Part shown: positions 1 to 64,000 of the stretch, piece by piece | Position numbering within the stretch: position 1 is the stretch's first letter | How the letters are laid out: every line of letters begins with the position of its first letter | From: Candidatus Nomurabacteria bacterium | GTDB taxonomy: Bacteria > Patescibacteriota > Minisyncoccia > Phycocordibacterales > UBA918 | DNA: 64,000 bases | Assembly: GCA_020632135.1 (NCBI GenBank) | Contig: JACKGC010000001.1 | Coordinates: forward strand, 180,241 to 244,240 | Direction: 5' to 3' | The notes under the pieces: model-generated | Seen by the model: only the letters and a program-made list of their open reading frames with translations | What the model was told of the DNA's origin: nothing | The model's database searches: none | Position numbers and translations under genes: made by a program

Positions 1-1
1 A

Positions 2-367
2 CGAAGTAGTGCGGGGTTAGGGTTGTTTGCCGCCGCGCCGTTTAAAAAGGGCGACCTGGTGATCGAGTACACGGGTAAGACCATCAGCGACGGTGAAGCG
101 CAGCGGCGCGGCGGCAAATACCTTTTCGAACTTAACGATGATTGGACCATTGACGGTACTGGCCGTGAAAATATCGCTCGCTACATCAACCACAGCTGCA
201 AGCCCAACTGCGAACCGGAGCTCAATGAAGATGAAACTCGAGTGTTCATCTATGCGAAAAAGAAAATTGCTCCCGGGGAGGAGCTGACATATAACTACGG
301 CACGGATTATTTTAAGCGGGTCATCAAGCCGCTCGGCTGTCGCTGTGAGAAGTGTGCTACGGCGTAG
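2..367 (+). CDS. SET-domain protein methyltransferase, 5' end probably outside the window
   Basis: Frame is open to position 2. Carries the SET signatures RYINHSCKPNC and GEELTYNYG and the post-SET motif CRCEKC. Confidence 0.8.
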   Translation, partial: RSSAGLGLFAAAPFKKGDLVIEYTGKTISDGEAQRRGGKYLFELNDDWTIDGTGRENIARYINHSCKPNCEPELNEDETRVFIYAKKKIAPGEELTYNYGTDYFKRVIKPLGCRCEKCATA

Positions 368-1064
368 CTTCTGAGCTGGGGGTGGTCTCAAGCGGCGCGT
401 CCTCTGGACGCGCCGCTTCTGCGTCAGTGTCGATCTCCTCACTCACCGCTTCTGTACTCGACGCGACCGCAGCAGTCGAGCTCGCAGTAGCATCAGTATT
501 TGACGCAGTCGTGGAACTCGCTGTTGTACTTGCCACTTCTACCGGCGGCTTTGGCGGTGTTTGAATACCAAGGCCGTGTAGACCGCCGTCTACCTTACGT
601 TCCTTGTTGGTATTTTGTACCGGCACCTCGATCTGTGTGATCATCAGGTCTTGCTCAGTCGCCTGGTTGTTTTTGATCCGGTCGTTACGTGCTTTGATGG
701 TTGCTTGCACATCGATCTGGCCCTGGTCGGTGAAGCCCACTGCCGCCGAGGAACCAAGCCCAACTACCAACAGCACACCAACCACCATAAGACGTTTGCG
801 CTTACGACGAACTATCGCCTTATTCCCCGCCAGTGATGTTGGCGCCTTTCGTTCCTCTGTGGTTTCTGGTGGCGGCGCGGGCTTTTTGACCTTCACTGGC
901 TTTTGCTCTACCTCATCCTGCTGCTTGCGCACTGGTTCAGCCGTACTCTCGCGAGTACTCCTGCGTGTGGCACGCTTGCGCACCGCACGTCTACGCGGTA
1001 CTTCTGGCTCATCAGATGAACGAGGCATATTGCCAGAATTGTACCATCTGGCCGAAAGAACCAC
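357..1064 (-). CDS. hypothetical single-pass membrane protein (basic N-terminus, Ser/Thr/Ala-rich C-terminus)
   Basis: 235-aa ORF with one hydrophobic helix (LMVVGVLLVVGLGSSAAVGF). Alternative start at 1028 (MPRSSDE). No family recognised. Confidence 0.5.
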   Translation of the reverse strand: MVLSARWYNSGNMPRSSDEPEVPRRRAVRKRATRRSTRESTAEPVRKQQDEVEQKPVKVKKPAPPPETTEERKAPTSLAGNKAIVRRKRKRLMVVGVLLVVGLGSSAAVGFTDQGQIDVQATIKARNDRIKNNQATEQDLMITQIEVPVQNTNKERKVDGGLHGLGIQTPPKPPVEVASTTASSTTASNTDATASSTAAVASSTEAVSEEIDTDAEAARPEDAPLETTPSSEATP

Positions 1065-1285
1065 TAACCCTGCTCACACGCGCGATCACTTTTTTCGCCA
1101 CTGACGTTTCTGGAGTGATTTTGAGCGAGCTATTTCAGCTACGTGGCAATGTAAGAAGCTTGAAGCAGTGCGATACCCTACCGGCTTCGAACGCTTACCG
1201 GATTTACCGGGGCGATGTTTCATTATTGGTAGTGTAGCAAAATGGCCGCGCGCCAAAGGCGCGCGGCCACTGCTATACTACATCC

Positions 1286-1897
1286 ATGAAACGCTTGCGG
1301 CTTTATATAGCACTCACTCTGGCGCTCGGCGTTGCTGGCTGGCTCTTCTGGCCCGAACCAGCCCCGCTCCTACCTACCACGGGTAGCACTATCGTGATAT
1401 TTGGCGACAGTTTAGCAGCCGGGGTCGGGGCGGCCGAGGGTGGCGATATCGCCTCCCGGCTCACCACCGCCCTCGGCCGCCCCATCTTGAACCTCGGAGT
1501 CCCCGGCGATACCACCGCTGATGGTCTCGCCCGAATTGAAGAACTCCTCGCCGCTGACCCGCAGGTTGTAATACTCCTTCTCGGCGGCAACGACGCTCTC
1601 AAGCAAGTCCCGGTCGAAGACATTTTCGCAAATCTTACGCGCATCATCACGCGCATCCAGGCAGTTGGCGCGGCAGTAATACTCGTGGGAGAACCAGGCG
1701 GCCTCTACGGCAACCGTTTCGAAAAGGAATACGAACGTCTCGCACGAACATATCGCACCTTCTATGTACCCAACATCCTCTCCGGACTCATTGGCCGCGC
1801 TGAATACATGAGCGATTACATTCACCCCAACGACGCCGGCTACCAAAAGGCCACCGAGCGCATTTTACCGGTGGTACAAGACGCGCTCGGTGTCTAA
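1286..1897 (+). CDS. SGNH/GDSL-family hydrolase with N-terminal signal/anchor
   Basis: Conserved blocks FGDSLAAG, LLLGGNDAL and IHPNDAGY. Hydrophobic N-terminus. Confidence 0.8.
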   Translation: MKRLRLYIALTLALGVAGWLFWPEPAPLLPTTGSTIVIFGDSLAAGVGAAEGGDIASRLTTALGRPILNLGVPGDTTADGLARIEELLAADPQVVILLLGGNDALKQVPVEDIFANLTRIITRIQAVGAAVILVGEPGGLYGNRFEKEYERLARTYRTFYVPNILSGLIGRAEYMSDYIHPNDAGYQKATERILPVVQDALGV

Positions 1898-2503
1898 TTA
1901 AGACTTCTTAGTGATCCGTAACCAAAAGTAAAGCGTGGTAGCAACCATGGCACCAAGCGTGTCCGCCAACATATCTTTCTGCGCATCCCAGATGTCTCCC
2001 TGGCTACCAAGATACGCAGCCCCCGCCTCCGGTGCAGCGCCTGCGGCGTAGATCCACTCAATGAGTTCGTACCCCATCGCGACCGTTGCGATCGCAAAGA
2101 TCGGGTACGTGTACAGCAAAAAACGATCAGTGACCAACCGCTTCACAGACAACCACTCAGCGATCGCAAACGCGTACAACCCGACACTAAAGTGTGCGAT
2201 CCGATCGAAGTGGTTGCGTTCAAACCCAAAGAAGTCAGTGACGTACTCAAACGGCACTTGTGCGAAGGTCCAGTGTCCACCGATCGTGTGCAGGTATATG
2301 AGCACAAACATGAGTACGTACGCTGTGCTAGAAAAGCGTACGCCTCTGGCATACAAGCCAACTATGGCAAGAACAATGATCCAGACCGTCAAATTTTCCA
2401 CAAACCACGTTGGTCGATCGACCGGATCAAAGGCGAGTACTGTAAATAGAACAATGTAGCCTGCCAGTAGCCACTGCAAGCAAGTATTTTGGATCAATCT
2501 CAT
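1898..2503 (-). CDS. DUF2238/YjdF-like polytopic membrane protein
   Basis: 201-aa ORF with about 6 hydrophobic helices. HTIGGHWTF and NHFDRIAHF segments resemble the YjdF family (from memory). Confidence 0.55.
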   Translation of the reverse strand: MRLIQNTCLQWLLAGYIVLFTVLAFDPVDRPTWFVENLTVWIIVLAIVGLYARGVRFSSTAYVLMFVLIYLHTIGGHWTFAQVPFEYVTDFFGFERNHFDRIAHFSVGLYAFAIAEWLSVKRLVTDRFLLYTYPIFAIATVAMGYELIEWIYAAGAAPEAGAAYLGSQGDIWDAQKDMLADTLGAMVATTLYFWLRITKKS

Positions 2504-2523
2504 ATGAAAAATTATACAGCACT

Positions 2524-2550
2524 AAAAAAGCGCGACCCGAAGGGTCGCGC
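2524..2550 (-). terminator. intrinsic terminator (GCGCGACCC-GAA-GGGTCGCGC, U-tract on minus strand)
   Basis: 9-bp GC stem. The A6 run on the plus strand gives a U6 tail on the minus strand, downstream of the regulator gene. Confidence 0.7.
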
Positions 2551-2599
2551 GCAACTCGCTACACAGCAGCCACACAAAGAACAACAGGATCAACGGCCA

Positions 2600-3289
2600 T
2601 CACACTTCCTGCATCGACTCATCGGTTGCAAGCATGTACCCAAAATCGCGACTGTACCTGATCAATCGCTTCCCTACCACCGGATCGATCTTTTTCAGGC
2701 GGCTACGAATGCGACACATATACGTCCGCATCACCCCCTCCGGATCAACACTGCTTGCATTAAAGAAGTGTCTGACACTGGCCTTTGACACCGACTTACC
2801 TTGATATTCGGCAAGCTTGGCCAAAATGGAAAACTCTTTAGGGGTGAACGACACTTTCTTTTGATACATTCTCGCCTCACGGCGTCTAAGATCAACTTCG
2901 AGCGGACCGGCGTATATGATACGCTGCAGCATTGCCTCACGGTGACGCGTTCGAGCTAAAAAGACCGCCGCGATCTCTTGCGGGTCAAGGCGGTCGGAGA
3001 CCGCGTCATCAAACCCATCTTCGATCCGAGCGATGCGACCAAAGTGAAAACTATGAGCAGGCACCACGGCGATCAACTGATGTTCCAACGCCACTTCACG
3101 AGCTCGCAAGACGAACTCCGTGTTCGCATACGGAAACAAGACCGCTCCCAACTGATGCTTGCCATATCGCGCATCGTCGTGGAGCATCTTGATCGCCGCT
3201 CGTTCGCCAAGACAGTGCATGATCGGTACACCATGCGTTCGAAGCAGTTGCCCAATTTCTTGAGACATATCAACTAAAAGTAATTTCAC
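2600..3289 (-). CDS. OmpR/PhoB-type winged-helix regulator with degenerate (pseudo) receiver domain
   Basis: GTG at 3289 lies 6 nt after GGGAGA. The C-terminus has an OmpR-like wHTH (FTPKEFSILAKLAEYQGKSVSK...RTYMCRIRSRLKK). The receiver-like N-terminus lacks the phospho-acceptor Asp. The longer 277-aa ORF would overlap the neighbouring gene. Confidence 0.7.
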   Translation of the reverse strand: MKLLLVDMSQEIGQLLRTHGVPIMHCLGERAAIKMLHDDARYGKHQLGAVLFPYANTEFVLRAREVALEHQLIAVVPAHSFHFGRIARIEDGFDDAVSDRLDPQEIAAVFLARTRHREAMLQRIIYAGPLEVDLRRREARMYQKKVSFTPKEFSILAKLAEYQGKSVSKASVRHFFNASSVDPEGVMRTYMCRIRSRLKKIDPVVGKRLIRYSRDFGYMLATDESMQEV

Positions 3290-3393
3290 GTGCGTCTCCC
3301 GTTTCTGCACAGAACAAACCGCCGCAATGCTACATAACAAGAGGCGGTGAGTCAACTGGTAGGCGGCGCGGAGCCCGAAGGGCTCCCCGCCGC

Positions 3394-3912
3394 CTACCGA
3401 CGCAATACGAATCGCAGCTCCTTCTCTGCCCACTCCTTCGCATATGCCACGCCAATGCGTGGCGTGCTCTCAATTTGCTCTGACGAAACCATCGTCTCCC
3501 CCTCTTCGACCCAGAGTCCGACTTTCTTCCCAACCGACTGACCATTGAGCGTGCGCGTAATACCAAGCGCCTTAGTGAGCTTGCCCGGCCCATTCCACTT
3601 CCCCACGCCGCGAATGAGTACGGCCGCCGGGTACCCAGCCTCACCGGTCACAATATTCAACATGTCGTACATGCCATACACCAAGTACATATAGATCGTA
3701 CCCGGCCGCCCAAACATAACTTCAGTGCGCGCTGTCCGCCCCTTACTAGCGTGACTTGCCAAGTCGTGTGGACCAACGTACGCTTCTGTTTCAGTGATGA
3801 TGTGTCGCTCAATTTTCTCCCCCACTCGTACACAGAGTACGCAGCCTAAAAGCTCCCGTGCCACCACCTCAGCTGGTCGGTCAAAAAATGGGTTCTGGAG
3901 CATGCGCGTCAT
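3394..3912 (-). CDS. mpg: DNA-3-methyladenine glycosylase (Mpg/AAG family)
   Basis: ARELLGC, ITETEAYVGPHDLASHA and GTIYMYLVYGMYDMLNIV motifs are typical of the family. Confidence 0.85.
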   Translation of the reverse strand: MTRMLQNPFFDRPAEVVARELLGCVLCVRVGEKIERHIITETEAYVGPHDLASHASKGRTARTEVMFGRPGTIYMYLVYGMYDMLNIVTGEAGYPAAVLIRGVGKWNGPGKLTKALGITRTLNGQSVGKKVGLWVEEGETMVSSEQIESTPRIGVAYAKEWAEKELRFVLRR

Positions 3913-3935
3913 GACCGTATCATAGCGAAAATGAA

Positions 3936-3955
3936 GCGGCCCCTAAAGGGGCCGC
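3936..3955 (-). terminator. GC hairpin GCGGCCCC-TAAA-GGGGCCGC after the nuclease gene
   Basis: 8-bp GC stem followed by a U-rich stretch on the minus strand. Confidence 0.55.
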
Positions 3956-3993
3956 TCCAACAATTCATCTAACATGCTCATATCAAACCGGCA

Positions 3994-5187
3994 CTAAGAG
4001 GGATCAACAATATCCACCTGCGTCCGATATTCTTTAAGCGCCACCTTATCTGCCACCTGACTGAGCGCAGCCTTGAGCGTCTTATCAGCTTTTCCTACTA
4101 CGATCATTCCTCGTACTTTTTTCCCGTCTGGCTCTGCGAGTTTTTCACTGACCCAGCCCATGTAGTTGAGCACCTGCCCCACCACCTTATAACCAGACTC
4201 TGCTCGCTTGAGCTCTATCACCACAAAATCATCGTCCTTATCAATGGCGAGAATATCAATAATTCCTACATCGGTCGTATACTGCTGCCCTTCTGAACCA
4301 CCCTCATCTATGTAGATCCGAAGCTCTTCACCAAAATTAATTCGATCCCAGTTTTTAATAATGTATTCCTCCAAGTGGTTTTCGTACGCAAAGAAACCCG
4401 TGTTCGTTTCCATGCCTTCACCTACTACATCCTCCTCATCAGTCCGAGCTGGTACCGCCTCAGCTGCTTCTGCTGCGCGTTTAGCGTACACGCGGGCGCC
4501 AACATAGATCACATTTTGTGTCATCCAGCGCGAAGCAGCATCATCGAAGGAAAGGTGTTGCGTTAAACGTTTCTTCAGCGCCTGCACTGCTTCATTCCCA
4601 TCAATATGCTCACGTAGTGCTTCGATGTACGGCTGATACACTTCATACTGCTCGCCAGCAGTCAGACGTATCGGCATCTTGAATGAGTCATCAATATACT
4701 TCGCGAACACGCGCCATTCACTTGGCTTTAGTGGATTGTACTTTTCTGGGTATCGAAGTCCTAGTAACAGGCTTAAAAACCGGAGATTGACGTAACTATG
4801 TGCCTCTTCACCAAGCGTCTTATTACGCATCGCCATCAGATCATCAAAAGCGCTTTCTGCTTCTGCCAACCGATCTTGCACTAACAATGATTCATCAAAC
4901 AACCGCTGCAAAATAGTTCGCACTTCAGCTTGATGCTCTTCGGCAAAAATAAGAAGCATCTTCTTCGGGAAATACATACTTCCTGCCACTAAATTAGTAT
5001 TCAAAATGGCCTCATCAAGCATATTCACCAAGTCATCCGCCTCAAGGTCAAAATGCTTTTGAAAATGTTCCACCGCCTCAAACTTATACCCTTCTTCATC
5101 CTGTACATGATACGCCTCTCCCACCTCAGCAACATGCTTGAGAAATAGCTGCACCCACGATCGAATTTTTTGTTGGTCTATTTGCAT
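3994..5187 (-). CDS. NucS/DUF91-like PD-(D/E)xK nuclease domain fused to a long helical N-terminal domain
   Basis: C-terminal IDILAIDKDDDFVVIELKR...VVGQVLNYMGW matches the D...ExK NucS-type core. The N-terminal roughly 270 aa resemble the helical lead domains seen on McrB-like restriction proteins (from memory). Confidence 0.6.
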   Translation of the reverse strand: MQIDQQKIRSWVQLFLKHVAEVGEAYHVQDEEGYKFEAVEHFQKHFDLEADDLVNMLDEAILNTNLVAGSMYFPKKMLLIFAEEHQAEVRTILQRLFDESLLVQDRLAEAESAFDDLMAMRNKTLGEEAHSYVNLRFLSLLLGLRYPEKYNPLKPSEWRVFAKYIDDSFKMPIRLTAGEQYEVYQPYIEALREHIDGNEAVQALKKRLTQHLSFDDAASRWMTQNVIYVGARVYAKRAAEAAEAVPARTDEEDVVGEGMETNTGFFAYENHLEEYIIKNWDRINFGEELRIYIDEGGSEGQQYTTDVGIIDILAIDKDDDFVVIELKRAESGYKVVGQVLNYMGWVSEKLAEPDGKKVRGMIVVGKADKTLKAALSQVADKVALKEYRTQVDIVDPS

Positions 5188-5594
5188 AACTCACTTATAT
5201 CAGATTTACGATGTTAACAAACTAGACTAGGTGTGGTTTTTCATGTACCGATCAATTCTTTCTTCTCTTCAGTACTTTTGTTTCCTGCAAAATATACCTC
5301 GATACACAGCACCTCCACTGCTGTGCCATCAAACCCACACACCACTCGAGACAGTGCACCTTTTGCCGCTCGGCACATCATGCGCGAGCGTGTAGCACAC
5401 ACGCACGCACATACCGCACGACTTTCAACCTGGCAATTTTTAGAATTTTATGTCCCTGTTCCAACTTCTCGGAAGCACGTTCGCCATGAATATCTTGTAT
5501 TGATCGTGACACGGCACGCCACACACCTTGAAACCATCCTGTTTCGTAGTAGTGTATGGCCAGAACAGTTGATCCACACAAAGGAGTGCTCTAC

Positions 5595-5936
5595 GTGACC
5601 ACCTATCGCTACTTTCTCGAACCGATCGGCCCCGAAGCCAATGAGGCACTGGCCGACCTCCTCAACCAAATGGGCGAATCTGCCTCGTCGTGTGAACGAC
5701 GAAACGTCATGACCCAAAGGGGATTGGTCGAATTCATGTACGAAGTACCGCGGCACGCGACGGTGACCATCGCTGGCCACTCGGTACACAAAGGACACTT
5801 CCGAGCCTATGTGCAAGAAGGTGCTGGCAAGATCCGTCAGCACTCCTTGTACAAGAACATCGGCAAGCGAGTGTCTCGAGCAAAGGGGGTGCAAAGGGTT
5901 AAACGAGAGCTCAAAGAAAAAGCCAAACGGCGCTAG
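5595..5936 (+). CDS. hypothetical basic protein
   Basis: GTG at 5595 lies 8 nt after AAGGAG, and the terminator at 5966-5995 follows. A longer form starting at ATG 5556 is possible. Confidence 0.45.
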   Translation: MTTYRYFLEPIGPEANEALADLLNQMGESASSCERRNVMTQRGLVEFMYEVPRHATVTIAGHSVHKGHFRAYVQEGAGKIRQHSLYKNIGKRVSRAKGVQRVKRELKEKAKRR

Positions 5937-5965
5937 TTCTTACCAAATGCACTGATCCACATCCT

Positions 5966-5995
5966 AAAAGCCGGGCGCTTCGCGCCCGGCTTTTT
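5966..5995. terminator. bidirectional terminator AAAA-GCCGGGCGC-TTC-GCGCCCGGC-TTTTT
   Basis: 9-bp GC stem with a cUUCGg-type loop, an A-run upstream and a T-run downstream. Confidence 0.8.
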
Positions 5996-6098
5996 CATTC
6001 CTCCGCAACACCCAACTCCTCCTGCACCCTTTCACTTCGGGCCAGCCAAAAGCAGTACGACCAGGTCGGTCATCTTGCTTTTGTTTTTTGGATCACTC

Positions 6099-6398
6099 TC
6101 AGCAATGAGCAGCGTGAGTGCGGTGAGTGCTGCCGGGGTCAGTCGCTTTGTGTCGAGCCTGCGCGCCTTCCTTTTGAACTTGTAAGGATTCCTTACAAGT
6201 TGCCTTTTCATTGAGTTCTTTGTCTTTGTAAATATGTCTCAAATGAATAGTGACGTTTTGCGGAGTAACTCCAAATACTTGAGCCATATCCGCCTGCGTT
6301 GCCCACAAGGTCTCATTGTGAAAATCACCGCGCAGCTTCACCTGCCCTTTCGCTCCTTTGAATATTACGAGTTCCTTCTCCGTCCTTTTCTTGATCAT
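6099..6398 (-). pseudogene. truncated RhuM-like N-terminal fragment
   Basis: VIFKGAKGQVKLRGDFHNETLWATQADMAQVFGVTPQNVTIHLRHIYKDKELNE matches the RhuM N-terminus. Similarity ends after about 65 aa, whereas full-length members are about 300 aa. Confidence 0.5.
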
Positions 6399-6421
6399 CC
6401 GGCAAGTATAGCGAAACTGAA

Positions 6422-6438
6422 AAAGCCGGGCGCTTCAC
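6422..6438. repeat. half copy (left arm plus loop only) of the 5966-5995 terminator
   Basis: AAAAAGCCGGGCGCTTC is identical to the left half of the full hairpin. The right arm is missing. Confidence 0.8.
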
Positions 6439-6517
6439 CACAGGAGTACTTCCATTTTTACAGTCGAAGTTTCCTCCTTAAAAATTAGGTCGCACATCCG
6501 ACATTTCTATAACAGCC

Positions 6518-6874
6518 TCAGTCTTTCCAATTGAATTGATCAAGACTCTCGAGATACCCCTCTATTCTCTTCCTGTCCTCGTTTTCTTTAACCCCTTTAA
6601 AGTACAGCTCAATGTACATAAACGTAATAGTGTTTTCATGGTACGCATACACCACCCGAAGCGACCGATTCTTCAAAGCATGGCAAGCCAACCGTGCCTT
6701 TACCACCTGCACACACTCGTCACTGTGTATGATTGTGAAATTCTTTCCAATACCAGTCGGCGCAACAAGTAAGATCTGCTCAAATGCTTTAAGGTCGGCT
6801 GGGATAGACCGGTATTTTTTCGCCAACTTTTTCTTCTCCTTATCAAATTCTGACAGTGAATCAAAGCGACTCAT
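6518..6874 (-). CDS. RelE/ParE-superfamily-like toxin (TA module 1)
   Basis: 118 aa starting at MSRFDS. FDKEKKKLAKKY, VVKARLACHALKNRSLRVVYAY and FMYIELYFKGVKEN fit the RelE/ParE fold pattern. Overlaps the upstream antitoxin gene by 14 nt. Confidence 0.55.
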   Translation of the reverse strand: MSRFDSLSEFDKEKKKLAKKYRSIPADLKAFEQILLVAPTGIGKNFTIIHSDECVQVVKARLACHALKNRSLRVVYAYHENTITFMYIELYFKGVKENEDRKRIEGYLESLDQFNWKD

Positions 6875-7598
6875 ATTCTCGCTGCGAAGTCTCCTCCGGT
6901 CGGTAAAAAACATGTTCGTAATTCAACACTTCCCGGTCGGCTGCCACTTTCCATGGTGTGTCGATATGAGAGAGTTCAGACAATTCCTTCGCGCTTAAGT
7001 GTGCAAGACGTTTCACCTCATCATCAATGTGTTTTAGTTCCCTGCCAGACAACGCAGAGACGTCAGGTTCAGTTGTCGGGATGTACTTGGTTTGATCATA
7101 GCCAAAATGTTTGCTCTTGACCTCAACGATCTGCCCCGCTCGCTCCATTTCTTTCACGATCTTCGCAAATGAAACCGGAGTCGGGCCGTAGGTATTCTTG
7201 ATGTACATTGCGCCGATAAGCTGCTCTTCATACTTTTCGTAATAGTCAAAATCAATGAAGTACAACAATTTATACAGTGCGGTCTGACCGATGTTTGGTT
7301 TGGCTCCTACTTTGTTCAAAATATAGAGCAAGGTCTGCTTGAACTTCTCGACATGCTCACATGGGATCTTTCTGGGCTCCACCTCAGGCACCGCCTGCAC
7401 TTTTGTGTCGGTATGCTTCTCGACCCGCTCTCGTGACACTCTAAAAAGCTGCGACAGTATCGCCTTCTGGCCTTCCGTTGGCTTGCGTCGGCCTTTCTCA
7501 AGCTGAATGTAGGTGGGACGAGATATGTCCAAGGCCTGCGCAACATCAGCCTGCGACAGACCAAGCGCTTTGCGCTTAGTGTGGATCCACGTAGTCAT
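6861..7598 (-). CDS. XRE-HTH + Panacea/DUF4065 (SocA/PanA-like) antitoxin (TA module 1)
   Basis: N-terminal HTH (LGLSQADVAQALDISRPTYIQLEKG). Central ALYKLLYFIDFDYY...YGPTPVSF matches the DUF4065 core. Start taken at MTTWIHTKRK. Confidence 0.7.
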   Translation of the reverse strand: MTTWIHTKRKALGLSQADVAQALDISRPTYIQLEKGRRKPTEGQKAILSQLFRVSRERVEKHTDTKVQAVPEVEPRKIPCEHVEKFKQTLLYILNKVGAKPNIGQTALYKLLYFIDFDYYEKYEEQLIGAMYIKNTYGPTPVSFAKIVKEMERAGQIVEVKSKHFGYDQTKYIPTTEPDVSALSGRELKHIDDEVKRLAHLSAKELSELSHIDTPWKVAADREVLNYEHVFYRPEETSQREYESL

Positions 7599-7676
7599 AG
7601 ACTGAGTATGACACAGACACAACCGTTTTTCAATATTTACTGTATATGTTGTAAAAATGTAAACACAGAAGAACGA

Positions 7677-7709
7677 GTAAAAGCGCCACCCTTCGGGTGG
7701 CGCTTTTAC
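7677..7709. terminator. bidirectional terminator AAAAGCGCCACCC-TTCG-GGTGGCGCTTTT
   Basis: Perfect 9-bp GC stem with a UUCG loop and A/T runs on both sides. Confidence 0.75.
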
Positions 7710-7892
7710 TCGTACCTGCCTTCAACTCATACACTACGAATCTGACTGATGGCCTACCAACCCGCCCTTATCACATCTCCAATTTGATTTTGGCTTGACC
7801 GCGGCCTAGAGAGCTTCTTGATTTACGTTGCGTACGGAGACACTTAATGACTTGCGTCCAGCAAGATAAACTACACCACAAGAAATTCAATT

Positions 7893-7918
7893 AAACCGTG
7901 ACTGTCACGGTTTTTTTT
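7893..7918. terminator. hairpin ACCGTGA-CTG-TCACGGT followed by T8
   Basis: 7-bp stem with T8 on the plus strand. Lies just downstream of toxin 2 on the minus strand. Confidence 0.55.
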
Positions 7919-7928
7919 CACGGTTTTT

Positions 7929-8324
7929 CTAAGACACAAGATGTCTGTACTCTGGGTAGTGTCCAGCAATTAGTCGTTTCCACTCAGTGGTTTCATTGCG
8001 ACCAGGCAGATCATTCTTGTTATACACCAGCAAGATCCTTACCACTTTCTCTTCAACCAAGCAGACTGCTATACACCGATTACCCGAAGTTTTTGCGGAC
8101 ACACCACTCCCTACAACCGCAAACTCTGACTTAATGATTTGCACACCGTCGGTTTCACAAATGACATTTGCTCGTTTCTTTTCCAGCAAGTTATCGACGC
8201 GTTCATACATGGCCCGTATCGCATCTTCTGTAAGATCCCAGTTTTGCTTGTACTTTTTACGAAACTTTTTGATAAAGTGTCGCTCCGCAAAATCTTCAAT
8301 AACGACCGTATACAACCCGTGCAT
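7929..8324 (-). CDS. RelE/ParE-superfamily-like toxin (TA module 2)
   Basis: 131 aa. FIKKFRKKYKQN, SGNRCIAVCLVEEKVVRILLVYNKND pattern. Lies 5 nt downstream of the second Panacea antitoxin. Confidence 0.5.
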   Translation of the reverse strand: MHGLYTVVIEDFAERHFIKKFRKKYKQNWDLTEDAIRAMYERVDNLLEKKRANVICETDGVQIIKSEFAVVGSGVSAKTSGNRCIAVCLVEEKVVRILLVYNKNDLPGRNETTEWKRLIAGHYPEYRHLVS

Positions 8325-8329
8325 GAGAC

Positions 8330-9022
8330 TTAGAAGATATTATCTGGATCCTCTTGTGTAATGAGAGAATAAGGGATGATTTCGTTTTCATGACAAATGG
8401 CCCAAGGTAGCTGGTTGTGGGTAAAATTCACCAACTCACTACCTCGCTTTCCTTTCCAGTGACTAGAGATCTTGTGAATCAACTCCTCTTCCTCATTTGA
8501 AATGGCAGAAAACTTCTGTGCCTTGTTACTTGTGGATTCGTGGTAGGTATATGAAACCTTATCACCGTCATCCATTGTAGTGACTGTTATCTTCCCCTCC
8601 TCTTCTAATTCTAGGAGGGCTCGGAAATACATGTCCGGAACCGGACCGTATGGGAGGCGTCGGTACAACATACCGCTCATGCTTTCTAGATGATAGTAAA
8701 ACCATGCAAAGTCAGCCAAATATACGAGCTTGGCAAGTTTTGTGCGTCTGATCCCAGCTTTCCCACTGTCTCGTAAATACAACAAGATCATCTGTTTGTA
8801 TTTTTCAAAATTAGCCACCATACCAAGCTCGAGCTCTTCCATAGAAACACCGAGCACTCCAGAAAGTACATCAAACTCACTGACTGTTAGTTCACGACTT
8901 CCCTTCTCTACGGCAATGTAGGTGGGGCGTGACATGCCAAGCTTCTTGGCCACTTCGTCTTGAGTCAGCCCTCGAGCTTCACGCACATTTTTAATTGTTT
9001 GGCTATACTTTGTCTTAGTCAT
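8330..9022 (-). CDS. XRE-HTH + Panacea/DUF4065 antitoxin (TA module 2)
   Basis: HTH (RGLTQDEVAKKLGMSRPTYIAVEKG) plus TKLAKLVYLADFAWFYY...YGPVPDMY. Start taken at MTKTKYSQ (9022). Confidence 0.7.
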   Translation of the reverse strand: MTKTKYSQTIKNVREARGLTQDEVAKKLGMSRPTYIAVEKGSRELTVSEFDVLSGVLGVSMEELELGMVANFEKYKQMILLYLRDSGKAGIRRTKLAKLVYLADFAWFYYHLESMSGMLYRRLPYGPVPDMYFRALLELEEEGKITVTTMDDGDKVSYTYHESTSNKAQKFSAISNEEEELIHKISSHWKGKRGSELVNFTHNQLPWAICHENEIIPYSLITQEDPDNIF

Positions 9023-9038
9023 AAGACAAAGTATAGCC
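9001..9038. promoter_or_regulatory. 38-bp perfect palindrome spanning the -10 box and start codon of antitoxin 2
   Basis: GGCTATACTTTGTCTTA-GTCA-TAAGACAAAGTATAGCC. On the minus strand, TTGACA-N16-TATACT lies 8 nt before the ATG. Confidence 0.6.
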
Positions 9039-9235
9039 AAAATGTAAAGAATGTCAACTTCACAAGTATGGATATTTGACATCAAATATCCTACTGGGGT
9101 AAAATACCAAAGAAGGCGGGGCGCCTACGCGCCCCGCCTTCCCAAACAAACAGACCTAAGATCTGTTGCTCCTACTATAGCTGGTAGTACAAACAACAGC
9201 AAGGGTCATTTATCCGATAGCCTTGTTACGACAGT

Positions 9236-9442
9236 ATGTTCTACTACGTAAACAAAAACGCCCAGCCAACTTCGTACGATCATGAGGTGCACACCAAGAC
9301 TTGCTCTTGGCTCCCTGCCCCAGAAAATCGAATCTTTCTCGGCGACTTCAGCAGCTGTGCCGCAGCTGTCCGTGAAGCAAAGAAGCACTACTCCGACACC
9401 AACGGATGCTACTACTGCTCGAATCCGTGCCACACCACTTAA
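9236..9442 (+). CDS. small Cys/His-rich hypothetical protein
   Basis: 68 aa with HEVHTKTC...NGCYYCSNPCHTT. Followed by the terminator at 9458-9491. Confidence 0.5.
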   Translation: MFYYVNKNAQPTSYDHEVHTKTCSWLPAPENRIFLGDFSSCAAAVREAKKHYSDTNGCYYCSNPCHTT

Positions 9443-9457
9443 CCGTGTGACCATAGA

Positions 9458-9491
9458 CCAAAAAGACTGACCTGAAGGTCAGTCTTTTTGG
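9458..9491. terminator. bidirectional terminator CCAAAAAGACTGACC-TGAA-GGTCAGTCTTTTTGG
   Basis: 15-bp perfect stem between convergent genes. Confidence 0.8.
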
Positions 9492-9630
9492 TCTATTTTG
9501 TTGAGATCTTTTTTGTTGCTCACAAACTAATTCGAGATTAGCCTTGATGACCAAAATACTCTCGCAAATCAGCCTGCGAAATACACTGACCCTACCCGAC
9601 CTTCACAACATGCAATATACCTCTCAATAT

Positions 9631-12024
9631 TCACTTCAAAAATCCCAACTCGAATACTTGCGGTCGGATTTTGTCACTGAGTGTTCTGTAGGCTGTTTCA
9701 AATTCAGTAAACGATACCGGTGGCACGTCACCAGCATCATTACGTCGTTTAAGCGTATTTCGGATTTGGTACCAACCGACATCAGGACGATTCAACTTCA
9801 ACTCCTCCCGAACTGTATACGGATCGGTGTGTTTGAAATATTCGCTCCAAAGTTCGCGTCCACGCGCGAGCACCTCGGTTGCTTCGAGCGACCACTCCTT
9901 CTCTGCCATGTACCGCACCATAAAGTCACTCTCGAAGCGCTCGGGCGCACCGACCTGCTGCTCAGTAAACGGAATAAAGTGATTGACAATACTCCACTTC
10001 TTTTCATTCCACTCTAAATCATTGGCGCTCGCGGTAAGATTGCTGCTATTGAACAACATCCAGACCAGACAATCATTTTTGAACTCCTCTGTCAGCTCAT
10101 CACTTGGCTGCAAGAACTGATCGCGGTCGTTTTGCCAAGTTGGCTTAATGATGCGGCGGACAGTAAACAGCACTGCAATTTCTTCAAGATTATGCGTATT
10201 TATGTAATATCCACCACTTGCACCATATGCGCGAGAGGAAAGAATCCAAGTTCCGTTTGCGTGCTGCACGTCATTACCTAGTGCGGTCAAGTATGCAACA
10301 GCACCATCTGACCATCTTTTCTTATCATGTTTTAAAGTTGGAGAAACCGCATTTGTCAAAGGAATGACTTCTGTTTTGTTTGATTTTGGTTTTTCAACCC
10401 ATGCGTTGAGCATGTGCTTATTAGGCACGTTGACAAATATCTTGTTACCAATTGGGCGAGCCTCAAAATCTAGTACGCTTGTTTTAATTTCTTTAATTTG
10501 ACTTAGGTAACCATCACCATGACTAGTCTGCCATACTAAAAAACCTATAGGAAAGGTACCTTTAATACCATCAAAGGATCTGGCTGGCACAATAAAACCT
10601 CCAATATATTCTGAATCCCACTTTTTCCTAAATGCTTCAAAAAAGGGCGCATTTACATATTTTAGAGTGCTAAACATGGCTAATGTTGCGTGTGGAATCT
10701 CCTTAGAAATTCGTACCACAAATTGTGTAAACAGCTCTCTAGTGGCGGAACCATAGCCATCCATCATAGTTTCAGCAACTCGTGTTTTTGCAACACCCTT
10801 CTTATTTTGTGCCCTTTCAGTACTTGAAATGTTATCTGCATTCATCGCTTCTGCATACGGCGGATTGATTAGTACTAAAATCTTCTTGCCACTTTTAATC
10901 GCGCGGCGAAGCGATTCGGGAATCTTATTGGTGAGACTATAGTCAATCTGCCCGTCGTCGGTAACATCATCATTGAGGTAATCATACTGGAATCGCTCCG
11001 CTGCAACACAAGTTTTGGTCGCTTTCATGACGTCAATATCAGCTTGATCAAGCGTGCTCATGTATATATTACGGTGATTACTATGCTTTATCTCCAAATT
11101 CCCTACACCACAACACATATCCCACACTAAATATTCGTCCTGCCACCCTTCACCCAGCGTTTCTGTTAGTTTGTCATAGGCTGCGTCCACCACATGTAGC
11201 GGTGTGTAGTATGCACCTTTAAAACTTCGCTCATCAAGTGGAATAAGGCTATCGCGACGTTCAAGCAAATAGTTTCGATATTCTTCTTTCGGTGGCTTGT
11301 GGTAAATAGCCCAGAAACGTCGATAACCTTCCTTGTTACCAAGCTCGTAGAGCTTTCCGCCAAGCGAGAACACTGGCGTTCCGTCTTTATGCAACAATTC
11401 CGCCGGCATATCCTTTACCGAGGACACTGTGCCGTCATGCATAATATCCGCGAAGAAAAGGAGCGCGTAGTCTTCTTCTGGCACATCAGCCAATTCACGA
11501 CCAATCATTTCTACCCAACGGTCGAAAACTTGCTTCAGGTTGCTTGGTGTAATCTGCGTGCGAATAATCTCACCCTGTTTAATGGCGTTTTTTACCGCAT
11601 CAATAAACTCTTGCTCGTGTGTCTTTATATTAAAGGACACCATATAGGTACCAATGTAGGCCGACACCGCAGCAAGCGCTTCTGGAGTAACATCACTCGC
11701 TGATTTTCCCCATTTAATATCCTTACGTTCCAAAATCGGCATCGCATCAATCGTTTTCATGATGGCCGCTTTTCCTACATCAATAACTGCCAAGAATGGT
11801 GGTAATTCTTCACCATGATCAAGCCACTCTTTTGCATAATGGAGTAACTGTGTGAACATCTCAAAACTGGTGTGAGTATGACCAGCTTTAGCCTCAAACC
11901 AAATTTCTTTAGTTTGAATGTCAATCAAACCTTTTTGATACTTCTTGAGGCCAAGTGCCTTTATGTAGAGATCCTTCACATCTTCCTCGCTCGAGGCAGT
12001 CTGTAGAGATTCATAGAGTGACAT
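9631..12024 (-). CDS. fused PD-ExK endonuclease / N6-adenine DNA methyltransferase (MmeI-like type IIG/IIL candidate)
   Basis: N-terminal LIDIQTKEIWFEAK (D-x8-ExK, as in MmeI). Methyltransferase motif I VWDMCCGVGNLE and motif IV LINPPYAEA. Long C-terminal region is a possible target-recognition domain. Start taken at MSLYESLQ (12024). Confidence 0.65.
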   Translation of the reverse strand: MSLYESLQTASSEEDVKDLYIKALGLKKYQKGLIDIQTKEIWFEAKAGHTHTSFEMFTQLLHYAKEWLDHGEELPPFLAVIDVGKAAIMKTIDAMPILERKDIKWGKSASDVTPEALAAVSAYIGTYMVSFNIKTHEQEFIDAVKNAIKQGEIIRTQITPSNLKQVFDRWVEMIGRELADVPEEDYALLFFADIMHDGTVSSVKDMPAELLHKDGTPVFSLGGKLYELGNKEGYRRFWAIYHKPPKEEYRNYLLERRDSLIPLDERSFKGAYYTPLHVVDAAYDKLTETLGEGWQDEYLVWDMCCGVGNLEIKHSNHRNIYMSTLDQADIDVMKATKTCVAAERFQYDYLNDDVTDDGQIDYSLTNKIPESLRRAIKSGKKILVLINPPYAEAMNADNISSTERAQNKKGVAKTRVAETMMDGYGSATRELFTQFVVRISKEIPHATLAMFSTLKYVNAPFFEAFRKKWDSEYIGGFIVPARSFDGIKGTFPIGFLVWQTSHGDGYLSQIKEIKTSVLDFEARPIGNKIFVNVPNKHMLNAWVEKPKSNKTEVIPLTNAVSPTLKHDKKRWSDGAVAYLTALGNDVQHANGTWILSSRAYGASGGYYINTHNLEEIAVLFTVRRIIKPTWQNDRDQFLQPSDELTEEFKNDCLVWMLFNSSNLTASANDLEWNEKKWSIVNHFIPFTEQQVGAPERFESDFMVRYMAEKEWSLEATEVLARGRELWSEYFKHTDPYTVREELKLNRPDVGWYQIRNTLKRRNDAGDVPPVSFTEFETAYRTLSDKIRPQVFELGFLK

Positions 12025-12035
12025 AGTGAAAAGAG

Positions 12036-12060
12036 TAGCACTTTCAAAGGTTTTATCAAT
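12036..12060 (-). promoter_or_regulatory. promoter/operator copy A (upstream of the RM fusion gene)
   Basis: Minus strand reads ATTGAT-AAAACCTTTGAAAGTGC-TACTCT then 7 nt to the ATG. 22 nt are identical to copy B. Confidence 0.55.
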
Positions 12061-12878
12061 CAATTTAGGTCTTTGGTGAAACGACACTGCAGGAAGGAGC
12101 TACATCCCCAAAATTTGCCTCGTTTTCCGTTTCGTACTACTAACTCATGTCCACAACGCGGACAAATTTCTGGCGCTTTTGTTTCATCGGCTTGAACAGG
12201 TTTTGTCATTGCTTCAAGGTCACTATCGAGCTTGTGTTCCAAATCATCGCCGTCCAACAAAATGACGTTGTTATCATTCGCAAATGTTTTGGCATCTTTG
12301 GTGAACCTACCTGTCGTAATCACAAAACCACCGACTGCACCTTCAGCCGCCATAACTCCATACAATTCCCGAACCACCTTTACTGACACCTTCCAAGTTT
12401 TATAGTGTTTACATTGGACCAAGTACAAACCCCCATCCTTGTGGAGCTTTATATCAAAACCACCATCTGCTCCCCCACCTCCAACCAGTTCAGTACCGTA
12501 CCCCTGCTTCTTAAACCACTCGGAAAGAAGAAACTCGAAATCCTGCCAACTGAGCTTATTTAGAGTTTCTCTAACTCCGTTCGAGGAGAGGCTCCGAAAC
12601 ATAAAGGCAGCCTTTCCTCGTTTGAAGAGATTTAAAATACCTCCTAGTAACATTGCAAGGGGTAAAAAATATTTCAAGAAAATACCAAAAAACATTTTAA
12701 AGATCAGCACTGGCAGACTTTCAACACTAAACGTTTCGTTCAAACTAAATGGGACCAGAAAAAATAAGAGCAGGGCCACGGTAATAGAAAGCCACCACGG
12801 TAATAAGGAACTTAAATCGACTAACTCGGAAAATAATTCTTCAGCAGGAGAGACTCTTGTGTTTCGGCGTCTAGACAT
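12060..12878 (-). CDS. membrane-anchored Mrr-cat restriction endonuclease with C-terminal topoisomerase-type zinc ribbon
   Basis: Three N-terminal TM helices. Mrr_cat core (FEFLLSEWFKKQGY...GGADGGFDIKL...LVQCKHY). C-terminal CPRCGHELVVRNGKRGKFWGCSSFLQCRFT. Confidence 0.7.
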   Translation of the reverse strand: MSRRRNTRVSPAEELFSELVDLSSLLPWWLSITVALLLFFLVPFSLNETFSVESLPVLIFKMFFGIFLKYFLPLAMLLGGILNLFKRGKAAFMFRSLSSNGVRETLNKLSWQDFEFLLSEWFKKQGYGTELVGGGGADGGFDIKLHKDGGLYLVQCKHYKTWKVSVKVVRELYGVMAAEGAVGGFVITTGRFTKDAKTFANDNNVILLDGDDLEHKLDSDLEAMTKPVQADETKAPEICPRCGHELVVRNGKRGKFWGCSSFLQCRFTKDLN

Positions 12879-12888
12879 CTGTGAAGGT

Positions 12889-12914
12889 TAGCACTTTCAA
12901 AGGTTTTATCCAAT
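12889..12914 (-). promoter_or_regulatory. promoter/operator copy B (upstream of the Mrr-like gene)
   Basis: Minus strand reads TTGGAT-AAAACCTTTGAAAGTGC-TAACCT then 6 nt to the ATG. Confidence 0.55.
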
Positions 12915-13045
12915 TGGCCACGAGCGGAGCGCAGGCGGAGACAAGCGGACATTGCTGTATTTTGCAAAATTATTTATACGTTCGGAGCTCTGGAGAAAGC
13001 CGATAAACGTTCCTTTGGTCTCATGGGAGTCCCTCCCCAACCGCA

Positions 13046-13082
13046 CACCGGATCGCGGTCCGTTCGCGTCCGGTGGTTTTTT
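13046..13082 (+). terminator. plus-strand terminator CACCGGA-(16 nt)-TCCGGTG followed by a T-run
   Basis: 7-bp stem followed by GTTTTTTATTTTTT. No plus-strand gene lies upstream. Confidence 0.5.
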
Positions 13083-13115
13083 ATTTTTTGTTATGTGGGG
13101 GTGAAGTGGGGATGT

Positions 13116-13147
13116 AAAGGCCGGCGTGAAGCGCCGGCCTTTTTTGT
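13116..13147. terminator. bidirectional terminator AAAGGCCGGCG-TGAA-GCGCCGGCCTTTTTT
   Basis: GC stem with A/T flanks, downstream of the 13169-14080 gene. Confidence 0.75.
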
Positions 13148-13168
13148 GTCTAATCCTCTACCAATTTG

Positions 13169-14080
13169 CTACAACTTCGCCTGCATTTTGGCGATACTCT
13201 CATTGAATGCAGCAGTGGTGAGACTAGCCGTACCTACCTTGCCAAGGGTCTCTACTTCGCTCAAGGTCTCGCCAACCAACAGCTCATTTACCGCCACAAC
13301 GAAGTCTGCGATCTTGCCTTGGTTATCGGGGTTAATGTCAGCACCAGCGATGTGCTGAATGACACCTGAGTCATCAACGGCGATCTTGAACTCAATGTTG
13401 TGCGTGCCGCCTGGGTATTCAAAGGTCACGACTTCAGTCAACATACGATACTCAGCGGCCACCTCCTCACTCGCAGCCTGAAGCGCTGCCTCACGAGCTT
13501 GCTCACCCTGAATAAGCTGAAATACGATCACTGCCACGGCCGCTAGAATGATGCCGAAGGAAAGGATGGTGGTACGAGTGTTGAGAATCCCCATCGCGCG
13601 CCAGAGGCGCAGCAGGTGGAAAAGTCCGGCGATCGCAAAAATAGCAATGACGTAGCCAACGAGGTAGGTAGTGAAGCTATACGGCAGCTGCCCAGCCAGG
13701 CCAAGTAGTGTCGCACCCCACCATGATGTGAAGGAGATGCTCGCGCCGAGCCAAAGTGGCACCAAACGCTTCTGGAGCGCGAAGGCATTGAGGAAGACCA
13801 TGAGAAACATGAGGTCTTTTATCCAGAGCTTTTCGTTGGTAAAAAGCACGTCGCTCCCCTGCGCTTCGAAATACCAAAACATACCCAAAACAGAGACCAG
13901 TACGATGGCCATCCCTGCCCGGATCATGCCGTAATTGACGTGCATGAGAGCACGCTCGTCCATACTCACACGCTTGTCTTTTAAAGCGCGTGCGATCTGT
14001 AGCTCAGCAACGGTAGCACCACCAGTACCTAGGATGGTACCAATGACGTGCAGCATCACGAGAAAGGTGTATATATCCAT
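13169..14080 (-). CDS. polytopic membrane protein with C-terminal FMN-binding-like extracytoplasmic domain (tentative)
   Basis: Start taken at MDIYTFLVML. About 6 TM helices. The C-terminal GGTHNIEFKIAVDDSGVIQHI...LGKVGTASLTTAAFNESI resembles FMN_bind. Confidence 0.55.
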   Translation of the reverse strand: MDIYTFLVMLHVIGTILGTGGATVAELQIARALKDKRVSMDERALMHVNYGMIRAGMAIVLVSVLGMFWYFEAQGSDVLFTNEKLWIKDLMFLMVFLNAFALQKRLVPLWLGASISFTSWWGATLLGLAGQLPYSFTTYLVGYVIAIFAIAGLFHLLRLWRAMGILNTRTTILSFGIILAAVAVIVFQLIQGEQAREAALQAASEEVAAEYRMLTEVVTFEYPGGTHNIEFKIAVDDSGVIQHIAGADINPDNQGKIADFVVAVNELLVGETLSEVETLGKVGTASLTTAAFNESIAKMQAKL

Positions 14081-14135
14081 ATGGATACAGTATATAGAAT
14101 ATGAAGAGGTGGTGCGGGGTGGTTGTGCACTGGTG

Positions 14136-14172
14136 GCAGACAGGCCGGGCGCTTTGCGCCCGGCCTGTCTGC
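14136..14172. repeat. 17-bp-stem GC hairpin of the CCGGGCGC-TTYG-GCGCCCGG family, no U-tract
   Basis: GCAGACAGGCCGGGCGC-TTT-GCGCCCGGCCTGTCTGC, located between clpS and the membrane gene. Confidence 0.7.
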
Positions 14173-14176
14173 CCAC

Positions 14177-14461
14177 CTACACCTCCTCAATTCGCACCCG
14201 CAGACCGGCCGCTACAAGCGGCTCGGCTACTTGCTCACATTCGCTGTGCGAGCCGGTAAAAATAGACACACACCCAAATTGCTCAGCCACCAACGCGTAC
14301 TGCATGGCTTGCTCCACGGTGCAGCCAATGGCTTTCTGGAGTGCCAACACCACATCATCATAGGTGTGGCAGTCACAGTTGAAGAGGAGAACGTGCCAAA
14401 GGGGCTCGTGCGCAATATCAAGATCGAGATCTTTGTTGGTGGCGGCTTTAGTGCGCGGCAT
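14177..14461 (-). CDS. clpS: ATP-dependent Clp protease adaptor ClpS
   Basis: WHVLLFNCDCHTYDDVVLALQKAIGCTVEQAMQYALVAEQFG aligns with the ClpS core. Confidence 0.75.
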   Translation of the reverse strand: MPRTKAATNKDLDLDIAHEPLWHVLLFNCDCHTYDDVVLALQKAIGCTVEQAMQYALVAEQFGCVSIFTGSHSECEQVAEPLVAAGLRVRIEEV

Positions 14462-14537
14462 GCCCTATCGTACTACACCGCCTGGCCGCCTTCTAGCACA
14501 CAGGGCACTCAAGAGTATTGACTGTACGTGGTAATGA

Positions 14538-15140
14538 TTGTATAGTCTTAATAGATATTCCTCACTGGAGACGCCCGTGAACATACTGCAACAGACTGCC
14601 CTTTGGTTACTCACTTCGCCCTACCTCAACACCTTCCTCCGGGGACCCGCCACTGAGTATCTGACGCGTGCCGTCGGACTTGACCTGGTGTCGGTATATA
14701 CTCGAGGTCAAACCATCGACGACATACTGCAGCAGGTCGCGCACAAGCTCGACGAAGAACGCTCGCTCTTGAGTCACGCTCGACTCCGGCTATGTCAGCA
14801 CTTGGTGGAGGATGGGGTGGTGCCAGCGCAAAACCTCGAGATCTTAGAAAGCTTGCTCGAGACACAACTCCTGTCACTACGGCTACAACGTGAATACCAG
14901 ATCAATCTCGCTGAGACCGTGGCCTGGGAACCAAGCTGGGCACCAGCCTTGAGCGGAAGCGGCGCTGCGCTCCTTGAGATCGAGAAGACCTACCGCCAAT
15001 CGCTCATTCCGTGGGAACATGATCCAACCTTCTTTGCGAAATTCCCACAGCACCAGGGTGAGCATCAGGCCCTCCAGCGTGAGGAGCGGGTGGTCGAATG
15101 GCACTGCGCACTGTGGTACGCCCTCCAGGGGGAGGAGTAA
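14538..15140 (+). CDS. hypothetical protein
   Basis: 200-aa ORF ending at a terminator. Alternative GTG start at 14577 after GGAG. Confidence 0.5.
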   Translation: MYSLNRYSSLETPVNILQQTALWLLTSPYLNTFLRGPATEYLTRAVGLDLVSVYTRGQTIDDILQQVAHKLDEERSLLSHARLRLCQHLVEDGVVPAQNLEILESLLETQLLSLRLQREYQINLAETVAWEPSWAPALSGSGAALLEIEKTYRQSLIPWEHDPTFFAKFPQHQGEHQALQREERVVEWHCALWYALQGEE

Positions 15141-15145
15141 AAAGT

Positions 15146-15175
15146 GGCCCGCGATCTTTGATCGCGGGCCTTTTT
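15146..15175. terminator. bidirectional terminator GGCCCGCGATC-TTTG-ATCGCGGGCC-TTTTT
   Basis: Shares the core CGCGATCTTTGATCGCG with the hairpin at 26790-26814. Confidence 0.75.
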
Positions 15176-15177
15176 CT

Positions 15178-15528
15178 TTATACCACCTCAATATACCCAG
15201 CTCGCGCTAAGTAAATTGAAAGCGCGACCGTATCGGAATCGGCCAAGATAAGTCCGAGGCTGGAAATATAGAAATGTGCTTCATCAATACTGAAACGGTG
15301 TAAGTGTACATGGATGTCACTCACCACCGGACGCTGGTAAAACGTTTTGCCACCTTCCGTCATACCTGAGAAACTACCATCCGCGGCTTGCGTGAAAGTC
15401 ACCGGTGCATCTTGCTCGCTCGTGAAGAAATTCTCATTAGTGTAGGTCGCAGGCACTGCAGCATAGAGTGGGAACGCCACGCCAAAAAGCGCTACAGATA
15501 AAACTAAGTTGAGTCCAAAACTTTTCAT
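15178..15528 (-). CDS. small secreted hypothetical protein
   Basis: Signal peptide MKSFGLNLVLSVALFGVAFPLYA. 116 aa. Confidence 0.55.
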   Translation of the reverse strand: MKSFGLNLVLSVALFGVAFPLYAAVPATYTNENFFTSEQDAPVTFTQAADGSFSGMTEGGKTFYQRPVVSDIHVHLHRFSIDEAHFYISSLGLILADSDTVALSIYLARAGYIEVV

Positions 15529-15562
15529 GCTCGAACTATAGTACTAGTTTTATTTTTGTCAA

Positions 15563-15599
15563 GAGAAAAGGCCGGCGCCGTAGGCGCCGGCCTTTTCTC
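15563..15599. terminator. bidirectional terminator GAGAAAAGGCCGGCGCC-GTAG-GCGCCGGCCTTTTCTC
   Basis: Long perfect stem with A/T runs. Confidence 0.8.
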
Positions 15600-15600
15600 C

Positions 15601-16020
15601 TTAATGCCAACCTCCCTGCCGAGAGCGAATAGTGCCGTAGATGAATCCGCCCGCCAGCATACCAACGATCGCAAATAAAAGTGGCCAATTGCCGGTACCA
15701 ACCGACGCCAGCGAGGTGGCCGGGCAAATACCTGAGATGCCCCACCCCACCCCAAAGATGATCGCTCCCACGACCGTGCGACGTGTCACCGGAAAGCCAT
15801 CGTGCCCGTCAAACTGCTTGCCAAATAGTGGTTTGCTCATCAGTCGCGCCACACCTTGAAATACGATGAGTGATACCAAAAGCGCAGTGCCGATCACCAA
15901 CCCCAGACCAAGATCGTCTAAATGCAAGAATGACAGCACAACCTCTGGCTTAGTCGCGCCCGCCAGCGCCAGACCAAAGCCAAATAATACCCCACCGATG
16001 TACATAGTTGCTTTTATCAT
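15601..16020 (-). CDS. YeeE/YedE-type sulfur-transport family membrane protein (second half-size paralogue)
   Basis: Start at MIKATMYIGG gives a 4-nt ATGA overlap with the upstream gene. GVGWGISGICP motif. Confidence 0.7.
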   Translation of the reverse strand: MIKATMYIGGVLFGFGLALAGATKPEVVLSFLHLDDLGLGLVIGTALLVSLIVFQGVARLMSKPLFGKQFDGHDGFPVTRRTVVGAIIFGVGWGISGICPATSLASVGTGNWPLLFAIVGMLAGGFIYGTIRSRQGGWH

Positions 16021-16496
16021 ACGAGTAGAACTGAAACGAGATGAGCCACCACAATGGCTGTGATCAGAAAGGTGATCGTAGCGACGAGCGATACTTTTTC
16101 GAGTGCTGCTAAGCCACAGATACCGTGCCCAGAGGTACACCCGCCTGACATGCGCGCGCCGATGCCCACCAGCACGCCTCCCACCAGAAGACGCCACCAC
16201 TCGACTCCAGTTGGTATCGCAACACCATTGAAAAAGGCATACAGCGTGCCACCACTCACGATGCCACCCACCAAAAACCAACGCCACCCACGCGAGATGC
16301 GGTACCACTCCGTTTGGAAAAAACTTTGGGTGCTGAAGTATGACCAAATGGACGTGAAGAAAGTTGACACGCCCGCCACCGTGCCAGTGAAAATAAAGGG
16401 AATCGCAATACCAAGGCCGATCAGCAAACCACCAAGCACATAGTGCTCAATACCAAGTGGAAATAATGCATCAAACATGGACACATTATATCGCAC
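16017..16496 (-). CDS. YeeE/YedE-type sulfur-transport family membrane protein
   Basis: GARMSGGCTSGHGICG motif and multiple TM helices. Alternative start at 16478. Confidence 0.7.
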   Translation of the reverse strand: MRYNVSMFDALFPLGIEHYVLGGLLIGLGIAIPFIFTGTVAGVSTFFTSIWSYFSTQSFFQTEWYRISRGWRWFLVGGIVSGGTLYAFFNGVAIPTGVEWWRLLVGGVLVGIGARMSGGCTSGHGICGLAALEKVSLVATITFLITAIVVAHLVSVLLV

Positions 16497-16581
16497 CCAG
16501 CCAGAAAGCAGTGCGCTGCTGTGAAAATACCTTGCAAACCAACACTAGTGTGATACATTTTGAGGAATCGCGGCCGCGGGT

Positions 16582-17319
16582 ATGGTTTGTATAACTCGTC
16601 GCCAACATTATCCATTAAGCCTATTTAATTTGCGAACACCACAACGACGATTCTCAGGAAAAGATACCCGTACTCGGATCAACCAGGCCATTCGTGCGTC
16701 TGAGCTCCGTGTCATTGGACCTGAAGGTGAGAATCTCGGCACCCTCTCCCTCGCAGATGCACTCAAGGCAGCAGAAAAATATAAGCTCGATCTAATTGAG
16801 ATCTCACCGAATGCAAAGCCGCCGGTAGCCAAGATCACCGACTTCGGACAATACCGCTACGACACCAAGCGCAAAGCCAGTGCAGCGAAAGCGAAGGCGC
16901 ATGTGACCGAAACCAAGAGTGCCCAGGTTAAAATCGGTACTGGTGAACATGATATGCAACTAAAAGCTAAGCGTATCGCTGAATGGCTACAAGAAGGCCA
17001 TCGTGTAAAGGTAGACCTCTTCCTCTGGGGTCGCTACAAATATATGGAACAAGAGTTTCTAAAGGAACGACTCGACCGCTTCCTCAAGATCATCCCGGCT
17101 GACTACAAGATCGCAGACCCGATCAAGAAAAGTCCGAAGGGCTTCACCGCCACCATCGAACGCGACGGCAAGGCCAAGAAGGCTTCCGACAGACCAAAGG
17201 TTCTCGAAGAGGAAAAGAAACCTGAAGAAAAGAAGAAAAAGGAAGAAAAGCTAGACCAACCAAAGGAGAAGTCTAAGAAGAAATCCCTTGACGATCTGCT
17301 GGAGATGGGGATGGTGTAG
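16582..17319 (+). CDS. infC: translation initiation factor IF-3 with Lys/Glu-rich C-terminal tail
   Basis: RINQAIRASELRVIGPEGENLG...DLIEISPNAKPPVAKITDFGQYRY is recognisably IF-3. The true start is uncertain because IF-3 often uses a non-ATG start. The tail reads KKPEEKKKKEEKLDQPKEKSKKK. Confidence 0.85.
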   Translation: MVCITRRQHYPLSLFNLRTPQRRFSGKDTRTRINQAIRASELRVIGPEGENLGTLSLADALKAAEKYKLDLIEISPNAKPPVAKITDFGQYRYDTKRKASAAKAKAHVTETKSAQVKIGTGEHDMQLKAKRIAEWLQEGHRVKVDLFLWGRYKYMEQEFLKERLDRFLKIIPADYKIADPIKKSPKGFTATIERDGKAKKASDRPKVLEEEKKPEEKKKKEEKLDQPKEKSKKKSLDDLLEMGMV

Positions 17320-17355
17320 AAAAAGCCGGCGGCCCCGAAGGGGCCGCCGGCTTTT
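17320..17355. terminator. bidirectional terminator AAAAAGCCGGCGGCCCC-GAA-GGGGCCGCCGGCTTTT
   Basis: GC stem of the GGCCCC/GGGGCC family. Confidence 0.8.
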
Positions 17356-17465
17356 CACTGGACTTTTAAGCTCTAATACGGTATATTTTGCCCACTTTGC
17401 CAGAGGCGAAACACCCCTTGTTTTTGCCTGACGGCTGAAGCCCGATCAAAAATTCGAATTTTATT

Positions 17466-17657
17466 ATGAAAACCAACAAGTCATTCACAAAGCGCATCAA
17501 AGTGACCAAGAACGGCAAGCTTATCGCACGCAAGCCGGGACAGAACCACTTTAATGCCCGCCAGACTGGGCAGCAGCGTCTCGCGCGCAAGCGCACGCAG
17601 GCTCTCACTATGAGCAAGCGCATTACTCGTCGTTTCTTGCCAAAAAGTGGCGCTTAA
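17466..17657 (+). CDS. rpmI: 50S ribosomal protein L35
   Basis: MKTNKSFTKRIKVTKNGKLIARKPGQNH is typical bL35. Sits between infC and rplT. Confidence 0.9.
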   Translation: MKTNKSFTKRIKVTKNGKLIARKPGQNHFNARQTGQQRLARKRTQALTMSKRITRRFLPKSGA

Positions 17658-17676
17658 TTAACAGTAAGATAGAACT

Positions 17677-18021
17677 ATGGCACGTGTAAAAGGAGGCCTC
17701 ATGGCCCAGAAGCGCCGACGCAATATCCTTGACGAAGTAAAGGGATACCGTCTCCAGCGCTCAAAGAAGAAGCGCGTCGCTCGCGAAGCGATCTACCACG
17801 CACAGCTTCATGCGTTTGCGCACCGCAAGGACAAGAAGAACGACTTCCGTCGTCTCTTCACTGTCCGCATCAACGCTGCACTAATGGCTCATGGCCTCAA
17901 GTACAGTCGCTTCATCAAGATGCTCAAAGACAAGCAGATCGAGCTCGACCGCAAGGTGCTCGCACAGCTCGCTGTTGAGAACCCAGACGCATTCGCGCGA
18001 CTCGTAGCTGAAGTTAAGTAG
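17677..18021 (+). CDS. rplT: 50S ribosomal protein L20
   Basis: MARVKGG...RRRNILDEVKGY...FRRLFTVRINAA is typical bL20. Confidence 0.95.
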   Translation: MARVKGGLMAQKRRRNILDEVKGYRLQRSKKKRVAREAIYHAQLHAFAHRKDKKNDFRRLFTVRINAALMAHGLKYSRFIKMLKDKQIELDRKVLAQLAVENPDAFARLVAEVK

Positions 18022-18046
18022 ACTACCGAGTCTTCAGCGATACACC

Positions 18047-18075
18047 TGCCGGCCCCAAAGGGGCCGGCCGGTTTT
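18047..18075 (+). terminator. terminator CCGGCCCC-AAA-GGGGCCGG followed by TTTT
   Basis: GC stem downstream of rplT. Confidence 0.7.
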
Positions 18076-18120
18076 GTTATACACTTCCCTTCCGCTCTGA
18101 TACACGTTAGACTCCCCCGC

Positions 18121-19638
18121 ATGAATACTGCAAAAACGACACCGGTAGCGCTTATCGTGCTTGATGGCTGGGGGCACCGCGAAGAACTGGAAGACAACGC
18201 CATTGGCACTGCTGCCACACCCTTTTACGATCACCTCATGGCCACCTACCCACACGCCCTACTGGACGCAAGCTCAGGCAGTGTCGGCTTGCCCGAAGGT
18301 CAGATGGGCAATAGCGAGGTCGGTCACATGACCATCGGCGCCGGCAAGATCATCGACACTGATCTGGTACGAATTTCCAAAGCTGCACAAAATAACGAAT
18401 TTGCCACCAACCCCGCCTTCGTGCAGCTCTTTGATCACGTGAAGCAGTACAACTCCACCCTGCACGTAAAAGGGCTCGTTTCGCCCGGGGGGATTCACAG
18501 TCACAGCCAACACCTCTTTGCGTTTCTCAAGGCCGCCAAAGAAGCTGGTATCACCAAGATCGCTATTCACGCCTTCACCGATGGTCGCGACACCGGCCCG
18601 AAGGAAGCGGCTGCATACCTGAAAGAACTCGAGGACATCATCGATGATCTGGGCATTGGCGTGATCGCCACCGCTTCAGGCCGACTCTATGCCATGGACC
18701 GCGACAACAACTGGGACCGGCTGGAGAAAGTTGAGAAGGCTGTCTTTGAGGGTGTGTGCGATCTTGAGTATACAAACTGCAAGCCCTCAGAAGTAGTGAA
18801 GGAACTCTATGCAGAAGGTGTGATCGACGAACTCATGGAGCCGGTCGTGTTCTTAAACGCGCTTGGCGAGCGATACACCGTACAAGCAAACGATGGCGTC
18901 TTCTTCTTTAACTTCCGTTCTGACCGCGCGCGCATGCTCTCCACCAAGATCAGTGAAAAAGCCCAGAATGAAAACCTTTGCTTCGTGACCATGACGCAGT
19001 ACGACAAGAACCTTCCCGCGCTCGTCGCCTTTCCACCGATCGATATTGATACGACACTCGCAAACGAGATCTCACTCGCCGGCCTGACCCAAGCGCACAT
19101 CGCCGAGACCGAAAAGTACCCGCACGCTACCTACTTTCTCAACTGTCTGCATGAGGGACAATACCCCGGTGAAGAGCACCTTCTCGTACCAAGTCAGAAG
19201 GTGAAGACACACGACCTTGCGCCAGAAATGCGTGCGAAAGAGATCGCTGATAAGGCAGTGGAACAGATTGAAAACGGGACTGACTTTCTCTTCATCAACT
19301 TTGCCAATGCCGACATGGTCGGTCACACCGGCAATGTTGAGGCGATCAAAGTGGCGGTGGAGACGGTTGACCGGGAACTGAAGCGCGTAGCCGAGGCGGT
19401 ACTCGCCAAGGGCGGTGTGCTTTTCATCACCGCCGATCACGGTAACGCCGAGCAAAACGTCGACCGCACCACCGGCGAAAAGCACACCGCCCACACCACC
19501 AACTTGGTGCCCGCGATCATCACGAAGGAAGGTATCACCGTGCAAAACGGCACCCTAGCCGACGTGGCTCCCACCACCCTCTCACTCCTTGGCCTCACGC
19601 CACCAGAGGCGATGACGGGAGAAAACTTGCTAGCGTAG
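18121..19638 (+). CDS. gpmI: 2,3-bisphosphoglycerate-independent phosphoglycerate mutase
   Basis: LIVLDGWG, MGNSEVGHMTIGAG, SPGGIHSH, FTDGRDT and ITADHGNAE motifs. Confidence 0.95.
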   Translation: MNTAKTTPVALIVLDGWGHREELEDNAIGTAATPFYDHLMATYPHALLDASSGSVGLPEGQMGNSEVGHMTIGAGKIIDTDLVRISKAAQNNEFATNPAFVQLFDHVKQYNSTLHVKGLVSPGGIHSHSQHLFAFLKAAKEAGITKIAIHAFTDGRDTGPKEAAAYLKELEDIIDDLGIGVIATASGRLYAMDRDNNWDRLEKVEKAVFEGVCDLEYTNCKPSEVVKELYAEGVIDELMEPVVFLNALGERYTVQANDGVFFFNFRSDRARMLSTKISEKAQNENLCFVTMTQYDKNLPALVAFPPIDIDTTLANEISLAGLTQAHIAETEKYPHATYFLNCLHEGQYPGEEHLLVPSQKVKTHDLAPEMRAKEIADKAVEQIENGTDFLFINFANADMVGHTGNVEAIKVAVETVDRELKRVAEAVLAKGGVLFITADHGNAEQNVDRTTGEKHTAHTTNLVPAIITKEGITVQNGTLADVAPTTLSLLGLTPPEAMTGENLLA

Positions 19639-19686
19639 CCTCGCCCCACCGATCTAAGTAGGCAACAATGCTAATTGTTATCTTCA

Positions 19687-19732
19687 GGCAAGCCAAAAAA
19701 CATATCATATATGATATGTTTTTTGGCTTGCC
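19687..19732. repeat. 46-bp perfect palindrome between gpmI and eno
   Basis: GGCAAGCCAAAAAACATATCAT-AT-ATGATATGTTTTTTGGCTTGCC. Confidence 0.85.
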
Positions 19733-19819
19733 AGCGAAAGCACAGATCATCAATATCATCTCCACCTACACCGTGCTATACTCCACTCCTATCAATCAGA
19801 TATTTCACTGAAAACGAAC

Positions 19820-21118
19820 ATGGCAAAGATCCAACAAGTTACCGGACGAGAGATACTCGATTCACGCGGCAATCCGACCGTCGCAGTCACTGTCACTCTT
19901 GAAGGCGGCATTTCTGCAGAGGCGATGGTGCCTTCAGGCGCTTCAACCGGCGCACATGAAGCGGTCGAGCTTCGGGATGGCGACAAAAACCGCTACCTCG
20001 GCAAGGGCGTACAGAAAGCAGTCGAGCATGTGAACACCGTCCTCGCTGAAGCAGTTGTTGGTCTCGATGCGGCTGATCAGCAGTCGATCGACAATGCCAT
20101 GATCGCCCTTGACGGCACACCAAATAAAGGCCGCCTCGGTGCCAACGCCATCCTTGGCGTGTCCCTCGCCGCAGCTCGCGCGGCTGCCCTTGAGCAAGGG
20201 GTACCCCTCTACGAGCACATCAATACCCTGCTGGGAACCAAGCAACCCGTTGCTCTCCCGGTGCCAATGTTCAATGTCCTCAATGGCGGCGTCCATAGTG
20301 ACTCTGGCCTCTCCTGCCAAGAATTCATGCTCGTGCCACACGGCATTGCAGAATACCCGGAGCAACTGCGCGCTGGTGCTGAGATCTTCCATACACTCAA
20401 GAAGCTCCTTGGCGATGCTGATCTCTCCACCAGCGTGGGTGACGAGGGCGGCTTTGCGCCACGCGTGAAAGACCATGACGAAGCATTTTCATTTTTGCTC
20501 AAGGCCATCGAAGCGGCTGGCTACGTACCCGGCAAGAACGTCTCGATCGCGCTTGATACCGCTGCCAGTGAATTCTTTAACAAAGAAACCGGCCTCTATG
20601 ACCTCAGCCCAGAGGGTGAATCACTGAAGGCGGAAGAATTGGTACAGCACTACCAAGCCTGGCAAGAGAAGTATCATGTGATCTCCATCGAAGACGGCCT
20701 CCATGAAGATGACTGGGCCGAGTGGAGCAAGATGGTGGAGGTTCTACCAAAAGCCAAGCAGTTCATTATTGCCTCTCACCCAGAAAAGATCGAGTCTGAC
20801 TTTATGCTCGTGGGCGACGACCTTCTTGTGACCAATCCAAAGCGCCTCGAGAAAGCCATTGCTGAAAAGGCCTGTACCGCCATTCTCATCAAGGTGAATC
20901 AGATCGGTACACTCTCAGAGACACTCGACTGTATCCGGATGGCGCAAGCGAACAACATTCGCGTCGTCGTCTCTCACCGCTCTGGTGAAACCACCGACGA
21001 CTTTATTGCCGACCTGGCGGTTGGTACCGGCGCCGAAGCGATCAAGACCGGTTCCCTTTCCCGTGGTGAACGGCTCGCTAAGTACAATCGACTGCTGGCG
21101 ATTGGGGAGGAACTATAG
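19820..21118 (+). CDS. eno: enolase
   Basis: [29 protein letters not shown] and SHRSGETTD motifs. Confidence 0.97.
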
Positions 21119-21149
21119 ATAAAATTAATTCTTATACACCAATAAAAAG

Positions 21150-21178
21150 CAGCCGTGATCCTCATAAGGTCACGGCTG
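21150..21178 (+). terminator. hairpin CAGCCGTGA-(11 nt)-TCACGGCTG after eno
   Basis: 9-bp stem with a weak T tail. Confidence 0.5.
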
Positions 21179-21224
21179 TTGCATTACGCTCCCTCGGGAG
21201 CTAAACAGAGAGAACGTGTTTGAA

Positions 21225-21351
21225 ATCTGGAAATTTAAATTGGACGAAGTTCGAGGAAGCCAAGGAAATTATTTTGAGTCGTACTTAGTGGTACGGTGAA
21301 AAATAATTTCCGCAGACTGACAAAGAAATTCGCCAATTTTATTTTCCAGAT
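21225..21351. repeat. 127-bp AT-rich nested inverted repeat (rod-like hairpin with central bubble)
   Basis: Outer arms 21225-21243 / 21333-21351, inner arms 21264-21275 / 21300-21311, apical CGTAC/GTACG stem. The inner arms resemble the 53.6-kb element. Confidence 0.7.
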
Positions 21352-22718
21352 CAGAAATCTATCTCCACCTCCGCATTCTCCTCCGGCGCAATTGCGTTCA
21401 CCCCGAGATAATCGCGCAAGCGCTGCGTGAGGAAGAGCGACGCACGCTCCTCACCCATGGTCACAAACACCTGCTTTGGCTGATAGTCTTGCGTACCGTT
21501 GTACACGAGGTCAATGAGCTGGTTGCGGTCAGCGTGGGCGGAGTAGCCACGAATGGTCGCCACCTGCGCCTTCACCCGCACCTGCATACCATCGATCCAC
21601 ACCTGCTTGGCGCCGTCTTGGAGCAAGCGACCAATACTTCCCACTGTTTGATACCCAACTAAAAGCAACGTGGTCTTGGTGTCACCAAGGAACTGCTTCT
21701 CGTGGTTGCGTATCCGGCCGCCATGGCTCATGCCCGAGCCGGCGATGATGATCTTTGGTCCACCGTAGCGAGCGATCATGCTCGACTCTTTCATGGTCTC
21801 GGTGAACGAAAGTCCTTCAAAGGTGAAGATATCATCGCCGGCTTTGATCTGCTCGGCCACTTCAGGCTTCATAAACTCAGTCGCATGACGGTAGACATCG
21901 GTCACCCGGATCGCGAGCGGTGAATCGAGGTAGGTCTTGATGGATGGCACTTCCCCTGACTCGATAAGGTTGTTGATCTCAAAGAGAATACCCTGGGTAC
22001 GCTCAAGTGAAAAGGCAGGAATGATGAGCGTACCCTCCTTGCGAATAGTCTCCTCTATGAAGTGTTTGAGCATGTCGGTACGCTCTTCCACTTCTTCATG
22101 CACACGATCGCCGTAGACACTTTCCATTACCATGTAGTCGTACTGCTCCGGCACTTCTGGGTGAGCCATGAGCGGCTGAGGCGCATTGCCGATATCACCC
22201 GTAAAGACCACCTTCTTGCCGAAGCGCGTGAACTGCACCATGGCTGAGCCAAGGATATGACCGGCATTGGTGAAGGTGGCTTCGACATCATCCTCAAGAG
22301 TAATGGGCTCGTGGTACGCGGCGGTCTCCCAGAGCGCAAGGGCACGATCGATGTCTTGTCGGCCATAGAGCGGCTGGCGTTCGTCGCGCTCTGCTTCGTA
22401 CTCCATAATATGCAGCGCATCATCAAACATGATCTGCGCGAGCGCTTTGGTCGGCTCGGTGGAGTAGATTACTCCGGCAAAGCCGTCTCGCACGAGCTTG
22501 GGAATCCGGCCAATATGATCAGCGTGCGCATGGGTCACAAACAACACATCGATGTGTGCCGGGTCGTATACAAATGGCTCAGCATTACGATCAGCCGCAA
22601 ATTTATCACCTTGCTCCAAACCACAATCGACCAGCACAGCCAACTTACCCGTGTCGAGCATAAAGTTTGCACCCGTCACCGAACCAACTCCTCCATAGAA
22701 TCCGATCGTTGCACTCAT
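21351..22718 (-). CDS. MBL-fold beta-CASP RNA-metabolising hydrolase
   Basis: HAHADHIG motif and 455 aa with beta-CASP style architecture. Confidence 0.8.
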   Translation of the reverse strand: MSATIGFYGGVGSVTGANFMLDTGKLAVLVDCGLEQGDKFAADRNAEPFVYDPAHIDVLFVTHAHADHIGRIPKLVRDGFAGVIYSTEPTKALAQIMFDDALHIMEYEAERDERQPLYGRQDIDRALALWETAAYHEPITLEDDVEATFTNAGHILGSAMVQFTRFGKKVVFTGDIGNAPQPLMAHPEVPEQYDYMVMESVYGDRVHEEVEERTDMLKHFIEETIRKEGTLIIPAFSLERTQGILFEINNLIESGEVPSIKTYLDSPLAIRVTDVYRHATEFMKPEVAEQIKAGDDIFTFEGLSFTETMKESSMIARYGGPKIIIAGSGMSHGGRIRNHEKQFLGDTKTTLLLVGYQTVGSIGRLLQDGAKQVWIDGMQVRVKAQVATIRGYSAHADRNQLIDLVYNGTQDYQPKQVFVTMGEERASLFLTQRLRDYLGVNAIAPEENAEVEIDF

Positions 22719-23092
22719 AGTTTGCTTATTGTATATCGTCGCAGCATTGCATACATCAGTAATCCCCCGCTAAAGCCAACTACCATGTCTTTTGCGGTGT
22801 CGACCAGGTACGTCTCTGGATCGTACAAGCCAACCAACCACTCAAAGACCTCCCAACACACGGTGACACACAGTAATACTCCCAGCATGAGCTTGAGAGT
22901 TGGGGTAAAGTGAAAGCGACTAAACGTTGCTAACGAGAACACTCCAAGTGCTAACAAAGTACCTCCCCAGAAATGCATCATGATATCAAACCACCAGTAG
23001 TACCAGTAGAGTGAGGCAAACACGGCAAAGGCGTGCACGGCAGCAAACGCGGTCGCGAGGAGCAGGAAAATGATGACGATGCCGTGAATCAT
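22715..23092 (-). CDS. hypothetical 4-TM membrane protein
   Basis: 125-aa hydrophobic ORF. Its stop overlaps the start of the downstream gene by 4 nt. Confidence 0.55.
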   Translation of the reverse strand: MIHGIVIIFLLLATAFAAVHAFAVFASLYWYYWWFDIMMHFWGGTLLALGVFSLATFSRFHFTPTLKLMLGVLLCVTVCWEVFEWLVGLYDPETYLVDTAKDMVVGFSGGLLMYAMLRRYTISKL

Positions 23093-23234
23093 GAGCCTTA
23101 TAGTAGCAAGGAATAGGCTGGCCGCGAAGCGGCCAGCCTAACTACAATTTCAAAAACGTCGACACTTTGCGGCGGACTGAAGCTGCAATGTACTGGCGTG
23201 TTTTCGATATAGTCGCTACGTCCATTATCTCAAA

Positions 23235-23416
23235 CAAAAAAGCTCCCTGGAGGGGGAGCCTTTTCCGTGGAACCACTCGTATGCTCCTGATGTAAGACAC
23301 CAGGTGGGCACCTGCTCTGACCGGATTATTCGAAATCTCTTGCGAGTTCTCGGCACCGCTCACGACTAGAGGCAGCCCGATACATATGTAATCAGAACAT
23401 ACGTATATGGTTCCAC
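23235..23416 (-). ncRNA. unclassified sRNA of about 180 nt (ends pair; own promoter and terminator)
   Basis: The 5' GUGGAACC pairs with the 3' GGUUCCAC. Further rod-like pairing comes from CGUAUG/CAUACG and CUGAU/AUCAG. Terminator is GCUCCC-CCUCCA-GGGAGC followed by U6. The 102-aa ORF on the track looks spurious. Confidence 0.5.
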
Positions 23417-23421
23417 TTATT

Positions 23422-23450
23422 ATGGTATGCCTAGACGATATTTTTGTCAA
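23422..23450 (-). promoter_or_regulatory. sigma70-like promoter TTGACA-N17-TACCAT for the sRNA
   Basis: Consensus -35 at 23445-23450 (minus strand) with a 17-nt spacer. Confidence 0.55.
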
Positions 23451-23453
23451 AGG

Positions 23454-23491
23454 AAAACCGGCCGGGCCCCTTCGGGGCCCGGCCGGTTTTT
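23454..23491. terminator. bidirectional terminator AAAACCGGCCGGGCCCC-TTCG-GGGCCCGGCCGGTTTTT
   Basis: 13-bp GC stem with a UUCG loop. A 37-nt stretch is identical to 35758-35794. Confidence 0.85.
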
Positions 23492-23500
23492 ACGATCATT

Positions 23501-24106
23501 CTACTCCCCCTTCCCATCGAGGTTCACGTCGTACATGATGCGCTCTTGAGCGGTGATATACTGCATGATCTCGGCGTCGCTAAACCAGATCTTGATCTCG
23601 CGTTCAGCTTCTTCTGGAGATTCTGATTGGTGCACCAGGTTGCGCACCGCGCGATCTTCGTACGTAGCGTGAGAGAATGAATCGAGCGTGTAATCACCAC
23701 GAATAGTTCCCACATCTGAGGTGGCTGGCTCTGTGGTACCCACGATCTTGGTCACCACTGCCGTTGCCTGATTACCTTCAAACACAAGCGCTACGATCGG
23801 GCTGGCCTGCATGTACTTCACCACGGTGCGGATGATGTCCTTGCCGTACTCGATCGGTTCCTTTTCGACTTCTCGCCCTTGCGCTTTCAAGTCTTCAACG
23901 ATTCCCTTACCCTTCTTTTCATACCAAGCATCATCCTTGTTGTAGTGATCAAGGAGCTGTGCTTCAGTCGCGTTCAACATCTTCATGGCGCTGATCTTTA
24001 GGCCCGTCTGCTCAAAGCGCTTGATAATTTCACCGACGAGACTACGCTGTACCGCGTCGGTCTTGAGGAGCACTAATGATCGTTCTTGATTTGGTCGTTT
24101 TGACAT
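23501..24106 (-). CDS. ndk: nucleoside diphosphate kinase (long form)
   Basis: ERSLVLLKTDAVQRSLVGEIIKRFE...VALVFEG...TIRGDY...NLVHQSES is an NDK core with insertions. Confidence 0.8.
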   Translation of the reverse strand: MSKRPNQERSLVLLKTDAVQRSLVGEIIKRFEQTGLKISAMKMLNATEAQLLDHYNKDDAWYEKKGKGIVEDLKAQGREVEKEPIEYGKDIIRTVVKYMQASPIVALVFEGNQATAVVTKIVGTTEPATSDVGTIRGDYTLDSFSHATYEDRAVRNLVHQSESPEEAEREIKIWFSDAEIMQYITAQERIMYDVNLDGKGE

Positions 24107-24272
24107 AATTGCGACTTATTTTTATGGCCGCAGTATAGCAAAAAGAACTAAAAAACCAAATGGTACACATAAAAGAACCCCGCTTGGAAAGCGGGGTAAA
24201 GGTTCCACCAAAGGGATTCATCTGCTTGGCTCGCAATACCAAGCGAGACTCACGCAATGTATATCTTTATCA

Positions 24273-25043
24273 CTATTTTGTCAAAATCAGTGGACCATTC
24301 TCAGTGATAGCCACCGTATGTTCAAAGTGCGCACTCATTGACTCATCAGCGGTGTAGACACTGTAGCCATCACCCTCATCATCAAAGTAGACATCTGGGC
24401 CACCCGCATTCACGATCGGCTCAATGGCGTACACGTGCCCCACCTCAATAAGCGGCCCAGTGCCTTTTGTGCCAAAGTTAGGAATAGTTGGCTCCTCATG
24501 CACAGCGTACCCGACACCGTGCCCGCAGAGCACCTCTACCACTGAAAAACCCTTCGATTCTACAAATTCCTGAATGGCTGCACTGATGTCACCAATGTGA
24601 TTGCCGGGCACTGCCTGTTTAATACCGATCGCGCGTGCCTCCTCGGTGACCGCGAGCAGTTTGCGATCCTCGGCTGAGATCTCACCACACGGGACAGTGA
24701 TACCAGAATCTACGATCATACCTTTATGTCCGATCGACATATCAATATTGACCGTGTCTCCTTCCTGGAGCACCACATCCTCTGAAGGAATGCCGTGCTG
24801 CACACAATTGTTCACCGACACACAGAGCGATGCCGGATAGGGTCGATCGGCAAACCCTGGATGATACCCCAAGAGCACCGGCTCGACTCCGAACTCTTCG
24901 GCCAACTCCATGGCCCGGTCATCAAGGTGCAGTGTGGTCACGCTCGGCTTGATCTCTTTGGCCACCTCTTTGAGAATACGCGCCAAAATAGACCCTGCTT
25001 CTTTGAGGATCTCGATCTCTTCTGGTGTCTTTTTGGTAATCAT
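24273..25043 (-). CDS. map: type I methionine aminopeptidase
   Basis: KTPEEIEILKEAG, DTVNIDMS, GHGVG and FEHTVAIT motifs. Confidence 0.95.
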   Translation of the reverse strand: MITKKTPEEIEILKEAGSILARILKEVAKEIKPSVTTLHLDDRAMELAEEFGVEPVLLGYHPGFADRPYPASLCVSVNNCVQHGIPSEDVVLQEGDTVNIDMSIGHKGMIVDSGITVPCGEISAEDRKLLAVTEEARAIGIKQAVPGNHIGDISAAIQEFVESKGFSVVEVLCGHGVGYAVHEEPTIPNFGTKGTGPLIEVGHVYAIEPIVNAGGPDVYFDDEGDGYSVYTADESMSAHFEHTVAITENGPLILTK

Positions 25044-25046
25044 ACG

Positions 25047-25643
25047 CTAGGCAAGCGCTAAGGCTTGAATGATCTGCTGGTGTACCCCATCAATGGTATC
25101 AGTCCCATCGAGGTCGTGCACGTGCGTGTCGGGTCGGACCCGGTAGTAATCGAGCACCGGTAGCGTATCTTCACGATACCATCGCAATCGCTCCTCGATC
25201 GACTCTTTAGTGTCATCAGCCCGTGCTCGTTCGTACATGCGCTGTCGCACTACCTCCTCTGGTGTGTCGAGATTTACCACATGCACCTCATCACGGTCGA
25301 AGAACTCAAGGGCATTTTCGAGTACTTCGGCCTGCGGGACCGTGCGCGGAAAGCCGTCGATAAGCAAGTGACTCTTTGGGTCGAGCTGGTCAAGCATAGC
25401 CTGGCCCCAGAGAATGTGGGTGAGGAAGTCTGGTTGCAGCACACCCGTATCAAGGGTGGCGTTGATCTTGCGCTCAGCGAAGGTTTCATGCTTCGCGGCG
25501 AGCGCCCGAAAACGACGGCCGGTTTGAATATCGACAACTCGCCTGGCTGGATCTTTCGCTGCAATTACTTTGTACAGTTGCTCAATCTGCGTACCCTTAC
25601 CGCTTCCCTGTGGACCAATAAAAATTACCGTGGTTGGTTTCAT
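25047..25643 (-). CDS. adk: adenylate kinase
   Basis: FIGPQGSGKGTQ P-loop and LIDGFPRT motif. Sits next to map. Confidence 0.9.
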   Translation of the reverse strand: MKPTTVIFIGPQGSGKGTQIEQLYKVIAAKDPARRVVDIQTGRRFRALAAKHETFAERKINATLDTGVLQPDFLTHILWGQAMLDQLDPKSHLLIDGFPRTVPQAEVLENALEFFDRDEVHVVNLDTPEEVVRQRMYERARADDTKESIEERLRWYREDTLPVLDYYRVRPDTHVHDLDGTDTIDGVHQQIIQALALA

Positions 25644-25647
25644 ATAC

Positions 25648-26250
25648 TTACTTACACTTCTTATAGGCTTCCTCTATTACTTGGTCAAACGCTGCTGTAG
25701 CAGCATTGATGTCGCCGGTATTGTCGATCACGATGTCAGCGATCGGCTTGGCCTGAACCTCAATTAAGTACCGCTCATGACGCGCAGCGAGCTCAGCTGC
25801 GCTCATTGGGGCGCGGGATTCAGCCCGCGCCCGTAACACCTCCCAACCACCCGCCTCAATATACACAATGGTGAGATGTTCGCGTGGCAACAGATCTAGG
25901 AGCTGTTCGACTCCCTGAAGCTCGATCTCAACAATGACCACATCGCACTCCAGTATCCGAGGCAATATCTCGCTCTTGAGTGTGCCATATTTATTGCCAG
26001 CGAACTCCGCCCACTCTAAGAATTCGCCAGCAGCGATCTTTTGTTCGAATTCTGCATTACTGAGAAAATGGTAGTGCTGCCCATCAACCTCACCCGGGCG
26101 CATGGCCCGTGAGGTGCCAGACACGGTCTGTCGGAGCTCTGGATACTTCGCGAGTGCATGTCGCACAATTGTGCCTTTACCACTACCCATCGGGGCCATC
26201 ACGACGATCACGTGCCCGCGTATTTCACCTAAGTCTGTATCCATGACCAA
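25648..26250 (-). CDS. gmk: guanylate kinase
   Basis: MAPMGSGKGT, TSRAMRPGEVDGQHYHF and FLEWAEFAGNKYGT motifs. Confidence 0.85.
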   Translation of the reverse strand: MVMDTDLGEIRGHVIVVMAPMGSGKGTIVRHALAKYPELRQTVSGTSRAMRPGEVDGQHYHFLSNAEFEQKIAAGEFLEWAEFAGNKYGTLKSEILPRILECDVVIVEIELQGVEQLLDLLPREHLTIVYIEAGGWEVLRARAESRAPMSAAELAARHERYLIEVQAKPIADIVIDNTGDINAATAAFDQVIEEAYKKCK

Positions 26251-26497
26251 CTGAGAGTAGCAACTTTTCTACCCCTCTGCAACACATTCGTAACTAAAAA
26301 GAAAAGGCGCTTCACCGGAGGTGGGAAGCGCTTTCCAAAAAGAACTGGACAATATCAAAGTGTGACTACATTCTTGCAAAAACCCCTGAAATGTCAAGGA
26401 CGTAATTCATTGACTCAAGTGCACAACTGTGTTTTTCTGTACCGGCCCGTGCAGTTCGGTACGGGCTCTTGCCCTAACATACCGGAGGTATATAACA

Positions 26498-26728
26498 ATG
26501 GGCGATAAAAATCAAAGTGTACTGACGCTCATACTAGTGACACCAATAATAGTCACAGGCTGCGCGTCAACTTCTGTCACACCGTCACCGGTCTTACCTG
26601 GAACCGCCGTCCCTTTGGAGCGGTCTGTACTACCAGGAGCTGGCCAACGGCAAGATGCACCGACGCTCTGCTCCAAGTGGCCTTGGAGTAGTTCTTGTCG
26701 ACAGTATGCTGCGCCTATGAGGGTGTAG
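26498..26728 (+). CDS. possible small lipoprotein
   Basis: GGAGGT lies 10 nt before the ATG. Lipobox IIVTGC. No convincing plus-strand terminator, and a minus-strand ORF overlaps. Confidence 0.35.
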   Translation: MGDKNQSVLTLILVTPIIVTGCASTSVTPSPVLPGTAVPLERSVLPGAGQRQDAPTLCSKWPWSSSCRQYAAPMRV

Positions 26729-26789
26729 CGCATCGTGGCGACCCTGCTACCGTTTTGGTAGTAGGGTTTTTGTATAGAGAATAAAGAAA

Positions 26790-26814
26790 AGCGCCGCGAT
26801 CTTTGATCGCGGCG
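26790..26814 (-). terminator. terminator GCGCCGCGATC-AAAG-ATCGCGGCGC followed by a U-tract (minus strand)
   Basis: Shares the core CGCGATCTTTGATCGCG with 15146-15170. Confidence 0.7.
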
Positions 26815-26836
26815 CAACTCGTGTGCATCCGACGCT

Positions 26837-27256
26837 TTAACCCGTCTCTGGGCTGCAGCGATGCTCTTTCCCCAGAAACGTCTTTTCAAGATACGTCCCT
26901 TTTTGACACCTGAATGAGGTGTTCTGGTAGAGCTTCGAGAAATGCTTCACCTCAATACATAGCACATCGTCGCTTGCCGTATCGATGCTTGCAGCACACT
27001 TCCACTGGTTCTCAGCACCACTGTCGGTCTTGATGAGACCACCGTAGGTTTTGAGTTCCTTCGTGGTGGCCTGTTTCCAGTTGGCCCGCTGTCGGAGCTT
27101 GACGCTCTGGACGGTGTAGGTTTCGGCTTCTTTGGCTTGCTTCTCATTGAACGCAGCCACAGCCATCACCGGCACCACCGCACAGCCCTGCAGTGCAATA
27201 ATCGCTACTGCCGCAAGCGACATGGGCACTACGATGTTGGGTTTCCTTACTATCAT
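26837..27256 (-). CDS. lipoprotein, function unknown
   Basis: Start at MIVRKPN lies 6 nt after GAGAGGTGA. Lipobox ALQGC. The 252-aa ORF on the track is an upstream extension. Confidence 0.6.
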   Translation of the reverse strand: MIVRKPNIVVPMSLAAVAIIALQGCAVVPVMAVAAFNEKQAKEAETYTVQSVKLRQRANWKQATTKELKTYGGLIKTDSGAENQWKCAASIDTASDDVLCIEVKHFSKLYQNTSFRCQKGTYLEKTFLGKEHRCSPETG

Positions 27257-27385
27257 TCCATCACCTCTCAAACTGTATAGAGCAAAAAATTTGTGGCCAT
27301 GCGGCCATCCGACTGCTAGTAAACACAATATACTCTCCGTAGTCAATGAATCATCCCTGGCACGAGTGTGATATGCTACACGCAC

Positions 27386-28018
27386 ATGAAGAAAAAACAC
27401 ATTATTACCATTTCTGGCAAGCCCGGTAGCGGGAAATCGTCGACCGCTGACAAGGTCGCCGAGCTGCTTGGCTACACCCGCCACTCCTCTGGCGATATGG
27501 TGCGACGTGTCCTCGCAAAGAACCACATGACGCTCGAAGAGTACAACGCAAAAGCACGAACTAACCACGATCTCGACGACCAAGTCGATGAGCAACTTCG
27601 CGCGCTCCGTGACAAGAAAGACATCGTCGTTGATTCCCGCCTCGGATTCTACTGGCTCCCTGAGTCTTTTAAGGTGTATCTGGACCTTGATCTTGAGATC
27701 GCCACAGCCCGCATCTTTAAAGACACGATCAGCAATAGTGCTCGCAGTGCGGTTGGTACCAGCAGCACCTCGCTGACCGATGTGTCACGACAAGTACGTG
27801 AGCGTATGCTGACTGAGCAATCACGTTTTCGAGAGCTTTACGGGGTTGACCCGTATGATAAGAGCCACTTCGACTTGATCATCGACACCTCACGCCAGAA
27901 CCCGCAATCAGTGGCCATCGCCGTTTTTGACACGTATCGTGAGTGGCTTGATGCCGAGGTCTGGGAACAGCAGCACAACCAGGTACCACTTGGGTATTCG
28001 TTTAAGAATCAGTACTGA
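27386..28018 (+). CDS. cytidylate-kinase-like P-loop NMP kinase
   Basis: ITISGKPGSGKSST P-loop and IVVDSRLGFYW. Start taken at MKKKHIITISG. Confidence 0.65.
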   Translation: MKKKHIITISGKPGSGKSSTADKVAELLGYTRHSSGDMVRRVLAKNHMTLEEYNAKARTNHDLDDQVDEQLRALRDKKDIVVDSRLGFYWLPESFKVYLDLDLEIATARIFKDTISNSARSAVGTSSTSLTDVSRQVRERMLTEQSRFRELYGVDPYDKSHFDLIIDTSRQNPQSVAIAVFDTYREWLDAEVWEQQHNQVPLGYSFKNQY

Positions 28019-28026
28019 GTGATCAG

Positions 28027-28060
28027 AAAACGGCCGGCCCCTTTGGGGCCGGCCGTTTTT
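28027..28060. terminator. bidirectional terminator AAAACGGCCGGCCCC-TTTG-GGGCCGGCCGTTTTT
   Basis: GC stem between convergent genes. Confidence 0.85.
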
Positions 28061-28079
28061 ATTTTTCTAAGCAAGAGAA

Positions 28080-29351
28080 TTAATATTCTCGCATCGAGAC
28101 CTGTGCGTCCAGTCGTCGGATGAGGTCCAATACCACCGATACCACAATGAGTACCGCAGTACCACCGATCGCAAGCGCGGTCATACCGGTTGCGATCTGC
28201 ATGCCCACTGGGAGCACCGCGATCACACCGAGGAAGAGCGCGCCTACAAGCGTCAGACGAGTTACCAAGCCACCAAGATACTCAGCAGTGTGGCCACCCG
28301 GGCGAATACCTGGGATGAAACCACCGCTGCGTTGCAGGTTCTTCGCCACTGAGTCTGGGTCGAAAGTCACTGCCGTGTAGAAGTAGGTGAAGAGGAATAC
28401 CAGCACGAAGTACACGCCACCATAGGCCCACTGATTGTTGAGGAAGTTGGTCACCACCTCATTGGCGGTCGCTACCCACGGCAGATTGAAAGCCGTAAGG
28501 ATATTGAGCACCATCTGCGGGAAAAGAATGATCGAGAGTGCGAAGATGATCGGAATCACCCCAGCCTGATTAAGGCGCATTGGGAGGTACGATTGGCTCT
28601 TGCCGTAAGTCGCACCACCGCGGCTCTGCTTGGCGTAGGTGATCGGTACTGGTCGCTCCGCTTCGGTCATCACCACTACCGCGTAGATGATACCAAGTGC
28701 CACAATGGCAAAGCCAAGATAGAGTGGCAACTGTGACGGATCATAACTGAAGTAGAGCTGGCTGATTGTCGATGGCAACGTGGCTACGATACCAGCAAAA
28801 ATGATGATAGAGACACCGTTTCCAATACCATACTCGGTTACTAACTCACCGATCCACATGAGGAGCACTGAGCCAGCGACCACCAAGATGACGTTGACTA
28901 CGAACTCAAACGTAGAGAGTCCGGCCAACACACCTTGGCTCTTGAGCAATGTCAGAAAGCCAAAGCCCTGCAAGATTGCCAGTGGCAACGTCAACATACG
29001 ACTGTACTGAGTAAAGCGTGCACGTCCGGCCTCGCCCTCTTCAGTATAGAGACTCTTAAGCTTTGGTGACATCACCGTCATCAGCTGCATGATGATCGAT
29101 GCTGTAATGAATGGCCCGACACCAAGCATCACAATCGAGAGATTGGCGAGACCACCGCCCGAGAAGATGTTGAGGAGTCCGAGGAACTGGTTGTTCGAGA
29201 AGAACTGTTCCAAGACACCCGCATCAACACCAGGGATCGGGATCGAAGCCAAAGCTCGAAAGATGATAAGTGCGCCCAGTACAAACAAGACGCGATTACG
29301 AATGGCAGGTTCAGTGAAGATGACTTTTAACTTGTGAAGTAGTGTTTGCAT
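28080..29351 (-). CDS. secY: preprotein translocase subunit SecY
   Basis: 423 aa, 10 TM helices, LGVGPFITASIIMQL and RPGxxTAEYL motifs. Confidence 0.95.
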   Translation of the reverse strand: MQTLLHKLKVIFTEPAIRNRVLFVLGALIIFRALASIPIPGVDAGVLEQFFSNNQFLGLLNIFSGGGLANLSIVMLGVGPFITASIIMQLMTVMSPKLKSLYTEEGEAGRARFTQYSRMLTLPLAILQGFGFLTLLKSQGVLAGLSTFEFVVNVILVVAGSVLLMWIGELVTEYGIGNGVSIIIFAGIVATLPSTISQLYFSYDPSQLPLYLGFAIVALGIIYAVVVMTEAERPVPITYAKQSRGGATYGKSQSYLPMRLNQAGVIPIIFALSIILFPQMVLNILTAFNLPWVATANEVVTNFLNNQWAYGGVYFVLVFLFTYFYTAVTFDPDSVAKNLQRSGGFIPGIRPGGHTAEYLGGLVTRLTLVGALFLGVIAVLPVGMQIATGMTALAIGGTAVLIVVSVVLDLIRRLDAQVSMREY

Positions 29352-29368
29352 AAGCCGTATGATACCGC

Positions 29369-29818
29369 TTACTTCACGCTTCCGCCAGCTGCCTCAATCT
29401 TCGTTTTCGCTGACTGCGAGACCTGACAATCTTCAACGACCAGTTTCTTCTTAAGCTCACCGTTACCAAGGATCTTCACCATTGGTGCACGCTTCGCTTT
29501 AGTAGCGATCACACCAGCACCAACAAGTGCCTTTGGGGTCACCGTCGCACCTGCTTCAAACGAAGCTTCAAGGGCTGAAACGTTGACCACCACCGGACGC
29601 TCCTTCTCAGCATTAACGGTACGTGCCCGATTGACACCATGACCACGAAGCTTTGGTAGCTTTTTGATGATATCGCGCATTTCTGGGCGGGTGCTGTTAC
29701 CTGCTCGTGCCTTCTGTCCCTTGTGCCCCTTTCCAGAGGTCTTGCCACGCTTACCACCACGACCGATACGCTTGGCGCTCTTACGTGGTGATGTCGGCTT
29801 TAGTTCATGTAGCTGCAT
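29369..29818 (-). CDS. rplO: 50S ribosomal protein L15
   Basis: LHELKP...KRIGRGGKRGKTSGKGHKGQKAR is uL15. Confidence 0.95.
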   Translation of the reverse strand: MQLHELKPTSPRKSAKRIGRGGKRGKTSGKGHKGQKARAGNSTRPEMRDIIKKLPKLRGHGVNRARTVNAEKERPVVVNVSALEASFEAGATVTPKALVGAGVIATKAKRAPMVKILGNGELKKKLVVEDCQVSQSAKTKIEAAGGSVK

Positions 29819-29821
29819 AGA

Positions 29822-30475
29822 CTAGCGAACATTAAGTTGCTTGAGCGCTTCGACAGCAGCGCGAGCATTGTTAAGTTTGTTCTTTGATCGCGAGAAGATC
29901 TTTGCGGTCACATCTTTAACTCCAGCAAGCTCAAGCACAGTACGTACTGAACTACCCGCCACAAGTCCACGACCTGGTGCTGGCATGATCATCACTTCTG
30001 ATGATGCATACTTCACATGCACGTCATGTGGAATGTGACTATCTTTGTTCATCGGGACGACGATCATGTGCTTCTTAGCATCACGCACCGCCTTTTCGAT
30101 TGCGAGCTGGGTGTCACCGGCCTTGCCGATACCGACACCGACCTTACCCTTCTTATCACCAATGACCATGGCCACTGAGAATGAGAAGCGGCGGCCACCA
30201 GCCATCACACGGGTGACCCGACGAATACTGATGATCTTCTGGTCAAACTCTGGGCGCACGCGCTCAGGACGTCCACCACGACGTGGGCGGCGTCCACCAC
30301 GACGGTCATTATTTCCCCCTCGACGTCCCCCTTGTCCACCTCGGCGGCGCGGTGTGCGCTCCGTGCCTTCGGCAGCTGGTGCATCGGTTGCAGTCTCCTT
30401 TGGAGCTGCTGCTGTAGCTTTTACAGCATCTGACTTCACGTCAGTTGTAGCTTCCTGCTGTTTTGTTTCAGACAT
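29822..30475 (-). CDS. rpsE: 30S ribosomal protein S5 with roughly 85-aa Arg/Gly-rich N-terminal extension
   Basis: Core IISIRRVTRVMAGGRRFSF...VGIGKAGDTQLAIEKA. Start taken at MSETKQQ. No rpmD lies between rpsE and rplO. Confidence 0.9.
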   Translation of the reverse strand: MSETKQQEATTDVKSDAVKATAAAPKETATDAPAAEGTERTPRRRGGQGGRRGGNNDRRGGRRPRRGGRPERVRPEFDQKIISIRRVTRVMAGGRRFSFSVAMVIGDKKGKVGVGIGKAGDTQLAIEKAVRDAKKHMIVVPMNKDSHIPHDVHVKYASSEVMIMPAPGRGLVAGSSVRTVLELAGVKDVTAKIFSRSKNKLNNARAAVEALKQLNVR

Positions 30476-30530
30476 TTTAATTTTCTGTAAGTAAGTAATA
30501 GTGCGGGTATTCATCCTTGAAAGTTCCGCG

Positions 30531-30610
30531 TTCTAAGAAAATATCCCTCGGACATTTTCTTAGAATTAAGTTCGCGCGACCGCATTTTTAAAACGAATGT
30601 TTTAAAAATG
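30531..30610. repeat. two perfect 12-bp-arm AT-rich hairpins in the rplR-rpsE spacer
   Basis: TTCTAAGAAAAT...ATTTTCTTAGAA (30531-30565) and CATTTTTAAAAC-GAAT-GTTTTAAAAATG (30583-30610). Confidence 0.8.
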
Positions 30611-30622
30611 TCTGGCGCTCAC

Positions 30623-30973
30623 TTAAAATGTAAGTCCACCCTCTCGAGCAGCGTCCGCGAGCGCAGCAATAGCTCCCATGTACTGGAAGCCGCCGCGATC
30701 GAAGACCACTTCGGTGACCTGTAGGTCGGCAGCTTTCTTTGCGACAGCAGTTCCAACTGCCTTTGCCGCTTCAAGCTGCGTACCCTTTTCCTTGCGAGAA
30801 TCCGCTGCCGCGAGCGTCTTGTGAGACACATCGTCGATGAGCTGTGCGTACACCGCAGTATTACTCTTGTAGACAGCCAGGCGTGGGCGAGCAGCCGTAC
30901 CAGACACCTTGTGTCGGAGACGGTTGTGTCGCTTCGCGCGTGCAGCCGTCTTTTGTGATGATTTGTTTGTCAT
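30623..30973 (-). CDS. rplR: 50S ribosomal protein L18
   Basis: RAKRHNRLRHKVSGTAARPRLAVYKSN is uL18. Confidence 0.95.
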   Translation of the reverse strand: MTNKSSQKTAARAKRHNRLRHKVSGTAARPRLAVYKSNTAVYAQLIDDVSHKTLAAADSRKEKGTQLEAAKAVGTAVAKKAADLQVTEVVFDRGGFQYMGAIAALADAAREGGLTF

Positions 30974-30991
30974 ACGAATTTACTTAGACGG

Positions 30992-31525
30992 CTAGACTGC
31001 CTTTTTACCTTGTTTTCTAATGATGTATTCTCCTTGGTACCGAATACCCTTACCTTTGTACGGCTCAGGTTTCTTTACCTTACGCACATTGGCAGCAAAC
31101 TGCCCAAGTGCGTCCTTATCAGTACCGGTGAGTTTGATCTCGTTTTTCACCACCTCAGCTGAGATCCCTTCTGGGATCGCGAGTGGCACAGAGTGCGAGA
31201 ATCCCACATTGAGTACGATCTCATTTCCCTTCACCTCAGCGCGGTAACCCACACCCTCGATCTGAAGGATCTTTTCGTACCCCTCAGTAACGCCGGTGAT
31301 CATGTTGCGCAAGTGGGCTGCGTAGGTGCCCCACATAGCTGGTGCTGCTTCTGTCTTGCCTGGCTCGAGTGCTACGGTGTTACCTTCGATCTTGAAGGTA
31401 ACATCAGTCTCACGAACGGGGCGTGAAAGGGTCGCTTTGGGACCTTTCACCGTCAGCACACCATCAGTCAGTGTTACTTCAACACCAGCTGGAATGGTGA
31501 CTGGTTGCTTTCCTAGACGACTCAT
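30992..31525 (-). CDS. rplF: 50S ribosomal protein L6
   Basis: MSRLGKQPVTIPAGVEV...KGPKG is uL6. Confidence 0.95.
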   Translation of the reverse strand: MSRLGKQPVTIPAGVEVTLTDGVLTVKGPKATLSRPVRETDVTFKIEGNTVALEPGKTEAAPAMWGTYAAHLRNMITGVTEGYEKILQIEGVGYRAEVKGNEIVLNVGFSHSVPLAIPEGISAEVVKNEIKLTGTDKDALGQFAANVRKVKKPEPYKGKGIRYQGEYIIRKQGKKAV

Positions 31526-31527
31526 AT

Positions 31528-31923
31528 TTACCAAATGATGAAAAGCTGCTCACCTCCCACCTTCTGCTCCTTGGCTTCATCATTCGTGAGAATGCCAGCT
31601 GGAGTCGAGAGGATCAGGTGTCCCTTTCCAAACTTAACCGGATGTAGATCCGAAACCTTCGTGTAGAGACGTCGACCTGGCTTTGAGATGCGCTTCACAC
31701 CGCTGATGCGAGGTGCGCCGTGCTCGTAGCTGAGTGTCACTTCGAGGGTCTTTTCTTGTACCTCCTTACCCTTTTCTACTACACCAGTGATGTAGCCAGC
31801 TTGGGTGAGCTTATCAAGTACTGCCTTGCGGAGTTTTGAATGGGGAACAGAAACTGTTGCCTTCTTCACTGCGCCGGCATTCTTGAGGCGAATGATGAGA
31901 TCGCCAATAGTATCGCCTACCAT
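31528..31923 (-). CDS. rpsH: 30S ribosomal protein S8
   Basis: Start at [16 protein letters not shown], uS8. The longer ORF on the track is an upstream extension. Confidence 0.93.
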
Positions 31924-32102
31924 GATGATTTCCTTACGCCTGGTATATGTCCTTCGTGTGCGAGTTCGCGGAAGCAAATTCGGCACATATCGAAGTCTCG
32001 CATGTAGCCATGTGGACGGCCGCACAATTTGCAGCGTCGGACCACACGCGACTTGAACTTAGGCGGACGAGCCGCCTTTATAATCATTGACTTTTTTGCC
32101 AC
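31917..32102 (-). CDS. rpsN: 30S ribosomal protein S14, zinc-binding type Z
   Basis: GTG start gives (M)[15 protein letters not shown]...[24 protein letters not shown], 61 aa. Confidence 0.9.
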
Positions 32103-32327
32103 GTGATTTTCTCTTATTCGTTTGTTGAAGCAGTATTGTGAAGACGTCACAACTTACTTCCTGATAATCCAGCCTCAAAACTGAAGCCTTCAACGCCCGA
32201 CCCACCCAAAATGTTGAGAAAAGGAATCGTTCGTCTTGCGCAGTACAATACCAAAACATACAGAAAAGGCAAGGTTTGCAGTGATTGGCGCGGGGCCTTC
32301 GGCCCCGCGCCGCACTCAAACAAACTA

Positions 32328-32355
32328 TTGACATTTTCCTGAAACATGCTATTGT
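32328..32355 (+). promoter_or_regulatory. promoter TTGACA-N16-(TGc)TATTGT for the inserted cassette
   Basis: Consensus -35 and an extended -10. The 16-nt palindrome GCTATTTCGAAATAGC at 32404-32419 lies in the leader. Confidence 0.55.
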
Positions 32356-32453
32356 TTCGCGCAGCTTTGAGTACCTTTGGTCTTTACATATTTTAGGACT
32401 CAAGCTATTTCGAAATAGCAAACTCATACACCGCAACTTACGGAGAAAAATCC

Positions 32454-33461
32454 ATGCGGAAAACCATGATCGGACTGACCGTCGCTACCATCCTTGCTTC
32501 ATCGCAGGCGTACACCAATGTCTTCGCCGGGCAGGAGCGCATCGGATTCAAGCTGGATATCTACCAGCCGTCGCTCTTTGACGAGCAGAAACATGACAAC
32601 TTCAAGGGTAACGTCGACGACAACAGCGGGACAACAAGCCTGGAGGTCTCGTGCTCTGCCGGCAAAAGCATCGCCTGGGGAATGGGCCGGGTCGACGAGA
32701 CGTGCTCGGTCACCGGACACGGCCTCATCAAGAACCCGAACAACCCGTCTCAGACAGCAGAACGTGTCGGCTATCAAGGAGGCTTCAAGATCCAGGCCAA
32801 AGATGACGGCTACACCGACGCCAGCACCATCAAGGCGAACTACGTTCGTGTTGGTGGCGCTGCTGCCGAAAGCAGCTCGTTTTCCGGCCATGCGATGATG
32901 ATGCCCGAAGACCCCTCGCCGACCGCCAAGGCGCTTGGAGCGGCACTGGTACGCAAACTCCACGAGCAAGCTTCCGGAGCAGAAGCAGTACAGTTCGACG
33001 AACAGATCGACTCGATCCGTTTCGAAAACTTTACCGTACCGCACGTTGGACTCGGCAACACCGAATCCTGCAGCTGGACTGGCGACTTCATCTACGCCTA
33101 CGCCAACGACAGCTGGCAGGGCGCATTCGACATCACCTGCGGCAAGCAGAAATATCGTCTCGAAGGCAACATGCCGCTTCGCCCCGTCGACGGCAGCAGT
33201 CAGCAGCAGACCTACAGCGTCAACCTGATCGTTCCCGGCGCTGGTAACGGCGATCCCTTTGCGGCGGCCGATCCGTTCGCCACCGTCGACGGCATCGTGG
33301 GCACGCTCCATCTGGAGAACAGTGGCCGCAAGACCGAGGACGATACATACGAACGTGTAAAGGTCACCGGTGACCTCGTCGGCACCAACCTGCCTCTCGA
33401 GGTCGTCCGCGGCTATGGGCAGATCATGCTCGTCTTCGCACGCACCTTCTTCGGCGCGTAA
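32454..33461 (+). CDS. secreted protein of unknown family (P1), GC3-rich
   Basis: GGAG lies 9 nt before the ATG. Signal peptide MRKTMIGLTVATILASSQAYTNVFA. 335 aa with no recognisable motif. Strong G/C bias at third codon positions. Confidence 0.75.
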   Translation: MRKTMIGLTVATILASSQAYTNVFAGQERIGFKLDIYQPSLFDEQKHDNFKGNVDDNSGTTSLEVSCSAGKSIAWGMGRVDETCSVTGHGLIKNPNNPSQTAERVGYQGGFKIQAKDDGYTDASTIKANYVRVGGAAAESSSFSGHAMMMPEDPSPTAKALGAALVRKLHEQASGAEAVQFDEQIDSIRFENFTVPHVGLGNTESCSWTGDFIYAYANDSWQGAFDITCGKQKYRLEGNMPLRPVDGSSQQQTYSVNLIVPGAGNGDPFAAADPFATVDGIVGTLHLENSGRKTEDDTYERVKVTGDLVGTNLPLEVVRGYGQIMLVFARTFFGA

Positions 33462-33615
33462 TGAGTCCCTGGTGAGGCGCAATGCCTCACCTTCCCCAAG
33501 CCCCGTTCGGTACTAGCCGGCGGGGCTTTTCTTTGTCTGAGTGAATTTAAATATAAAAACCCCGACAAAGTCGGGGTTTGGTTGCAACAACCACTAAACG
33601 TGGTTGCGAGAAAGA

Positions 33616-34176
33616 TCAGCCATCGATGCCGAAGTCGTCGCCGCTAGTGTCACCTACCGCCATACCACGTTGTGCAGTACGACCATTGATGAGGTTCATA
33701 GTCGGAATGGCCATCCAGTTGAAAATGAGCAGCAACAGAAATTGTGTGTTGCTGAACACCTCACTCAGCCAATCAAACAAACCAAAGGCGAGTCCTTCCG
33801 CGAGCATGCCGGCACCAGTCAGGAAGTTGAGCATGACACCGATCGCGAACATGGCGGTAACAATACCTGCTACTACATACATTCGACTAACCTCGACGCT
33901 GTTGTTCTTACCAGGCCAGGAGACTCTGCCCGCTTCAGTCAACAATGCTGCAACGATCATGATCGTGAAGACATCTGACAGTGAAACGGAGTAGTTGCCC
34001 CAGGTTACGGCGCTGTACCACGTGAGTCCACCGATGGCGGTCGTGAAGGCCGACGTGAGCAGGTAGAACATCAGCACATAACCGAAGGCCGGTGCACGTC
34101 TGGCGAAACTTTGAAATTTGCTCGGCCGAACGACATCGGCTGCCACTGCTGCCCCACCATAACGAGACGGATCCAT
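33616..34176 (-). CDS. 4-5 TM membrane protein of unknown family (P2)
   Basis: AAGGAG lies 6 nt before the ATG. 186 aa, hydrophobic. Confidence 0.75.
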   Translation of the reverse strand: MDPSRYGGAAVAADVVRPSKFQSFARRAPAFGYVLMFYLLTSAFTTAIGGLTWYSAVTWGNYSVSLSDVFTIMIVAALLTEAGRVSWPGKNNSVEVSRMYVVAGIVTAMFAIGVMLNFLTGAGMLAEGLAFGLFDWLSEVFSNTQFLLLLIFNWMAIPTMNLINGRTAQRGMAVGDTSGDDFGIDG

Positions 34177-34339
34177 GAGCTTCTCCTTTCTATATCTATG
34201 TAAGTACTAAAAGAACTTCCAAATGGAAGCCTGGTGGTAAATTACACGAAATTGTATTTTGTCAATATTAAAATTGCTTTTTTCTAAAAATATGTTATAG
34301 TCACCATCTAGTTCTTCAACAACATCTTTAGGAGGGAAC

Positions 34340-35152
34340 ATGTTGAGAATACTCACTTCCCTTCTCGAGGGAATAGTACTCTGGCTACTGCGGCCTCGTA
34401 TTCTACTTTTACTCGCTCTGTTCTTAGTGATCGCTGGATTGACCTGGGCGTACATTGATCTCCCTGTACTGGGGTTGGCACTTAAGAAATTTGTGCTCAA
34501 TACGCTGCCCAAATGGTACCAAACGTCTGCAAAATTTCTGGTCAAACTCTGGCCAAAGGTCACCCAGGCACTCATGAATAGCGCAGTGAAAAAGTACCTG
34601 CGTGCATTCGTCGTCTTTATCAGCCTGCACCTACTCACCAAGAAGCGACGTCTGCAGTTACGGGCCTATAAGGGTCGCACGATCTCCTTTCTGCATCGTA
34701 CTGCCATCGAACGTCCCAAAGCCTGGTGGTCTGGCCTGAGCAGGAGTGGCCGCATCATGGCTGTGGCACTGCTCATCACCACGATAGTTTCAGTGCCAAG
34801 CCTGCATGTGTTGGGCCTGCTACTGATCCCGCTCGCACTCGTAAAACAAGCAGTAACGTTTGTTGCTCGCTCAGTTGTTACAAAGTTGGGAGCTGGTGCT
34901 GTGGTGGAGCGAATTCAACGAAGCCTTTTGACTCTCGTCACTCGCCTCATCCCGAAGCATATGTTAGTCCGATATAAATGGAACTACCTCCGCGGAATGG
35001 TCCTGCGCCGAAGACGCATTCGAGCGAGAGCAACTGCACTGAAGTTGAAGACAGCAGAGACGCTCAGAGAGAAGAAACGACTACGAGCAGAACTCTGCCA
35101 ACGGAAGGCCGCGGTCAAACAAGCCAAAGGCGCTGTCGAAAAGACAGAGTAA
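34340..35152 (+). CDS. 4-TM membrane protein with Arg/Lys-rich coiled C-terminus (P3)
   Basis: AGGAGG lies 5 nt before the ATG. 270 aa. Confidence 0.75.
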   Translation: MLRILTSLLEGIVLWLLRPRILLLLALFLVIAGLTWAYIDLPVLGLALKKFVLNTLPKWYQTSAKFLVKLWPKVTQALMNSAVKKYLRAFVVFISLHLLTKKRRLQLRAYKGRTISFLHRTAIERPKAWWSGLSRSGRIMAVALLITTIVSVPSLHVLGLLLIPLALVKQAVTFVARSVVTKLGAGAVVERIQRSLLTLVTRLIPKHMLVRYKWNYLRGMVLRRRRIRARATALKLKTAETLREKKRLRAELCQRKAAVKQAKGAVEKTE

Positions 35153-35239
35153 TACCCGAGCAACACGCTCGGGTATATTTTTGACTTTTTTGTATATTAT
35201 TGTATTATCATAAAAGACGTATCAGAAGAGGAAACGCCC

Positions 35240-35698
35240 ATGGGCAAAAATGATGCTGCGACCAGCAAGCCGTATCGGAAGAACACACGTAACATTCTCG
35301 TTACCCTTTTCTTAGTGACACTCGTAGCAGTCGGAGTGCAATACCGTTTGGAACATCCACCAGCAGACACCACTCACTTATACGATGGCATTCTCACAGA
35401 CGTTCGACTCAAACACGAGATCCTGTTGCAGAATGTGCTGCCGGGTGAGATCATTCGGATCTCGCTTCAAGGGAAGCCACAGCTCTACATGGCCGTAGTC
35501 GAAAACACAAGACGAACACTAAAAGGTCGCTTGTACGGCGAAAGGACTGTTCCGAAGGATAAGCTTGCAGCAGTGCCGTATGATTGGCTGCTCAAAAATC
35601 CCTACCTTGCTGCAGACATCAACAACATTGAGCAAGAAGACTCACAATCTCTGTTCAACAGTATCGTATTGCACGCTAAGGGTCAGCCCGATCAATAG
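35240..35698 (+). CDS. N-terminally anchored protein of unknown family (P4)
   Basis: GAGGAA lies 8 nt before the ATG. One TM helix (ILVTLFLVTLVAVGV). 152 aa. Confidence 0.7.
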   Translation: MGKNDAATSKPYRKNTRNILVTLFLVTLVAVGVQYRLEHPPADTTHLYDGILTDVRLKHEILLQNVLPGEIIRISLQGKPQLYMAVVENTRRTLKGRLYGERTVPKDKLAAVPYDWLLKNPYLAADINNIEQEDSQSLFNSIVLHAKGQPDQ

Positions 35699-35719
35699 TC
35701 GACTTCTTTTTTCTGGAAG

Positions 35720-35752
35720 CCCTGGTAGCTAGTTTGTACCAGGGTTATTTTT
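35720..35752 (+). terminator. terminator CCCTGGTA-(9 nt)-TACCAGGG followed by TTATTTTT
   Basis: Lies directly after P4. Confidence 0.7.
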
Positions 35753-35757
35753 ATAAG

Positions 35758-35794
35758 AAACCGGCCGGGCCCCTTCGGGGCCCGGCCGGTTTTT
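35758..35794. terminator. bidirectional terminator, 37 nt identical to 23455-23491
   Basis: AAACCGGCCGGGCCCCTTCGGGGCCCGGCCGGTTTTT. Confidence 0.85.
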
Positions 35795-35840
35795 CGTTTC
35801 ACTGCTCACTTAGGAGGTCCGTCCTCCTAAGCATAACCAA

Positions 35841-36389
35841 CTATTCAGTTGGTTTCTGCAGCGGCATGCCAACATGACGCAACAAAGCCTCAGCTTCCGG
35901 CTTTGTCTTGGCTGTAGTCACGATCGTGATCGACATACCAAAGACATCCTTAATGTCTTCGTCATGAGTCTCAGGGAAAATAGTGTGTTCCTTGATACCG
36001 AGGGTATAGTTACCCATTTCATCGATCGATGAGGTCTTGAGACCACGGAAGTCACGTGTCTGTGGGAGCGCGATGTGAATGAGCTTGTTGAGAAAATCAT
36101 TCATGCGCGCACCACGCAGTGTTACTTGATAGCCAACAATATCACCTTCACGCAACTTAAATGATGCGATCGACTGACGAGCAGCACGAGGAGCGGCTTT
36201 CTGACCGGTAATTTGTGCCAACCGATCCTGAATGAGCGCGATTCGCGTTTTATCATCTACTCGGCCAGTTCCTACAGACACCACCACCTTTTCGATTTTG
36301 GGCGCCTGATTTACGTTCGTGTATCCGAAATCTCCTTTAAGAGAATCAAATACGGTCTTTAGTTGAGTCTGTACTGTTTCCATACTCAT
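35841..36389 (-). CDS. rplE: 50S ribosomal protein L5
   Basis: KIEKVVVSVGTG...FRGL...GNYTLGIKEHTIFPE is uL5. Confidence 0.95.
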   Translation of the reverse strand: MSMETVQTQLKTVFDSLKGDFGYTNVNQAPKIEKVVVSVGTGRVDDKTRIALIQDRLAQITGQKAAPRAARQSIASFKLREGDIVGYQVTLRGARMNDFLNKLIHIALPQTRDFRGLKTSSIDEMGNYTLGIKEHTIFPETHDEDIKDVFGMSITIVTTAKTKPEAEALLRHVGMPLQKPTE

Positions 36390-36564
36390 TTAGGGAGCAG
36401 TCTGTCGGTCAATTTCTTTGTCGCGTCAGCTGTAGCTTCGGTCACCGTACAAGACGTACGCTTCTCTCGTCTACAGCCGCCGCTTCGCAAAATTAACTCA
36501 GCATCCAAGCTCCAAATTATTTTCTTGATTCCTGGGCGGCGGCTTCGCCGCCGCCCCTACTAAA

Positions 36565-36876
36565 TTAGATCTTCTTACCGCTTGGACGTGCGGTGCGAAT
36601 CTTTTTTCGCTTCTCACCCTCACCCTCAATGGTATACCCAGCACGTACCACCTTATCACCCTCCATGAGTGACACGTTAGACACGTGGATCGGCATACTC
36701 TTCTCGATGATCTGTCCTTGTGAACGAGTGCGGCGATTCTTCTGGTGTCGCTTCACTTCATTGATACCTTCGATCACTACCTGCTCAGTCTCCTTGAGAG
36801 TCATGAGGACAGTACCTGTCTTTCCTTTGTCCTTACCCGCAATCACTTTCACAGTATCTCCTTTTCGAATTTTCAT
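36565..36876 (-). CDS. rplX: 50S ribosomal protein L24
   Basis: MKIRKGDTVKVIAGKDKGKTG is uL24. Confidence 0.95.
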   Translation of the reverse strand: MKIRKGDTVKVIAGKDKGKTGTVLMTLKETEQVVIEGINEVKRHQKNRRTRSQGQIIEKSMPIHVSNVSLMEGDKVVRAGYTIEGEGEKRKKIRTARPSGKKI

Positions 36877-36890
36877 ACTACTCAGTTTGA

Positions 36891-37262
36891 TTACACGACC
36901 TCTGGCGCGAGACTGACAATCTTTTGGTATCCCGCTTCGGAAAGCTCACGTGGGATCGGACCAAAGACACGGTTTGCCTTAGGTTCCTTCTTCTCTTTAT
37001 CGACAAGCACTACTGCGTTGTCGTCGAAGCTCACGTATGAGCCGTCTTTACGGCGGAACGGCTTGCGCTGACGCACAACCACTCCGTATACCACATCCTT
37101 CTTCTTCACTGGCTTGCGCGGTTCAGCATTTTGGACTGCGAGCACAACCATTTCACCTAGCTCGGCATATCGCTTCTTTGAACCACCGAGCACCTTAAAT
37201 ACGCGACCCATCTTACCACCTGAGTTGTCGGTGATCTTCACGAGTGTTTGTGGCTGAATCAT
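36891..37262 (-). CDS. rplN: 50S ribosomal protein L14
   Basis: MIQPQTLVKITDNSGGK is uL14. Confidence 0.97.
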   Translation of the reverse strand: MIQPQTLVKITDNSGGKMGRVFKVLGGSKKRYAELGEMVVLAVQNAEPRKPVKKKDVVYGVVVRQRKPFRRKDGSYVSFDDNAVVLVDKEKKEPKANRVFGPIPRELSEAGYQKIVSLAPEVV

Positions 37263-37263
37263 A

Positions 37264-37518
37264 CTACTTTGCGGTTACGAGCTTAAAGCACTTACGCTTT
37301 GAGATCGGACGGGTTTCGATAATCTCGACCTTATCGCCCACCTGGGCGGTGTTACCTGCATCATGCACCAAGTACTTCTTCGTGCGACGCATGAACTTCT
37401 TGTACTTTGGATGCTTCACGTATCGCTCTACCGCAACAGTACAGGTGTCAGTCATCTTGCTGGCCACCACGGTACCACGGAGTACACGACCGTTGCTTGT
37501 CTTTTGTTCAGTACTCAT
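37264..37518 (-). CDS. rpsQ: 30S ribosomal protein S17
   Basis: LRGTVVASKMTDTCTVAVERYVKHPKYKK is uS17. Confidence 0.95.
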   Translation of the reverse strand: MSTEQKTSNGRVLRGTVVASKMTDTCTVAVERYVKHPKYKKFMRRTKKYLVHDAGNTAQVGDKVEIIETRPISKRKCFKLVTAK

Positions 37519-37521
37519 ACG

Positions 37522-37728
37522 CTATTTTGTGTCTGGGTTACGTCGTCGAGCAGTGAGCTCAGTAAGCGCGCGCGCAGTGTCAGTCTTGGCTTTGCGAATG
37601 GTGCTTGCCTTGCGACTAAACTTATCCTTAAAGCGCTCTTCGCGAATGGTCTTGCGGCCTTCCTCAACCATACTGGTGAGTTCAGCTTCTGACTTCTTGC
37701 GGACATCTTCCATGTTTGTCATATACAA
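37522..37728 (-). CDS. rpmC: 50S ribosomal protein L29
   Basis: Operon position and a uL29-like helical sequence. The start could be an internal Met. Confidence 0.85.
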   Translation of the reverse strand: MYMTNMEDVRKKSEAELTSMVEEGRKTIREERFKDKFSRKASTIRKAKTDTARALTELTARRRNPDTK

Positions 37729-37737
37729 TTTGAAAGA

Positions 37738-38172
37738 TTACACGCGCGTGTCCTCACGACGCACGAACTTGCCTTGTAATGGGAGCTTCGCACAAGCCTT
37801 TCGGAAGGCTTCGCGAGCAATGTCTTCAGGGACGCCATCGACTTCAAAGAGGATGCGTCCTGGCTTTACCTCAAATACGAAGTGATCGGGATCACCCTTA
37901 CCCTTACCCATCGGGACCTCAGCGGCCTTCTTGGTAATTGGTCGGTCAGGGAAGATACGGATCCACGCCTTACCGGTTTTACCCATGGTGCGAGAGATCA
38001 CTCGACGAGCTGCTTCGATCTGATTTGACTTCACGCGTGAGGCGGAAGTGGCCTTGAGGCCGTACTCACCGTATGAAACGGTGACACCACGGGTGTCAGG
38101 ACGACTTCGCTTTTCTTCACTCTTGCGATTAGTCTGCCACTTGCGGTGCTTAACTTTCTTTGGGAATAACAT
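37738..38172 (-). CDS. rplP: 50S ribosomal protein L16
   Basis: [11 protein letters not shown]...[11 protein letters not shown] is uL16. Confidence 0.95.
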
Positions 38173-38182
38173 ACTCGTCTAA

Positions 38183-38890
38183 TTATCGGTTACGAGGCGT
38201 GCGCGCTTCCTGCTCTTGCTGGCCAGCTTTGCGGTCGGCAAACACCTCTCCGCGGTAGATCCATACCTTGATACCGATCACACCATAGGGGAGATTTGCT
38301 TCGACACGTGCAAAGTCGATGTCAGCCCGGAGGGTCTGCAGTGGAACACGACCCTTCTTGAGCTCTTCACGACGAGCCATATCGGCACCACCGAGTCGAC
38401 CGGCGAGAATGATACGAACACCCTCAACGTCACGGTTAGCCATTACCTTCTCAATGGTTTGCTTCATCACACGACGGAACGTCATGCGCTTTTCAAGTCC
38501 CTCAGCAATCATCTGGCCCACAATGCGGGCTGACGATTCAGGTGAACGGATCTCTTCAATATCGATCTTGAGTTCCGGCTTATCAGTAGTCTTTTGCTTG
38601 CGCAAAAAGAGATCGATCTCCTTCTTGAGGTTGTTAATACCCTCACCGCTGCGGCCAATGATGAGACCGGGACGAGCAGTCTTGATGATGATACGAATAT
38701 CCTTCTGACTGCGCTCGATCTCAACCGTGTCAACTGACATGCCCTTGAGGCGTGTCTTGAGAAGCTTGCGGAGCGCTGCGTCAACACGCAAGTACTCACG
38801 AAACTTGGCTGGGTCGGTAGTGAACCAACGACTCTTCCAGTCTCGATTGACGCCGATGCGCTGAATGTATGGATGTGCTACGTGTGTCAT
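38183..38890 (-). CDS. rpsC: 30S ribosomal protein S3
   Basis: HPYIQRIGVNRDWKSRWF...GRLGGADMAR is uS3. Confidence 0.95.
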   Translation of the reverse strand: MTHVAHPYIQRIGVNRDWKSRWFTTDPAKFREYLRVDAALRKLLKTRLKGMSVDTVEIERSQKDIRIIIKTARPGLIIGRSGEGINNLKKEIDLFLRKQKTTDKPELKIDIEEIRSPESSARIVGQMIAEGLEKRMTFRRVMKQTIEKVMANRDVEGVRIILAGRLGGADMARREELKKGRVPLQTLRADIDFARVEANLPYGVIGIKVWIYRGEVFADRKAGQQEQEARTPRNR

Positions 38891-38894
38891 ATCC

Positions 38895-39221
38895 TTATTT
38901 CTTTACGCCCAGCTCGACTGAGATGTGGCTGTTACGCTTATTAATTCGTGAGGCAGAACCTCGAGCTCGCGGCATGGAGCGCTTGAAGGTAGGAGCCTTA
39001 TTGACCTGTACAGCCTTGATAAAGAGCTCCTCTTCCTTTGCCCCCTGCTGCTTGGCATTTGCGACTGCAGAAGAAATAACCTTTGCAAATGGCTGTGCGG
39101 CACGCTTGTCAACAAAGTTGAGCGTCGCGAGAGCATCAGCTGCTTTCTTGCCACGCACGAGGTCAGCGATAAGGCGAACCTTGCGCGGTGACTGACGATA
39201 GTTTTTGAGAATTGCTTTCAT
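38895..39221 (-). CDS. rplV: 50S ribosomal protein L22
   Basis: YRQSPRKVRLIADLVRGKKA is uL22. Confidence 0.95.
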   Translation of the reverse strand: MKAILKNYRQSPRKVRLIADLVRGKKAADALATLNFVDKRAAQPFAKVISSAVANAKQQGAKEEELFIKAVQVNKAPTFKRSMPRARGSASRINKRNSHISVELGVKK

Positions 39222-39235
39222 AGATATCGTACAGA

Positions 39236-39562
39236 TTATGCAGCCTTAGCAGCCTTAGCAGCTGCAATTTCTGCCTCTTTCTTCTTCTGATCAAGTTCCT
39301 TCTGCATCTTACCTCCGTGGCGCCAGAACTTCTTGGTTGGTGAGAATTCACCGAACTTGTGGCCCACCATTTCTTCTGCGACCAGTACTTCAATATGATC
39401 GCGGCCGTTGTGTACACCAAAGGTGAACCCTACCATTTCTGGAGAGATCACTGAGCCTCGAGCCCAGGTCTTGATGACACCACCCTCTCCGGGTTTCTTT
39501 CCGACAATCTTTTTGAGGAGACGTTCGTCTACGTACGGTCCCTTGTATAGTGATCGTGACAT
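39236..39562 (-). CDS. rpsS: 30S ribosomal protein S19 with Lys/Ala-rich C-terminal tail
   Basis: [12 protein letters not shown]...[10 protein letters not shown]...[10 protein letters not shown] is uS19. The tail reads [16 protein letters not shown]. Confidence 0.95.
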
Positions 39563-40111
39563 TTAAGTGAAACAAGGAGAGCAACGACTATGTTGAACTT
39601 ACGTCCCAATTTCGGTCTTTCTTCTTACAGAAGCTGTTCAGGTTGTCGTTGCTTACGCAACAGACAACCTCTTGCGAAGTGGCATCAAGCCACTTCTCAC
39701 CCGCCCGAAATTGCTGGACGCCGTCGCAGAGTCGCTACTCTCTCTATTTAATTGTTAGTAAATACCGCTTGTAGTTAGCAGTTTTGCGCAGGCTAAAGCC
39801 TTGGGTGCAAAACCACCGTCAGTGGCGGCTTGTGATATTCCCGAGCAGTCCGGTAACGGCCTGACTACTCTTGTGGTCACCTACTTCGTTCTTATTTCAT
39901 GCGCTTCCTGCCAGGGAAACGACTTGAGGTTGGAACCCGCATAGAGTACCAAAAAGTACTGGAAAGTCAATGAATACATTTTTAGGGTGACAACTAAATA
40001 CGTGCCCAACGCACCACATATTTTATGTGACTATTGTAATTACGTTACGACAGAGGTAGATTTGTAGCAGCTAAATAGCTCTTCCGTTCATCACAAAGAG
40101 GTACTGTCCCA

Positions 40112-41545
40112 ATGGGCATTAAAGCTCGTAAAGATAAAAAACTGTTCGTCCTTGATACCAACGTGCTGATGCACGACCCGACCGCGCTGTTCCGCTTTGC
40201 GGAGCATGACGTCTTCCTCCCGATGGTCGTCCTTGAGGAACTGGACCGCGCAAAGAAAGGCACCTCTGAAGTCGCACGCAACTCACGCCAGGTTAGCCGC
40301 TTTCTCGACGAACTGATGCAAAAGAGAAACGGGAACTCTATGGACAATGGACTACCACTCTCTTCCTGCATCGAAGGTAACGGGCATTTGAGCAATGATG
40401 CTCCGGCCCTCGACTGCGGTCATCTGTTCTTTCAGACCCAGCTGCAACCAAAAAACCTCCCTGTCCAACTAACCGGGAATGGGAACTCGCCCGACAACAA
40501 TATCCTTGGCACTGCACTGGCACTCGCTGAGATGGCGCCTGACCGTAAAATTACGTTGGTCTCCAAAGACATCAACTTGCGTATCAAGGCCGCTGTCGTC
40601 GGCATCCACACGGAGGACTACCACAACGACCAGGTACTGGACGACGTCAACTTGCTCTACAGCGGCCAGTCGGCGCTGCCAACGGATTTCTGGGAGACAC
40701 ACAGCAAGGAGATCGACTCATGGCAAGAGGGCGGCCACACCTTCTACAAAGCATCCGGCCCAGATACCGCCGAGTGGTATGTCGGCCAGTGTTTGTACAT
40801 GGCAGGCGATCAGCCGTTCGAGGCGATCGTGCGACGCAAGGAAGGCGATGGTGCGATCATCGAGTTGGTCAACAACTACCGTTCTGAAAAGCATGCGGTG
40901 TGGGGCATCAACGCTCGTAACCGCGAGCAAAACTTCGCTCTCAACCTGCTGATGGACCCCGAGATCGACTTCGTTTCATTGCTCGGCACCGCCGGTACCG
41001 GCAAGACGCTCCTTGCTCTTGCCGCTGGCTTGGCTCAGGTACTGGATAAAAATATCTACCGCGAGATCATCATGACGCGCGTCACGGTGCCCGTCGGCGA
41101 AGATATAGGCTTCCTGCCGGGCACTGAAGAGGAAAAGATGACACCTTGGATGGGCGCACTCATGGACAATCTCGAAGTGCTCACGAAGACCGAGGGAGGA
41201 GACTGGGGCCGTGCCGCCACCGACGATCTGCTGCGTTCACGCATCAAGATCCATTCACTCAACTTTATGCGTGGTCGCACCTTCCTTAAGAAGTACCTCA
41301 TCCTTGACGAGGCACAAAACCTCACCCCGAAGCAGATGAAGACACTCGTCACTCGTGCCGGCCCCGGCACCAAGATCGTCTGCCTCGGCAACGTCGCACA
41401 GATTGACACGCCGTACCTGACCGAAACCACCTCTGGTCTCACCTACGTGGTCGACCGGTTCAAGGACTGGCCGCATGGAGGCCACATCACGCTGCTGCGT
41501 GGGGAACGTTCACGGCTGGCGGACTTTGCGTCTGATCAGTTGTGA
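40112..41545 (+). CDS. PIN-domain + PhoH-like ATPase (YlaK family), GC3-rich
   Basis: N-terminal PIN (FVLDTNVLMHDP...VVLEELD). Walker A LLGTAGTGKT, then ILDEAQNLTP and GNVAQID. Third codon positions are strongly G/C. Confidence 0.85.
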   Translation: MGIKARKDKKLFVLDTNVLMHDPTALFRFAEHDVFLPMVVLEELDRAKKGTSEVARNSRQVSRFLDELMQKRNGNSMDNGLPLSSCIEGNGHLSNDAPALDCGHLFFQTQLQPKNLPVQLTGNGNSPDNNILGTALALAEMAPDRKITLVSKDINLRIKAAVVGIHTEDYHNDQVLDDVNLLYSGQSALPTDFWETHSKEIDSWQEGGHTFYKASGPDTAEWYVGQCLYMAGDQPFEAIVRRKEGDGAIIELVNNYRSEKHAVWGINARNREQNFALNLLMDPEIDFVSLLGTAGTGKTLLALAAGLAQVLDKNIYREIIMTRVTVPVGEDIGFLPGTEEEKMTPWMGALMDNLEVLTKTEGGDWGRAATDDLLRSRIKIHSLNFMRGRTFLKKYLILDEAQNLTPKQMKTLVTRAGPGTKIVCLGNVAQIDTPYLTETTSGLTYVVDRFKDWPHGGHITLLRGERSRLADFASDQL

Positions 41546-41690
41546 GCAACACCAGTTCCTATTCATTGTGAAAATGCAACCCTCTCCACCTTACCTTGCA
41601 ATGAGGTGAGTTCGAAAGAGTATTTTGTCACATCATTGGCCGGAAGCGCTCGCGCTTCCGGCCTTTTCTTTTTGTGTTACCCTACCCCAT

Positions 41691-42008
41691 ATGCCCAGAA
41701 ACCGCGGACGCGAACATTCCACCCTCACCGAAACAGCCGATTTGGTCGTGCGTGAGCTAGAAAAAATACCTGGAATAAAAATGATCGCGCCAGGCGAGAT
41801 CCGCACCAATGCCCGCAGCGCGAGCGGGCGGTTTGTGACGTGTGTGTACACGACCGCTGGCTTTGAGCTCATCATCAGTGGTCAGAGCGCGCAGAAAGTC
41901 GCGGTACACACTACTTCTAATGCACGCGCCGTTTTCGCAGCGCTCAAAGCCAGCAAAAAATTACGCGAGTTTGTGTTTAAGGAACGGGAGCGCAAGCCGG
42001 GAGAATAA
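41691..42008 (+). CDS. hypothetical 105-aa protein
   Basis: Start taken at MPRNRGREH. Followed by the terminator at 42013-42051. No SD. Confidence 0.45.
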   Translation: MPRNRGREHSTLTETADLVVRELEKIPGIKMIAPGEIRTNARSASGRFVTCVYTTAGFELIISGQSAQKVAVHTTSNARAVFAALKASKKLREFVFKERERKPGE

Positions 42009-42012
42009 GAGG

Positions 42013-42051
42013 CAAGCGCTGGCCGGGCGCTTCGCGCCCGGCCAGCGCTTG
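42013..42051 (+). terminator. 18-bp-stem hairpin CAAGCGCTGGCCGGGCGC-TTC-GCGCCCGGCCAGCGCTTG
   Basis: Member of the CCGGGCGC family. A U-rich stretch follows. Confidence 0.7.
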
Positions 42052-42084
42052 TCGTTGTTACCGAAGAGAGTATCATAGATACAT

Positions 42085-42528
42085 ATGTGGAAACGGACAC
42101 AACCAAAGATCTTTATGGTAGAGGATGATCGCAATAATCACCCCCTGTTCCGCAAGGTCTTTGAAGCTGCCGGATTTGCGGTCACCATTCGCCGCACCGC
42201 GGACGGTGATTTTATTGAAGATGTAGTCAAGTCTGGACCAGACATCATCTCAATGGATATCATGATCGGGAAATCGGGGGCTGATGTAGAACGTGACGGC
42301 CTTGAAGCAGGAAGGCTGCTAAAGGCTGATGAACGCACAGCACAAATTCCGATCATGATCTTGACCAACTTCTTTGTGGACGAAAAGGTGCAACAAGCTA
42401 AAGCTTTCGGTGCGGTGGACTTCATTAGCCTGCAAGGTCACGCCATCGCTACAATTCCAGAGATCTTCAAGCGCTACCTTGATGCCCCGAGAAAATTCAT
42501 ACCCACCCATCCGCTATTGCAGCAATGA
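42085..42528 (+). CDS. stand-alone CheY-like response-regulator receiver
   Basis: IFMVEDD...DIISMDIMIG...IMILTN...AVDFISL fits the receiver fold with acidic pocket and acceptor Asp. No output domain. Confidence 0.75.
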   Translation: MWKRTQPKIFMVEDDRNNHPLFRKVFEAAGFAVTIRRTADGDFIEDVVKSGPDIISMDIMIGKSGADVERDGLEAGRLLKADERTAQIPIMILTNFFVDEKVQQAKAFGAVDFISLQGHAIATIPEIFKRYLDAPRKFIPTHPLLQQ

Positions 42529-42559
42529 AAAGGCCGGCCCCAAAGGGGCCGGCCTTTTC
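42527..42559. terminator. bidirectional terminator GAAAAGGCCGGCCCC-AAA-GGGGCCGGCCTTTTC
   Basis: Lies between convergent genes. Confidence 0.85.
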
Positions 42560-42568
42560 ATCTTCATC

Positions 42569-44083
42569 CTACAACTCCGCCATCGCCTCATCAATGAGAT
42601 CTTCGATCTCTTCGACGAGATCCAATACCTCATCCCAATCTTCGTCTTCAAAAGCATCTTCCGCGTCATTCAAGAGGTCATCTGCCTCATCCAAAATACC
42701 TTCCGCTTTCTTGGTACTCTTACCCGCGTCGTCGGCATCATACACTTCGTCCCAGGCCTCATCAAGCGCTTTGTCGATATCCTCAAGCGCTTCGTCTGCC
42801 TCGTCTTCATCTTCATCAGAAGAACCCCCGATCGCGTCGATCGCTTCGTCGATCAAGTCCTCTGCCTCTTCTGCCTGGTCGATCGCTTCCTCATAATCTT
42901 CTTCGTCGATAGCGATGTCAGCCCGCTTCAGGGCTCGCTCCGCGTCATCTAGCAGATCTTGGGCGTCCTCGACATCCTCGCCGTCCTCATCAGCTTCGTC
43001 GATCTCCTCCTCAGCTGCATCAAAGTCATCCCACACATCTTCAACGTACTTTTCTGCGTCTTTGTCTGAAATAAAGTCGATCTCATCGAGCGCGTCTTCA
43101 AGCAACTCTTCCGCATCGAGCGCGTCGCTCTTGGCTTGACGGTACACTCGCTCCTCAAATGCGTCCTTTGCATCATCAAGGAGATCTTCTGCCTCCCCGA
43201 TCAGCTCTTCGGCGTCACCAGTATCTTCGTCCTTGTCTTCAGCCTCATCAAAGAGATCCTGTACTTCCTCGAGCAGATCATCAACATCATCAATAATGTC
43301 TTCTGCTTCACTTGCCTCAGATTCACCGCCAGCGTCCTCGTACGCATCTGTCGCATCATCCAGAGCGGTCACTGCTGTTTCCTCAGCTTCAGCGAAGTCT
43401 CCATCGAAATAGCTCTCCAGAGCCTCAAACAGAGACTCAATGACATCACGAACATCTTCATCGATGTCCAACGCCTCATCTGGGTCATCGTCACGTAGGT
43501 CGTCAAGCTCATCATACGTGTTGAGAATAAGGTCCATTGCATCGCTAATGAGTTGCTCCGCGTCCGTTTGCGTCTTGCTCTTGGCCGAGGTTGAGATGCC
43601 CGCCACTTGCGGCGCTGGTGTCGTGACCGTAGCCGGAAGCGTTGGCTGTGGCGTGGCAGCATTGAGCTGTGACTGTAGATCATCAACTAAGCTGAGAAGT
43701 CGCTCAGCTTCAGTCTGTGCCACTGCAGAACCCGCTCCGACCACTTCCTGATACTTCGCCTGCGAAACTGAACCAAAGATACCGATGGCCGGAGAAACAT
43801 CATGATCTGCTTGCCACTTGGCTACGGCTTCACGAGTGAGTGAACCGTATTTGTCGGTCTCATTACCGGGTGACCCTGGCCCTTCGGCGGTGAGCTCGTA
43901 GCCATTAGCATTAAGGTACTCCTGCAGACAGCGCACGCTCTCGTCGATCACACCAACCTCAAGCGTTTGCGAAAACGTACAAGTGTTGGCCTGCGCATAA
44001 AATACAAATGGTGCGCTAAAAAGTAACGCAACGGCTAGACAAATAAATGAGACACGCGATCGAATGGAAACGGACAGGTTCAT
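42569..44083 (-). CDS. secreted peptidoglycan-binding-domain protein with roughly 320-aa hyper-acidic repeat region
   Basis: Signal peptide. PG_binding_1-like segment (VRCLQEYLNANGY...LTREAVAKWQADHDV). Then Asp/Glu-dominated repeats such as AEDLLDDAKDAFEE and AQDLLDDAERAL. Confidence 0.8.
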   Translation of the reverse strand: MNLSVSIRSRVSFICLAVALLFSAPFVFYAQANTCTFSQTLEVGVIDESVRCLQEYLNANGYELTAEGPGSPGNETDKYGSLTREAVAKWQADHDVSPAIGIFGSVSQAKYQEVVGAGSAVAQTEAERLLSLVDDLQSQLNAATPQPTLPATVTTPAPQVAGISTSAKSKTQTDAEQLISDAMDLILNTYDELDDLRDDDPDEALDIDEDVRDVIESLFEALESYFDGDFAEAEETAVTALDDATDAYEDAGGESEASEAEDIIDDVDDLLEEVQDLFDEAEDKDEDTGDAEELIGEAEDLLDDAKDAFEERVYRQAKSDALDAEELLEDALDEIDFISDKDAEKYVEDVWDDFDAAEEEIDEADEDGEDVEDAQDLLDDAERALKRADIAIDEEDYEEAIDQAEEAEDLIDEAIDAIGGSSDEDEDEADEALEDIDKALDEAWDEVYDADDAGKSTKKAEGILDEADDLLNDAEDAFEDEDWDEVLDLVEEIEDLIDEAMAEL

Positions 44084-44153
44084 ATCAATACTAAATATTA
44101 TGAGTAGTTGCTTTCATTGTATCAGATTTCTTCCCATTGCTACCGCACAGACA

Positions 44154-44342
44154 TCACTGCTCGCAGAGCAGCTGGTAGGGATGGGACTTACCAATATGGT
44201 GCTGAGCAACAGCAGTCGCAGCAACGGAACTCACGCACTGATAACGGCCAGCTTCGTGGGCCAGCACACCATTAGCAACCTTCATTACTCCGATCACGAG
44301 GACAAAACCAATAATCAAAAAAACATTGCGAGCTGATCTCAT
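44154..44342 (-). CDS. possible 62-aa small membrane protein
   Basis: MRSARNVFLIIGFVLVIGVMKV... has one TM helix. No SD. Weak call. Confidence 0.25.
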   Translation of the reverse strand: MRSARNVFLIIGFVLVIGVMKVANGVLAHEAGRYQCVSSVAATAVAQHHIGKSHPYQLLCEQ

Positions 44343-44488
44343 TGAGATAGAACATGACTTACGTGGGACCGCTTGTTTGTAAGAGTGGGAGTAATAGCCT
44401 ACCAAGCAGACACGAAAACTGTAATGGCAGTGACGTTGATAACCAGCTCGTCTGAGCACTTTCACCATGAAGCAGCGATACGTCAAAC

Positions 44489-44525
44489 AAGATCGGCCGG
44501 GCCCCGAAAGGGCCCGGCCGATCTT
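44489..44525. terminator. hairpin AAGATCGGCCGGGCCC-CGAAA-GGGCCCGGCCGATCTT after rplB
   Basis: 16-bp stem of the GGCCGGGCCC family. Confidence 0.65.
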
Positions 44526-44546
44526 ACTTTTACGACACCAACACCA

Positions 44547-45407
44547 CTACTTGCTACCTCGCATCAAGCGACCTGGCTTGCGACGAGAAACAATGAGTTT
44601 GTTGCTGTACTTCTTCGGTGAACGAGTCTTCTGCCCCTTTCCGGTTGGTCGACCCTGCTTGGTGCGCTGGCGTCGGTGTCCTCGTGGAGAACGTCCTTCA
44701 CCACCACCATGTGGGTGATCCACGGCGTTACGAGCGCTACCACGGTTCTTCGGACGAAGTCCCATGTGACGCGCGCGCCCCGCCTTACCAATACTCACGA
44801 GTCGATACTCCTCGTTCGACACCTCACCAACTGAAGCCCAGGCGGTGTTTTGCACCTTACGGATCTCAGTTGATGGCATCTTGAGCGTTGTATGCTTGCT
44901 GTCTTGGGCAACGACTTCAATCGCGTTACCAGCCGAACGACCAAGCTTTGCTCCTGCTCCTGGGTTGATCTCGACGTTATACACGAAAGTACCAACTGGA
45001 ATAGCAGCAAGTGGTAAACGGTTACCCGTCTTGATCTTCGCCTTCTCTGAAACGATGATCTCATCCCCCGCCTCAAGCTTCTGCGGCGCAAGGATGTAGC
45101 GACGCTCACCATCGGCGTAACACACGAGCGCAATGAAACCAGAGCGGTTTGGATCATACTCAATGGTCTCTACCTTAGCTGGTACATCCTTCTTTTCGAA
45201 CTTGAAGTCGATCTCGCGGAAGGTACGCTTGTTACCAGCGCCACGATAGTGGGTAGTAATACGACCCGCACTGTTGCGACCACCGGTACTCTTCTTACCC
45301 TTGGTAAGCTTCTTCAGCGGCTTGCTTGCCGTACTGGTGAGCTTCTTCTTGTACTCGATCACCGAGCCGTCACGACGACCCGCTGATGTTGGTTTATACT
45401 TTTTCAT
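44547..45407 (-). CDS. rplB: 50S ribosomal protein L2
   Basis: MKKYKPTSAGRR...GGRNSAGRITTHYRGAG...HPHGGGEG is uL2. Confidence 0.97.
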   Translation of the reverse strand: MKKYKPTSAGRRDGSVIEYKKKLTSTASKPLKKLTKGKKSTGGRNSAGRITTHYRGAGNKRTFREIDFKFEKKDVPAKVETIEYDPNRSGFIALVCYADGERRYILAPQKLEAGDEIIVSEKAKIKTGNRLPLAAIPVGTFVYNVEINPGAGAKLGRSAGNAIEVVAQDSKHTTLKMPSTEIRKVQNTAWASVGEVSNEEYRLVSIGKAGRARHMGLRPKNRGSARNAVDHPHGGGEGRSPRGHRRQRTKQGRPTGKGQKTRSPKKYSNKLIVSRRKPGRLMRGSK

Positions 45408-45460
45408 AACTGAATGGTTAGAAAATAGTGAGAAAAATCTCTTATCTTCCTAACGGATAA

Positions 45461-45838
45461 TTAGACAAGGTTGATCGTATCGCCTTTCTTAAGATAGACG
45501 TATGCCTTCTTCATACCTTTCACGTGCTTTGCGCGATTGCGACTTCCCACCATACGCTTAGCTGGTGCCTTGTTGACGATGTTCACCTTCACCGGCGTCA
45601 CTTTGTAGAGTGCTTTCACCGCATCACGGACCTCATACTTGGTTGCATCACGCTTCACCGTAAAGGTGTAGACGTTCTGCTCACCGAGCTGCACTGATTT
45701 CTCAGTGATGCGAGGGCCAACGATGATTGCGTCGAGGTTGTGGTCTGTGCTGAGCGCTTTTGGCGCAGTACTCACTGCCTTCACCACCTCTGTTGCACTC
45801 TCCTTTTTTGCATCTTTCTTTTTTCCAAAGAGAGCCAT
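45461..45838 (-). CDS. rplW: 50S ribosomal protein L23 with N-terminal extension
   Basis: Start at MALFGKKK. Core ITEKSVQLGEQNVYTFTV...KVNIVN is uL23. Confidence 0.9.
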   Translation of the reverse strand: MALFGKKKDAKKESATEVVKAVSTAPKALSTDHNLDAIIVGPRITEKSVQLGEQNVYTFTVKRDATKYEVRDAVKALYKVTPVKVNIVNKAPAKRMVGSRNRAKHVKGMKKAYVYLKKGDTINLV

Positions 45839-45839
45839 A

Positions 45840-46520
45840 CTACTTTGACTTAGCAGCTGGTGCGATGCGTCCAGCCAAAACTTCAACTGAAGCTGTCGCG
45901 TCTGCCACCACTACGTACTTATAAGTGAGGAGGTCAACCGGGTTGACGTCCTTTGCCTGAATAACTTCGATGTTACCGAAGTTGCGGAAGCTCTTCTCAG
46001 TAGCGAGATCGCGTTCTGCGAGCACGACTACGGCAGCGTTCTTGCGCTTTTTGGCCATTGCTTCATTACCTGAACCATTCGCAATTGCAGTAAAGACTGC
46101 CTTTGCATCCTTGGTCTTTGGTGCATCCAGCTTGAGGGAATCAACGAAGATCACTTCTGCATCTGCCAACTTCTTGGTCAGCACAGACGCGAGCGCCTTG
46201 GCCTTTACCTTCTTGTTGATCTTGACTGAGTAATCCTTTTCGCTGCGTGGTCCGAAAGTCACACCACCACCAGTCCAGATCGGAGACCGACGTGAACCGT
46301 GACGAGCGCGACCAGTACCCTTCTGACGCCATGGCTTCTTACCACCACCGCGTACTTCAGAGCGATCCTTAGTATGTGCGTTGCCTTCGCGAGCATTTGC
46401 CTGCATACCGACCACCACTTCGTGGACAAGGTCTGCGTTCCAAGCAACTCCGAACACCGACTCTGGAAGGGTTACCTTGCCAGTTTCTTTTCCGTCTTTA
46501 GAAAATACTTTTGCATCCAT
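45840..46520 (-). CDS. rplD: 50S ribosomal protein L4
   Basis: GGGKKPWRQKGTGRARHGSRRSPIWTGGGVTFGP is uL4. Confidence 0.97.
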   Translation of the reverse strand: MDAKVFSKDGKETGKVTLPESVFGVAWNADLVHEVVVGMQANAREGNAHTKDRSEVRGGGKKPWRQKGTGRARHGSRRSPIWTGGGVTFGPRSEKDYSVKINKKVKAKALASVLTKKLADAEVIFVDSLKLDAPKTKDAKAVFTAIANGSGNEAMAKKRKNAAVVVLAERDLATEKSFRNFGNIEVIQAKDVNPVDLLTYKYVVVADATASVEVLAGRIAPAAKSK

Positions 46521-46534
46521 ATTCTATTTGTTAC

Positions 46535-47152
46535 TTAGGCCCCGTAGACCTCTACTAATGTTCCCTTTCGACCTGGTACTGCACCTGATACTACGAGAGT
46601 ATTTTCAGCAGCATTTACTTGAAGGACCTTAAGTCCCTTTACAGTGACGGTGTCGCCACCCATGCGTCCGGCCATGCGAGTACCCTTAAGTACGCGATTG
46701 TTACCGGTCGCACCGATTGAACCTGGCTCACGCTCAGAATGCTTCTGACCGTGCGAGCGCCGTCCACCGGCAAAGCCATGGCGCTTCACCACACCCTGGA
46801 ATCCCTTACCTTTTGAAATAGCGGAGACCGTGATGTCATCACCTGGCTCAAACACAGACACGTCGATAGTGGCACCCTTTTCTACGTCGCCAATAGTCTC
46901 TCCCTTGAATTCACTTGGGCGAAACTCGCGCGCGGCAGCAGCGGTCCCAAAATGACCCTTCTGTGCTTTGCTGACACGATGCTCTTTCTGCTCACCAAAC
47001 GCGAGCTGCACCGCTGCGTAGCCGTCCTTTTCTGCGGTCTTCACCTGAGCGATAGTCGCTGGTGTGACCGTGAGCACGGTAGCTGCGCGACACACTCCTT
47101 CGGTATCGAAGACCTGTGTCATGCCAGTCTTAGTTCCTACGATAAATTTCAT
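46535..47152 (-). CDS. rplC: 50S ribosomal protein L3
   Basis: GTKTGMTQVF...KGKGFQGVVKRHGF...SHGQKHSEREPGSIG is uL3. Confidence 0.97.
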   Translation of the reverse strand: MKFIVGTKTGMTQVFDTEGVCRAATVLTVTPATIAQVKTAEKDGYAAVQLAFGEQKEHRVSKAQKGHFGTAAAAREFRPSEFKGETIGDVEKGATIDVSVFEPGDDITVSAISKGKGFQGVVKRHGFAGGRRSHGQKHSEREPGSIGATGNNRVLKGTRMAGRMGGDTVTVKGLKVLQVNAAENTLVVSGAVPGRKGTLVEVYGA

Positions 47153-47210
47153 TATTTATGTATGAATCTTGTAAATCGCTTTTATCATCAAATGATGTAG
47201 ACCCATACAA

Positions 47211-47267
47211 CAAATCGCGCGGATTTTCCGCGAGCACAGCTCGTCGTCAGAAAATCCGCGCGATTTG
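47211..47267. repeat. perfect 18-bp-arm hairpin just upstream of rplC
   Basis: CAAATCGCGCGGATTTTC-(21 nt with inner CGAGC/GCTCG stem)-GAAAATCCGCGCGATTTG. Confidence 0.85.
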
Positions 47268-47508
47268 TGCCCATTGGTCCGGGGCGCTCGCTTCGCTCGC
47301 GCCACGTACGTAGGTCTTTAAAAGCTGGGGGTAGTATACGCATACTGATGAAAAATGCAACTAGTACAGCTCTCCGACGTCAGATCTCCTTTGCGGAGAA
47401 GAAATTGGATCTGACGAAGATCCAAGATGAATTCGAAATAGTCGGCTTCGCTTATTTACATAAAAAAGCCGAGCGAAGCTCGACTTTTATTAACTGATAA
47501 CGTTTGAT

Positions 47509-47631
47509 CTATCCGATCACGGGAGCGATATGGAAGTACGCAAGTACTGCAATCGTCGCCAGACTGAGGCACTGGACCATCCAGCTATCTTCAGACTGAA
47601 ACGTCATCTCCTTCTTTTCTAAGTTTTCCAT
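47509..47631 (-). CDS. possible 40-codon ORF with C-terminal TM helix
   Basis: MENLEKKEMTFQSEDSWMVQCLSLATIAVLAYFHIAPVIG. Too short for the ORF track and has no good SD. Lies directly 3' of the structured domain on the minus strand. Confidence 0.25.
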   Translation of the reverse strand: MENLEKKEMTFQSEDSWMVQCLSLATIAVLAYFHIAPVIG

Positions 47632-47667
47632 ATAATTTGGAGTTAAAACTTATCCTCTAAAGAACTG

Positions 47668-47971
47668 TAGAAGTTGTCTAAGCTCTCACCATAGATACTA
47701 CGTTGTACATAATGACTCTGGTGTTTACTTTGTTTAATCTCACCGAGTATAGAATTTACGATGAGAATTTAGACAACTTCTATCGGAAGCCATCTGAGTT
47801 CTCAACACAAGCATGTTGTTACTAACTCTTGTTTCGGGTCGTCGTGACCAATGATCTGGCTGCAAAACTGCGCTTCGTTATCGCTGAACGAAAGTTCAAC
47901 TCAAACTTCAGCTTGTTTTTCGCTCAGATCATTGGTCACTTCGGACCTCGATGAGAACTCAGATGACTTCC
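47668..47971 (-). other. two adjacent nested-hairpin domains (candidate structured RNA or MITE-like element)
   Basis: Helix 47668-47681 / 47769-47782 is 14 bp and perfect. Helix 47785-47804 / 47952-47971 is 20 bp with one mismatch, which becomes a G-U pair only on the minus strand. Nested helix 47844-47858 / 47925-47939 is 15 bp and perfect. Flanked by the 10-bp direct repeat CTAAAGAACT (47657-47666 and 47971-47980). Confidence 0.45.
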
Positions 47972-48021
47972 TAAAGAACTATTTCTAATGCCTGCTGTAT
48001 TCCCGAGGGAGTGGAGCGGGC

Positions 48022-48088
48022 ACAGGAGGCGAATCGCGTCGACGATAACGACGAGAAAGGCGAATCGCTTGCGCGATTCGCCTCCTGT
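48022..48088 (-). promoter_or_regulatory. three-copy GGCGAATCGC element able to form mutually exclusive hairpins
   Basis: Copy A 48022-38, copy B 48059-68, inverted copy C 48072-88. B/C forms a 10-bp stem with a GCAA loop plus UUUCUCGUCGUU on the minus strand. A/C forms a 17-bp stem. Confidence 0.4.
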
Positions 48089-48155
48089 TGATTACAGTAT
48101 GAACCTTCGCGAAAAGAGTGCAAGTAGCATCTGTGGATAACTTGAGTGGTGTCAA

Positions 48156-48183
48156 TTTGAAATCATTTTAGCGGTGGTATACT
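48156..48183 (+). promoter_or_regulatory. promoter TTTGAA-N16-(TGg)TATACT for the 48-codon gene
   Basis: Extended -10 and a plausible -35. Confidence 0.5.
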
Positions 48184-48221
48184 GCTCGCGGAAATCAATT
48201 GCCAACACTGGAGGACAAAAA

Positions 48222-48368
48222 ATGATGATCAAGCAAGTCATTATCATCTACAGCCTGTTTGGATTTGAAATGTGTTACAACCCCTGCCCTTGGCAACAGA
48301 TTGGTATTTGTAAGACCCACCACAGATCGAGGTATGGACCACACTTTACTCGATCAGTGAGGAGGTAA
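48222..48368 (+). CDS. 48-aa hydrophobic/basic Cys-containing peptide (type I toxin-like)
   Basis: GGAGG lies 7 nt before the ATG. MMIKQVIIIYSLFGFEMCYNPCPWQQIGICKTHHRSRYGPHFTRSVRR. Own promoter and terminator. Confidence 0.5.
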   Translation: MMIKQVIIIYSLFGFEMCYNPCPWQQIGICKTHHRSRYGPHFTRSVRR

Positions 48369-48376
48369 CAATCAAG

Positions 48377-48405
48377 AAAGCCGGCCCCAAAGGGGTCGGC
48401 TTTTC
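48377..48405 (+). terminator. terminator GAAAGCCGGCCCC-AAA-GGGGTCGGCTTTTC
   Basis: The stem contains a G-U pair only when read on the plus strand. T-run follows. Confidence 0.7.
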
Positions 48406-48497
48406 CTAGGCTACTATCGATATTCAGACGTCATGGGTTTGCGTAGCACTGTTTTAAACATACAACCACGACTTCCATCAGAGACCAGGTGGTCAGC

Positions 48498-48534
48498 CTC
48501 CAAAAAACGCCCTATGAATGGGCGTTTTTTGGAG
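48498..48534. terminator. bidirectional terminator CTCCAAAAAACGCCC-(7 nt)-GGGCGTTTTTTGGAG after rpsJ
   Basis: 15-bp perfect stem that includes A6/T6. Confidence 0.8.
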
Positions 48535-48570
48535 AACTCAAAATATGGTCGTTACACTCCCTATTTTGAG

Positions 48571-48909
48571 CTACATCATCTTCACATCAATGTTCACACC
48601 TGACGGCAGTGAGAGGTTCGTGAGAGCTTCCACTACCTTTGGACCCGGATTGAGGATGTCGATCACACGCTTGTGCGTTCGCATCTCGAATTGTTCTCGC
48701 GCGTCCTTGTGTACGAACGTTGAGCGGTTAACCGTGTACTTCTTGATCTCCGTTGGCAATGGGATCGGACCAACCACCTTGGCGTCGAAACGCATGGCAG
48801 TGTCGATGATCTGCTTGACCGAAGTATCGAGGATCTTGTGTTCGTAGGCACGCACTCGAATACGGAGTTTGTTGATCGCACCGGCAGTTTTTTCGGTTGT
48901 TTCAGCCAT
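48571..48909 (-). CDS. rpsJ: 30S ribosomal protein S10
   Basis: LRIRVRAYEHKILD...GPIPLPTEIKKYTVNRSTFVHKDAREQFEMRTHKR is uS10. Confidence 0.97.
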   Translation of the reverse strand: MAETTEKTAGAINKLRIRVRAYEHKILDTSVKQIIDTAMRFDAKVVGPIPLPTEIKKYTVNRSTFVHKDAREQFEMRTHKRVIDILNPGPKVVEALTNLSLPSGVNIDVKMM

Positions 48910-49083
48910 GGTAATACGTTAGATGTTTCTACTCACACTACCTTACTCTCAATTGCAAGCGATTGCTTGAAATTGCTCGAGATACGAGGAAGGGCAAGGC
49001 TTGGGAGGAAGCCGTACTTGGCGGTACGGTGACCGACCAAGCCGACGCCCTGACAAAGTAGATTGAGTAATTTCATCAATCGC

Positions 49084-50271
49084 TTAGGCGATGATTTTGG
49101 TTACTACGCCTGCACCTACTGTCTTACCACCCTCACGGATAGCAAAGTTCTGTTGCTCCTCAAGCGCTACTGGAGTTACCAGCTTCACTTTGAAGGTTGC
49201 AGTGTCTCCTGGCATAACCATCTCAGTACCTTCTGCGAGGGTTACATCACCAGTTACGTCAGTAGTACGTACGTAGAACTGTGGCTTGTAACCTGAGAAG
49301 AATGGTGTGTGACGACCACCCTCATCCTTTGAAAGGACGTATACTTCAGCCTCGAACTCAGCGTGCGGGGTTACAGAACCCTTCGCTGCGAGCACCTGAC
49401 CACGGTGTACATCTTCCTTTTTGGTACCGCGCAGGAGGATACCAGCATTGTCGCCTGCCTGAGCAGCATCAAGCTGCTTATTGAACATTTCAACTCCGGT
49501 CACTGTTGTGACTGAAGTATCCTTGATGCCAACGATCTCTACTTCTTCACCGACCTTTACCTTACCGCGCTCTACACGACCAGTTACTACTGTGCCGCGT
49601 CCTTCAATTGAGAAAATGTCCTCAATTGGCATCAGGAATGGCTTGTCGAGTTCACGTTCAGGGGTTGGGAAGTACTCATCCATCTTATCCATCAGTTCAA
49701 CGATCTTTGCCTGGTAGTCTGCGTCGCCTTCGAGCGCCTTAAGTGCAGAACCATGAATGATCGGTGCATTTTCACCATCGTATCCAGCCTTGGTAAGATC
49801 TTCGCGAAGCTCTTCCTCCACGAGCATGAGCATTTCTTCATCATCTACCATGTCACACTTGTTAAGGAACACAAGCATCTTTGGTACACCTACCTGCTTT
49901 GCAAGAAGGATGTGCTCCTTTGTTTGTGGCATAGCACCATCAGTAGCTGCCACTACGAGGATAGCACCGTCCATCTGTGCCGCACCGGTGATCATGTTCT
50001 TGATGTAGTCAGCGTGACCTGGCGCATCAATGTGGGCGTAGTGACGATTTGGAGTCTCGTACTCAGAGTGAGAAAGAGAAATAGTAATACCACGAGCCTT
50101 TTCTTCTGGGGCTTTGTCAATTTCGCTAACATCCTTTACGTTAGCTGCATACCCATCACCTTTTGCATTGAGGGTAGTAAGAATAGCAGCAGTCAAGGTG
50201 GTTTTACCGTGGTCGACGTGACCAATGGTACCGACGTTGATGTGCGGCTTTGAACGATCAAAATCTGCCAT
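49084..50271 (-). CDS. tuf: elongation factor Tu
   Basis: [21 protein letters not shown] and NKCD motifs. 395 aa. Confidence 0.98.
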
Positions 50272-50332
50272 ATTAGTAGATTAGATTAGTTTTAATTAAA
50301 TAAGGTTCACCGCACACACTTGCGTACGTTAG

Positions 50333-50490
50333 AAAAAGCCTGTGCCACTTTCGTGGCGACAGGCTCTTTCGCGCGCTTGATTCTCCGTGTGCAAGCGAAA
50401 CGGCGCGAGAACGCCGCGCTTCACTTGTACGCGAATGCGTGTGAAAGAGCACTGTATATCCCCCCTTCCACAGACGAATCTGTGAGCGGT
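50333..50490 (-). ncRNA. structured RNA of about 155 nt (leader/attenuator or sRNA) between fusA and tuf
   Basis: On the minus strand: CACAGA-UUCG-UCUGUG, an 8-bp GCUCUUUC/GAAAGAGC helix, and inner helices. Ends in GCCUGUcGCCAC-GAAA-GUGGCACAGGC followed by U5, 62 nt before the tuf ATG. Confidence 0.45.
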
Positions 50491-50496
50491 GCGAGA

Positions 50497-50524
50497 ATAG
50501 TACCAAAGACGGGATATTTTGCAA
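50497..50524 (-). promoter_or_regulatory. promoter TTGCAA-N16-TACTAT (minus strand)
   Basis: Good -35 and -10 immediately after the fusA terminator. Confidence 0.5.
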
Positions 50525-50565
50525 GGAAAACGGCCGGCCCCGAAGGGGCCGGCCGTTTTCCTTGC
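50521..50565 (-). terminator. fusA terminator GCAAGGAAAACGGCCGGCCCC-GAA-GGGGCCGGCCGTTTTCCTTGC
   Basis: 21-bp stem. Confidence 0.85.
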
Positions 50566-50583
50566 TGTGTAAGATCTTACAGA

Positions 50584-52761
50584 TTACTCAGCCACGCCAC
50601 GCGCTTTCTTGATCTCCATCGCTACGTTTGGTGGTACCACCTCGTAGTGATCGAATTCCATAGTCATGGATGCGCGACCCTGGGTCATTGAGCGGAGGGT
50701 GTTGGTGTACCCAAACATCTCAGCCAATGGGATCTTTGCGTTTACGATGGTCTTACCGCCCAGTTCTGAGGTACCTTCAAGCTGTCCGCGCTTTGAAGAA
50801 ATGTTTCCTTGAATATCACCCATGTATTCTTCTGGCGTACGGACCTCAACCTTCATGATCGGTTCCAGGATCACCGCACCAGCCTTGGCTGCTGCTTCCT
50901 TAAACGCATTGATACCAGCGAGTTTGAAGGCGATCTCAGACGAGTCGACATCGTGGTAACTACCATCGAACAGCTCAACGGACACATCCTCCATCTTGTA
51001 CCCAGCAACGAAACCGCGTCCCATTGCTTCCTTCGCTCCCTTCATCACGGCTGGGATGTACTCACCAGGCACAACACCACCCTTGATGTTATTAATGAAT
51101 TCAAAGTGCTCATCACGAGTGATATTCTTAGCCACCTTTACTGGCTCGCCCGTTTCCGGGTCGATCGCAAGTGGCGGAAGCGGCTTAATGCGGATCTTCA
51201 CGTGACCGTACTGACCACGTCCACCAGACTGCTTGATGTACTTGTATTCAGCTTCGGCTTCACGCTGGATCGTTTCGCGGTACGCCACCTGTGGAGCGCC
51301 GATGTTGGCCTCCACGCCGAACTCACGCTTCATACGATCAACGATAATATCGAGGTGAAGCTCACCCATACCAGCGATGATCGTCTCGAGTGTTTCTTCG
51401 TCAGTTGACACCTTAAAGGTTGGATCTTCGTCAGCGAGACGCTTCAGTGCCACACCCATCTTCTCCTGGTCGTTCTTGGTCTTTGGTTCGACACGTACTG
51501 CCACCACTGGCTCTGGGAAAGTAATGGTCTCAAGCTCGATCTGTGCATTTTCGTCACAGAGTGTGTCTGAAGTCTTTACTTCCTTAAGACCTACTACTGC
51601 AGCAATTTCTCCTGCGTACACTTCTTCAATTTCTGCTCGCTTGTCAGCTTGGAGTCGTACAATACGACCGACACGTTCTTTGTTGCCTTGTGAGGAGTTG
51701 TAGATGTAGGTACCAGCCTTCACCTTTCCTGAGTACACCCGGAAGAAAGCCAGCTGCCCCACGAACTTGTCGTCCTGTAGCTTGAATACGAGCGCTGAAA
51801 ATGGCTCATCGTCAGATGGCTTTCGGGTGAGCACAGTCTCTTCATCTTTCGGGTCAACACCTTCCACTGGTGGCAAGTCGAGCGGTGATGGGAGGTAATC
51901 TACCACCGCGTCGAGCACGAGCTGCACGCCGATATTCTTAAGGGCTGTACCAGTCATCACTGGGAAGATCTCGTTGGCGATCACTGCCTTGCGCAGGGTC
52001 TTTTTGAGATCATCGACTGATGGTTCTTCACCACCAAGATATGCTTCCATGAGCACATCGTCATGAGCCACCACCTGTTCGATCAGCTCAGCGCGCCACT
52101 TTTGCGCTTCCTCAAGCATGTCAGCTGGGATCTCCTCTTCGGTCACGGTCATGCCCATTTCACCACCAAAGCGGTATGCCTTCATGGTGATGAGGTCAAC
52201 GACACCACTCATAGTATCTTCAGCACCGATCGGGAGCTGGATACGCACTGCCTTGGTTGAAAGGCGGTCATGAATTGACTTCACTGATGCGTCAAAGTCA
52301 GCACCGAGCTTGTCCATCTTATTTATGAAACAAATACGTGGCACATTGGCCTCGTCAGCATACCCCCAGTTGGTTTCGGTCTGTGGTTCAACACCTGCTG
52401 AACCGTCGAATACCACAACCGCACCGTCGAGCACACGCATTGACCGCTTTACCTCAGCGGTAAAGTCGATGTGACCTGGCGTGTCGATGATGTTAAAGGT
52501 GTGTTTCAGCTCCTTGGTGGTTCGGTCAGCCTCCATTGTCTTGGTCCAGTTACAAGAGATCGCTGCAGCGGTAATAGTGATACCGCGTTCGCGCTCTTGC
52601 TCCATCCAGTCAGTGACTGTTGCGCCATCGTGCACCTCACCGATCTTGTGAGACATACCGGTGTAAAAGAGGATACGTTCAGACGTGGTGGTCTTACCGG
52701 CGTCTACGTGCGCTACGATACCGAAGTTTCGTAGTTTCTCGAGTGGAAATTCTCGTGCCAT
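50584..52761 (-). CDS. fusA: elongation factor G
   Basis: [20 protein letters not shown] and NKMD motifs. 725 aa. Confidence 0.98.
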
Positions 52762-53007
52762 AAATAATTATGTATAAATGAAAGTTAATAATTGTTTACC
52801 TCCCTAGTGCGCGTGGGGCGCGAAAAGCTTTGCTTTTCGCGCCCGTCAACTCCCGCAATAGAAAATTGACCCGAAGGCCAGACGCGCACACTATACTCCA
52901 TCTGCCCTAAAACAGCAATGTCTTTGAAAGAAACCCGAGTCGTGTTCGTATGTAAAGTAGACTTAACAATTTGCTATACTATATTATGACCGTGACGTCA
53001 CCAACCC

Positions 53008-53220
53008 ATGAAACAAAGTCCACTGCAAAACAATATACACTCATTTCGCACCACCGCGGGCCTCACGCAAGCCAGCTTAGCAGAGGCGGTCGGCGTGACC
53101 CGGCAAACCATCATCTCGATAGAGAAAGGCAACTATGAGCCTTCGGTGCGTCTGGCACTGCGCCTCTCTAACACACTAGGAGTCACTGTCGAGGAACTAT
53201 TTTATGAAACAATAAACTAA
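53008..53220 (+). CDS. small XRE/YozG-type HTH transcriptional regulator
   Basis: GLTQASLAEAVGVTRQTIISIEKGNYEPS. 70 aa. Confidence 0.8.
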   Translation: MKQSPLQNNIHSFRTTAGLTQASLAEAVGVTRQTIISIEKGNYEPSVRLALRLSNTLGVTVEELFYETIN

Positions 53221-53225
53221 CTTGT

Positions 53226-53585
53226 ATGTCGAAACTTCACTTGCTCCTCCCCTTCGTCGTTGCTGCATTAGCGTTAGCGTTTCTCGACCCATTCAATTTC
53301 CTCATGCTCGGCATGACAGCTGAATTCACACTTGGTGTACTGGCTCTCATCACCATTGGCTATGGAGCGTTACTCTTTAAAGAGCAGGTGCGCGATGAAC
53401 GCGATGTTGGAATACGCGCGTTTGCGCACCGCGCTTCATACATTGTGAGTGTCGGCGGACTCGTCGCGATCATCGCGCACCAGATCTTGACCATGGGGAT
53501 GGTGTACCCGGAGATCGTCTACTTACTCGTATTGGTCGTCGCTACCAAGACCTTGTGTCATTGGTTCGGAGATAAGAATTTTTAG
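53226..53585 (+). CDS. 4-TM membrane protein paired with the HTH regulator
   Basis: Starts 5 nt after the regulator gene. Hydrophobic, 119 aa. Confidence 0.6.
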   Translation: MSKLHLLLPFVVAALALAFLDPFNFLMLGMTAEFTLGVLALITIGYGALLFKEQVRDERDVGIRAFAHRASYIVSVGGLVAIIAHQILTMGMVYPEIVYLLVLVVATKTLCHWFGDKNF

Positions 53586-53596
53586 ATAGTGGCGAA

Positions 53597-53693
53597 GTGG
53601 CTGGCGGAATTATTTTTGAGCGTCCGCGGGGACTGAGTACTCAAGCTGATCTGTGAACATCGGAGCGTGTGAAAAAATAATCCCGTCAGCCAC
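53597..53693. repeat. 97-nt hairpin element with 21-bp imperfect stem, related to the 21.2-kb element
   Basis: GTGGCTGGCGGAATTATTTTT...AAAAAATAATCCCGTCAGCCAC. The GGAATTATTTTTGAG / GTGAAAAAATAATCC termini resemble 21264-21311. Confidence 0.7.
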
Positions 53694-53715
53694 TAACCGC
53701 GTAATCATTTACATT

Positions 53716-54090
53716 ATGAACACCAAACTAAAAGAAATACTAAAAATCAGTAGCCTTCCCGTCGTACTCGCATCGATGTGTTGCCTTTCACCGGTCATTC
53801 TCGTGTTACTTGGTGTGTCGACTGTCAGCTTTGCTTCGTCTCTCGCTGACACTCTCTATGGCGAATACAAATGGGTCTTCCGCGGTGTTGGTCTCTTGGC
53901 CCTTTTAGGCTCACTTTGGTACTACCTCAATCGCAAGAAAGGCATCTGCACCATCGACGAAGCCGTTAAGCGCCGCAACGAGATCATCAACTATGTCGCG
54001 ATGGTGATCGTCGCTGGCGTGCTCGGGTACACTTTTTTCTTGTACGTAGTCGTACACTACATTGGGGTATGGCTAGACCTCTGGGCGTAA
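53716..54090 (+). CDS. MerT-like 3-TM membrane protein (tentative)
   Basis: Start at MNTKLKE. Cys pair in TM1 (SMCCLSPVILVLLG) as in MerT. Similar topology. Confidence 0.4.
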   Translation: MNTKLKEILKISSLPVVLASMCCLSPVILVLLGVSTVSFASSLADTLYGEYKWVFRGVGLLALLGSLWYYLNRKKGICTIDEAVKRRNEIINYVAMVIVAGVLGYTFFLYVVVHYIGVWLDLWA

Positions 54091-54093
54091 ACT

Positions 54094-54134
54094 GAAAAGC
54101 AGCCGGGCTCACGAAGTGAGCCCGGCTGCTTTTC
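54094..54134. terminator. bidirectional terminator GAAAAGCAGCCGGGCTCAC-GAA-GTGAGCCCGGCTGCTTTTC
   Basis: Perfect long stem between convergent genes. Confidence 0.85.
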
Positions 54135-54146
54135 ATCTTTCACTCT

Positions 54147-55265
54147 CTAGTCGATCTCGAGATCAAGCTCTGACTCAAGCTCAGCAGAGGTAAGTCCCGT
54201 ACGCAATGCCACTTCTGCAATCAGCGCTGCTTTAGTGGTGTACACCGTGTTGTACTCCAGCTTCTTACTTCCGTACTCAACGCGCACCTCCGCTTTTAGC
54301 CCTTCAACCCGTACTTCAAACTTTTTGATACTACCATTCCACTCAGTATCGTCGTCAGAATCATCTTCGTCATGGTCTCGGCCTCGGTGGTCGTCGTCAT
54401 CGTCTTCCCACTCTTCTTCGTCTTCAAACTCCCATTCATCTTCGTCCTCATACTCCTCTTCCCACTTGTCTTCGTAGTCGTCATCATGGTCACCGAAGTT
54501 TGTAGATACCGACTCTTCTGCCTGCACGCCGGCCTTTGACCCCTGAGCGTCTTGCTCTCTAACTTGTACACGTACGTCACCGTCATCATCAATTCGTAAC
54601 CTGAAGCCGTCGTCACGCACCTCGATCCGATCATCTTTGATCTCTACTCGAGTATTGTCTTCAGTTTGTACATTTGTGGTCGTTTCACTTCGGCCAGCGA
54701 TCTTTACTTTATCGATGTCTGCCTGCAGTTCAGTCAGGATCTGGACCCGGATATCACGGTCATCGAAATCTTCTAGTGAGTCCAATACGGCAGTGACGGC
54801 CTTGGCGATGCGCTCCTCGCCGCTTTCGCGCACAGTAACTGAAGCTGAAGTTGATGCACTTGAAGATGCGGCCACTTCAGCTTCGGTCGACTCCGTTTCT
54901 TCACTAATGATCTCACGCAGCTCAGCCAGGCGTTCAGCGGAGAACTGCGCGCGAAGCTCCGCTTCGCGCGCCTCGCCGGCAAAGGCAAGTTGTACGCGTT
55001 CAGCCGCTCGCTCGATCGGGAACAAGAGGTCTCCTGGCTTAGCGTCGTTTGACGCTGCAACGGTGCCAGTGGTGCCAACTATTACTACTAAGGCTACAAG
55101 TACTCCGGTCATGGTTTTAGTTCGTGAATGAATGAAGGCAGCGTATGGTGACGGAGTTGGTGCGGCCACCTTGGCTTCGATCACCCGCAACACCGCAGCC
55201 TTCTCTTCCGCAGAGAGTGTCGGTCGTTCTTTTTCTATTCGGTTGTCTAGATCATCATTCGACAT
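54147..55265 (-). CDS. putative membrane-anchored anti-sigma factor with poly-acidic Trp-punctuated tract
   Basis: Starts 7 nt after the ECF sigma gene. One TM helix (TGVLVALVVIVGTTGTVAA). Tract DHDDDYEDKWEEEYEDEDEWEFEDEEEWEDDDDD. Confidence 0.6.
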   Translation of the reverse strand: MSNDDLDNRIEKERPTLSAEEKAAVLRVIEAKVAAPTPSPYAAFIHSRTKTMTGVLVALVVIVGTTGTVAASNDAKPGDLLFPIERAAERVQLAFAGEAREAELRAQFSAERLAELREIISEETESTEAEVAASSSASTSASVTVRESGEERIAKAVTAVLDSLEDFDDRDIRVQILTELQADIDKVKIAGRSETTTNVQTEDNTRVEIKDDRIEVRDDGFRLRIDDDGDVRVQVREQDAQGSKAGVQAEESVSTNFGDHDDDYEDKWEEEYEDEDEWEFEDEEEWEDDDDDHRGRDHDEDDSDDDTEWNGSIKKFEVRVEGLKAEVRVEYGSKKLEYNTVYTTKAALIAEVALRTGLTSAELESELDLEID

Positions 55266-55272
55266 GGCGATG

Positions 55273-55806
55273 TTATGCGTTAAGGATCGAAGCCAGTGCC
55301 GCGCGAGCGCGATGATGGCGCACCCGTACCGCAGACTCCTTCATATTAATAATGGTTCCTATTTCAGCAAACGTGAACCTCGACCAGTGGTGCAGTACCA
55401 CGATCTCGCGCGAAACGTCGTCGAGTGTTTCGAGTGCCTGAGTGACTGAACAGTTCTGTTCTACAGCTGACTCTGCGCTACCATGCCACTCTTCCTGCAA
55501 CTCGGCCGTTTCGTGCTTCTTGGTCTTGGCGTAGTATGCAGCTAACTGGCGGCGTACGATCGTAAAGAGAAACGAGTAGAACGCTGCGTCAGACTGATAG
55601 GTAAACCGGGGCAGGGACTTGTAGAGCTCTATGAACACATCCTGGGTAACCTCTCTCGCGTCCTCATGAGAATTGGTGCGAAACGCAACAAACGAAAAGA
55701 CGCGATCGACAGTGTGTTCATAGAGCGCAGCAAATCCCTGACTGGTATCAGCCACTGCGTGATTCACTAATGCTTTTATTTCGATTGACTCCATGGTGTC
55801 ATTCAC
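55273..55806 (-). CDS. ECF-type RNA polymerase sigma-70 factor
   Basis: Region 2 (AREVTQDVFIELYKSL) and region 4 (FAEIGTIINMKESAVRVRHHRA). Confidence 0.85.
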   Translation of the reverse strand: MNDTMESIEIKALVNHAVADTSQGFAALYEHTVDRVFSFVAFRTNSHEDAREVTQDVFIELYKSLPRFTYQSDAAFYSFLFTIVRRQLAAYYAKTKKHETAELQEEWHGSAESAVEQNCSVTQALETLDDVSREIVVLHHWSRFTFAEIGTIINMKESAVRVRHHRARAALASILNA

Positions 55807-55886
55807 TTATACAATGTGGCAGGTTTTGGGAAACGTTACAAGTGCACAAGAAAAGAGGGCGAGGCCTTCGGCCCCGCCCTCTCTTT

Positions 55887-56195
55887 CTACCTCCTAACCC
55901 TGATCTGAAACCGCACCTGCTCCCCCGCTTCCAACCCTTCGTTCTTCCGCACCACCGCCTTCACCGGAAGTATATATGAGCCTGAAGTTTTCTCTGGAAA
56001 GATCGATGTCCTCCAAGAAGTCTTACCAATAGTGACTTCAACCGGCAGTGACCCAAACCCTCTCGCATGCTTTCCGTATGTCTCTTTTATCTCCATCCCA
56101 ACCTGCTTGGTTACCGGAAGGAAATGCCACGCGCCACCTTCAGTCGACCAGAGAAACATCTTTTCACGCATGATGTAGGTGGCTGGCTTGCTCAT
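55887..56195 (-). CDS. DUF1905-like small protein
   Basis: GGAWHFLPV...LPVEVTIGKTSWRTSIFP pattern (from memory). Confidence 0.55.
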   Translation of the reverse strand: MSKPATYIMREKMFLWSTEGGAWHFLPVTKQVGMEIKETYGKHARGFGSLPVEVTIGKTSWRTSIFPEKTSGSYILPVKAVVRKNEGLEAGEQVRFQIRVRR

Positions 56196-56201
56196 AGCGC
56201 C

Positions 56202-56717
56202 TTAATTCACCTCTACACACTCTCCCGCTTCATAGCTACGCACCCGATCATTGGCACAGGCATAACAACTGTTGCTGAATGTCTCTGGTACCGGATTGCA
56301 CGGTGTCGTAATGCATTCCACTTGCACGAAACCACACACCGGTTCATATAAGTCGATACACGCAACGTGTGCGTCAGTCTCGCGCGGTTCACAATAGTGC
56401 ACTGTGGGTGAAGGGACAGCTTCGACCGCTTCAGGACAAGGTGAAAATTCACAGTTCGGGCCAGTGCGCCCGACAAACGAACCGTCTGGACACATCTTGG
56501 CGTCCATCGTACACGCTACTAGTTCGCCTGGGGCTGATTGAGCTGGCACCTCATCGAGGGTCGTGTCTTCCGGTTCTGTTTCAAGCTCAAGCGATGAGGG
56601 GTCAATCTGGGTCTGCTGTGGCGCCAATGCTGGTGGTGCCGTAAGGAGCAATCCCAACACCACGAGCATAAGCACCAATATGGTGACTCCTGCGACAGTT
56701 TCAAATGTACGTTTCAT
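56202..56717 (-). CDS. anchored/secreted Cys-rich protein with Kazal-like domain
   Basis: N-terminal TM/signal. C-terminal CIDLYEPVCG...TFSNSCYACAN fits the Kazal pattern C-x-YxPVCG...N-x-C. Confidence 0.6.
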   Translation of the reverse strand: MKRTFETVAGVTILVLMLVVLGLLLTAPPALAPQQTQIDPSSLELETEPEDTTLDEVPAQSAPGELVACTMDAKMCPDGSFVGRTGPNCEFSPCPEAVEAVPSPTVHYCEPRETDAHVACIDLYEPVCGFVQVECITTPCNPVPETFSNSCYACANDRVRSYEAGECVEVN

Positions 56718-56789
56718 AATAGATATATGATGGCAGCTTCTGACAAGCGGCGCAAGCCGCTTGCCTGCATTTTGCTATACTCAAAAGAT

Positions 56790-57221
56790 ATGACAAAAAC
56801 TCAGAACAAAACTCAACCCACCAAGCTCACACCTGCCGCGTTCATCAACACAATCAGCGATGAAAAACAACGCACTGAAGCAAAAATACTACTCAGTATT
56901 TTTGATGATGTGACCAAGACCAAAGGGGTCATGTGGGGCAACATCTTTGGCTTTGGGTCGTATCACTATACATACCCTTCTGGGCGCGAGGGTGACTTTC
57001 TGGCGACTGGCTTCGCGATCCGCAAAAGTGGTCCTACCATTTACATCATGCCTGGTTATCAGGACTACAGCGAATTACTACAAAAGATCGGCCCACACAA
57101 ACTAGGTAAATCGTGCCTCTACCTCAAGAACCTCGATGAACTACACGTGCCGACATTAAAAAAACTGATCAGAGCGGGCTTGCGAGATCTGAGAAAGACC
57201 TCTCCCGTTTCACTGAAGTAG
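56790..57221 (+). CDS. DUF1801/YdhG-like protein
   Basis: Start at MTKTQNK. WGNIFGFGSYHYTYPSGREG pattern. Confidence 0.55.
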   Translation: MTKTQNKTQPTKLTPAAFINTISDEKQRTEAKILLSIFDDVTKTKGVMWGNIFGFGSYHYTYPSGREGDFLATGFAIRKSGPTIYIMPGYQDYSELLQKIGPHKLGKSCLYLKNLDELHVPTLKKLIRAGLRDLRKTSPVSLK

Positions 57222-57482
57222 CGCTTCTTTTTCTTTCCGAGTGAGCTGCTTGATGGCAGCTTCGCGTTGCATGGCTGCACTACGCGACGAGAATGACTCA
57301 CTATAAACCAGCATGACCGGGCGGGGGGGGGCGGCCCCCCCCCCCCCCCCCCCCCCCCCCGCCCGCGCAGTCCTCGTCGCCCCTTCTCCATTATGCTCGG
57401 ATACTCGCTTTTCTAGGTCGGTCGTATAACCGGTGTACAACGAACCGTCGGCACACTCAAGCATGTACACATAGTGCGTCAT
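57210..57482 (-). CDS. GIY-YIG (UPF0213/YhbQ-like) nuclease carrying an in-frame poly-Gly insertion
   Basis: HYVYMLECADGSLYTGYTTDLEKRVSEHN...RPVMLVYSE is the GIY-YIG core. The roughly 12-aa insert AGGGGGGGGAAPP is encoded by the homopolymer tract. Confidence 0.8.
   Translation of the reverse strand: MTHYVYMLECADGSLYTGYTTDLEKRVSEHNGEGATRTARAGGGGGGGGAAPPRPVMLVYSESFSSRSAAMQREAAIKQLTRKEKEALLQ
57323..57360. repeat. G9-C-GG-C26 homopolymer tract (self-complementary)
   Basis: Direct reading gives 9 G, then CGG, then 26 C, flanked by GGGC...GCCC. Confidence 0.95.
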
Positions 57483-57784
57483 TGATCAGAGTGATGCTTA
57501 GCACCCCACTGCCACTTTGGGGGCTCACCAGTGCGCCAAGACACGACGATGAGTAACAGAGTAGCTGCTACTAATGCAGCGACGAATTTAAACGGACTCG
57601 CTTCCACTCCGCCGGTATACTCAGCGTAGAGCACCATCCCTAAGACAAAGAGAAGATAGAGACCAACGACCGCCCAACCCGCAGGCTTGGCTGGTGTCCA
57701 ACCATAACCGTAGAGTTTGCGCTTGAACCAGTATCCCTCAGGATTATCCTTAATATATGCTGTGTATTCCTCCCAAAACTTCAT
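57479..57784 (-). CDS. small 2-TM membrane protein
   Basis: Start at MKFWEEY. YGYGWTPAKPAGW followed by two hydrophobic helices. Confidence 0.55.
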   Translation of the reverse strand: MKFWEEYTAYIKDNPEGYWFKRKLYGYGWTPAKPAGWAVVGLYLLFVLGMVLYAEYTGGVEASPFKFVAALVAATLLLIVVSWRTGEPPKWQWGAKHHSDQ

Positions 57785-57832
57785 AAAAATAGTATGTACC
57801 TGCTGAGAAGGGTTGTAAAGTGAGAAAAGCAC

Positions 57833-57861
57833 AGCGCGGGGTCCCTTCGGGACCCCGCGCT
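57833..57861. terminator. hairpin AGCGCGGGGTCCC-TTCG-GGACCCCGCGCT
   Basis: 13-bp GC stem with a UUCG loop, lying between the ABC-F gene and the membrane gene. Confidence 0.65.
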
Positions 57862-57865
57862 CCAG

Positions 57866-59356
57866 TTACTTCTTCTTTGGCTTGAGTTTACTCAAGTCCA
57901 GCACCTGGTCAATGTGAATCTGTTCGACAAAATCTGGGACATGCGACACCAAGATCATTGCGCCTTTGAAATCGTGCAGCGCCTTGGCAATCACCGGAAT
58001 GTGGCGAAAGTTGATGTGGTTGGTTGGCTCGTCGAGAATAAGGAGTCCTGGCTCTTCCATCTTGAGCTTCGCAAACGCGACTAAGCCCTTCTGCCCTTCT
58101 GAAAGATCCCCGACTTTACTCCGCATCACGTCACCGTACAGCAAGAAGCCGGCAGCGATACTGCGCATCTCTTCTTCGAGCTTACGCTTCATGCTAGCCA
58201 TGAGCGTTTCAAAGACCGTCTTATCAAAATCGAGATTTGAGAAGTCTTGGCGATAGTAGCCGATCTGCACTCCTGCCGTGACATGCTCGCCCGTAGCGTG
58301 ACCGCCCGCAAGACTCTCAAGAAGCGTCGTCTTCCCGATACCATTTGGACCAACGATCTGCAGGTGCTCGCCACGCTTGAGAACAATGTCACACTCCGCT
58401 TGCTTTGGCTCATGGTTCTTTATCACCGTCACCTCGGTGAGCTTCAATACCTCAAGTGGAATATCCCCATGGGGATCGATCGTAAACTCACGAATGGTCT
58501 TGTCTTCCTTGCGGACATCGACTTTATTCTCTTCCGCTTCTTCAATATCAGCGCGCATCTTCTTAGCGACAAGCCGCATCTTGCCGCCCTTGGCCGCGAA
58601 GTAGTTGATCTTGTCTTTATCAGCCTGGATCTGTTTGGCCATCTGCGCGTTCTGACGCTTTTCTTTTTCGATGCGCGCGGCTATCTCGTGGAGCACTTTA
58701 TGATAGTTGCCTTGGTACTGTTCTACCTGACGATTCTGCGTATTCAAATACAACACCCCTTCGGTGAAGGAATTCAAGAAGTCAGCATCGTGGGAAATAA
58801 CGATCACCGTCTTGCGGTACTCCTTAAGAAACGCAGTAAGATGCTCAATGCCAGCAGTGTCGAGATTGTTGGTTGGCTCATCCAGCAAGAGTACGTCAGG
58901 ATTTTGGATGAGCGCAGAAGCAAGCAGGAGGCGCGCCTGCTGCCCACCCGAGAAACTCCCCACGATTCGCTCCTTAAAGGTGTCTTTCATCTTGTCGGTT
59001 GGCGTGAGATTGACTACCTCGAGTACTTCGTCGATACGCGGATCAATGTTGTACACCTTCTCAGTAAAACACTTCTCAAAGAAGGCTCGTACAGTGAGCT
59101 CAAGCTCAGCACGGGGAATGATCTGGCGAGAAACGGCGATCGTCGTACGGGGCTGCAAGTTGATATCACCCTCGTCGGGGCGAAGCTGACCGCTGATAAG
59201 ACCGAAGATGGTTGACTTACCAGCACCATTTTGCCCCATCAGCGTCAGCTTCGCCCCACGCCGTACGACAAAGCTCGCCTCTTTTAGAATTGGCTTCGTC
59301 GCGTCGTGCTCAAACGACACCTCTTTGAAAACTATAAGTCCATCATTTCGTGACAT
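57866..59356 (-). CDS. ABC-F family ATPase (two ABC domains, no TM domain)
   Basis: Walker A GQNGAGKST and GPNGIGKTT, signatures LSGGQ and LSEGQ, charged linker. Confidence 0.9.
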   Translation of the reverse strand: MSRNDGLIVFKEVSFEHDATKPILKEASFVVRRGAKLTLMGQNGAGKSTIFGLISGQLRPDEGDINLQPRTTIAVSRQIIPRAELELTVRAFFEKCFTEKVYNIDPRIDEVLEVVNLTPTDKMKDTFKERIVGSFSGGQQARLLLASALIQNPDVLLLDEPTNNLDTAGIEHLTAFLKEYRKTVIVISHDADFLNSFTEGVLYLNTQNRQVEQYQGNYHKVLHEIAARIEKEKRQNAQMAKQIQADKDKINYFAAKGGKMRLVAKKMRADIEEAEENKVDVRKEDKTIREFTIDPHGDIPLEVLKLTEVTVIKNHEPKQAECDIVLKRGEHLQIVGPNGIGKTTLLESLAGGHATGEHVTAGVQIGYYRQDFSNLDFDKTVFETLMASMKRKLEEEMRSIAAGFLLYGDVMRSKVGDLSEGQKGLVAFAKLKMEEPGLLILDEPTNHINFRHIPVIAKALHDFKGAMILVSHVPDFVEQIHIDQVLDLSKLKPKKK

Positions 59357-59442
59357 GGGCTATACCATACACGAGAGTAGCAAGAGCGACAAATACCAAC
59401 CACATAAAAAGACCGAGGTGGACACACCTCGGTCTTGCTTTC

Positions 59443-60765
59443 CTACTTCAATTTGTGATCCTTAGTCACAACCCGAACAATACTGGCGGGGTCTCGCTGA
59501 CGAAATGATCCAGACCGCCACTCCTCTTTGGAGACGCCAAGTAAAATACCATTGACCAGGTCTTCATCGAGATCAAACCCGATACGAGCATGCGCGGGAA
59601 TAGCAACACCTGATTCGACGATCGTCCAGCGCAGCTGCACGCGTGCCCCAAGATGAACACGATCAAAACAGACAACCTTGTGCAGGTCTGCTCGGTGCTC
59701 TGCAACGACCTGTCGACCCATAATCACCTGATCCATCCGGGCAGGCGAGTCAAAGATGCAGCCACCACTGGCGATACGATTCATGGAACACCCGCCCATC
59801 GTAATGTCGTCAGCCCATTCCGCGTGCGGTGGGAACACATCCTTGGCCGGCGGCAAGAAGTCAGGAGCAGAACGGAGCGGCCAGCGCATGTTGTACAGAT
59901 TGAGCAATGGTTTTGGACTCACGAGATCCATCTGCGCGTCCATGTACGACTCAAGTGTACCTACATCACGCCAGTACGCCGGTGCATCATCGTCTTCTCC
60001 TGGCACTCGCGAGTGTGCAAATTGCCAACAATAGACACTCCCCTTTTCAGCCAACACCATCGGGATGATGTTCTTGCCAAAGTCGTGCCCCGATCCAGCA
60101 TCTTCGTTGTCTCGCTCGAGTACGTCAAGCAAGTAGCGCTTGTTAACCAAGTACACTCCCATTGAGGCCAGCGAATTGCCCGGCTCGCCTGGGATCATGG
60201 GCGGGTCGGTGGGCTTCTCGACAAAGTTCAACACTCGACCGGCCTCATCCACCTGCATAACCCCAAAGCGTTTTGCCTCCGCCTGATCTACCGTAAAGCC
60301 GGCGATGGTGAAGTCGCTTCCAGACTGCCGGTGAAACTCAAGCATCTGCGACAGGTCTATCTTGTAGATATGATCTGCCGCCAAGATTGCTACCACATCG
60401 GCAGTGTCAGTTTCGAGGTACCGCTTGTTCTGGTGAACGGCATTGGCGGTTCCAAGGTACCAACCATGTCCCTGATGCTGTTGCGGCGGTAACGCTCGCA
60501 CGAAGATATCGTGCATCGGTGCATCAAAACCAAATCGGTGCAAATGCCGTGCAATCGCCTCGCCGTAGTACTGGGTCAGAACGTAGGTGTGCTTGACCCC
60601 AGAGTTGATGATTGAGTTCAATACAAAATCAATGATGCGATACTTCCCTCCGAACGGTACGGCAGGTTTTGGCCGCTCTGACTGTTCAGTCAATGCAGCC
60701 AACCGACTCCCGACACCTCCGCCGAGAATGATCGCCATCACGTTTCCCATTCCTGCCTGTGACAC
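59443..60765 (-). CDS. glgC: glucose-1-phosphate adenylyltransferase
   Basis: AIILGGGVGSRL...PAVPFGGKYRIIDFVLNS plus a left-handed beta-helix C-terminus. Confidence 0.9.
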   Translation of the reverse strand: MSQAGMGNVMAIILGGGVGSRLAALTEQSERPKPAVPFGGKYRIIDFVLNSIINSGVKHTYVLTQYYGEAIARHLHRFGFDAPMHDIFVRALPPQQHQGHGWYLGTANAVHQNKRYLETDTADVVAILAADHIYKIDLSQMLEFHRQSGSDFTIAGFTVDQAEAKRFGVMQVDEAGRVLNFVEKPTDPPMIPGEPGNSLASMGVYLVNKRYLLDVLERDNEDAGSGHDFGKNIIPMVLAEKGSVYCWQFAHSRVPGEDDDAPAYWRDVGTLESYMDAQMDLVSPKPLLNLYNMRWPLRSAPDFLPPAKDVFPPHAEWADDITMGGCSMNRIASGGCIFDSPARMDQVIMGRQVVAEHRADLHKVVCFDRVHLGARVQLRWTIVESGVAIPAHARIGFDLDEDLVNGILLGVSKEEWRSGSFRQRDPASIVRVVTKDHKLK

Positions 60766-60923
60766 AACTACCTCCCCTCAAACGTAACTACAAATTGTTC
60801 TTTGTGAAGAACAGCCGGCCTGCAGAGTAGTACAACATTTAGGTGGTGTCAACAAGCGTGATCGTGAGGCCAGACGGCGGCCGGGGTGCTTCGCACCCCG
60901 GCCGCTGTTTCTTCCACCCTGCC

Positions 60924-61004
60924 CTAGCTTGTAAGCATGCTCACAATCGCTGCCACAACCGCTAGACCGAGAAAGACATAGAAAGCAATATTCAAGTATT
61001 TCAT
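60924..61004 (-). CDS. possible leaderless 26-aa TM peptide
   Basis: MKYLNIAFYVFLGLAVVAAIVSMLTS. TATACT lies 7 nt before the ATG. Too short for the ORF track. Confidence 0.25.
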   Translation of the reverse strand: MKYLNIAFYVFLGLAVVAAIVSMLTS

Positions 61005-61096
61005 GTCTCAAGTATAGCAATTTCTACGGCAGAATTGAAAACTATAGACAGCTCACCAGAGCGGATTATAATGGACCCATTAGTACGTTAAGCTCA

Positions 61097-61828
61097 TTGC
61101 CTATGCCAAAGATCACCACCACAAAAAGCCATCTCGATGCCTGGCTACTTGGCCACGCTCAGGCGCTGATCGAGTACTCCGAGCACGACCCACTGCTCGC
61201 TGAATCACTCGCGTACCATGTGCAAGCGCGGCGCTGGCAAGCACATACTACTCCGGCCGAGACAATTGCGAGTCCGCACACAGTTCCTACCAATGACATT
61301 GCTGCACTCACCCAAGCTCGCTGGCTCCTCGCGACCCTCGATGAACATCGACACGCCACCCACACCCGCGGTGCTTTGGCTACCTGGGCCAGTGAGTACC
61401 AGTCGCCGGAAGATATCATTATAGGGATCGTCGGCATCGCCATCATGGGGCCGACCCTCGGCATCCTGGAGAGGAAAAAGAAGACCAAGTCGTACTTGCA
61501 GGTAGTACTCGACGCCACCTGGGCTAAAGGACGCACTGCTGCAGCACTAACCGAGCAAGTACAACGCCTCAGTCAGCAAGTGATTGCCCGCGAGCTGCGC
61601 TTGGCTGGTGGCAACGCCTACCGCATGCACCCAGACACTGCTGCCTGGTGCCTGGAGGAACCACTCACCAAAGTACACCTCGCTAGTGGCCTGGAGCTCG
61701 CTGCGCTCACGGAAGCTGCAACAGCGGAAGGCCTGTCGTGTGCCATCAAGCCAGGTGTTGGCGTTGCTCTTTCACCGACAGTCAAGGAAACGTTTGTAGG
61801 GGAATTCAACGTCTCGGCATTGGAGTAG
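61097..61828 (+). CDS. hypothetical protein
   Basis: 243-aa ORF ending before a degenerate CCGGGCGC-family hairpin (61841-61866). Confidence 0.5.
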   Translation: MPMPKITTTKSHLDAWLLGHAQALIEYSEHDPLLAESLAYHVQARRWQAHTTPAETIASPHTVPTNDIAALTQARWLLATLDEHRHATHTRGALATWASEYQSPEDIIIGIVGIAIMGPTLGILERKKKTKSYLQVVLDATWAKGRTAAALTEQVQRLSQQVIARELRLAGGNAYRMHPDTAAWCLEEPLTKVHLASGLELAALTEAATAEGLSCAIKPGVGVALSPTVKETFVGEFNVSALE

Positions 61829-61883
61829 CAGATAGAAAGCCAGCCGGGCGCTTCGCGCCTGGCCGTCTTTTTATTTCTCTATC

Positions 61884-62942
61884 CTATTTTGACTCTAACC
61901 CCTTCACCTTCTGCAGCGCCACCACGTACATACTCTCGGCCCAGCCGAGCGGAGTGTTATCGTTGGGCTTATCGGTGTGTGAGTAGTAGAGCTCAGGCAC
62001 CTCTCCCTCGGGCGTCACTGCGCCCTTGGCCCTGCGCAGCCAGTAGTACGCTTTCTCCTTTTCGCCGCGCTCAGCATAGATGATTGCGAGCCAGGAAAGC
62101 CCGAAGCACCACTCTGCTTCTTCACTCCAGTTATCGAGGTTGTTGTTGTAGTAACGATCGGTCTTGTAACGTATCACTCCCTTGTCTTTCACGAGATGGT
62201 ATTCGACGTTTTTTAAGATCTCTAGCGTCTCTTCCTCCGTTGTAACGTTGAATGGGTAGATGAGTGTGAGGAGCGCGAGATCGCAGAACTTCGTGACCGA
62301 CTCCCGCGGCAAGAGAGCGCGCAACGCGTGCTCACCTCGCTCGATAGCATGATCTGGCACCGAGAGCCACTCCACTTCATTGGCTTTCTTCAGCGCCGCC
62401 ACACACGAACCGATCGATGAGGCGTGTACTTCCATGTTTTCTTCCCAGATACCATTATCATCATCCTGCCAGTATTCCAAATTCACCAAGTAGTCAATGA
62501 TCTTCTGCACCATCTCACGCTCTTCGTCGGTCTCAACGACACCAGCACCGAGCTGCTCGAGTGTCACGATGAGATTCAGTACTTCACCGACGGCGTCATT
62601 TTGGCTATTCCCCCACTCCTCCCAATACTCCTCAAAGGTCTCGGGATGAAAACGCGCGTGAATGTATTGCCAGGCGTAGTGCGGCTTGTTCTCGATCGCC
62701 CAGTTGATCTTGTCCTGGTGCTTCACGAAGACCGTCAGGAGTGCCTTAGCAGCCTTTTGAACTGGCTCAAGCTCGCCGGTTTCGAGAAAGGAGAGCACGA
62801 TGAAATAGATATCACGCAACCAGGCCTTATCGTAGCCAGTGTCAACATCAAAAGCAGATGCCGTGAACACTCCGGATGGCTTCTGGAGCGAGCGGATCAC
62901 ATCGAGATGCTGTTTTATTTCATTGTCAAAATCAAAGGTCAT
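61884..62942 (-). CDS. glycoside hydrolase family 15-like (glucoamylase-related)
   Basis: YDKAWLRD motif and alpha/alpha-toroid-like repeats. Adjacent to glgC. Confidence 0.7.
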   Translation of the reverse strand: MTFDFDNEIKQHLDVIRSLQKPSGVFTASAFDVDTGYDKAWLRDIYFIVLSFLETGELEPVQKAAKALLTVFVKHQDKINWAIENKPHYAWQYIHARFHPETFEEYWEEWGNSQNDAVGEVLNLIVTLEQLGAGVVETDEEREMVQKIIDYLVNLEYWQDDDNGIWEENMEVHASSIGSCVAALKKANEVEWLSVPDHAIERGEHALRALLPRESVTKFCDLALLTLIYPFNVTTEEETLEILKNVEYHLVKDKGVIRYKTDRYYNNNLDNWSEEAEWCFGLSWLAIIYAERGEKEKAYYWLRRAKGAVTPEGEVPELYYSHTDKPNDNTPLGWAESMYVVALQKVKGLESK

Positions 62943-62975
62943 AAGGAACGAAAGAGCTACGGCTACTAAAGAGGT

Positions 62976-63320
62976 CTACGCAGCTTGCAGCAGTTGTTCT
63001 GCAGCAAGGATGCTCGAACGGTAGGTGTATTGGTAAATGGTGAAATCTCGGTGCGGCATGTTACCGAGCACTTCTTGTATCTCCGTCTCAAGCACTCGCG
63101 CGACATGGCGGAACTCGTTGCCAGTCTCTTCGTTATCAAGCCGGTATCGCAATATCTCTAATTTTGCTACCTCATGAAATTGCTCGGGTACAGATTCTGG
63201 CACAGTGATATCTACCAGCATCTGATCAAGGGTTTTGTATGCCTCCTTTTCAACTGCTTCTTTGTCGTACGTACCAATAGTTGGATCGCTTTCGACAGGG
63301 TTCTTGAATGCTTCCTCCAT
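62976..63320 (-). CDS. hypothetical acidic protein
   Basis: 114-aa ORF, no family recognised. Confidence 0.45.
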   Translation of the reverse strand: MEEAFKNPVESDPTIGTYDKEAVEKEAYKTLDQMLVDITVPESVPEQFHEVAKLEILRYRLDNEETGNEFRHVARVLETEIQEVLGNMPHRDFTIYQYTYRSSILAAEQLLQAA

Positions 63321-63369
63321 AGCGCGTTCTTAGGAAATAATACGGATTGTACCATGCTAAGATTGAGAT

Positions 63370-64000
63370 ATGAAAAAGATCCTGGTTGGTGGAACCGTCG
63401 GGCTGCTCCTCTTCAGCATCGTGTTTCACCGTGCCCTGATCACCACTTATGATTTTTATAATTTTCAAGCGAAATACCCGGAAGTGATCGATCGCGGGAC
63501 CGTCAACTGGCAAACGGTGCGCTTTAGCAGTGATACACAAACCCATGACAGCAGTCACTCACTCACACTTGACCGACTCACCATAACTCTCCCCTTCTCA
63601 GCACAATTTGAACGTGCCGAAACATATGTACACGCATACCACGATGCCCAAGCAGTCACCCTCTTTGCTGCAGTAACCCCAGATTTCTTTGCCGAGCACG
63701 CGGATGATTTCACTGATCACGAACAAGCCGGAATTTGTGCTCTCCTCAGTCGCACCGCTACCGTTGACGCCTGTCATAATGAGCAAACGCTTTGGGACGC
63801 CTACCTGAGACTGAAGCCAGATGATGTTGGTTTCTTCTCAAGCAGCGTTGAAAAGGGCCTGTTCCTGAAACTCATGATCCTGAAGAAAACCGAGCTGCTC
63901 TCGAATCGTATTGCACATTTTGAGACCAGCAACAGCACCGGCTATCTCTATTACCTAGGTGGCGACAATTTTGCGGCACATGTATTTGTAGATCCGGGGA
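63370..64000 (+). CDS. hypothetical N-terminally anchored protein, 3' end outside the window
   Basis: ATG at 63370. Frame is open to the window edge (checked codon by codon). MKKILVGGTVGLLLFSIVF anchor. Absent from the ORF track because it has no stop codon. Confidence 0.6.
   Translation, partial: MKKILVGGTVGLLLFSIVFHRALITTYDFYNFQAKYPEVIDRGTVNWQTVRFSSDTQTHDSSHSLTLDRLTITLPFSAQFERAETYVHAYHDAQAVTLFAAVTPDFFAEHADDFTDHEQAGICALLSRTATVDACHNEQTLWDAYLRLKPDDVGFFSSSVEKGLFLKLMILKKTELLSNRIAHFETSNSTGYLYYLGGDNFAAHVFVDPG

Follow-up and report, generated by a model that had tools for sequence, protein, structure and literature searches.

A predicted single-chain restriction-modification enzyme of a large unannotated family, next to a probable local promoter duplication, in a Nomurabacteria genome

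A low-GC island in a Candidatus Nomurabacteria genome encodes, as gene B, what looks like a Type IIL/IIG-like single-chain restriction-modification enzyme, judged from its sequence and predicted fold. Directly upstream lies gene A, a predicted Mrr-type nuclease, and the same 22-nt sequence precedes both genes. We propose, with a probability of roughly 0.6, that B is a self-contained enzyme, that A is an independent nuclease, and that the repeat is a local copy of the promoter of B. In these terms the locus is a new family of a known kind of enzyme together with a local promoter duplication. All positions refer to the window, the 64,000-nt stretch of DNA that was analysed, and the setting of the two genes is as follows.

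3994..12950, minus strand: low-GC island, GC 41-51% (mostly 41-47%) against about 53-56% in the flanks
13116..13142, unstranded: GC-rich hairpin terminating the upstream host gene (hairpin scan)
12060..12878, minus strand: gene A, 272 aa, with an N-terminal membrane segment, an Mrr-type catalytic domain and a C-terminal topoisomerase-type zinc ribbon (Pfam and hydrophobicity)
9631..12024, minus strand: gene B, 797 aa, predicted single-chain restriction-modification enzyme of an unannotated family (relatives, AF2 model, Foldseek)
9453..9496, unstranded: perfect 21-nt inverted repeat, a hairpin 3' of B (repeat and hairpin searches)

The island carrying A and B is foreign, acquired DNA inside a tiny genome. 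Besides the two genes it holds a gene for a 397-aa protein with a NucS_C-like domain and two HTH-Panacea pairs. The HTH proteins, Panacea fusions of 251-253 aa, are antitoxin-like and each has its own partner. The hairpin 3' of B is likely the end of the A-B transcription unit.

The start of B was placed at ATG 12024, and the GTG start of an 818-aa ORF was rejected, because the lengths and coverage of the relatives match the shorter protein and their located starts begin with MSLY or MTLY; the closest 120 relatives listed are 787-854 aa long, with a query coverage of 100%. Three regions of the protein are central to its assignment.

11575..12024, minus strand: residues 1-150, predicted PD-(D/E)xK nuclease domain (invariant residues and AF2 topology)
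10525..11229, minus strand: residues 266-500, gamma-class N6-adenine DNA methyltransferase with YYTP, VWDMCCGVGN and NPPY (family profile against PDB sequences)
10150..10524, minus strand: residues 501-625, hypervariable module where the target-recognition domain would sit (column identity and fold)

The first-pass annotation had read a D-x8-ExK motif, N6-adenine methyltransferase motifs and NPPY in a gene of about 800 aa, and all of them are present (LIDIQTKEIWFEAK, VWDMCCGVGNLE and NPPY). The nuclease motif is D35-x8-E44-x-K46, plus E13, with the catalytic codons on the minus strand at 11986-11988 (E13), 11920-11922 (D35), 11893-11895 (E44) and 11887-11889 (K46). In 49 relatives with 25-65% identity, these four residues as well as D302, G306, N387 and P388 are invariant. 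An AF2 model built from a diverse alignment (pLDDT 88, pTM 0.76) replaced a first run with 30 close relatives, which had reached a pLDDT of 71 and less than 50 in the active-site region. [quoted passage not shown] Searches of the N-terminal domain by itself against Pfam and PDB sequences gave noise and no match to a nuclease family, so that the nuclease assignment rests on motif and topology. The invariance of the catalytic residues across the superfamily, down to 25% identity, argues for a working nuclease active site.

Downstream of the nuclease domain the order is YYTP, DMCCGVGN, NPPY and then the variable module. A profile of the family matched the PDB sequences of DrdV (3e-5) and M.BseCI (2e-3), aligned across FYTP/motif I and NPPY, and the one Pfam match at E <= 0.1 was a weak hit to N6_Mtase (E 0.01). 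In the close clade, the mean pairwise column identity of residues 501-625 is 0.49, compared with 0.73-0.78 in the other four regions of the protein, a signature of diversifying target specificity. The fold of this region matches M.TaqI-, CamA- and M.BseCI-type enzymes in Foldseek.

For the entire model, the top Foldseek matches are DrdV (1.6e-11), BpuSI (1e-10) and MmeI (8.7e-9), followed by LlaBIII, M.BseCI, BsaXI and BrxX. The overall TM-scores against the first three are low (0.25-0.29), because the domain orientations differ. No model in Pfam, NCBIfam or PADLOC reached threshold, and in these libraries together with PHROGs and PDB sequences only sub-threshold N6_Mtase and weak generic methyltransferase matches were found; phmmer against PDB sequences retrieved neither MmeI nor DrdV. 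The earlier description of B as MmeI-like thus stands for the single-chain IIG/IIL architecture and the fold matches, and falls short where a Pfam MmeI or PADLOC IIG match would be expected. A literature search returned no publication describing this protein family. Motifs and modelled fold place the family with reasonable confidence among the single-chain restriction-modification enzymes. Such an enzyme would recognise a short DNA motif through its C-terminal module, mark the host's own sites by N6-methylation of an adenine through the gamma-class methyltransferase, and use the N-terminal PD-ExK domain to cut incoming DNA that is unmethylated.

The family is large: clustering gives about 1,900 groups at 50% identity and over 6,000 at 90%. 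Its copies are labelled 'hypothetical' wherever annotation was seen. Members with 64-79% identity were found in many phyla (at least 590 genome stretches in GTDB), and relatives are also carried on small plasmids. Isolates with close relatives include Kaistella gelatinilytica G5-32, Limnohabitans sp. Rim47, Fluviibacter phosphoraccumulans SHINM1 (on a plasmid) and Acinetobacter sp. SH20PTE14 (on plasmid pYUSHP14-3). In all of 80 GTDB loci the gene is solitary, no neighbouring family being common to more than four of them; in the loci L086 and L087 it stands alone amid housekeeping genes. Apparently conserved neighbours obtained by clustering were rejected as spurious ORFs in other frames inside B. 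This degree of identity across distant phyla marks the family as unusually mobile and constrained, and its variable module may hold many DNA specificities. The gene would move between phyla on its own. We tentatively suggest, well aware that the idea may prove wrong, that the family is a previously unrecognised, very large and compact kind of single-chain restriction-modification enzyme with a Type IIL-like mechanism, sequence-unrelated to MmeI, and that one subfamily recently swept across lineages as a lone gene, with changes mostly confined to its recognition module. These lineages may include Patescibacteria, Bacteroidota, Proteobacteria, Ignavibacteria, Leptospiraceae and others. In that case many new specificities could come from the family, its distribution would testify to unusually intense cross-phylum gene flow in freshwater and groundwater habitats, and its copies in CPR hosts would have been refitted with leaderless promoters that can be copied to adjoining genes.

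The same conservation could be taken to mean that B is no classical restriction enzyme, and is instead an orphan or regulatory methyltransferase, with a PD-ExK domain used for example in DNA binding or repair, or the effector of another defence mechanism, one not based on cleavage at unmethylated sites. Identities as high as 64-79% between phyla are uncommon among restriction enzymes, the gene is often found among housekeeping genes and not in defence islands, none of the profile libraries searched classifies it, and BrxX/PglX and CamA are also among its fold matches. We consider this unlikely, since the nuclease residues are invariant throughout the superfamily, the recognition module is hypervariable and the top fold matches are bifunctional enzymes; a TIR domain carried by one distant relative also fits a role in defence.

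Gene A has a different composition. Pfam identifies Mrr_cat (PF04471, 8e-31, residues 106-215) and Zn_ribbon_Top1 (1.6e-11), preceded by hydrophobic blocks at residues 22-46 and 54-86. The earlier reading of three transmembrane helices, an Mrr domain and a zinc ribbon is borne out for both domains and for the membrane segment; the sequence is compatible with 2-3 helices, an even number fitting better with the positive charge at both ends. An Mrr_N domain is absent from the Pfam matches at E <= 0.1, and the N-terminus consists of hydrophobic membrane segments. The suggestion that A depends on modified DNA is baseless, as there is no Mrr_N sensor domain. At least 3653 relatives were found at E <= 0.001, and nearly all of the 120 listed have the same Mrr_cat and Zn_ribbon_Top1 domains. 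Most likely, on this domain evidence, A is an independent membrane-anchored Mrr-type nuclease from a separate widespread family that lies upstream of B by chance.

The distribution of the two genes does not support the coordinated pair proposed in the first-pass annotation. None of the 80 GTDB loci with a B gene contains A, nor do the two loci of the closest B relatives, and B was not found beside the closest relatives of A. One other A-B adjacency was found, in the diverged contig L084, with the same gene order; it hints at some non-random link between A and B. No common repeat or other common sequence lies upstream of the two genes in L084. An apparent co-occurrence on one contig of 45,399 bp (P0148 / L044) was rejected, as it involved two different contigs of equal length.

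The shared sequence upstream of A and B is part of two promoter-like modules, both identified by sequence reading and repeat search.

12885..12913, minus strand: promoter-like module upstream of A, with the repeat copy 12889-12910
12032..12060, minus strand: promoter-like module upstream of B, with the repeat copy 12036-12057

The 64-kb window, part of a contig of 651 kb, contains two exact copies of the 22-mer GATAAAACCTTTGAAAGTGCTA, at these two places on the minus strand, as had been noticed before; the outer limits given then (12060 and 12914) overshoot by 3-4 nt, yet include the -35 hexamers. With up to three mismatches allowed, the same two sites were the only ones found, compared with none in 100 shuffles, and in the repeat search the similarity reaches over 27 nt (93% identity). 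The module of A consists of TTGGAT (12913-12908), a 17-nt spacer, TG (12893-12892), TAACCT (12890-12885), 6 nt and ATG 12878. In the module of B, which overlaps the stop codon of A (12060-12062), ATTGAT/TTGATA (12060-12054) is followed by a 16-17-nt spacer, TG (12040-12039), TACTCT (12037-12032), 7 nt and ATG 12024. Each repeat copy leads into a TGnTAnnnT box, which is followed by 6-7 nt and then the ATG; the close spacing of -10 box and start codon noted earlier can be read directly from the sequence. Against the sigma-70 consensus both candidate promoters are weak (A 3/6 and 3/6; B 5/6 and 3/6), and a consensus scan listed neither of them.

The layout of box and start codon is widespread in this organism. 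In the window, a TANNNT box lies 5-8 nt before the first ATG at 31% of genes, compared with 3-5% in controls (p = 6.5e-11), and Shine-Dalgarno-like sites are not enriched. The leaderless look noted for A and B is a genome-wide habit and not peculiar to them, as computed on the window. Among B relatives, the same layout is found in 8/13 CPR loci compared with 6/63 loci of other phyla, and in L084 a TG-n-TAGTGT box precedes the ATG of B by 7 nt and TAAATT that of A by 6 nt. No publication attributing leaderless mRNAs to CPR bacteria turned up in a literature search. In an organism that, as this pattern suggests, begins many of its transcripts at the start codon and makes little use of Shine-Dalgarno sites, each gene needs its own promoter just before the ATG.

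We hypothesize that the repeat is most likely a local duplication of the promoter of B, and no shared control switch. The 22-27-nt repeat would be a copy that runs from the -35 element through the spacer and the TG to the second base of the -10 box, and that now also drives A. Each gene would receive a leaderless mRNA, and B may in addition be read through from A. The core TGCTA..CTTTTC..ATG is common to the upstream region of B and to those of its relatives in L086, L087 and L001, which points to the B copy as the original, and the copy upstream of A lacks the CTCTTTTC core of the B relatives, which points to a derived state. By this sequence comparison the B copy is probably ancestral and the A copy derived. 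The locus would then be a concrete example of how a genome relying on leaderless mRNAs equips acquired genes with promoters abutting the ATG, here by copying.

The first-pass annotation had instead seen a shared operator, through which a trans-acting, C-protein-like regulator would perhaps coordinate a modification-dependent Mrr nuclease with a modification-generating enzyme. Complete identity over 22 nt between differing flanks would be expected of a conserved operator as well, the repeat covers the spacer and -35 region, where repressors frequently bind, two HTH proteins are encoded within the same island, and L084 repeats the adjacency. We nevertheless regard a shared operator as quite improbable. 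Besides the lack of A at the B loci and of B near the closest relatives of A, the L084 genes have no upstream sequence in common, and the repeat was not found upstream of B relatives. In metagenomes, the 19-nt core gave 19 unrelated single matches, none beside the A or B family. The mini-palindrome CTTTGAAAG described in the spacer does exist, with arms of only 4 bp, and relaxed matches to the repeat core number 10 in the window where 5 are expected, no significant excess. No small HTH gene lies beside the pair, the HTH proteins of the island being of the Panacea type with partners of their own, and A lacks the Mrr_N sensor. As a means of coupling two nucleases such an operator would have been new, but it finds no support in the evidence.

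Least probable is that the repeats are scars of recombination (a long target duplication or a microhomology junction) left when A was placed upstream of B, with no function as promoters and with transcription coming from elsewhere: although they flank A precisely, 853 bp apart, and the hexamers are poor, the upstream terminator hairpin at 13116-13142 is separated from A by only about 200 nt, so that A needs a promoter within that interval, and the TG-n-TAnnnT box 6-7 nt before the ATG fits the pattern at 31% of genes and recurs at B relatives in other CPR genomes.

Compared with known systems, the locus resembles C-protein operators in having a short repeat that overlaps the promoters of restriction genes. 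The arrangement differs in being a direct repeat spread over two genes instead of two inverted-repeat boxes within a single promoter; moreover, neither 12879-13168 nor the region between A and B contains a small HTH controller ORF, and a conserved C-box is absent from the L084 pair, from the upstream regions of B relatives and from the metagenome matches. Gene A shares the catalytic PD-(D/E)xK domain (Mrr_cat), with its D...QxK signature, with the modification-dependent Type IV enzyme Mrr from E. coli. A membrane segment and a topoisomerase-type zinc ribbon take the place of the winged-helix sensor Mrr_N, and nothing points to a dependence of A on modified DNA.

Like the Type IIG enzymes BpuSI and Eco57I, B has nuclease, methyltransferase and recognition parts fused in one chain. 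Eco57I and BpuSI are accompanied by separate companion methyltransferases, whereas B is solitary in 80/80 loci, and the Pfam Eco57I domain was not detected in B and was weak in only one distant relative.

The closest likeness in architecture is to the Type IIL enzymes MmeI and DrdV, which combine an N-terminal PD-ExK domain, a helical linker, a gamma-class N6-adenine methyltransferase with NPPY, a recognition domain and a C-terminal helical region. Enzymes of the MmeI family cleave about 20 nt away from an asymmetric site and modify one strand only. The chain of B (797 aa) is shorter than that of DrdV (1029 aa) and of MmeI (919 aa). The nuclease motif of MmeI is D-x9-ExK, compared with D-x8-ExK in B, and its nuclease domain has the same order of secondary structure elements, B having one helix fewer (PMC2731913). 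Membership of the MmeI family can be judged by similarity along all of MmeI with a BLAST E-value below 1e-20 (PMC2731913), or by matches to the Pfam MmeI domains, and by sequence B falls outside it: Pfam MmeI domains and phmmer against PDB sequences gave no match, and the profile match to DrdV (3e-5) is confined to the methyltransferase motifs. Several features of the MmeI family are nevertheless found in B, namely a predicted N-terminal PD-ExK domain with conserved D, E and K and a predicted alpha-beta-beta-beta-alpha...beta-beta-alpha order, a gamma-class methyltransferase followed by a recognition domain, and loci without a separate methyltransferase (the 80 loci, L086 and L087). Conservation across phyla is much higher for B than for MmeI and DrdV, and, as in these enzymes, a variable recognition module is set in an otherwise conserved family.

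Gene A, a predicted membrane Mrr-type nuclease, and gene B, a predicted single-chain restriction-modification enzyme, are arranged head to tail, each preceded by a promoter-like module:

12060-12878, minus strand: gene A, 272 aa
before the ATG of A, minus strand: TTGGAT, 17 nt, TG-C-TAACCT, 6 nt, ATG
9631-12024, minus strand: gene B, 797 aa
before the ATG of B, minus strand: (A)TTGAT(A), 16-17 nt, TG-C-TACTCT, 7 nt, ATG

The mechanical open reading frame of B opens at GTG 12087, within A. Because lengths range from 787 to 854 aa, at 100% query cover, among the 120 closest relatives listed, and relatives begin with MSLY or MTLY at the loci whose starts were located, we take ATG 12024 as the real start. 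The 22-mer GATAAAACCTTTGAAAGTGCTA is present in exactly two copies in the 64-kb window, at 12889-12910 and 12036-12057, which confirms the first-pass annotation of one repeat before both genes. No extra copies were found in the window with up to three mismatches allowed, and there were none in 100 shuffles. In a repeat search the match stretches to 27 nt at 93% identity, and the likeness between the two upstream regions is limited to ~45 nt, ending at ATGTC. The stop codon of A is overlapped by the -35 region of B, no terminator was found between the genes, and hairpins at 13116-13142 and 9453-9496 delimit the A-B unit. The latter, downstream of B, consists of perfect 21-nt inverted arms around a 2-nt loop; this highly stable hairpin could act as a bidirectional terminator.

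A low-GC island (~3994-12950; 41-51% GC, mostly 41-47%, with flanks of 53-56%) has both genes at its edge and host genes for ClpS and methylpurine glycosylase on its flanks. Its other contents include:

6518-9085: two tandem HTH-plus-SocA/Panacea proteins (251 and 253 aa), each followed by a 131-aa ORF
3994-5187, far island edge: 397-aa protein with a C-terminal NucS_C / YhcG-like PD-(D/E)xK domain and no assignment for the N-terminal 300 aa

The 131-aa ORFs of both modules have no Pfam match, and the ORFs of the second pair overlap by ~50 nt; the modules look like Panacea-type toxin-antitoxin pairs.

The core TGCTA..CTTTTC..ATG precedes B in the window and also in three comparison loci (L086, L087 and L001). 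On this sequence comparison, the copy of the repeat next to B looks ancestral in this B lineage and the one next to A looks like its derivative. If ribosomes started mostly at 5'-terminal AUGs, the second gene of a unit would need its own promoter, and duplication of a working promoter would be a simple route to one. A protein could also bind the 22-mer, since perfect 22-nt identity fits a copied promoter and an operator alike. Several results speak against an operator: the palindrome CTTTGAAAG has arms of only 4 bp, relaxed matches to the core occur in the window at chance level, no controller gene was found at the locus or in the island, and metagenomes yielded no related occurrences of the core. 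Coordinated control of the two genes by a C-protein-like factor, as proposed from the first reading, is therefore not supported.

A -10-like box lies 6-7 nt before both ATGs. The suggested leaderless mRNAs are plausible, but not as a feature of this locus. A TANNNT box whose end falls 5-8 nt before the start codon, most often 6-7 nt, precedes 21 of the 67 first in-frame ATGs in the window (31%); the control rates are 3.0% for internal ATGs and 5.2% for ATGs overall (Fisher p = 6.5e-11). Since the pattern spans the window (for example, at the gene starts 1286, 3912, 15528, 17677, 18121, 23092, 29351 and 59356), the leaderless layout would describe the organism rather than the A-B locus. Many of the boxes are strong (TATACT, TATGAT, TATAGT), some lie right after the terminator of the preceding gene, and Shine-Dalgarno-like motifs are not enriched at starts in the window (12% vs 8%). 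Such a box precedes B at 8 of 13 loci in other genomes of the candidate phyla radiation (CPR) and at 6 of 63 in other phyla. In the literature searched, we found no paper stating a leaderless-type layout for CPR bacteria. Three neighbouring genes do have Shine-Dalgarno-like sites, namely 33616-34176 (minus strand, AGGAG), 34340-35152 (plus strand, AGGAG) and 35240-35698 (plus strand, GAGG). Such sites are otherwise scarce in this genome, and the stretch may be another acquired segment.

A tblastn search with A, which recovers A in positive controls, gave no match within 6 kb of B in any of 80 loci, and clustering of neighbouring ORFs at these loci gave no family common to more than four. The larger neighbour clusters were shadow ORFs inside B and were rejected. 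The two closest relatives of B (79% and 78% identity) are solitary among housekeeping genes, and no B adjoins the closest relatives of A (56-59% identity). One other adjacency was found, a diverged one on a Logan contig (L084, 8512-11756): there, next to ATP synthase genes, 32 nt separate an A relative (53%) from the B relative (71%) immediately downstream of it. Each of these genes has a -10-like box 6-7 nt before its ATG, and their upstream regions have no repeat in common. The A relatives in loci L111 and L112 have a downstream neighbour (zf_Tbcl_2) similar to that in L084 and no B, which suggests that B was inserted beside a resident A in L084. Identical A and B proteins in the same island are present in three Logan contigs (runs SRR14234113, SRR14234115 and SRR14234116). 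By these adjacency and repeat searches, pairing of A with B is an occasional rather than an obligatory arrangement, and the repeat is confined to this lineage; the coupled nuclease pair is likewise not supported.

A matches Mrr_cat (8e-31) and Zn_ribbon_Top1 (1.6e-11) in Pfam, as do nearly all of the 120 relatives listed. In A, positive charges border the two hydrophobic blocks (aa 22-46 and aa 54-86) on either side. At least 3653 relatives were found at E <= 0.001, named 'restriction system protein' or 'restriction endonuclease' by their sources, and phage protein families include relatives as well (phrog_33422, 2.6e-30). In E. coli Mrr, an N-terminal winged-helix domain does the DNA sensing. 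In contrast, A has no Pfam match to this domain (Mrr_N), and because the sensor is absent the label 'modification-dependent' is not justified.

The most useful outcome is the placement of a large 'hypothetical' family, that of B, among single-chain restriction-modification enzymes. By sequence, B gave a sub-threshold Pfam match to N6_Mtase alone (E 0.01), no NCBIfam match, weak generic methyltransferase matches in PADLOC, and nothing meaningful among PDB sequences with phmmer or a close-family profile. Clustering at 90% identity puts the family at more than 6315 clusters, of which the best 120 have 66-79% identity over full length; every source-named cluster among these is labelled 'hypothetical protein'. 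At 50% identity the counts are 1910 clusters for E <= 0.001 and 598 for E <= 1e-30. GTDB species genomes hold at least 590 stretches with B relatives, of which the best 80 (64-78% identity) come from Patescibacteria, Bacteroidota, Alpha-, Beta- and Gammaproteobacteria, Ignavibacteria, Leptospiraceae and Helicobacteraceae. No sequence-level match to B was found in phage genome records (INPHARED, tblastn). Two relatives in the 59-63% identity range, hypothetical in RefSeq, are on plasmids:

6846-9242 of NZ_CP090070.1 (L114): ~10-kb Acinetobacter plasmid
1106-3493 of NZ_LC523991.1 (L115): ~10-kb Fluviibacter plasmid

In a diverse alignment of 49 sequences (25-65% identity), the PD-ExK set E13, D35, E44 and K46 is invariant, as are the methyltransferase residues G270/T274 (FYTP), D302/G306 (motif I) and N387/P388 (NPPY). 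The resulting profile reaches DrdV (3e-5) and M.BseCI (2e-3) via the methyltransferase motifs. Among the distant relatives in the alignment, one has a TIR domain (2.6e-11) and a second matches the 'large polyvalent protein' domain LPD3, a hint that the wider superfamily includes defence-type fusions.

An earlier AlphaFold2 run with close relatives as input gave a poor model; the diverse alignment gave pLDDT 88 (mostly >90 over the N-terminal 120 residues) and pTM 0.76. The top three Foldseek matches in the PDB are DrdV (Type IIL, 1.6e-11), BpuSI (Type IIG, 1e-10) and MmeI (8.7e-9), followed by LlaBIII/LlaGI (Type ISP), M.BseCI, BsaXI, BrxX/PglX, CamA and M.TaqI. Differences in domain pose keep the TM-scores low (0.25-0.3), but the set of matches to the predicted model is coherent. 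A viral model (A0A8S5SDC8 in BFVD; Siphoviridae sp. ctnpt50, 739 aa, 'N-6 DNA Methylase') has the whole-protein fold in common with B at 16% identity (E 5.5e-27, TM 0.57-0.61). Motifs and predicted fold thus support B as a fused nuclease-methyltransferase; the MmeI-like assignment made at first holds at this level, but not as sequence membership of the MmeI family.

The N-terminal elements of the model are ordered alpha-beta-beta-beta-alpha-beta-beta-alpha; strand 2 carries D35 and strand 3 carries E44-x-K46. This order agrees, with one helix fewer, with that described for the MmeI nuclease domain with its D70, E80 and K82 (PMC2731913). The family combines unusual cross-phylum conservation with a variable recognition module: mean pairwise column identity in the close clade drops to 0.49 over residues 501-625, against 0.73-0.78 in the other four regions, and this much more variable stretch sits exactly where Type IIL/IIG-like enzymes carry their recognition domain.

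Follow-up and report, generated by a model that had tools for sequence, protein, structure and literature searches.

6S RNA is considered to be present in almost all bacteria. It forms a rod consisting of a closing stem, a central bubble, and an apical stem, and the open 5′ strand of the bubble is the template for product RNAs (pRNAs) (PMC8876501). In Bacillus subtilis 6S-1, a small hairpin in the 3′ strand of the bubble is present already in the free RNA, and in the ground state of the Escherichia coli RNA, C40/C41 pair with the last G's of the release hairpin (PMC8876501); in the Firmicutes 6S-2 RNA, the bubble is closed by three consecutive G-C pairs (PMC3923129). The pRNA of B. subtilis 6S-1 has been published as 5′-GUUCGGUCAAAACU, a sequence confirmed in the literature. 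In the texts available to our literature search, there was no report of 6S RNA in Patescibacteria, the candidate phyla radiation, Saccharibacteria, or Parcubacteria, the lone co-mention being an SRP study that names each once. Here, we describe an RNA encoded next to ndk in a 64-kb stretch of DNA (hereafter, the window), which is very probably a compact ssrS-type 6S RNA of Patescibacteria (Paceibacteria/Parcubacteria-like), unannotated before and expected, on this identification, to bind RNA polymerase and template pRNA synthesis.

The ndk ORF (23501-24106, minus strand; Pfam NDK, E = 5.5e-37) is followed on the same strand by a perfect GC-rich hairpin between an A run and a T run (23455..23491), which reads as its intrinsic terminator. 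The −35 box of the RNA gene begins immediately past the T tract of this terminator, and a promoter scan placed the −35 hexamer TTGACA at 23445..23450 and the −10 hexamer TACCAT at 23422..23427 (minus strand), separated by a 17-nt spacer. The predicted primary transcript (~180 nt; 23232..23416, minus strand) starts near G23416/G23414, begins with GUGGAACC at 23416, and ends in a U tract. It contains a conserved core of 149 nt (23415-23267, minus strand), which scored 129.7 bits with R1, a covariance model built from alignment A2 (Patescibacteria sequences only), and an intrinsic terminator (23236..23264, minus strand) made of an A-rich lead, a GC stem (23259-23242), and U6 (23241-23236). A 181-nt stretch has a minimum free energy of −70.6 kcal/mol (z = −5.0 versus 200 dinucleotide shuffles) and is therefore stabler than chance. 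An earlier note, made from the window sequence, had claimed a TTGACA-17-TACCAT promoter right after the ndk terminator, a transcript ending in a GC hairpin plus U6, and a stand-alone promoter-to-terminator small RNA of ~180 nt; all three hold.

Homologues share this layout. An ndk protein query returned 80 loci from species-representative genomes, most of them labelled Patescibacteria (Paceibacteria, Kaiserbacteria, Parcubacteria, and Nomurabacteria-type MAGs) and some labelled Saccharibacteria or Gammaproteobacteria. By blastn and iterated nhmmer, the RNA region was found in ~35 loci, always on the ndk strand and usually 50–100 nt past ndk, with 68–91% identity in the blastn matches. Altogether, 54 of the 80 species-level genomes (Patescibacteria, Paceibacteria-type) carry the RNA downstream of ndk and on its strand, a count made up of 35 strong R1 matches, 7 weak ones, 10 found via a subfamily profile, and 2 further members. 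The seven weak matches (19–28 bits) lie on the correct strand downstream of ndk and have the same promoter-rod-terminator layout. A search with the motif CCCACYT and a second profile added shorter subfamilies, and core length ranges from 108 to 169 nt across the family. When 48 upstream regions from all subfamilies were aligned in a fixed register, the −10 box proved to be mostly TGnTAnnnT (extended −10), at constant spacing to the first base of the closing stem P1. An intrinsic terminator of freely variable sequence directly follows P1, via an A-rich linker, in essentially all homologues. A near-consensus promoter and an intrinsic terminator are thus conserved for this 6S-like RNA gene. The unit downstream of ndk is a real, structured RNA with a predicted, independently transcribed product of ~180 nt, and at the level of sequence it is shown to be a stand-alone gene with its own putative sigma-70-type promoter and intrinsic terminator.

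We aligned 34 homologues (alignments A1 and A2), folded them with RNAalifold, and counted covariation over 43 pairs in six helices, using partners slid by one to three columns and 500 shuffles as controls. The consensus fold is a rod in which P1 (8 bp) joins the 5′ and 3′ ends and is followed by a small internal loop, P2 (10 bp), a central bubble, and an apical arm (P3/P4/P5). Across the 43 pairs and 34 homologues, 95.6% of cells were paired versus 35–49% in the slid controls, and compensatory (double) changes occurred in 32 of the 43 pairs; none of the 500 shuffles reached the observed values. In addition, the RNA profile matched its own reverse complement (iterated nhmmer), a signature of a long hairpin-like rod. 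The 6S-like structure is under selection, as the covariation check on ndk-downstream regions of relatives, suggested in the earlier note, now demonstrates.

The closing stem P1 pairs GGAACCAU (5′ strand, 23407..23414, minus strand) with GUGGUUCC (3′ strand, 23269..23276, minus strand; 23414-23407 with 23276-23269), and compensatory changes occur at all eight of its pairs among the 34 homologues. P2, the "downstream" helix, pairs CGUAUGUUCU (5′ strand, 23394..23403, minus strand) with GGAGCAUACG (3′ strand, 23278..23287, minus strand) and has compensatory changes at 7 of its 10 pairs; its 5′ strand is near-invariant among the 34 homologues, and the 3′ partner alternates between A and G. Two of the helix segments read earlier from the window are therefore borne out, GUGGAACC...GGUUCCAC being P1 and CGUAUG...CAUACG being part of P2. 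The third, CUGAU/AUCAG, did not survive: only 62% of its cells were paired, a level also reached by 213 of 500 shuffles. That pairing is specific to the window sequence and its closest relatives, and its AUCAG half forms part of a conserved hairpin within the central bubble instead.

The 5′ strand of the bubble, GAUUACAUAUGUAUC (23379..23393, minus strand), is unpaired in the consensus fold, includes the invariant letters U 23390 and A 23389, and measures ~15–19 nt across the family. The apical arm (~72–73 nt; 23306..23378, minus strand) consists of P3 (GGGC.GCCU/AGGUGCCC), P4, P5, and a loop that varies in sequence and length across homologues. It closes the bubble with GGG (23378-23376) and CCC (23308-23306), both of which are invariant across all subfamilies. 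The 3′ strand of the bubble (23288..23305, minus strand) comprises an invariant A (23305), an invariant CC (23304-23303), and the hairpin UGGU-GUCUUAC-AUCA; the CC is a potential partner of G23287/G23286, a pairing that would compete with the top of P2. Conservation is concentrated in the blocks GGAACCAC, ACGUAUGUUCC, AGGGCUGCC, GGUGCCCACCUG, GGAGCAURCGU, and GUGGUUCC.

The consensus fold has the features that define a 6S rod, namely, 5′ and 3′ ends joined in a closing stem, a large central bubble, and an apical stem-loop. We decided on 6S identity, however, by comparing sequences at the helix/bubble borders (marked ¦ below). The RF00013 consensus reads CuGAgCC¦gAaaauuuuuauaaua¦GGGagccc ... 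gagggcaCCCACCUgg.aAcagCaGGuUCa, with gagggcaCCC¦ACCUgg.aAcagCa¦GGuUCa on its 3′ side, and the Patescibacteria family reads GUUCC¦GAUUAcAUA...¦GGGCUGCC ... GGGUGCCCACCUGG...CCAGG¦AGCAU, with a 3′ side that can also be written GGGUGCCC¦A-CCUGG...CCA¦GGAGCAU. The corresponding parts of B. subtilis 6S-1 are GACC¦GAAC...¦GGGAGCCC ... GGGCACCC-A-CCUGCUGAGAGCGGG¦UUCAAAAC (supplement of PMC8876501), and those of E. coli 6S, taken from a sequence 100% identical to annotated ssrS, are GAGCC¦GAU... and CAUUC-A-CCUUGAACCAAGGGUUCAAGG. The invariant letters of the family are CC¦GA at the border between P2 and the bubble, GGG at the start of the apical arm, CCC-A-CCU leading into the 3′ bubble strand, and GG at its close. 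These are the upper-case (most conserved) letters of the RF00013 consensus, at the same structural places, and B. subtilis 6S-1 agrees as well. The border letters of 6S RNA (CC¦gA, GGG, CCC-A-CCU, and GG) were found in the family (46 members; 34 members of subfamily A); specifically, GG(G) and CCCAC-U are invariant among the 46 aligned members, and the GG at the 3′ end of the bubble is near-invariant.

Among its closest known counterparts is the Firmicutes 6S-1 type, represented by B. subtilis 6S-1 (bsrA), with which the window RNA shares the rod, the closing stem, the central bubble, and the apical arm. In both, the open 5′ bubble strand of ~15–19 nt begins at CC¦GA, the bubble is closed on the apical side by GGG/CCC, and the 3′ strand opens with A-CCUG and is folded, in the free RNA, into a small hairpin with 3′ G's that adjoin or overlap the 3′ strand of P2. 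The invariant U of the family also aligns with the mapped pRNA start of 6S-1. The two differ in size: the core is 149 nt here (108–169 nt in the family) versus ~185–200 nt in 6S-1, and the closing arm is ~19 nt shorter on each strand. Moreover, P2 is strongly conserved with a sequence of its own (ACGUAUGUUCC), the predicted pRNA begins with A rather than G, and the intrinsic terminator is attached straight to the core, so that processing is not needed to explain the RNA ends. E. coli ssrS likewise has CC¦GAU at the border between downstream helix and bubble and a helix-A-CCU opening of the 3′ bubble strand, but it stands in a different context (zapA-ssrS-fau in E. coli versus ndk-RNA-membrane protein here), and no similarity at model level was found, R1 giving no match to ssrS.

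Unlike 6S-1, the RNA described here is missed by the Rfam 6S model. A search of the whole 64-kb window with Rfam 15 at gathering thresholds gave no match, and at E ≤ 10 a 421-nt region, a 159-nt core, and two other subfamily members had no RF00013 match, the Rfam models returning only terminator-like or hairpin noise. The RF00013 gathering threshold of 46.4 bits, an operational rather than a biological criterion, is therefore not attained by the window RNA, and the positive controls scored 139.8 bits (E. coli 6S) and 91–109 bits (Firmicutes 6S). The closing arm has ~22 nt per strand here versus ~41 and 33 RF00013 model positions, so that about one fifth of the model would have to be deleted, and the miss is probably explained by this closing stem being ~19 nt shorter per strand; size is the likely reason. 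Searching with the Rfam 6S model by Infernal was a check suggested in the earlier note, and, taken alone, its negative outcome would have wrongly dismissed the 6S reading.

We also ran the comparison in the opposite direction. A metagenome scan with a B. subtilis-derived pattern (containing CCCACCTG) yielded 43 loci, and all eight of those tested proved to be RF00013 6S genes (91–109 bits). With filters off, the best R1 match was the 6S gene in seven of the eight Firmicutes loci (11.9–22.8 bits; rough E, 1.8e-4 to 0.11), although these loci had been chosen with a motif-containing pattern and the background of R1 lies at 13–18 bits. The seven matches were weak, but they fell on the correct strand and covered the full model, and the next-best match scored 9.7 bits. 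The R1 helices were 88.8% paired in the seven Firmicutes 6S RNAs versus 31–54% when slid, again in loci selected with the pattern containing CCCACCTG. The background control, run on unrelated loci, gave 18 bits on a perfect hairpin and 13.2 bits on a motif-only site, and it exposed one more true family member, in L038. Because of the pattern-based selection, the 13–18-bit background, and the miss of E. coli 6S, the R1 E-values were not used as proof of homology, and the covariance-model evidence is only suggestive. A single MAFFT alignment of all subfamilies (A4) brings the bubble-border motifs together but leaves the closing stems out of register, and it was rejected as the basis of a second covariance model.

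These model searches bear on the strongest alternative, namely, that the RNA is a lineage-specific housekeeping RNA (part of another ribonucleoprotein, or a base-pairing small RNA with its seed in the bubble strand) that resembles 6S RNA by convergence only. The absence of an Rfam 6S match at any threshold, the failure of R1 on E. coli 6S, its near-background scores on Firmicutes 6S, and the existence of family members as short as 108–120 nt would all fit such an origin. However, the letters that never vary in this family are those most conserved in the 6S consensus, at the same structural positions, and the entire six-helix layout maps onto genuine 6S RNAs. Had CC¦GA, GGG, and CCC-A-CCU...GG arisen by convergence, that in itself would imply a shared ligand, RNA polymerase. 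We therefore consider this alternative improbable.

A second alternative, that the element is a cis-acting leader or riboswitch governing, through termination, the membrane-protein and beta-CASP nuclease genes further downstream, is more improbable still. The common gene order is adk-map-ndk-RNA-membrane protein-beta-CASP nuclease, and the succession of ndk, the RNA, a 125-aa membrane protein, and a beta-CASP metallo-beta-lactamase is kept in most loci, which, together with a structured domain followed by a terminator, is what a leader would look like. Against this, the terminator is set off by the A-rich linker, varies in sequence, and has no conserved alternative pairing with the core. The spacing is not constant either: some genomes have ~1–2 kb inserted between ndk and the RNA, a gap of 0.6–2.2 kb separates the RNA from the membrane-protein gene in L003, L005, L006, and L007, and that gene was not found in the examined flank of L008, L010, L011, L013, and L039. 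In the window, a separate TGcTACTAT box lies 7 nt ahead of the ATG of the downstream membrane-protein gene, and no Rfam cis-regulatory family matched. Given the insertions, the variable terminator, and the box of the downstream gene, we reject a cis-regulatory leader. The last alternative, a protein-coding gene such as the 102-aa ORF at 23142-23450 (minus strand) or another small ORF, is open in the window but scarcely credible, since that ORF is confined to the window, homologues carry stops in all or nearly all frames with indels mostly of 1–2 nt, L004 (90% identical) has stops in all six frames, no frame stays open across homologues on either strand (a conserved one being what the earlier note had named as refuting its RNA reading), helix substitutions are compensatory rather than codon-patterned, no Pfam match was obtained, and the TTG start overlaps the −35 box; the ORF, already thought implausible, is therefore an accident of the window sequence.

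If the RNA is a 6S RNA, its mode of action can be proposed by analogy with E. coli 6S and B. subtilis 6S-1. The rod, its bubble open, would imitate an open promoter and lodge in the active-site cleft of the housekeeping holoenzyme of RNA polymerase, and transcription would drop when nutrients or NTPs run short. Once NTPs are back, the polymerase would copy the 5′ bubble strand from the invariant U 23390. In the R1 alignment, this U of GAUUA aligns with the C of CCGAAC in B. subtilis-type 6S RNA, where the template of the B. subtilis pRNA has its 3′ end, and on the basis of that correspondence the window pRNA is predicted to be 5′-AAUCAGAACAUACG (family consensus, AAUCGGAACAUACG), templated by 23393-23390 together with the P2 5′ strand. 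A near-invariant P2 5′ strand with an A/G-varying partner fits a strand that doubles as template.

Synthesis of the pRNA would unzip P2, and the freed GG at the top of its 3′ strand would pair with the invariant CC after CCC-A, lengthening the 3′-bubble hairpin so that the RNA is let go from the polymerase. When the P2 5′ strand was blocked in constrained consensus folding, the 3′-bubble hairpin of the consensus grew from 4 to 6 bp via C142-G161 and C143-G160, and it reaches 8 bp in the window RNA. These pairs use two G's that otherwise close the top of P2, and both alternative pairings are possible in 32 of the 34 sequences. The folding shows the pairing potential for hairpin extension on P2 unwinding, which fits the proposed switch. 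The modelled hairpin (CCUGG/CCAGG) has the same topology as the release hairpin of E. coli (CCUUGAACC/GGUUCAAGG). In the ground state, the last G's of the latter pair with the downstream-helix CC, and pRNA synthesis sets them free, as is predicted here. The E. coli RNA differs in that its 3′ bubble strand lacks structure as long as the RNA is free, and in the length of its release hairpin (9 bp); here, a 4-bp hairpin pre-exists and would gain 2 bp. The central bubble collapse helix of the B. subtilis type (distal 5′ bubble strand with P2 3′ strand) was not predicted consistently, either by hand or by constrained consensus folding.

Two other RNAs of similar shape deserve comparison. Ms1 RNA is ~300 nt long and is not known outside Actinobacteria. 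In PMC9130861, it is described as a 6S-like rod acting on RNA polymerase, an action that may be shared by the RNA found here, and, unlike in the 6S RNA model, it binds the core polymerase and not the holoenzyme; the comparison with Ms1 is one of descriptions. Bacterial small SRP RNA (4.5S) is also hairpin-like with paired 5′ and 3′ ends, and the earlier note had likened the length and end-to-end pairing to 6S or SRP-type RNAs. The 6S half of that suggestion is sustained by the architecture, the RF00013 consensus letters, and the match to B. subtilis 6S-1. The SRP half is not: the window RNA has a variable apical loop without a conserved GNRA sequence, lacks the internal loops of domain IV, and matches no Rfam SRP model, and we rejected it. 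Similarly, tmRNA, RNase P, Y RNA, and known riboswitches were rejected, as none of their Rfam models matched, in agreement with the earlier failure to find an SRP domain IV motif or RNase P/tmRNA signatures by eye.

The short subfamilies are the most interesting loose end of this work. Some members have cores of only 108–120 nt and no clear P2; in place of a stable P2, the shortest subfamilies carry two copies of ACCUG (in the 5′ strand and in the 3′ bubble) that would compete for one CCAGG. It is conceivable, although we regard it as rather unlikely, that Patescibacteria hold a separate miniaturised 6S lineage with natural cores from 169 down to 108 nt, which would be the smallest natural 6S RNAs, and that the shortest of them might release with little or no pRNA-driven unzipping. 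If so, these miniaturised RNAs would define the minimal natural determinants of RNA polymerase recognition.

For the family as a whole, the outcome is a well-known kind of RNA in a lineage without prior annotation, shortened to a form overlooked by the standard model; as an annotation result this is sound and useful, and no surprise. The 46 sequences, from several subfamilies, provide a ready seed alignment for extending the Rfam family, and naturally shortened 6S variants may indicate which parts of the RNA the polymerase really needs. A direct prediction is that product RNAs of the form 5′-AAUC(A/G)GAACAUACG should occur in metatranscriptomes. The identification closes an annotation gap for ultra-small, largely uncultivated bacteria and suggests that genomes of ~1 Mb with few regulators still keep a global brake on RNA polymerase.

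Across the entire 64-kb window, searched on both strands, no Rfam family reached its gathering score, so by this measure the window contains no tRNA, rRNA, tmRNA, RNase P, or SRP RNA. The ndk gene upstream of the 6S-like RNA (23501-24106, minus strand) encodes a 201-aa product with two separate segments matching Pfam NDK. This product seems long for a bacterial Ndk, and the extra length would point to an insertion.

Genes encoding an Ndk 59-65% identical to that of the window were also found on MAG contigs labelled Gammaproteobacteria, Pseudobdellovibrionaceae, or Azotimanducaceae (loci L037, L040, L043, L046, L048, L057, L061, L067, L071, L074, and L036 in our ndk-retrieved set), and many other ndk loci carry the label Saccharibacteria. 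Of the contigs in the first group, L036 has both the Patescibacteria gene order and the 6S-like RNA. The record labels of these loci look to have become unreliable through mis-binning or automatic naming.

Downstream of the RNA's terminator, a spacer of ~90 nt (23232-23145) leads to a second perfect GC hairpin, GGCUGGCCGC-UUCG-GCGGCCAGCC (23116-23144, minus strand), which has only a weak T tract and lies ahead of the promoter of a gene for a 125-aa membrane protein (22715-23092, minus strand) with no Pfam match. This promoter includes an extended -10 box, TGcTACTAT (within 23092-23115, minus strand), and because the box ends 7 nt before the ATG, the sequence suggests that the membrane-protein mRNA is leaderless or nearly so. 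The related locus L002 is comparable, with TGCTACTAT-8 nt-ATG before the membrane-protein gene; it lacks the ~90-nt spacer, and the membrane-protein match begins ~20 nt after the terminator.

The second gene downstream of the RNA (21351-22718, minus strand) encodes a 455-aa beta-CASP/metallo-beta-lactamase/RMMBL protein, which is an RNase J or CPSF-like nuclease, and most genomes retain this synteny of RNA and nuclease gene. The 6S-1 and 6S-2 RNAs of B. subtilis depend on RNase J1 as a key player in their processing and decay (PMC10578484). The nearness of the two genes here could be coincidental.

A perfect 22-bp inverted repeat at L064:1093-1152 scored 18 bits with R1, our covariance model of the RNA, though it is unrelated to the family; models of rod-shaped RNAs thus pick up long perfect hairpins as false positives.

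Some relatives of the RNA are much shorter, their cores measuring 108-123 nt; they were found at L058, L059, L042, L051, L066, L080, L068, L072, L047, and L070. In the 115-123-nt group, comprising L042 (3645-3765) and its relatives, a 5' ACCUGCU(U)GG is conserved; this segment and the ACCUGG of the 3' strand of the central bubble both appear able to pair with one single CCAGG. The consensus fold of this group favours a local hairpin and has no clear P2, the upper helix of the closing stem. In the two 108-nt cores (L058:5234-5341 and L059:5225-5332), UCCU could be seen by eye opposite AGGA at the P2 position. With their cores of 108-123 nt, these relatives may rank as the smallest 6S-like RNAs found in nature.

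Follow-up and report, generated by a model that had tools for sequence, protein, structure and literature searches.

What could be the function of a protein that is apparently exported, carries a peptidoglycan-binding domain and then consists, over some 320 residues, of almost one half aspartate and glutamate? This question is raised by an ORF on the minus strand of a 64,000-nt stretch of genomic DNA (hereafter the window) from a Candidatus Nomurabacteria bacterium (contig JACKGC010000001.1, positions 180,241 to 244,240). The initial annotation, made from the sequence alone, described a secreted peptidoglycan-binding protein with a hyper-acidic repeat array and suggested several roles for it. 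The features discussed below are located in Table 1.

The acidity was confirmed by the composition analysis. Asp plus Glu (D+E) make up 32.7% of the whole 504-aa protein, and over aa 181-504 (324 aa) D+E reaches 45.4% with K+R at 4.9% and a net charge of -139. The other long ORFs in the window (n = 59) reach at most 26.6% D+E, with a median of 11.9%, and their median pI is 7.85; therefore, the acidity is a property of this gene and not of the whole proteome, and the same values rule out a halophile-style acidic proteome.

A region of this kind might be low-complexity or degenerate DNA rather than a gene, or might hide a true gene on the opposite strand, as it is overlapped by long Ser/Ile/Phe-rich antisense ORFs (42374-42952, 42525-42896, 42915-43139, 43136-43498 and 43440-43751, all on the plus strand). 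This reading is refuted by the conservation data. Our searches found 148 homologues, the top one being 57% identical across 100% of the length, and 256 relatives were recovered from species-representative genomes. The ORF is intact at 83 of 83 related loci, without the frameshifts or stop codons by which the initial annotation had proposed that its own reading could fail. Furthermore, conservation is heptad-specific, the Pfam domains lie in the minus-strand frame, which is the conserved one, and the fold predicted by AlphaFold2 (AF2) is confident. The antisense ORFs, already dismissed as genes in the initial annotation, are long because a gene rich in GAN codons casts an expected stop-free shadow. 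The gene is real and conserved in tiny-genome Patescibacteria.

Table 1. Location of the gene, its predicted protein parts and the flanking signals in the window
Feature	Position	Strand	Remarks
Complete CDS, secreted PG-binding hyper-acidic protein	42569..44083	-	ATG start, 504 aa plus stop
Predicted signal peptide, aa 1-32	43988..44083	-	n-region R8/R10; hydrophobic core 11-29; AQA 30-32
PG_binding_1 domain, aa 33-119	43727..43987	-	PF01471 match; invariant Cys35 and Cys52
Flexible linker, aa 120-169	43577..43726	-	amphipathic helix 125-142, then Pro/Thr/Ala-rich TPQPTLPATVTTPAPQVAGISTSAKSK
Acidic module U0, aa 170-250	43334..43576	-	three-helix unit, the most divergent of the four; net charge -28; unit HMM 27.1 bits at aa 171-249; AF2 helices 170-199, 201-226, 230-250
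Acidic module U1, aa 251-339	43067..43333	-	net charge -32; non-acidic patch RVYRQAxSDAxDAEELLEDA; unit HMM 66.3 bits at aa 256-334; AF2 helices 256-283, 291-310, 314-334
Acidic module U2, aa 340-419	42827..43066	-	net charge -34; site of the DUF4398 match of the window protein; unit HMM 71.3 bits at aa 340-417; AF2 helices 340-366, 372-393, 397-418
Acidic module U3, aa 420-504	42572..42826	-	distal, most acidic unit; net charge -33; unit HMM 68.0 bits at aa 425-502; AF2 helices 424-452, 458-479, 483-503
Promoter-like element	44097..44125	-	CTGATA-17-CATAAT; extended -10-like TGATACAAT at 44116-44124
Strong hairpin directly after rplB (L2)	44489..44525	-	16-bp perfect palindrome; -38.3 kcal/mol, z = -7.4
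Putative bidirectional intrinsic terminator	42525..42561	.	AAAAGGCCGGCCCC-loop-GGGGCCGGCCTTTT; 17-bp perfect palindrome, A and T tracts; -35.3 kcal/mol, z = -6.7

The N-terminal part of the protein is predicted to direct it out of the cell and to the wall, as initially annotated. In the Kyte-Doolittle analysis (19-aa window), the maximum of 2.27 was found at the hydrophobic core of the signal peptide. No window after residue 33 exceeds 0.69; thus there is no second membrane segment, which places the acidic array outside the cell. The N-termini of the homologues are equivalent and end in AxA-type motifs. The following domain matches PF01471 at aa 48-95 with 34.2 bits (E = 2.8e-08; Pfam gathering threshold 23), and all 76 homologues compared match this family as well (best E = 2.1e-23). 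The two cysteines are invariant across the 76 sequences, from which we infer a Cys35-Cys52 disulfide that would stabilise the domain. The AF2 model gave helices 48-59, 81-93 and 105-119 at pLDDT 96-98, that is, a small three-helix domain, with a signal peptide ahead of it and no transmembrane segment behind it, as is characteristic of extracytoplasmic PG_binding_1 domains. An endolysin family of the PHROG collection matches aa 47-144. By score, the domain is a bona fide member of the family found in endolysins, amidases and L,D-transpeptidases; in the known proteins it usually brings a catalytic domain to the wall, whereas in the window protein it carries an acidic helical array that is no enzyme. 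The linker between the two has pLDDT values of 45-70, with residues 143-163 below 50.

The initial annotation had regarded the acidic region as an array of short recurring amphipathic units forming a probably helical polymer on the cell wall. Its helical and repetitive nature was upheld by the periodicity and structure analyses, but the short units were not: the 12-16-aa stretches are parts of single helices, and the true repeat period is about 80-85 aa, corresponding to three helices. A unit HMM built from the family detected four units with 27-71 bits (Table 1). A model seeded on the last unit alone gave 36 and 58 bits for the other two full units, and its top score on the shuffled acidic region (n = 200) was 5.4 bits. 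The AF2 model (mean pLDDT 88.4) contains twelve helices arranged as four three-helix units with 5-residue loops between them. As modelled, the array is composed of four discrete DUF4398-like modules of about 80 aa, each about 4 nm long, with short Gly hinges linking them into a string of beads.

The modules are old. The only direct repeats that Tandem Repeats Finder detected at the DNA level were three trivial rows of 9-12 nt. Orthologous units are 34-53% identical and paralogous units 28-39%, which indicates that each module is conserved in its position across species. A recent tandem duplication of the DNA was rejected on these grounds and on the identity of 28-42% between units within one protein. 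Within the modules, a conserved Ala/Leu heptad forms the core and nearly all solvent-exposed positions are Asp or Glu. Among 347 units from 121 proteins, the core heptad positions are 0% acidic, and most of the exposed positions are 45-93% D/E. In the 4-unit proteins D+E climbs from 32% in U0 to 48% in U3. The window array carries about 147 carboxylates, roughly -30 of net charge per module. Two elements are conserved apart from this pattern. The C-terminal hinge of U0, EDAGGES, is invariant in the close subfamily at D250, A251, G252, G253 and E254 and is found in 49 of 199 family members overall, and in U1 the residues Y314, Q316 and S319 are nearly invariant in the close-subfamily alignment.

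To our searches against solved structures the array returned little. The single-sequence search found no relative of solved structure, and the unit profile matched nothing but designed proteins of the TPR and helical-bundle types (8-9 bits per repeat). The modules are not TPR repeats, as only helices B and C resemble the consensus and each repeat spans about 80 aa and three helices, unlike the 34-aa units of a TPR solenoid. Foldseek gave nothing significant against the PDB (best E = 0.016, mostly designed helical bundles), the weaker matches including the natural bundles of vinculin, alpha-catenin and EzrA (4uy3). Chains of antiparallel three-helix bundles are also present in spectrin-like repeats, EzrA, S. 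aureus Ebh/Emb and the N-terminal domain of SbsC, all of which are far less acidic than the window array. A continuous connecting helix is typical of spectrin, whereas Gly-containing loops lie between the modules here; membership in the spectrin-like repeats was rejected since loops 251-255, 335-339 and 419-423 break helix continuity in the AF2 model and no PDB fold was significant.

The relationship of the modules to DUF4398 emerged at the family level. The window protein itself matches PF14346 at aa 354-414 with 22.1 bits (E = 2.1e-04), below the cutoff of 27.9, and 66 of 76 homologues match it at E < 0.01 (best E = 7e-16). The acidic region alone retrieves the relatives P0125, P0158, P0168, P0174 and P0206 (E = 2.7e-20 to 1.7e-06), all of which pass the PF14346 cutoff with 31-45 bits. 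By this transitive homology the modules can be classed as DUF4398-like. They resemble the module of DUF4398 proteins such as the 13-kDa PA2901 of P. aeruginosa, except that the window protein has four copies in tandem and these are hyper-acidic. The Leptospira protein LipL71/LruA likewise combines DUF4398 with a peptidoglycan-binding domain, LysM (PMC5406399), whereas the window protein is anchored by PG_binding_1 and by neither LysM nor lipid. DUF4398 has no known function; here it recurs beside peptidoglycan-binding modules.

The family, represented by 161 clusters among 1.84 billion proteins, is confined to the Patescibacteria group. The complete genome CP060229.1 is among the carriers of the gene, its homologue being 57% identical. 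The window protein has all the family features, namely a signal peptide, a C-x-F motif, the invariant C...CLQxxLN in PG_binding_1, a linker and 2-4 acidic units, and full-length alignments within the close family show 49-57% identity. Members have 2, 3 or 4 modules, with median lengths of 322, 403 and 502 aa, respectively. Acidity differs widely between lineages: array D+E is at least 35% in 158 of 197 members and below 25% in 14 of 197, some having about 10-12% over the whole protein. The scaffold thus works without charge in a minority of the family. In this comparison the array of the window protein has a D+E of 44.7% (family median 41%), and only one of the 197 members has a more negative net charge. 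Its relatives are named only 'peptidoglycan-binding protein' or 'hypothetical' in databases, and among them we found no homologue with a characterised function, including the unrelated defined function that would have spoken against the initial annotation. A literature search found no paper on a patescibacterial family combining PG_binding_1 and an acidic array, DUF4398 appearing only in tables.

In about 20 species the gene lies in an island between L2 and S19 that splits the S10 ribosomal operon, and in 17 loci of this clade a DUF2103 gene is convergent to it; in the other approximately 60 loci no conserved neighbour was found. The hairpin after L2 probably ends the upstream ribosomal transcript. 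With hairpin terminators predicted on both sides, the gene would be a separate transcription unit. The downstream terminator separates it from a convergent response-regulator gene, and it explains the sub-threshold match to the Rfam family Thr_leader on both strands at 42505-42600. The promoter-like element was recognised by consensus match and direct reading, and the consensus match alone is given no functional weight. Co-transcription with the S10 operon was rejected on the hairpin of -38 kcal/mol after L2 together with the gene's own promoter-like element, and expression at the ribosomal level was rejected because codon usage is like that of ordinary genes and unlike that of ribosomal or EF genes. 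Between L2 and the gene, a 110-aa ORF (44154-44486, minus strand) was treated as spurious because it has no Pfam match and no relative in 87 loci.

What, then, might such a protein do at the wall? To our knowledge, every studied Gram-positive wall carries an anionic polymer. In B. subtilis, teichoic acid is replaced by teichuronic acid under phosphate limitation. We tentatively favour, as one possible explanation built on this analogy, that the protein is a peptidoglycan-tethered polyanion that binds cations and sets the surface charge. The protein would be exported by Sec and cleaved probably after AQA32; the PG_binding_1 domain would dock non-covalently on peptidoglycan, and the linker of about 50 residues, rich in Pro and Thr, would likely thread through the wall. 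The four rigid three-helix modules with their Gly-containing hinges would then form a gene-encoded wall polyanion, binding and buffering divalent cations and protons with low affinity and high capacity, and giving the surface a strongly negative, hydrated charge. Folding of the array would probably need counter-ions. The number of modules (2, 3 or 4) and the rise of acidity from the proximal to the distal module may tune the reach and the amount of charge. In this way the array would fill the role that teichoic or teichuronic acids have in ordinary monoderm bacteria. Like these acids, it would be a wall-attached polyanion reaching through and beyond the peptidoglycan; teichoic acids, however, are phosphodiester-linked polyols charged by phosphates, whereas the window protein is a folded polypeptide charged by carboxylates and attached non-covalently. 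CPR cells have been described as monoderm with peptidoglycan (PMC6146748), and for one Patescibacteria genus the use of something else in place of teichoic acids has been inferred (PMC11809585).

The division between a core free of acidic residues and an exposed surface rich in them supports selection for charge. A protein of comparable chemistry is calsequestrin, a low-affinity, high-capacity acidic cation-binding protein that likewise combines extreme Asp/Glu content with the lack of canonical EF-hands and an expected counter-ion-dependent folding; it differs in its thioredoxin-like fold, compartment and lineage, and no homology was detected. Calcium loops of the EF-hand or DxDxDG type were rejected: in the helix A-B loop, DxDxDG was found in 12 of 347 units where shuffles gave 9.4 +/- 2.8, the PROSITE pattern PS00018 for EF-hands was found in 0 of 347, and the window protein has neither. 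Specific Ca2+ motifs are thus not enriched, which counts against the wall polyanion, as do the non-acidic minority of the family, the absence of conserved gene neighbours outside one clade, and the ordinary codon usage, which does not point to the very high expression that a bulk component of the wall should have. Among the roles listed in the initial annotation, general cation capture and surface-charge modulation stay the most plausible.

It is somewhat unlikely, in our estimate, that the array is a structural spacer or scaffold, that is, a docking platform or ruler within the wall zone, which might keep an S-layer, other (basic) proteins or enzymes at a fixed distance from the peptidoglycan. 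Acidity would then mainly keep the rod extended and soluble and attract cationic partners, and would not be there for bulk ion binding. This explanation agrees with the stepwise variation of module number and length, with the existence of non-acidic members, with the relative P0125, in which a GDSL/SGNH hydrolase is inserted into the same scaffold, with the recurrence of DUF4398 near other peptidoglycan-binding domains (e.g. LysM in LipL71, PMC5406399), and with the conserved patch RVYRQAxSD in U1 and the EDAGGES hinge. Weak similarity to wall-associated helical rods and scaffolds points the same way (Emb 6gv8, E = 0.0055; SbsC spectrin-like repeat, YkyA and EzrA in a few members), but these matches are at chance-level significance. 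Furthermore, selection for charge extends over nearly all exposed positions and is not confined to a discrete patch, and no conserved partner gene adjoins outside one clade.

Still more doubtful is a role in surface interaction or protection, in which a polyanionic brush would bind external cationic molecules, either as an adhesin for host cells in an epibiotic lifestyle or as a decoy, the latter being a sink for agents directed against the peptidoglycan, such as phage endolysins, lysozyme-like muramidases or cationic antimicrobial peptides. The extracytoplasmic, wall-anchored location and the greatest acidity in the distal module are consistent with it, as are the restriction to Patescibacteria, whose cultivated members are episymbionts (PMC11623550), and the wide variation of acidity between lineages, such as ecological or conflict selection would give. 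Orthologous modules, however, are 34-53% identical with a strictly kept core and show neither a hypervariable region nor a sign of diversifying selection, no adhesin or defence family was matched, and most Paceibacteria carriers are uncultured.

Highly acidic repeats behind a peptidoglycan-binding domain also occur in the HubP/FimV landmark proteins, which consist of LysM, a single transmembrane helix, highly acidic Asp/Glu-rich repeats and TPR (PMC8789113). The repeats of HubP are cytosolic, lying past the transmembrane helix and drawing cytoplasmic partners, whereas the window array is predicted to be extracytoplasmic. Membership in this type was rejected, as the window protein has no LysM match, a maximum hydropathy of only 0.69 after residue 33 and no detectable sequence relationship.

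The nucleic-acid mimic or decoy also put forward initially, in which carboxylate-covered helices would imitate the DNA backbone and titrate DNA-binding proteins as phage Ocr and ArdA do, fits in composition only (helical, extremely negative) and is very improbable: the protein is predicted to be exported and wall-anchored, away from restriction enzymes, its modules are modelled as three-helix bundles, unlike a DNA-shaped dimer, no viral structure was matched significantly by Foldseek (best E = 0.058), PHROG matches were limited to a weak tail-protein match and the endolysin family with no anti-restriction family, and PADLOC returned nothing for the window protein.

If the array is only a passive spacer, the result is a useful annotation and no surprise. 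In either case, DUF4398 gains a recurring context beside peptidoglycan-binding modules, and the family, with its 2, 3 or 4 modules and its acidity of 10-50%, offers a natural series in which the compatibility of extreme charge with a folded helical bundle can be studied. It is easily testable, because the protein is a single soluble one of about 50 kDa. A large part of bacterial diversity belongs to the Patescibacteria, whose envelopes are almost uncharacterised; for the anionic wall polymer of organisms with genomes below 1 Mb, this family is a concrete candidate. An extension of the wall-polyanion explanation, which we put forward as an unlikely one, is that the essential wall polyanion of monoderm Patescibacteria with reduced genomes is one protein made on the ribosome, which takes the place of the multi-enzyme teichoic-acid pathway and whose module number and acidity are tuned to the habitat.

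The acidic gene starts with ATG and encodes a protein of 504 aa. The initial annotation had pointed to disrupted ORFs in orthologues as the sign of a region not under coding selection; the ORF is intact in 83 of 83 non-redundant loci (median length 409 aa), thus the gene is genuine, and a non-coding locus is excluded. Asp, Glu and Ala make up 17.7%, 15.1% and 13.9% of the residues, respectively; residues 181-504 contain 45.4% D+E versus 4.9% K+R, and the full-length net charge is -139. The 59 other long ORFs in the window have a median pI of 7.85 and a median D+E of 11.9% (maximum 26.6%), which rules out a halophile-style proteome. The N-terminus, with R8 and R10, a hydrophobic core at 11-29 (Kyte-Doolittle 19-aa maximum 2.27) and AQA at 30-32, reads as a predicted signal peptide, in line with the secretion proposed earlier, and all homologues have equivalent N-termini. 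No further hydrophobic segment was found past residue 33 (Kyte-Doolittle at most 0.69 throughout), therefore the entire mature protein is predicted to be extracytoplasmic. C35 and C52, invariant in 76 sequences, may form a disulfide, which would be consistent with export.

The peptidoglycan-binding domain named in the initial annotation was recovered in the Pfam search (PG_binding_1, aa 48-95, 34.2 bits; cutoff 23), and by this score the protein is assigned to PG_binding_1; an NCBIfam search gave no meaningful match. The AlphaFold2 model, built with 76 family sequences, had a mean pLDDT of 88.4, with 392 residues at 90 or above; its pTM was 0.53, so the placement of the domains relative to each other is uncertain. 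The acidic region, expected to be helical, indeed forms helices in this confident model, and its units are joined by loops of five residues each, two of them containing GG. The computation thus gives an exported protein with a PG_binding_1 anchor, a flexible linker and four folded three-helix modules.

To the HMM built from the last unit alone, the other two full units scored 36 and 58 bits, versus a top score of 5.4 bits among 200 shuffles of the acidic region, and a family-trained unit HMM detected four units (27, 66, 71 and 68 bits). The repeat is not detectable at the DNA level. The repetition proposed earlier therefore stands, but the short units do not: the true modules are about 80 aa long, and segments such as AEDLLDDAKDAFEE are the starts of their helix B. 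On the whole, both the observation and its structural interpretation were correct.

Features of the acidic protein (aa) and of the window (nt)
Feature	Position	Remark
PG_binding_1 three-helix domain	helices aa 48-59, 81-93, 105-119	AlphaFold2
Linker	aa 120-169	one amphipathic helix, then Pro/Thr-rich TPQPTLPATVTTPAPQVAGISTSAKSK; low-confidence in AlphaFold2
Four three-helix units, twelve helices	aa 170-250, 256-334, 340-418, 424-503	AlphaFold2
Acidic gene	42569..44083 (-)	
rplB (L2)	44547-45407	island border
rpsS (S19)	39236-39562	island border
Split of S10 operon	39236-45407	normally contiguous
DUF2103 gene	41625-42008 (+)	'predicted metal-binding'; near acidic gene
110-aa ORF	44154-44486 (-)	gap between rplB and acidic gene
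Palindromes (examples)	23454-23490, 28027-28059, 35758-35792, 42525-42561, 44489-44525, 50521-50565	
ECF-type sigma factor	55273-55794	region 54147-55794 (-)
Low-GC stretch	8000-12000	0.43-0.45 vs ~0.52 elsewhere
797-aa ORF	9631-12024 (-)	inside low-GC stretch

A word-indexed search returned 148 homologues, the top ones 57% identical over full length, with Kaiserbacteria, Nomurabacteria, Parcubacteria and Paceibacteria as named sources and "peptidoglycan-binding protein" as the sole annotation. Exhaustive searching of 1.84 billion cluster representatives with the acidic region yielded only 161 clusters (E <= 0.001), nearly all sharing the signal peptide and C-x-F...CLQxxLN N-terminus of the window protein, and 256 relatives were found by scanning one genome per species; every source with a title belongs to the Patescibacteria group. 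The DUF4398 match of the window protein (aa 354-414, 22.1 bits) lies under the Pfam cutoff of 27.9. Since 66 of 76 members match DUF4398 (best E = 7e-16) and farther relatives from the acidic-region search exceed its threshold, the modules are called DUF4398-like by transitive homology, the window protein alone being sub-threshold. At the family level the repeats belong to this domain of unknown function, for which the searched literature held only tables naming PA2901 and LipL71, the latter as a DUF4398 + LysM protein. Within the PG-anchored DUF4398 proteins, the acidic protein represents an uncharacterised variant that is confined to Patescibacteria and extreme in charge. Distant non-acidic DUF4398 relatives of the unit (P0168 and P0243) occur in an archaeal MAG of Candidatus Bathyarchaeota, thus the unit is older and more widespread than the Patescibacteria architecture.

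Like HubP/FimV, the protein combines a PG-binding domain with acidic repeats; in HubP, however, the repeats follow a TM helix and lie in the cytosol (PMC8789113), and the window protein lacks a helix of this kind. An EF-hand protein was ruled out by a motif test, a TPR solenoid by profile comparison, and a spectrin-type rod by the loops separating the modelled units; no significant solved-structure or viral structural relative was found.

The acidic gene lies in an island of about 5 kb that splits the S10 ribosomal operon and whose opposite strand encodes a receiver-domain, a DUF2103 and a PIN-PhoH protein; the DUF2103 protein has no signal peptide. Some 20 species-level genomes of Patescibacteria have the same split (loci L001, L002, L004, L008-L023, L042 and L043); the position between rplB and rpsS and the operon's orientation are kept, but the cargo varies (a toxin-antitoxin pair, SNase, acetyltransferase, PIG-L, pentapeptide protein and PIN-PhoH). 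All of these islands carry the acidic protein, and most carry DUF2103; a convergent DUF2103 gene accompanies the acidic gene in 17 loci (median gap 186 nt). About 60 more distant loci, with the gene located elsewhere, showed no conserved neighbour, the commonest neighbour cluster occurring in 9. Evidence that the gene forms its own transcription unit in this window comes from a hairpin after rplB (-38.3 kcal/mol), a promoter-like element ahead of the ATG, a perfect palindrome with A-tract and T-tract (-35.3 kcal/mol) between the acidic and convergent genes, and codon usage like that of ordinary genes, unlike ribosomal or EF genes. The 110-aa ORF is probably spurious, because it has no Pfam match and none of 87 related loci contains a relative.

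Across the window there are about 30 long, perfect GC-rich palindromes, mostly intergenic (stems 11-21 bp), many with A-tract/T-tract flanks and a common GGCCGG(G)CCCC core; they resemble a family of bidirectional terminators or of REP-like elements spread throughout the genome. The sigma factor gene is followed by one for an anti-sigma-like single-pass membrane protein with DUF5667, whose own acidic low-complexity tract DHDDDYEDKWEEEYEDEDEWEFEDEEEWEDDDDDH is unrelated to the acidic gene. The low-GC stretch may be foreign DNA. Although the window carries a cluster of ribosomal-protein and EF-Tu/EF-G genes, no tRNA gene was found anywhere in its 64 kb, and no Rfam family reached the gathering threshold.

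In 347 units, 92-100% of the residues at heptad core positions are hydrophobic and none is acidic, and most exposed positions are Asp/Glu at 45-93%; the acidic exposed surfaces are under selection across the whole family. Orthologous units (34-53% identity) are closer than paralogous ones (28-39%), thus the modules are old and each has been kept in position. D+E climbs from 32% in the wall-proximal to 48% in the distal unit. Among 197 members, only one of which exceeds the window protein in negative net charge, array D+E has a median of 41%, reaching at least 35% in 158 and staying below 25% in 14, less acidic members being probably under-sampled because the searches used an acidic query.

We infer that the array serves as a protein polyanion tethered to the wall, and tentatively suggest that it buffers Mg2+, Ca2+ and protons and sets the surface charge. 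About 147 carboxylates on a rod of ~16 nm (four ~28-residue helices end to end) would have to recruit counter-ions, probably required for folding, and therefore the array would buffer these ions and make the surface strongly negative and hydrated. Teichoic and teichuronic acids of other monoderms provide such buffering and such a surface. The main rival, a passive spacer or scaffold, seems somewhat unlikely; in its favour, module number varies stepwise (two full units in 34 proteins, three in 75 and four in 12, with median lengths of 322, 403 and 502 aa, respectively), non-acidic relatives exist, and one relative has a GDSL hydrolase within the array. In this relative (P0125, 977 aa, Candidatus Paceibacterota), anchored by PG_binding_1 like the window protein, the GDSL/SGNH domain, possibly a peptidoglycan esterase, is inserted between DUF4398-like units, thus the array is able to carry an enzyme. 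That the array binds outside cationic molecules, as adhesin or decoy, is improbable, and a DNA mimic gained no support from the searches, viral structural comparison included.

CPR cells have been described as monoderm with peptidoglycan (PMC6146748), and one Patescibacteria genus has been inferred to rely on something other than teichoic acids (PMC11809585). Replacement of teichoic acid by the wall-tethered acidic protein is unlikely, though it would be notable if true.
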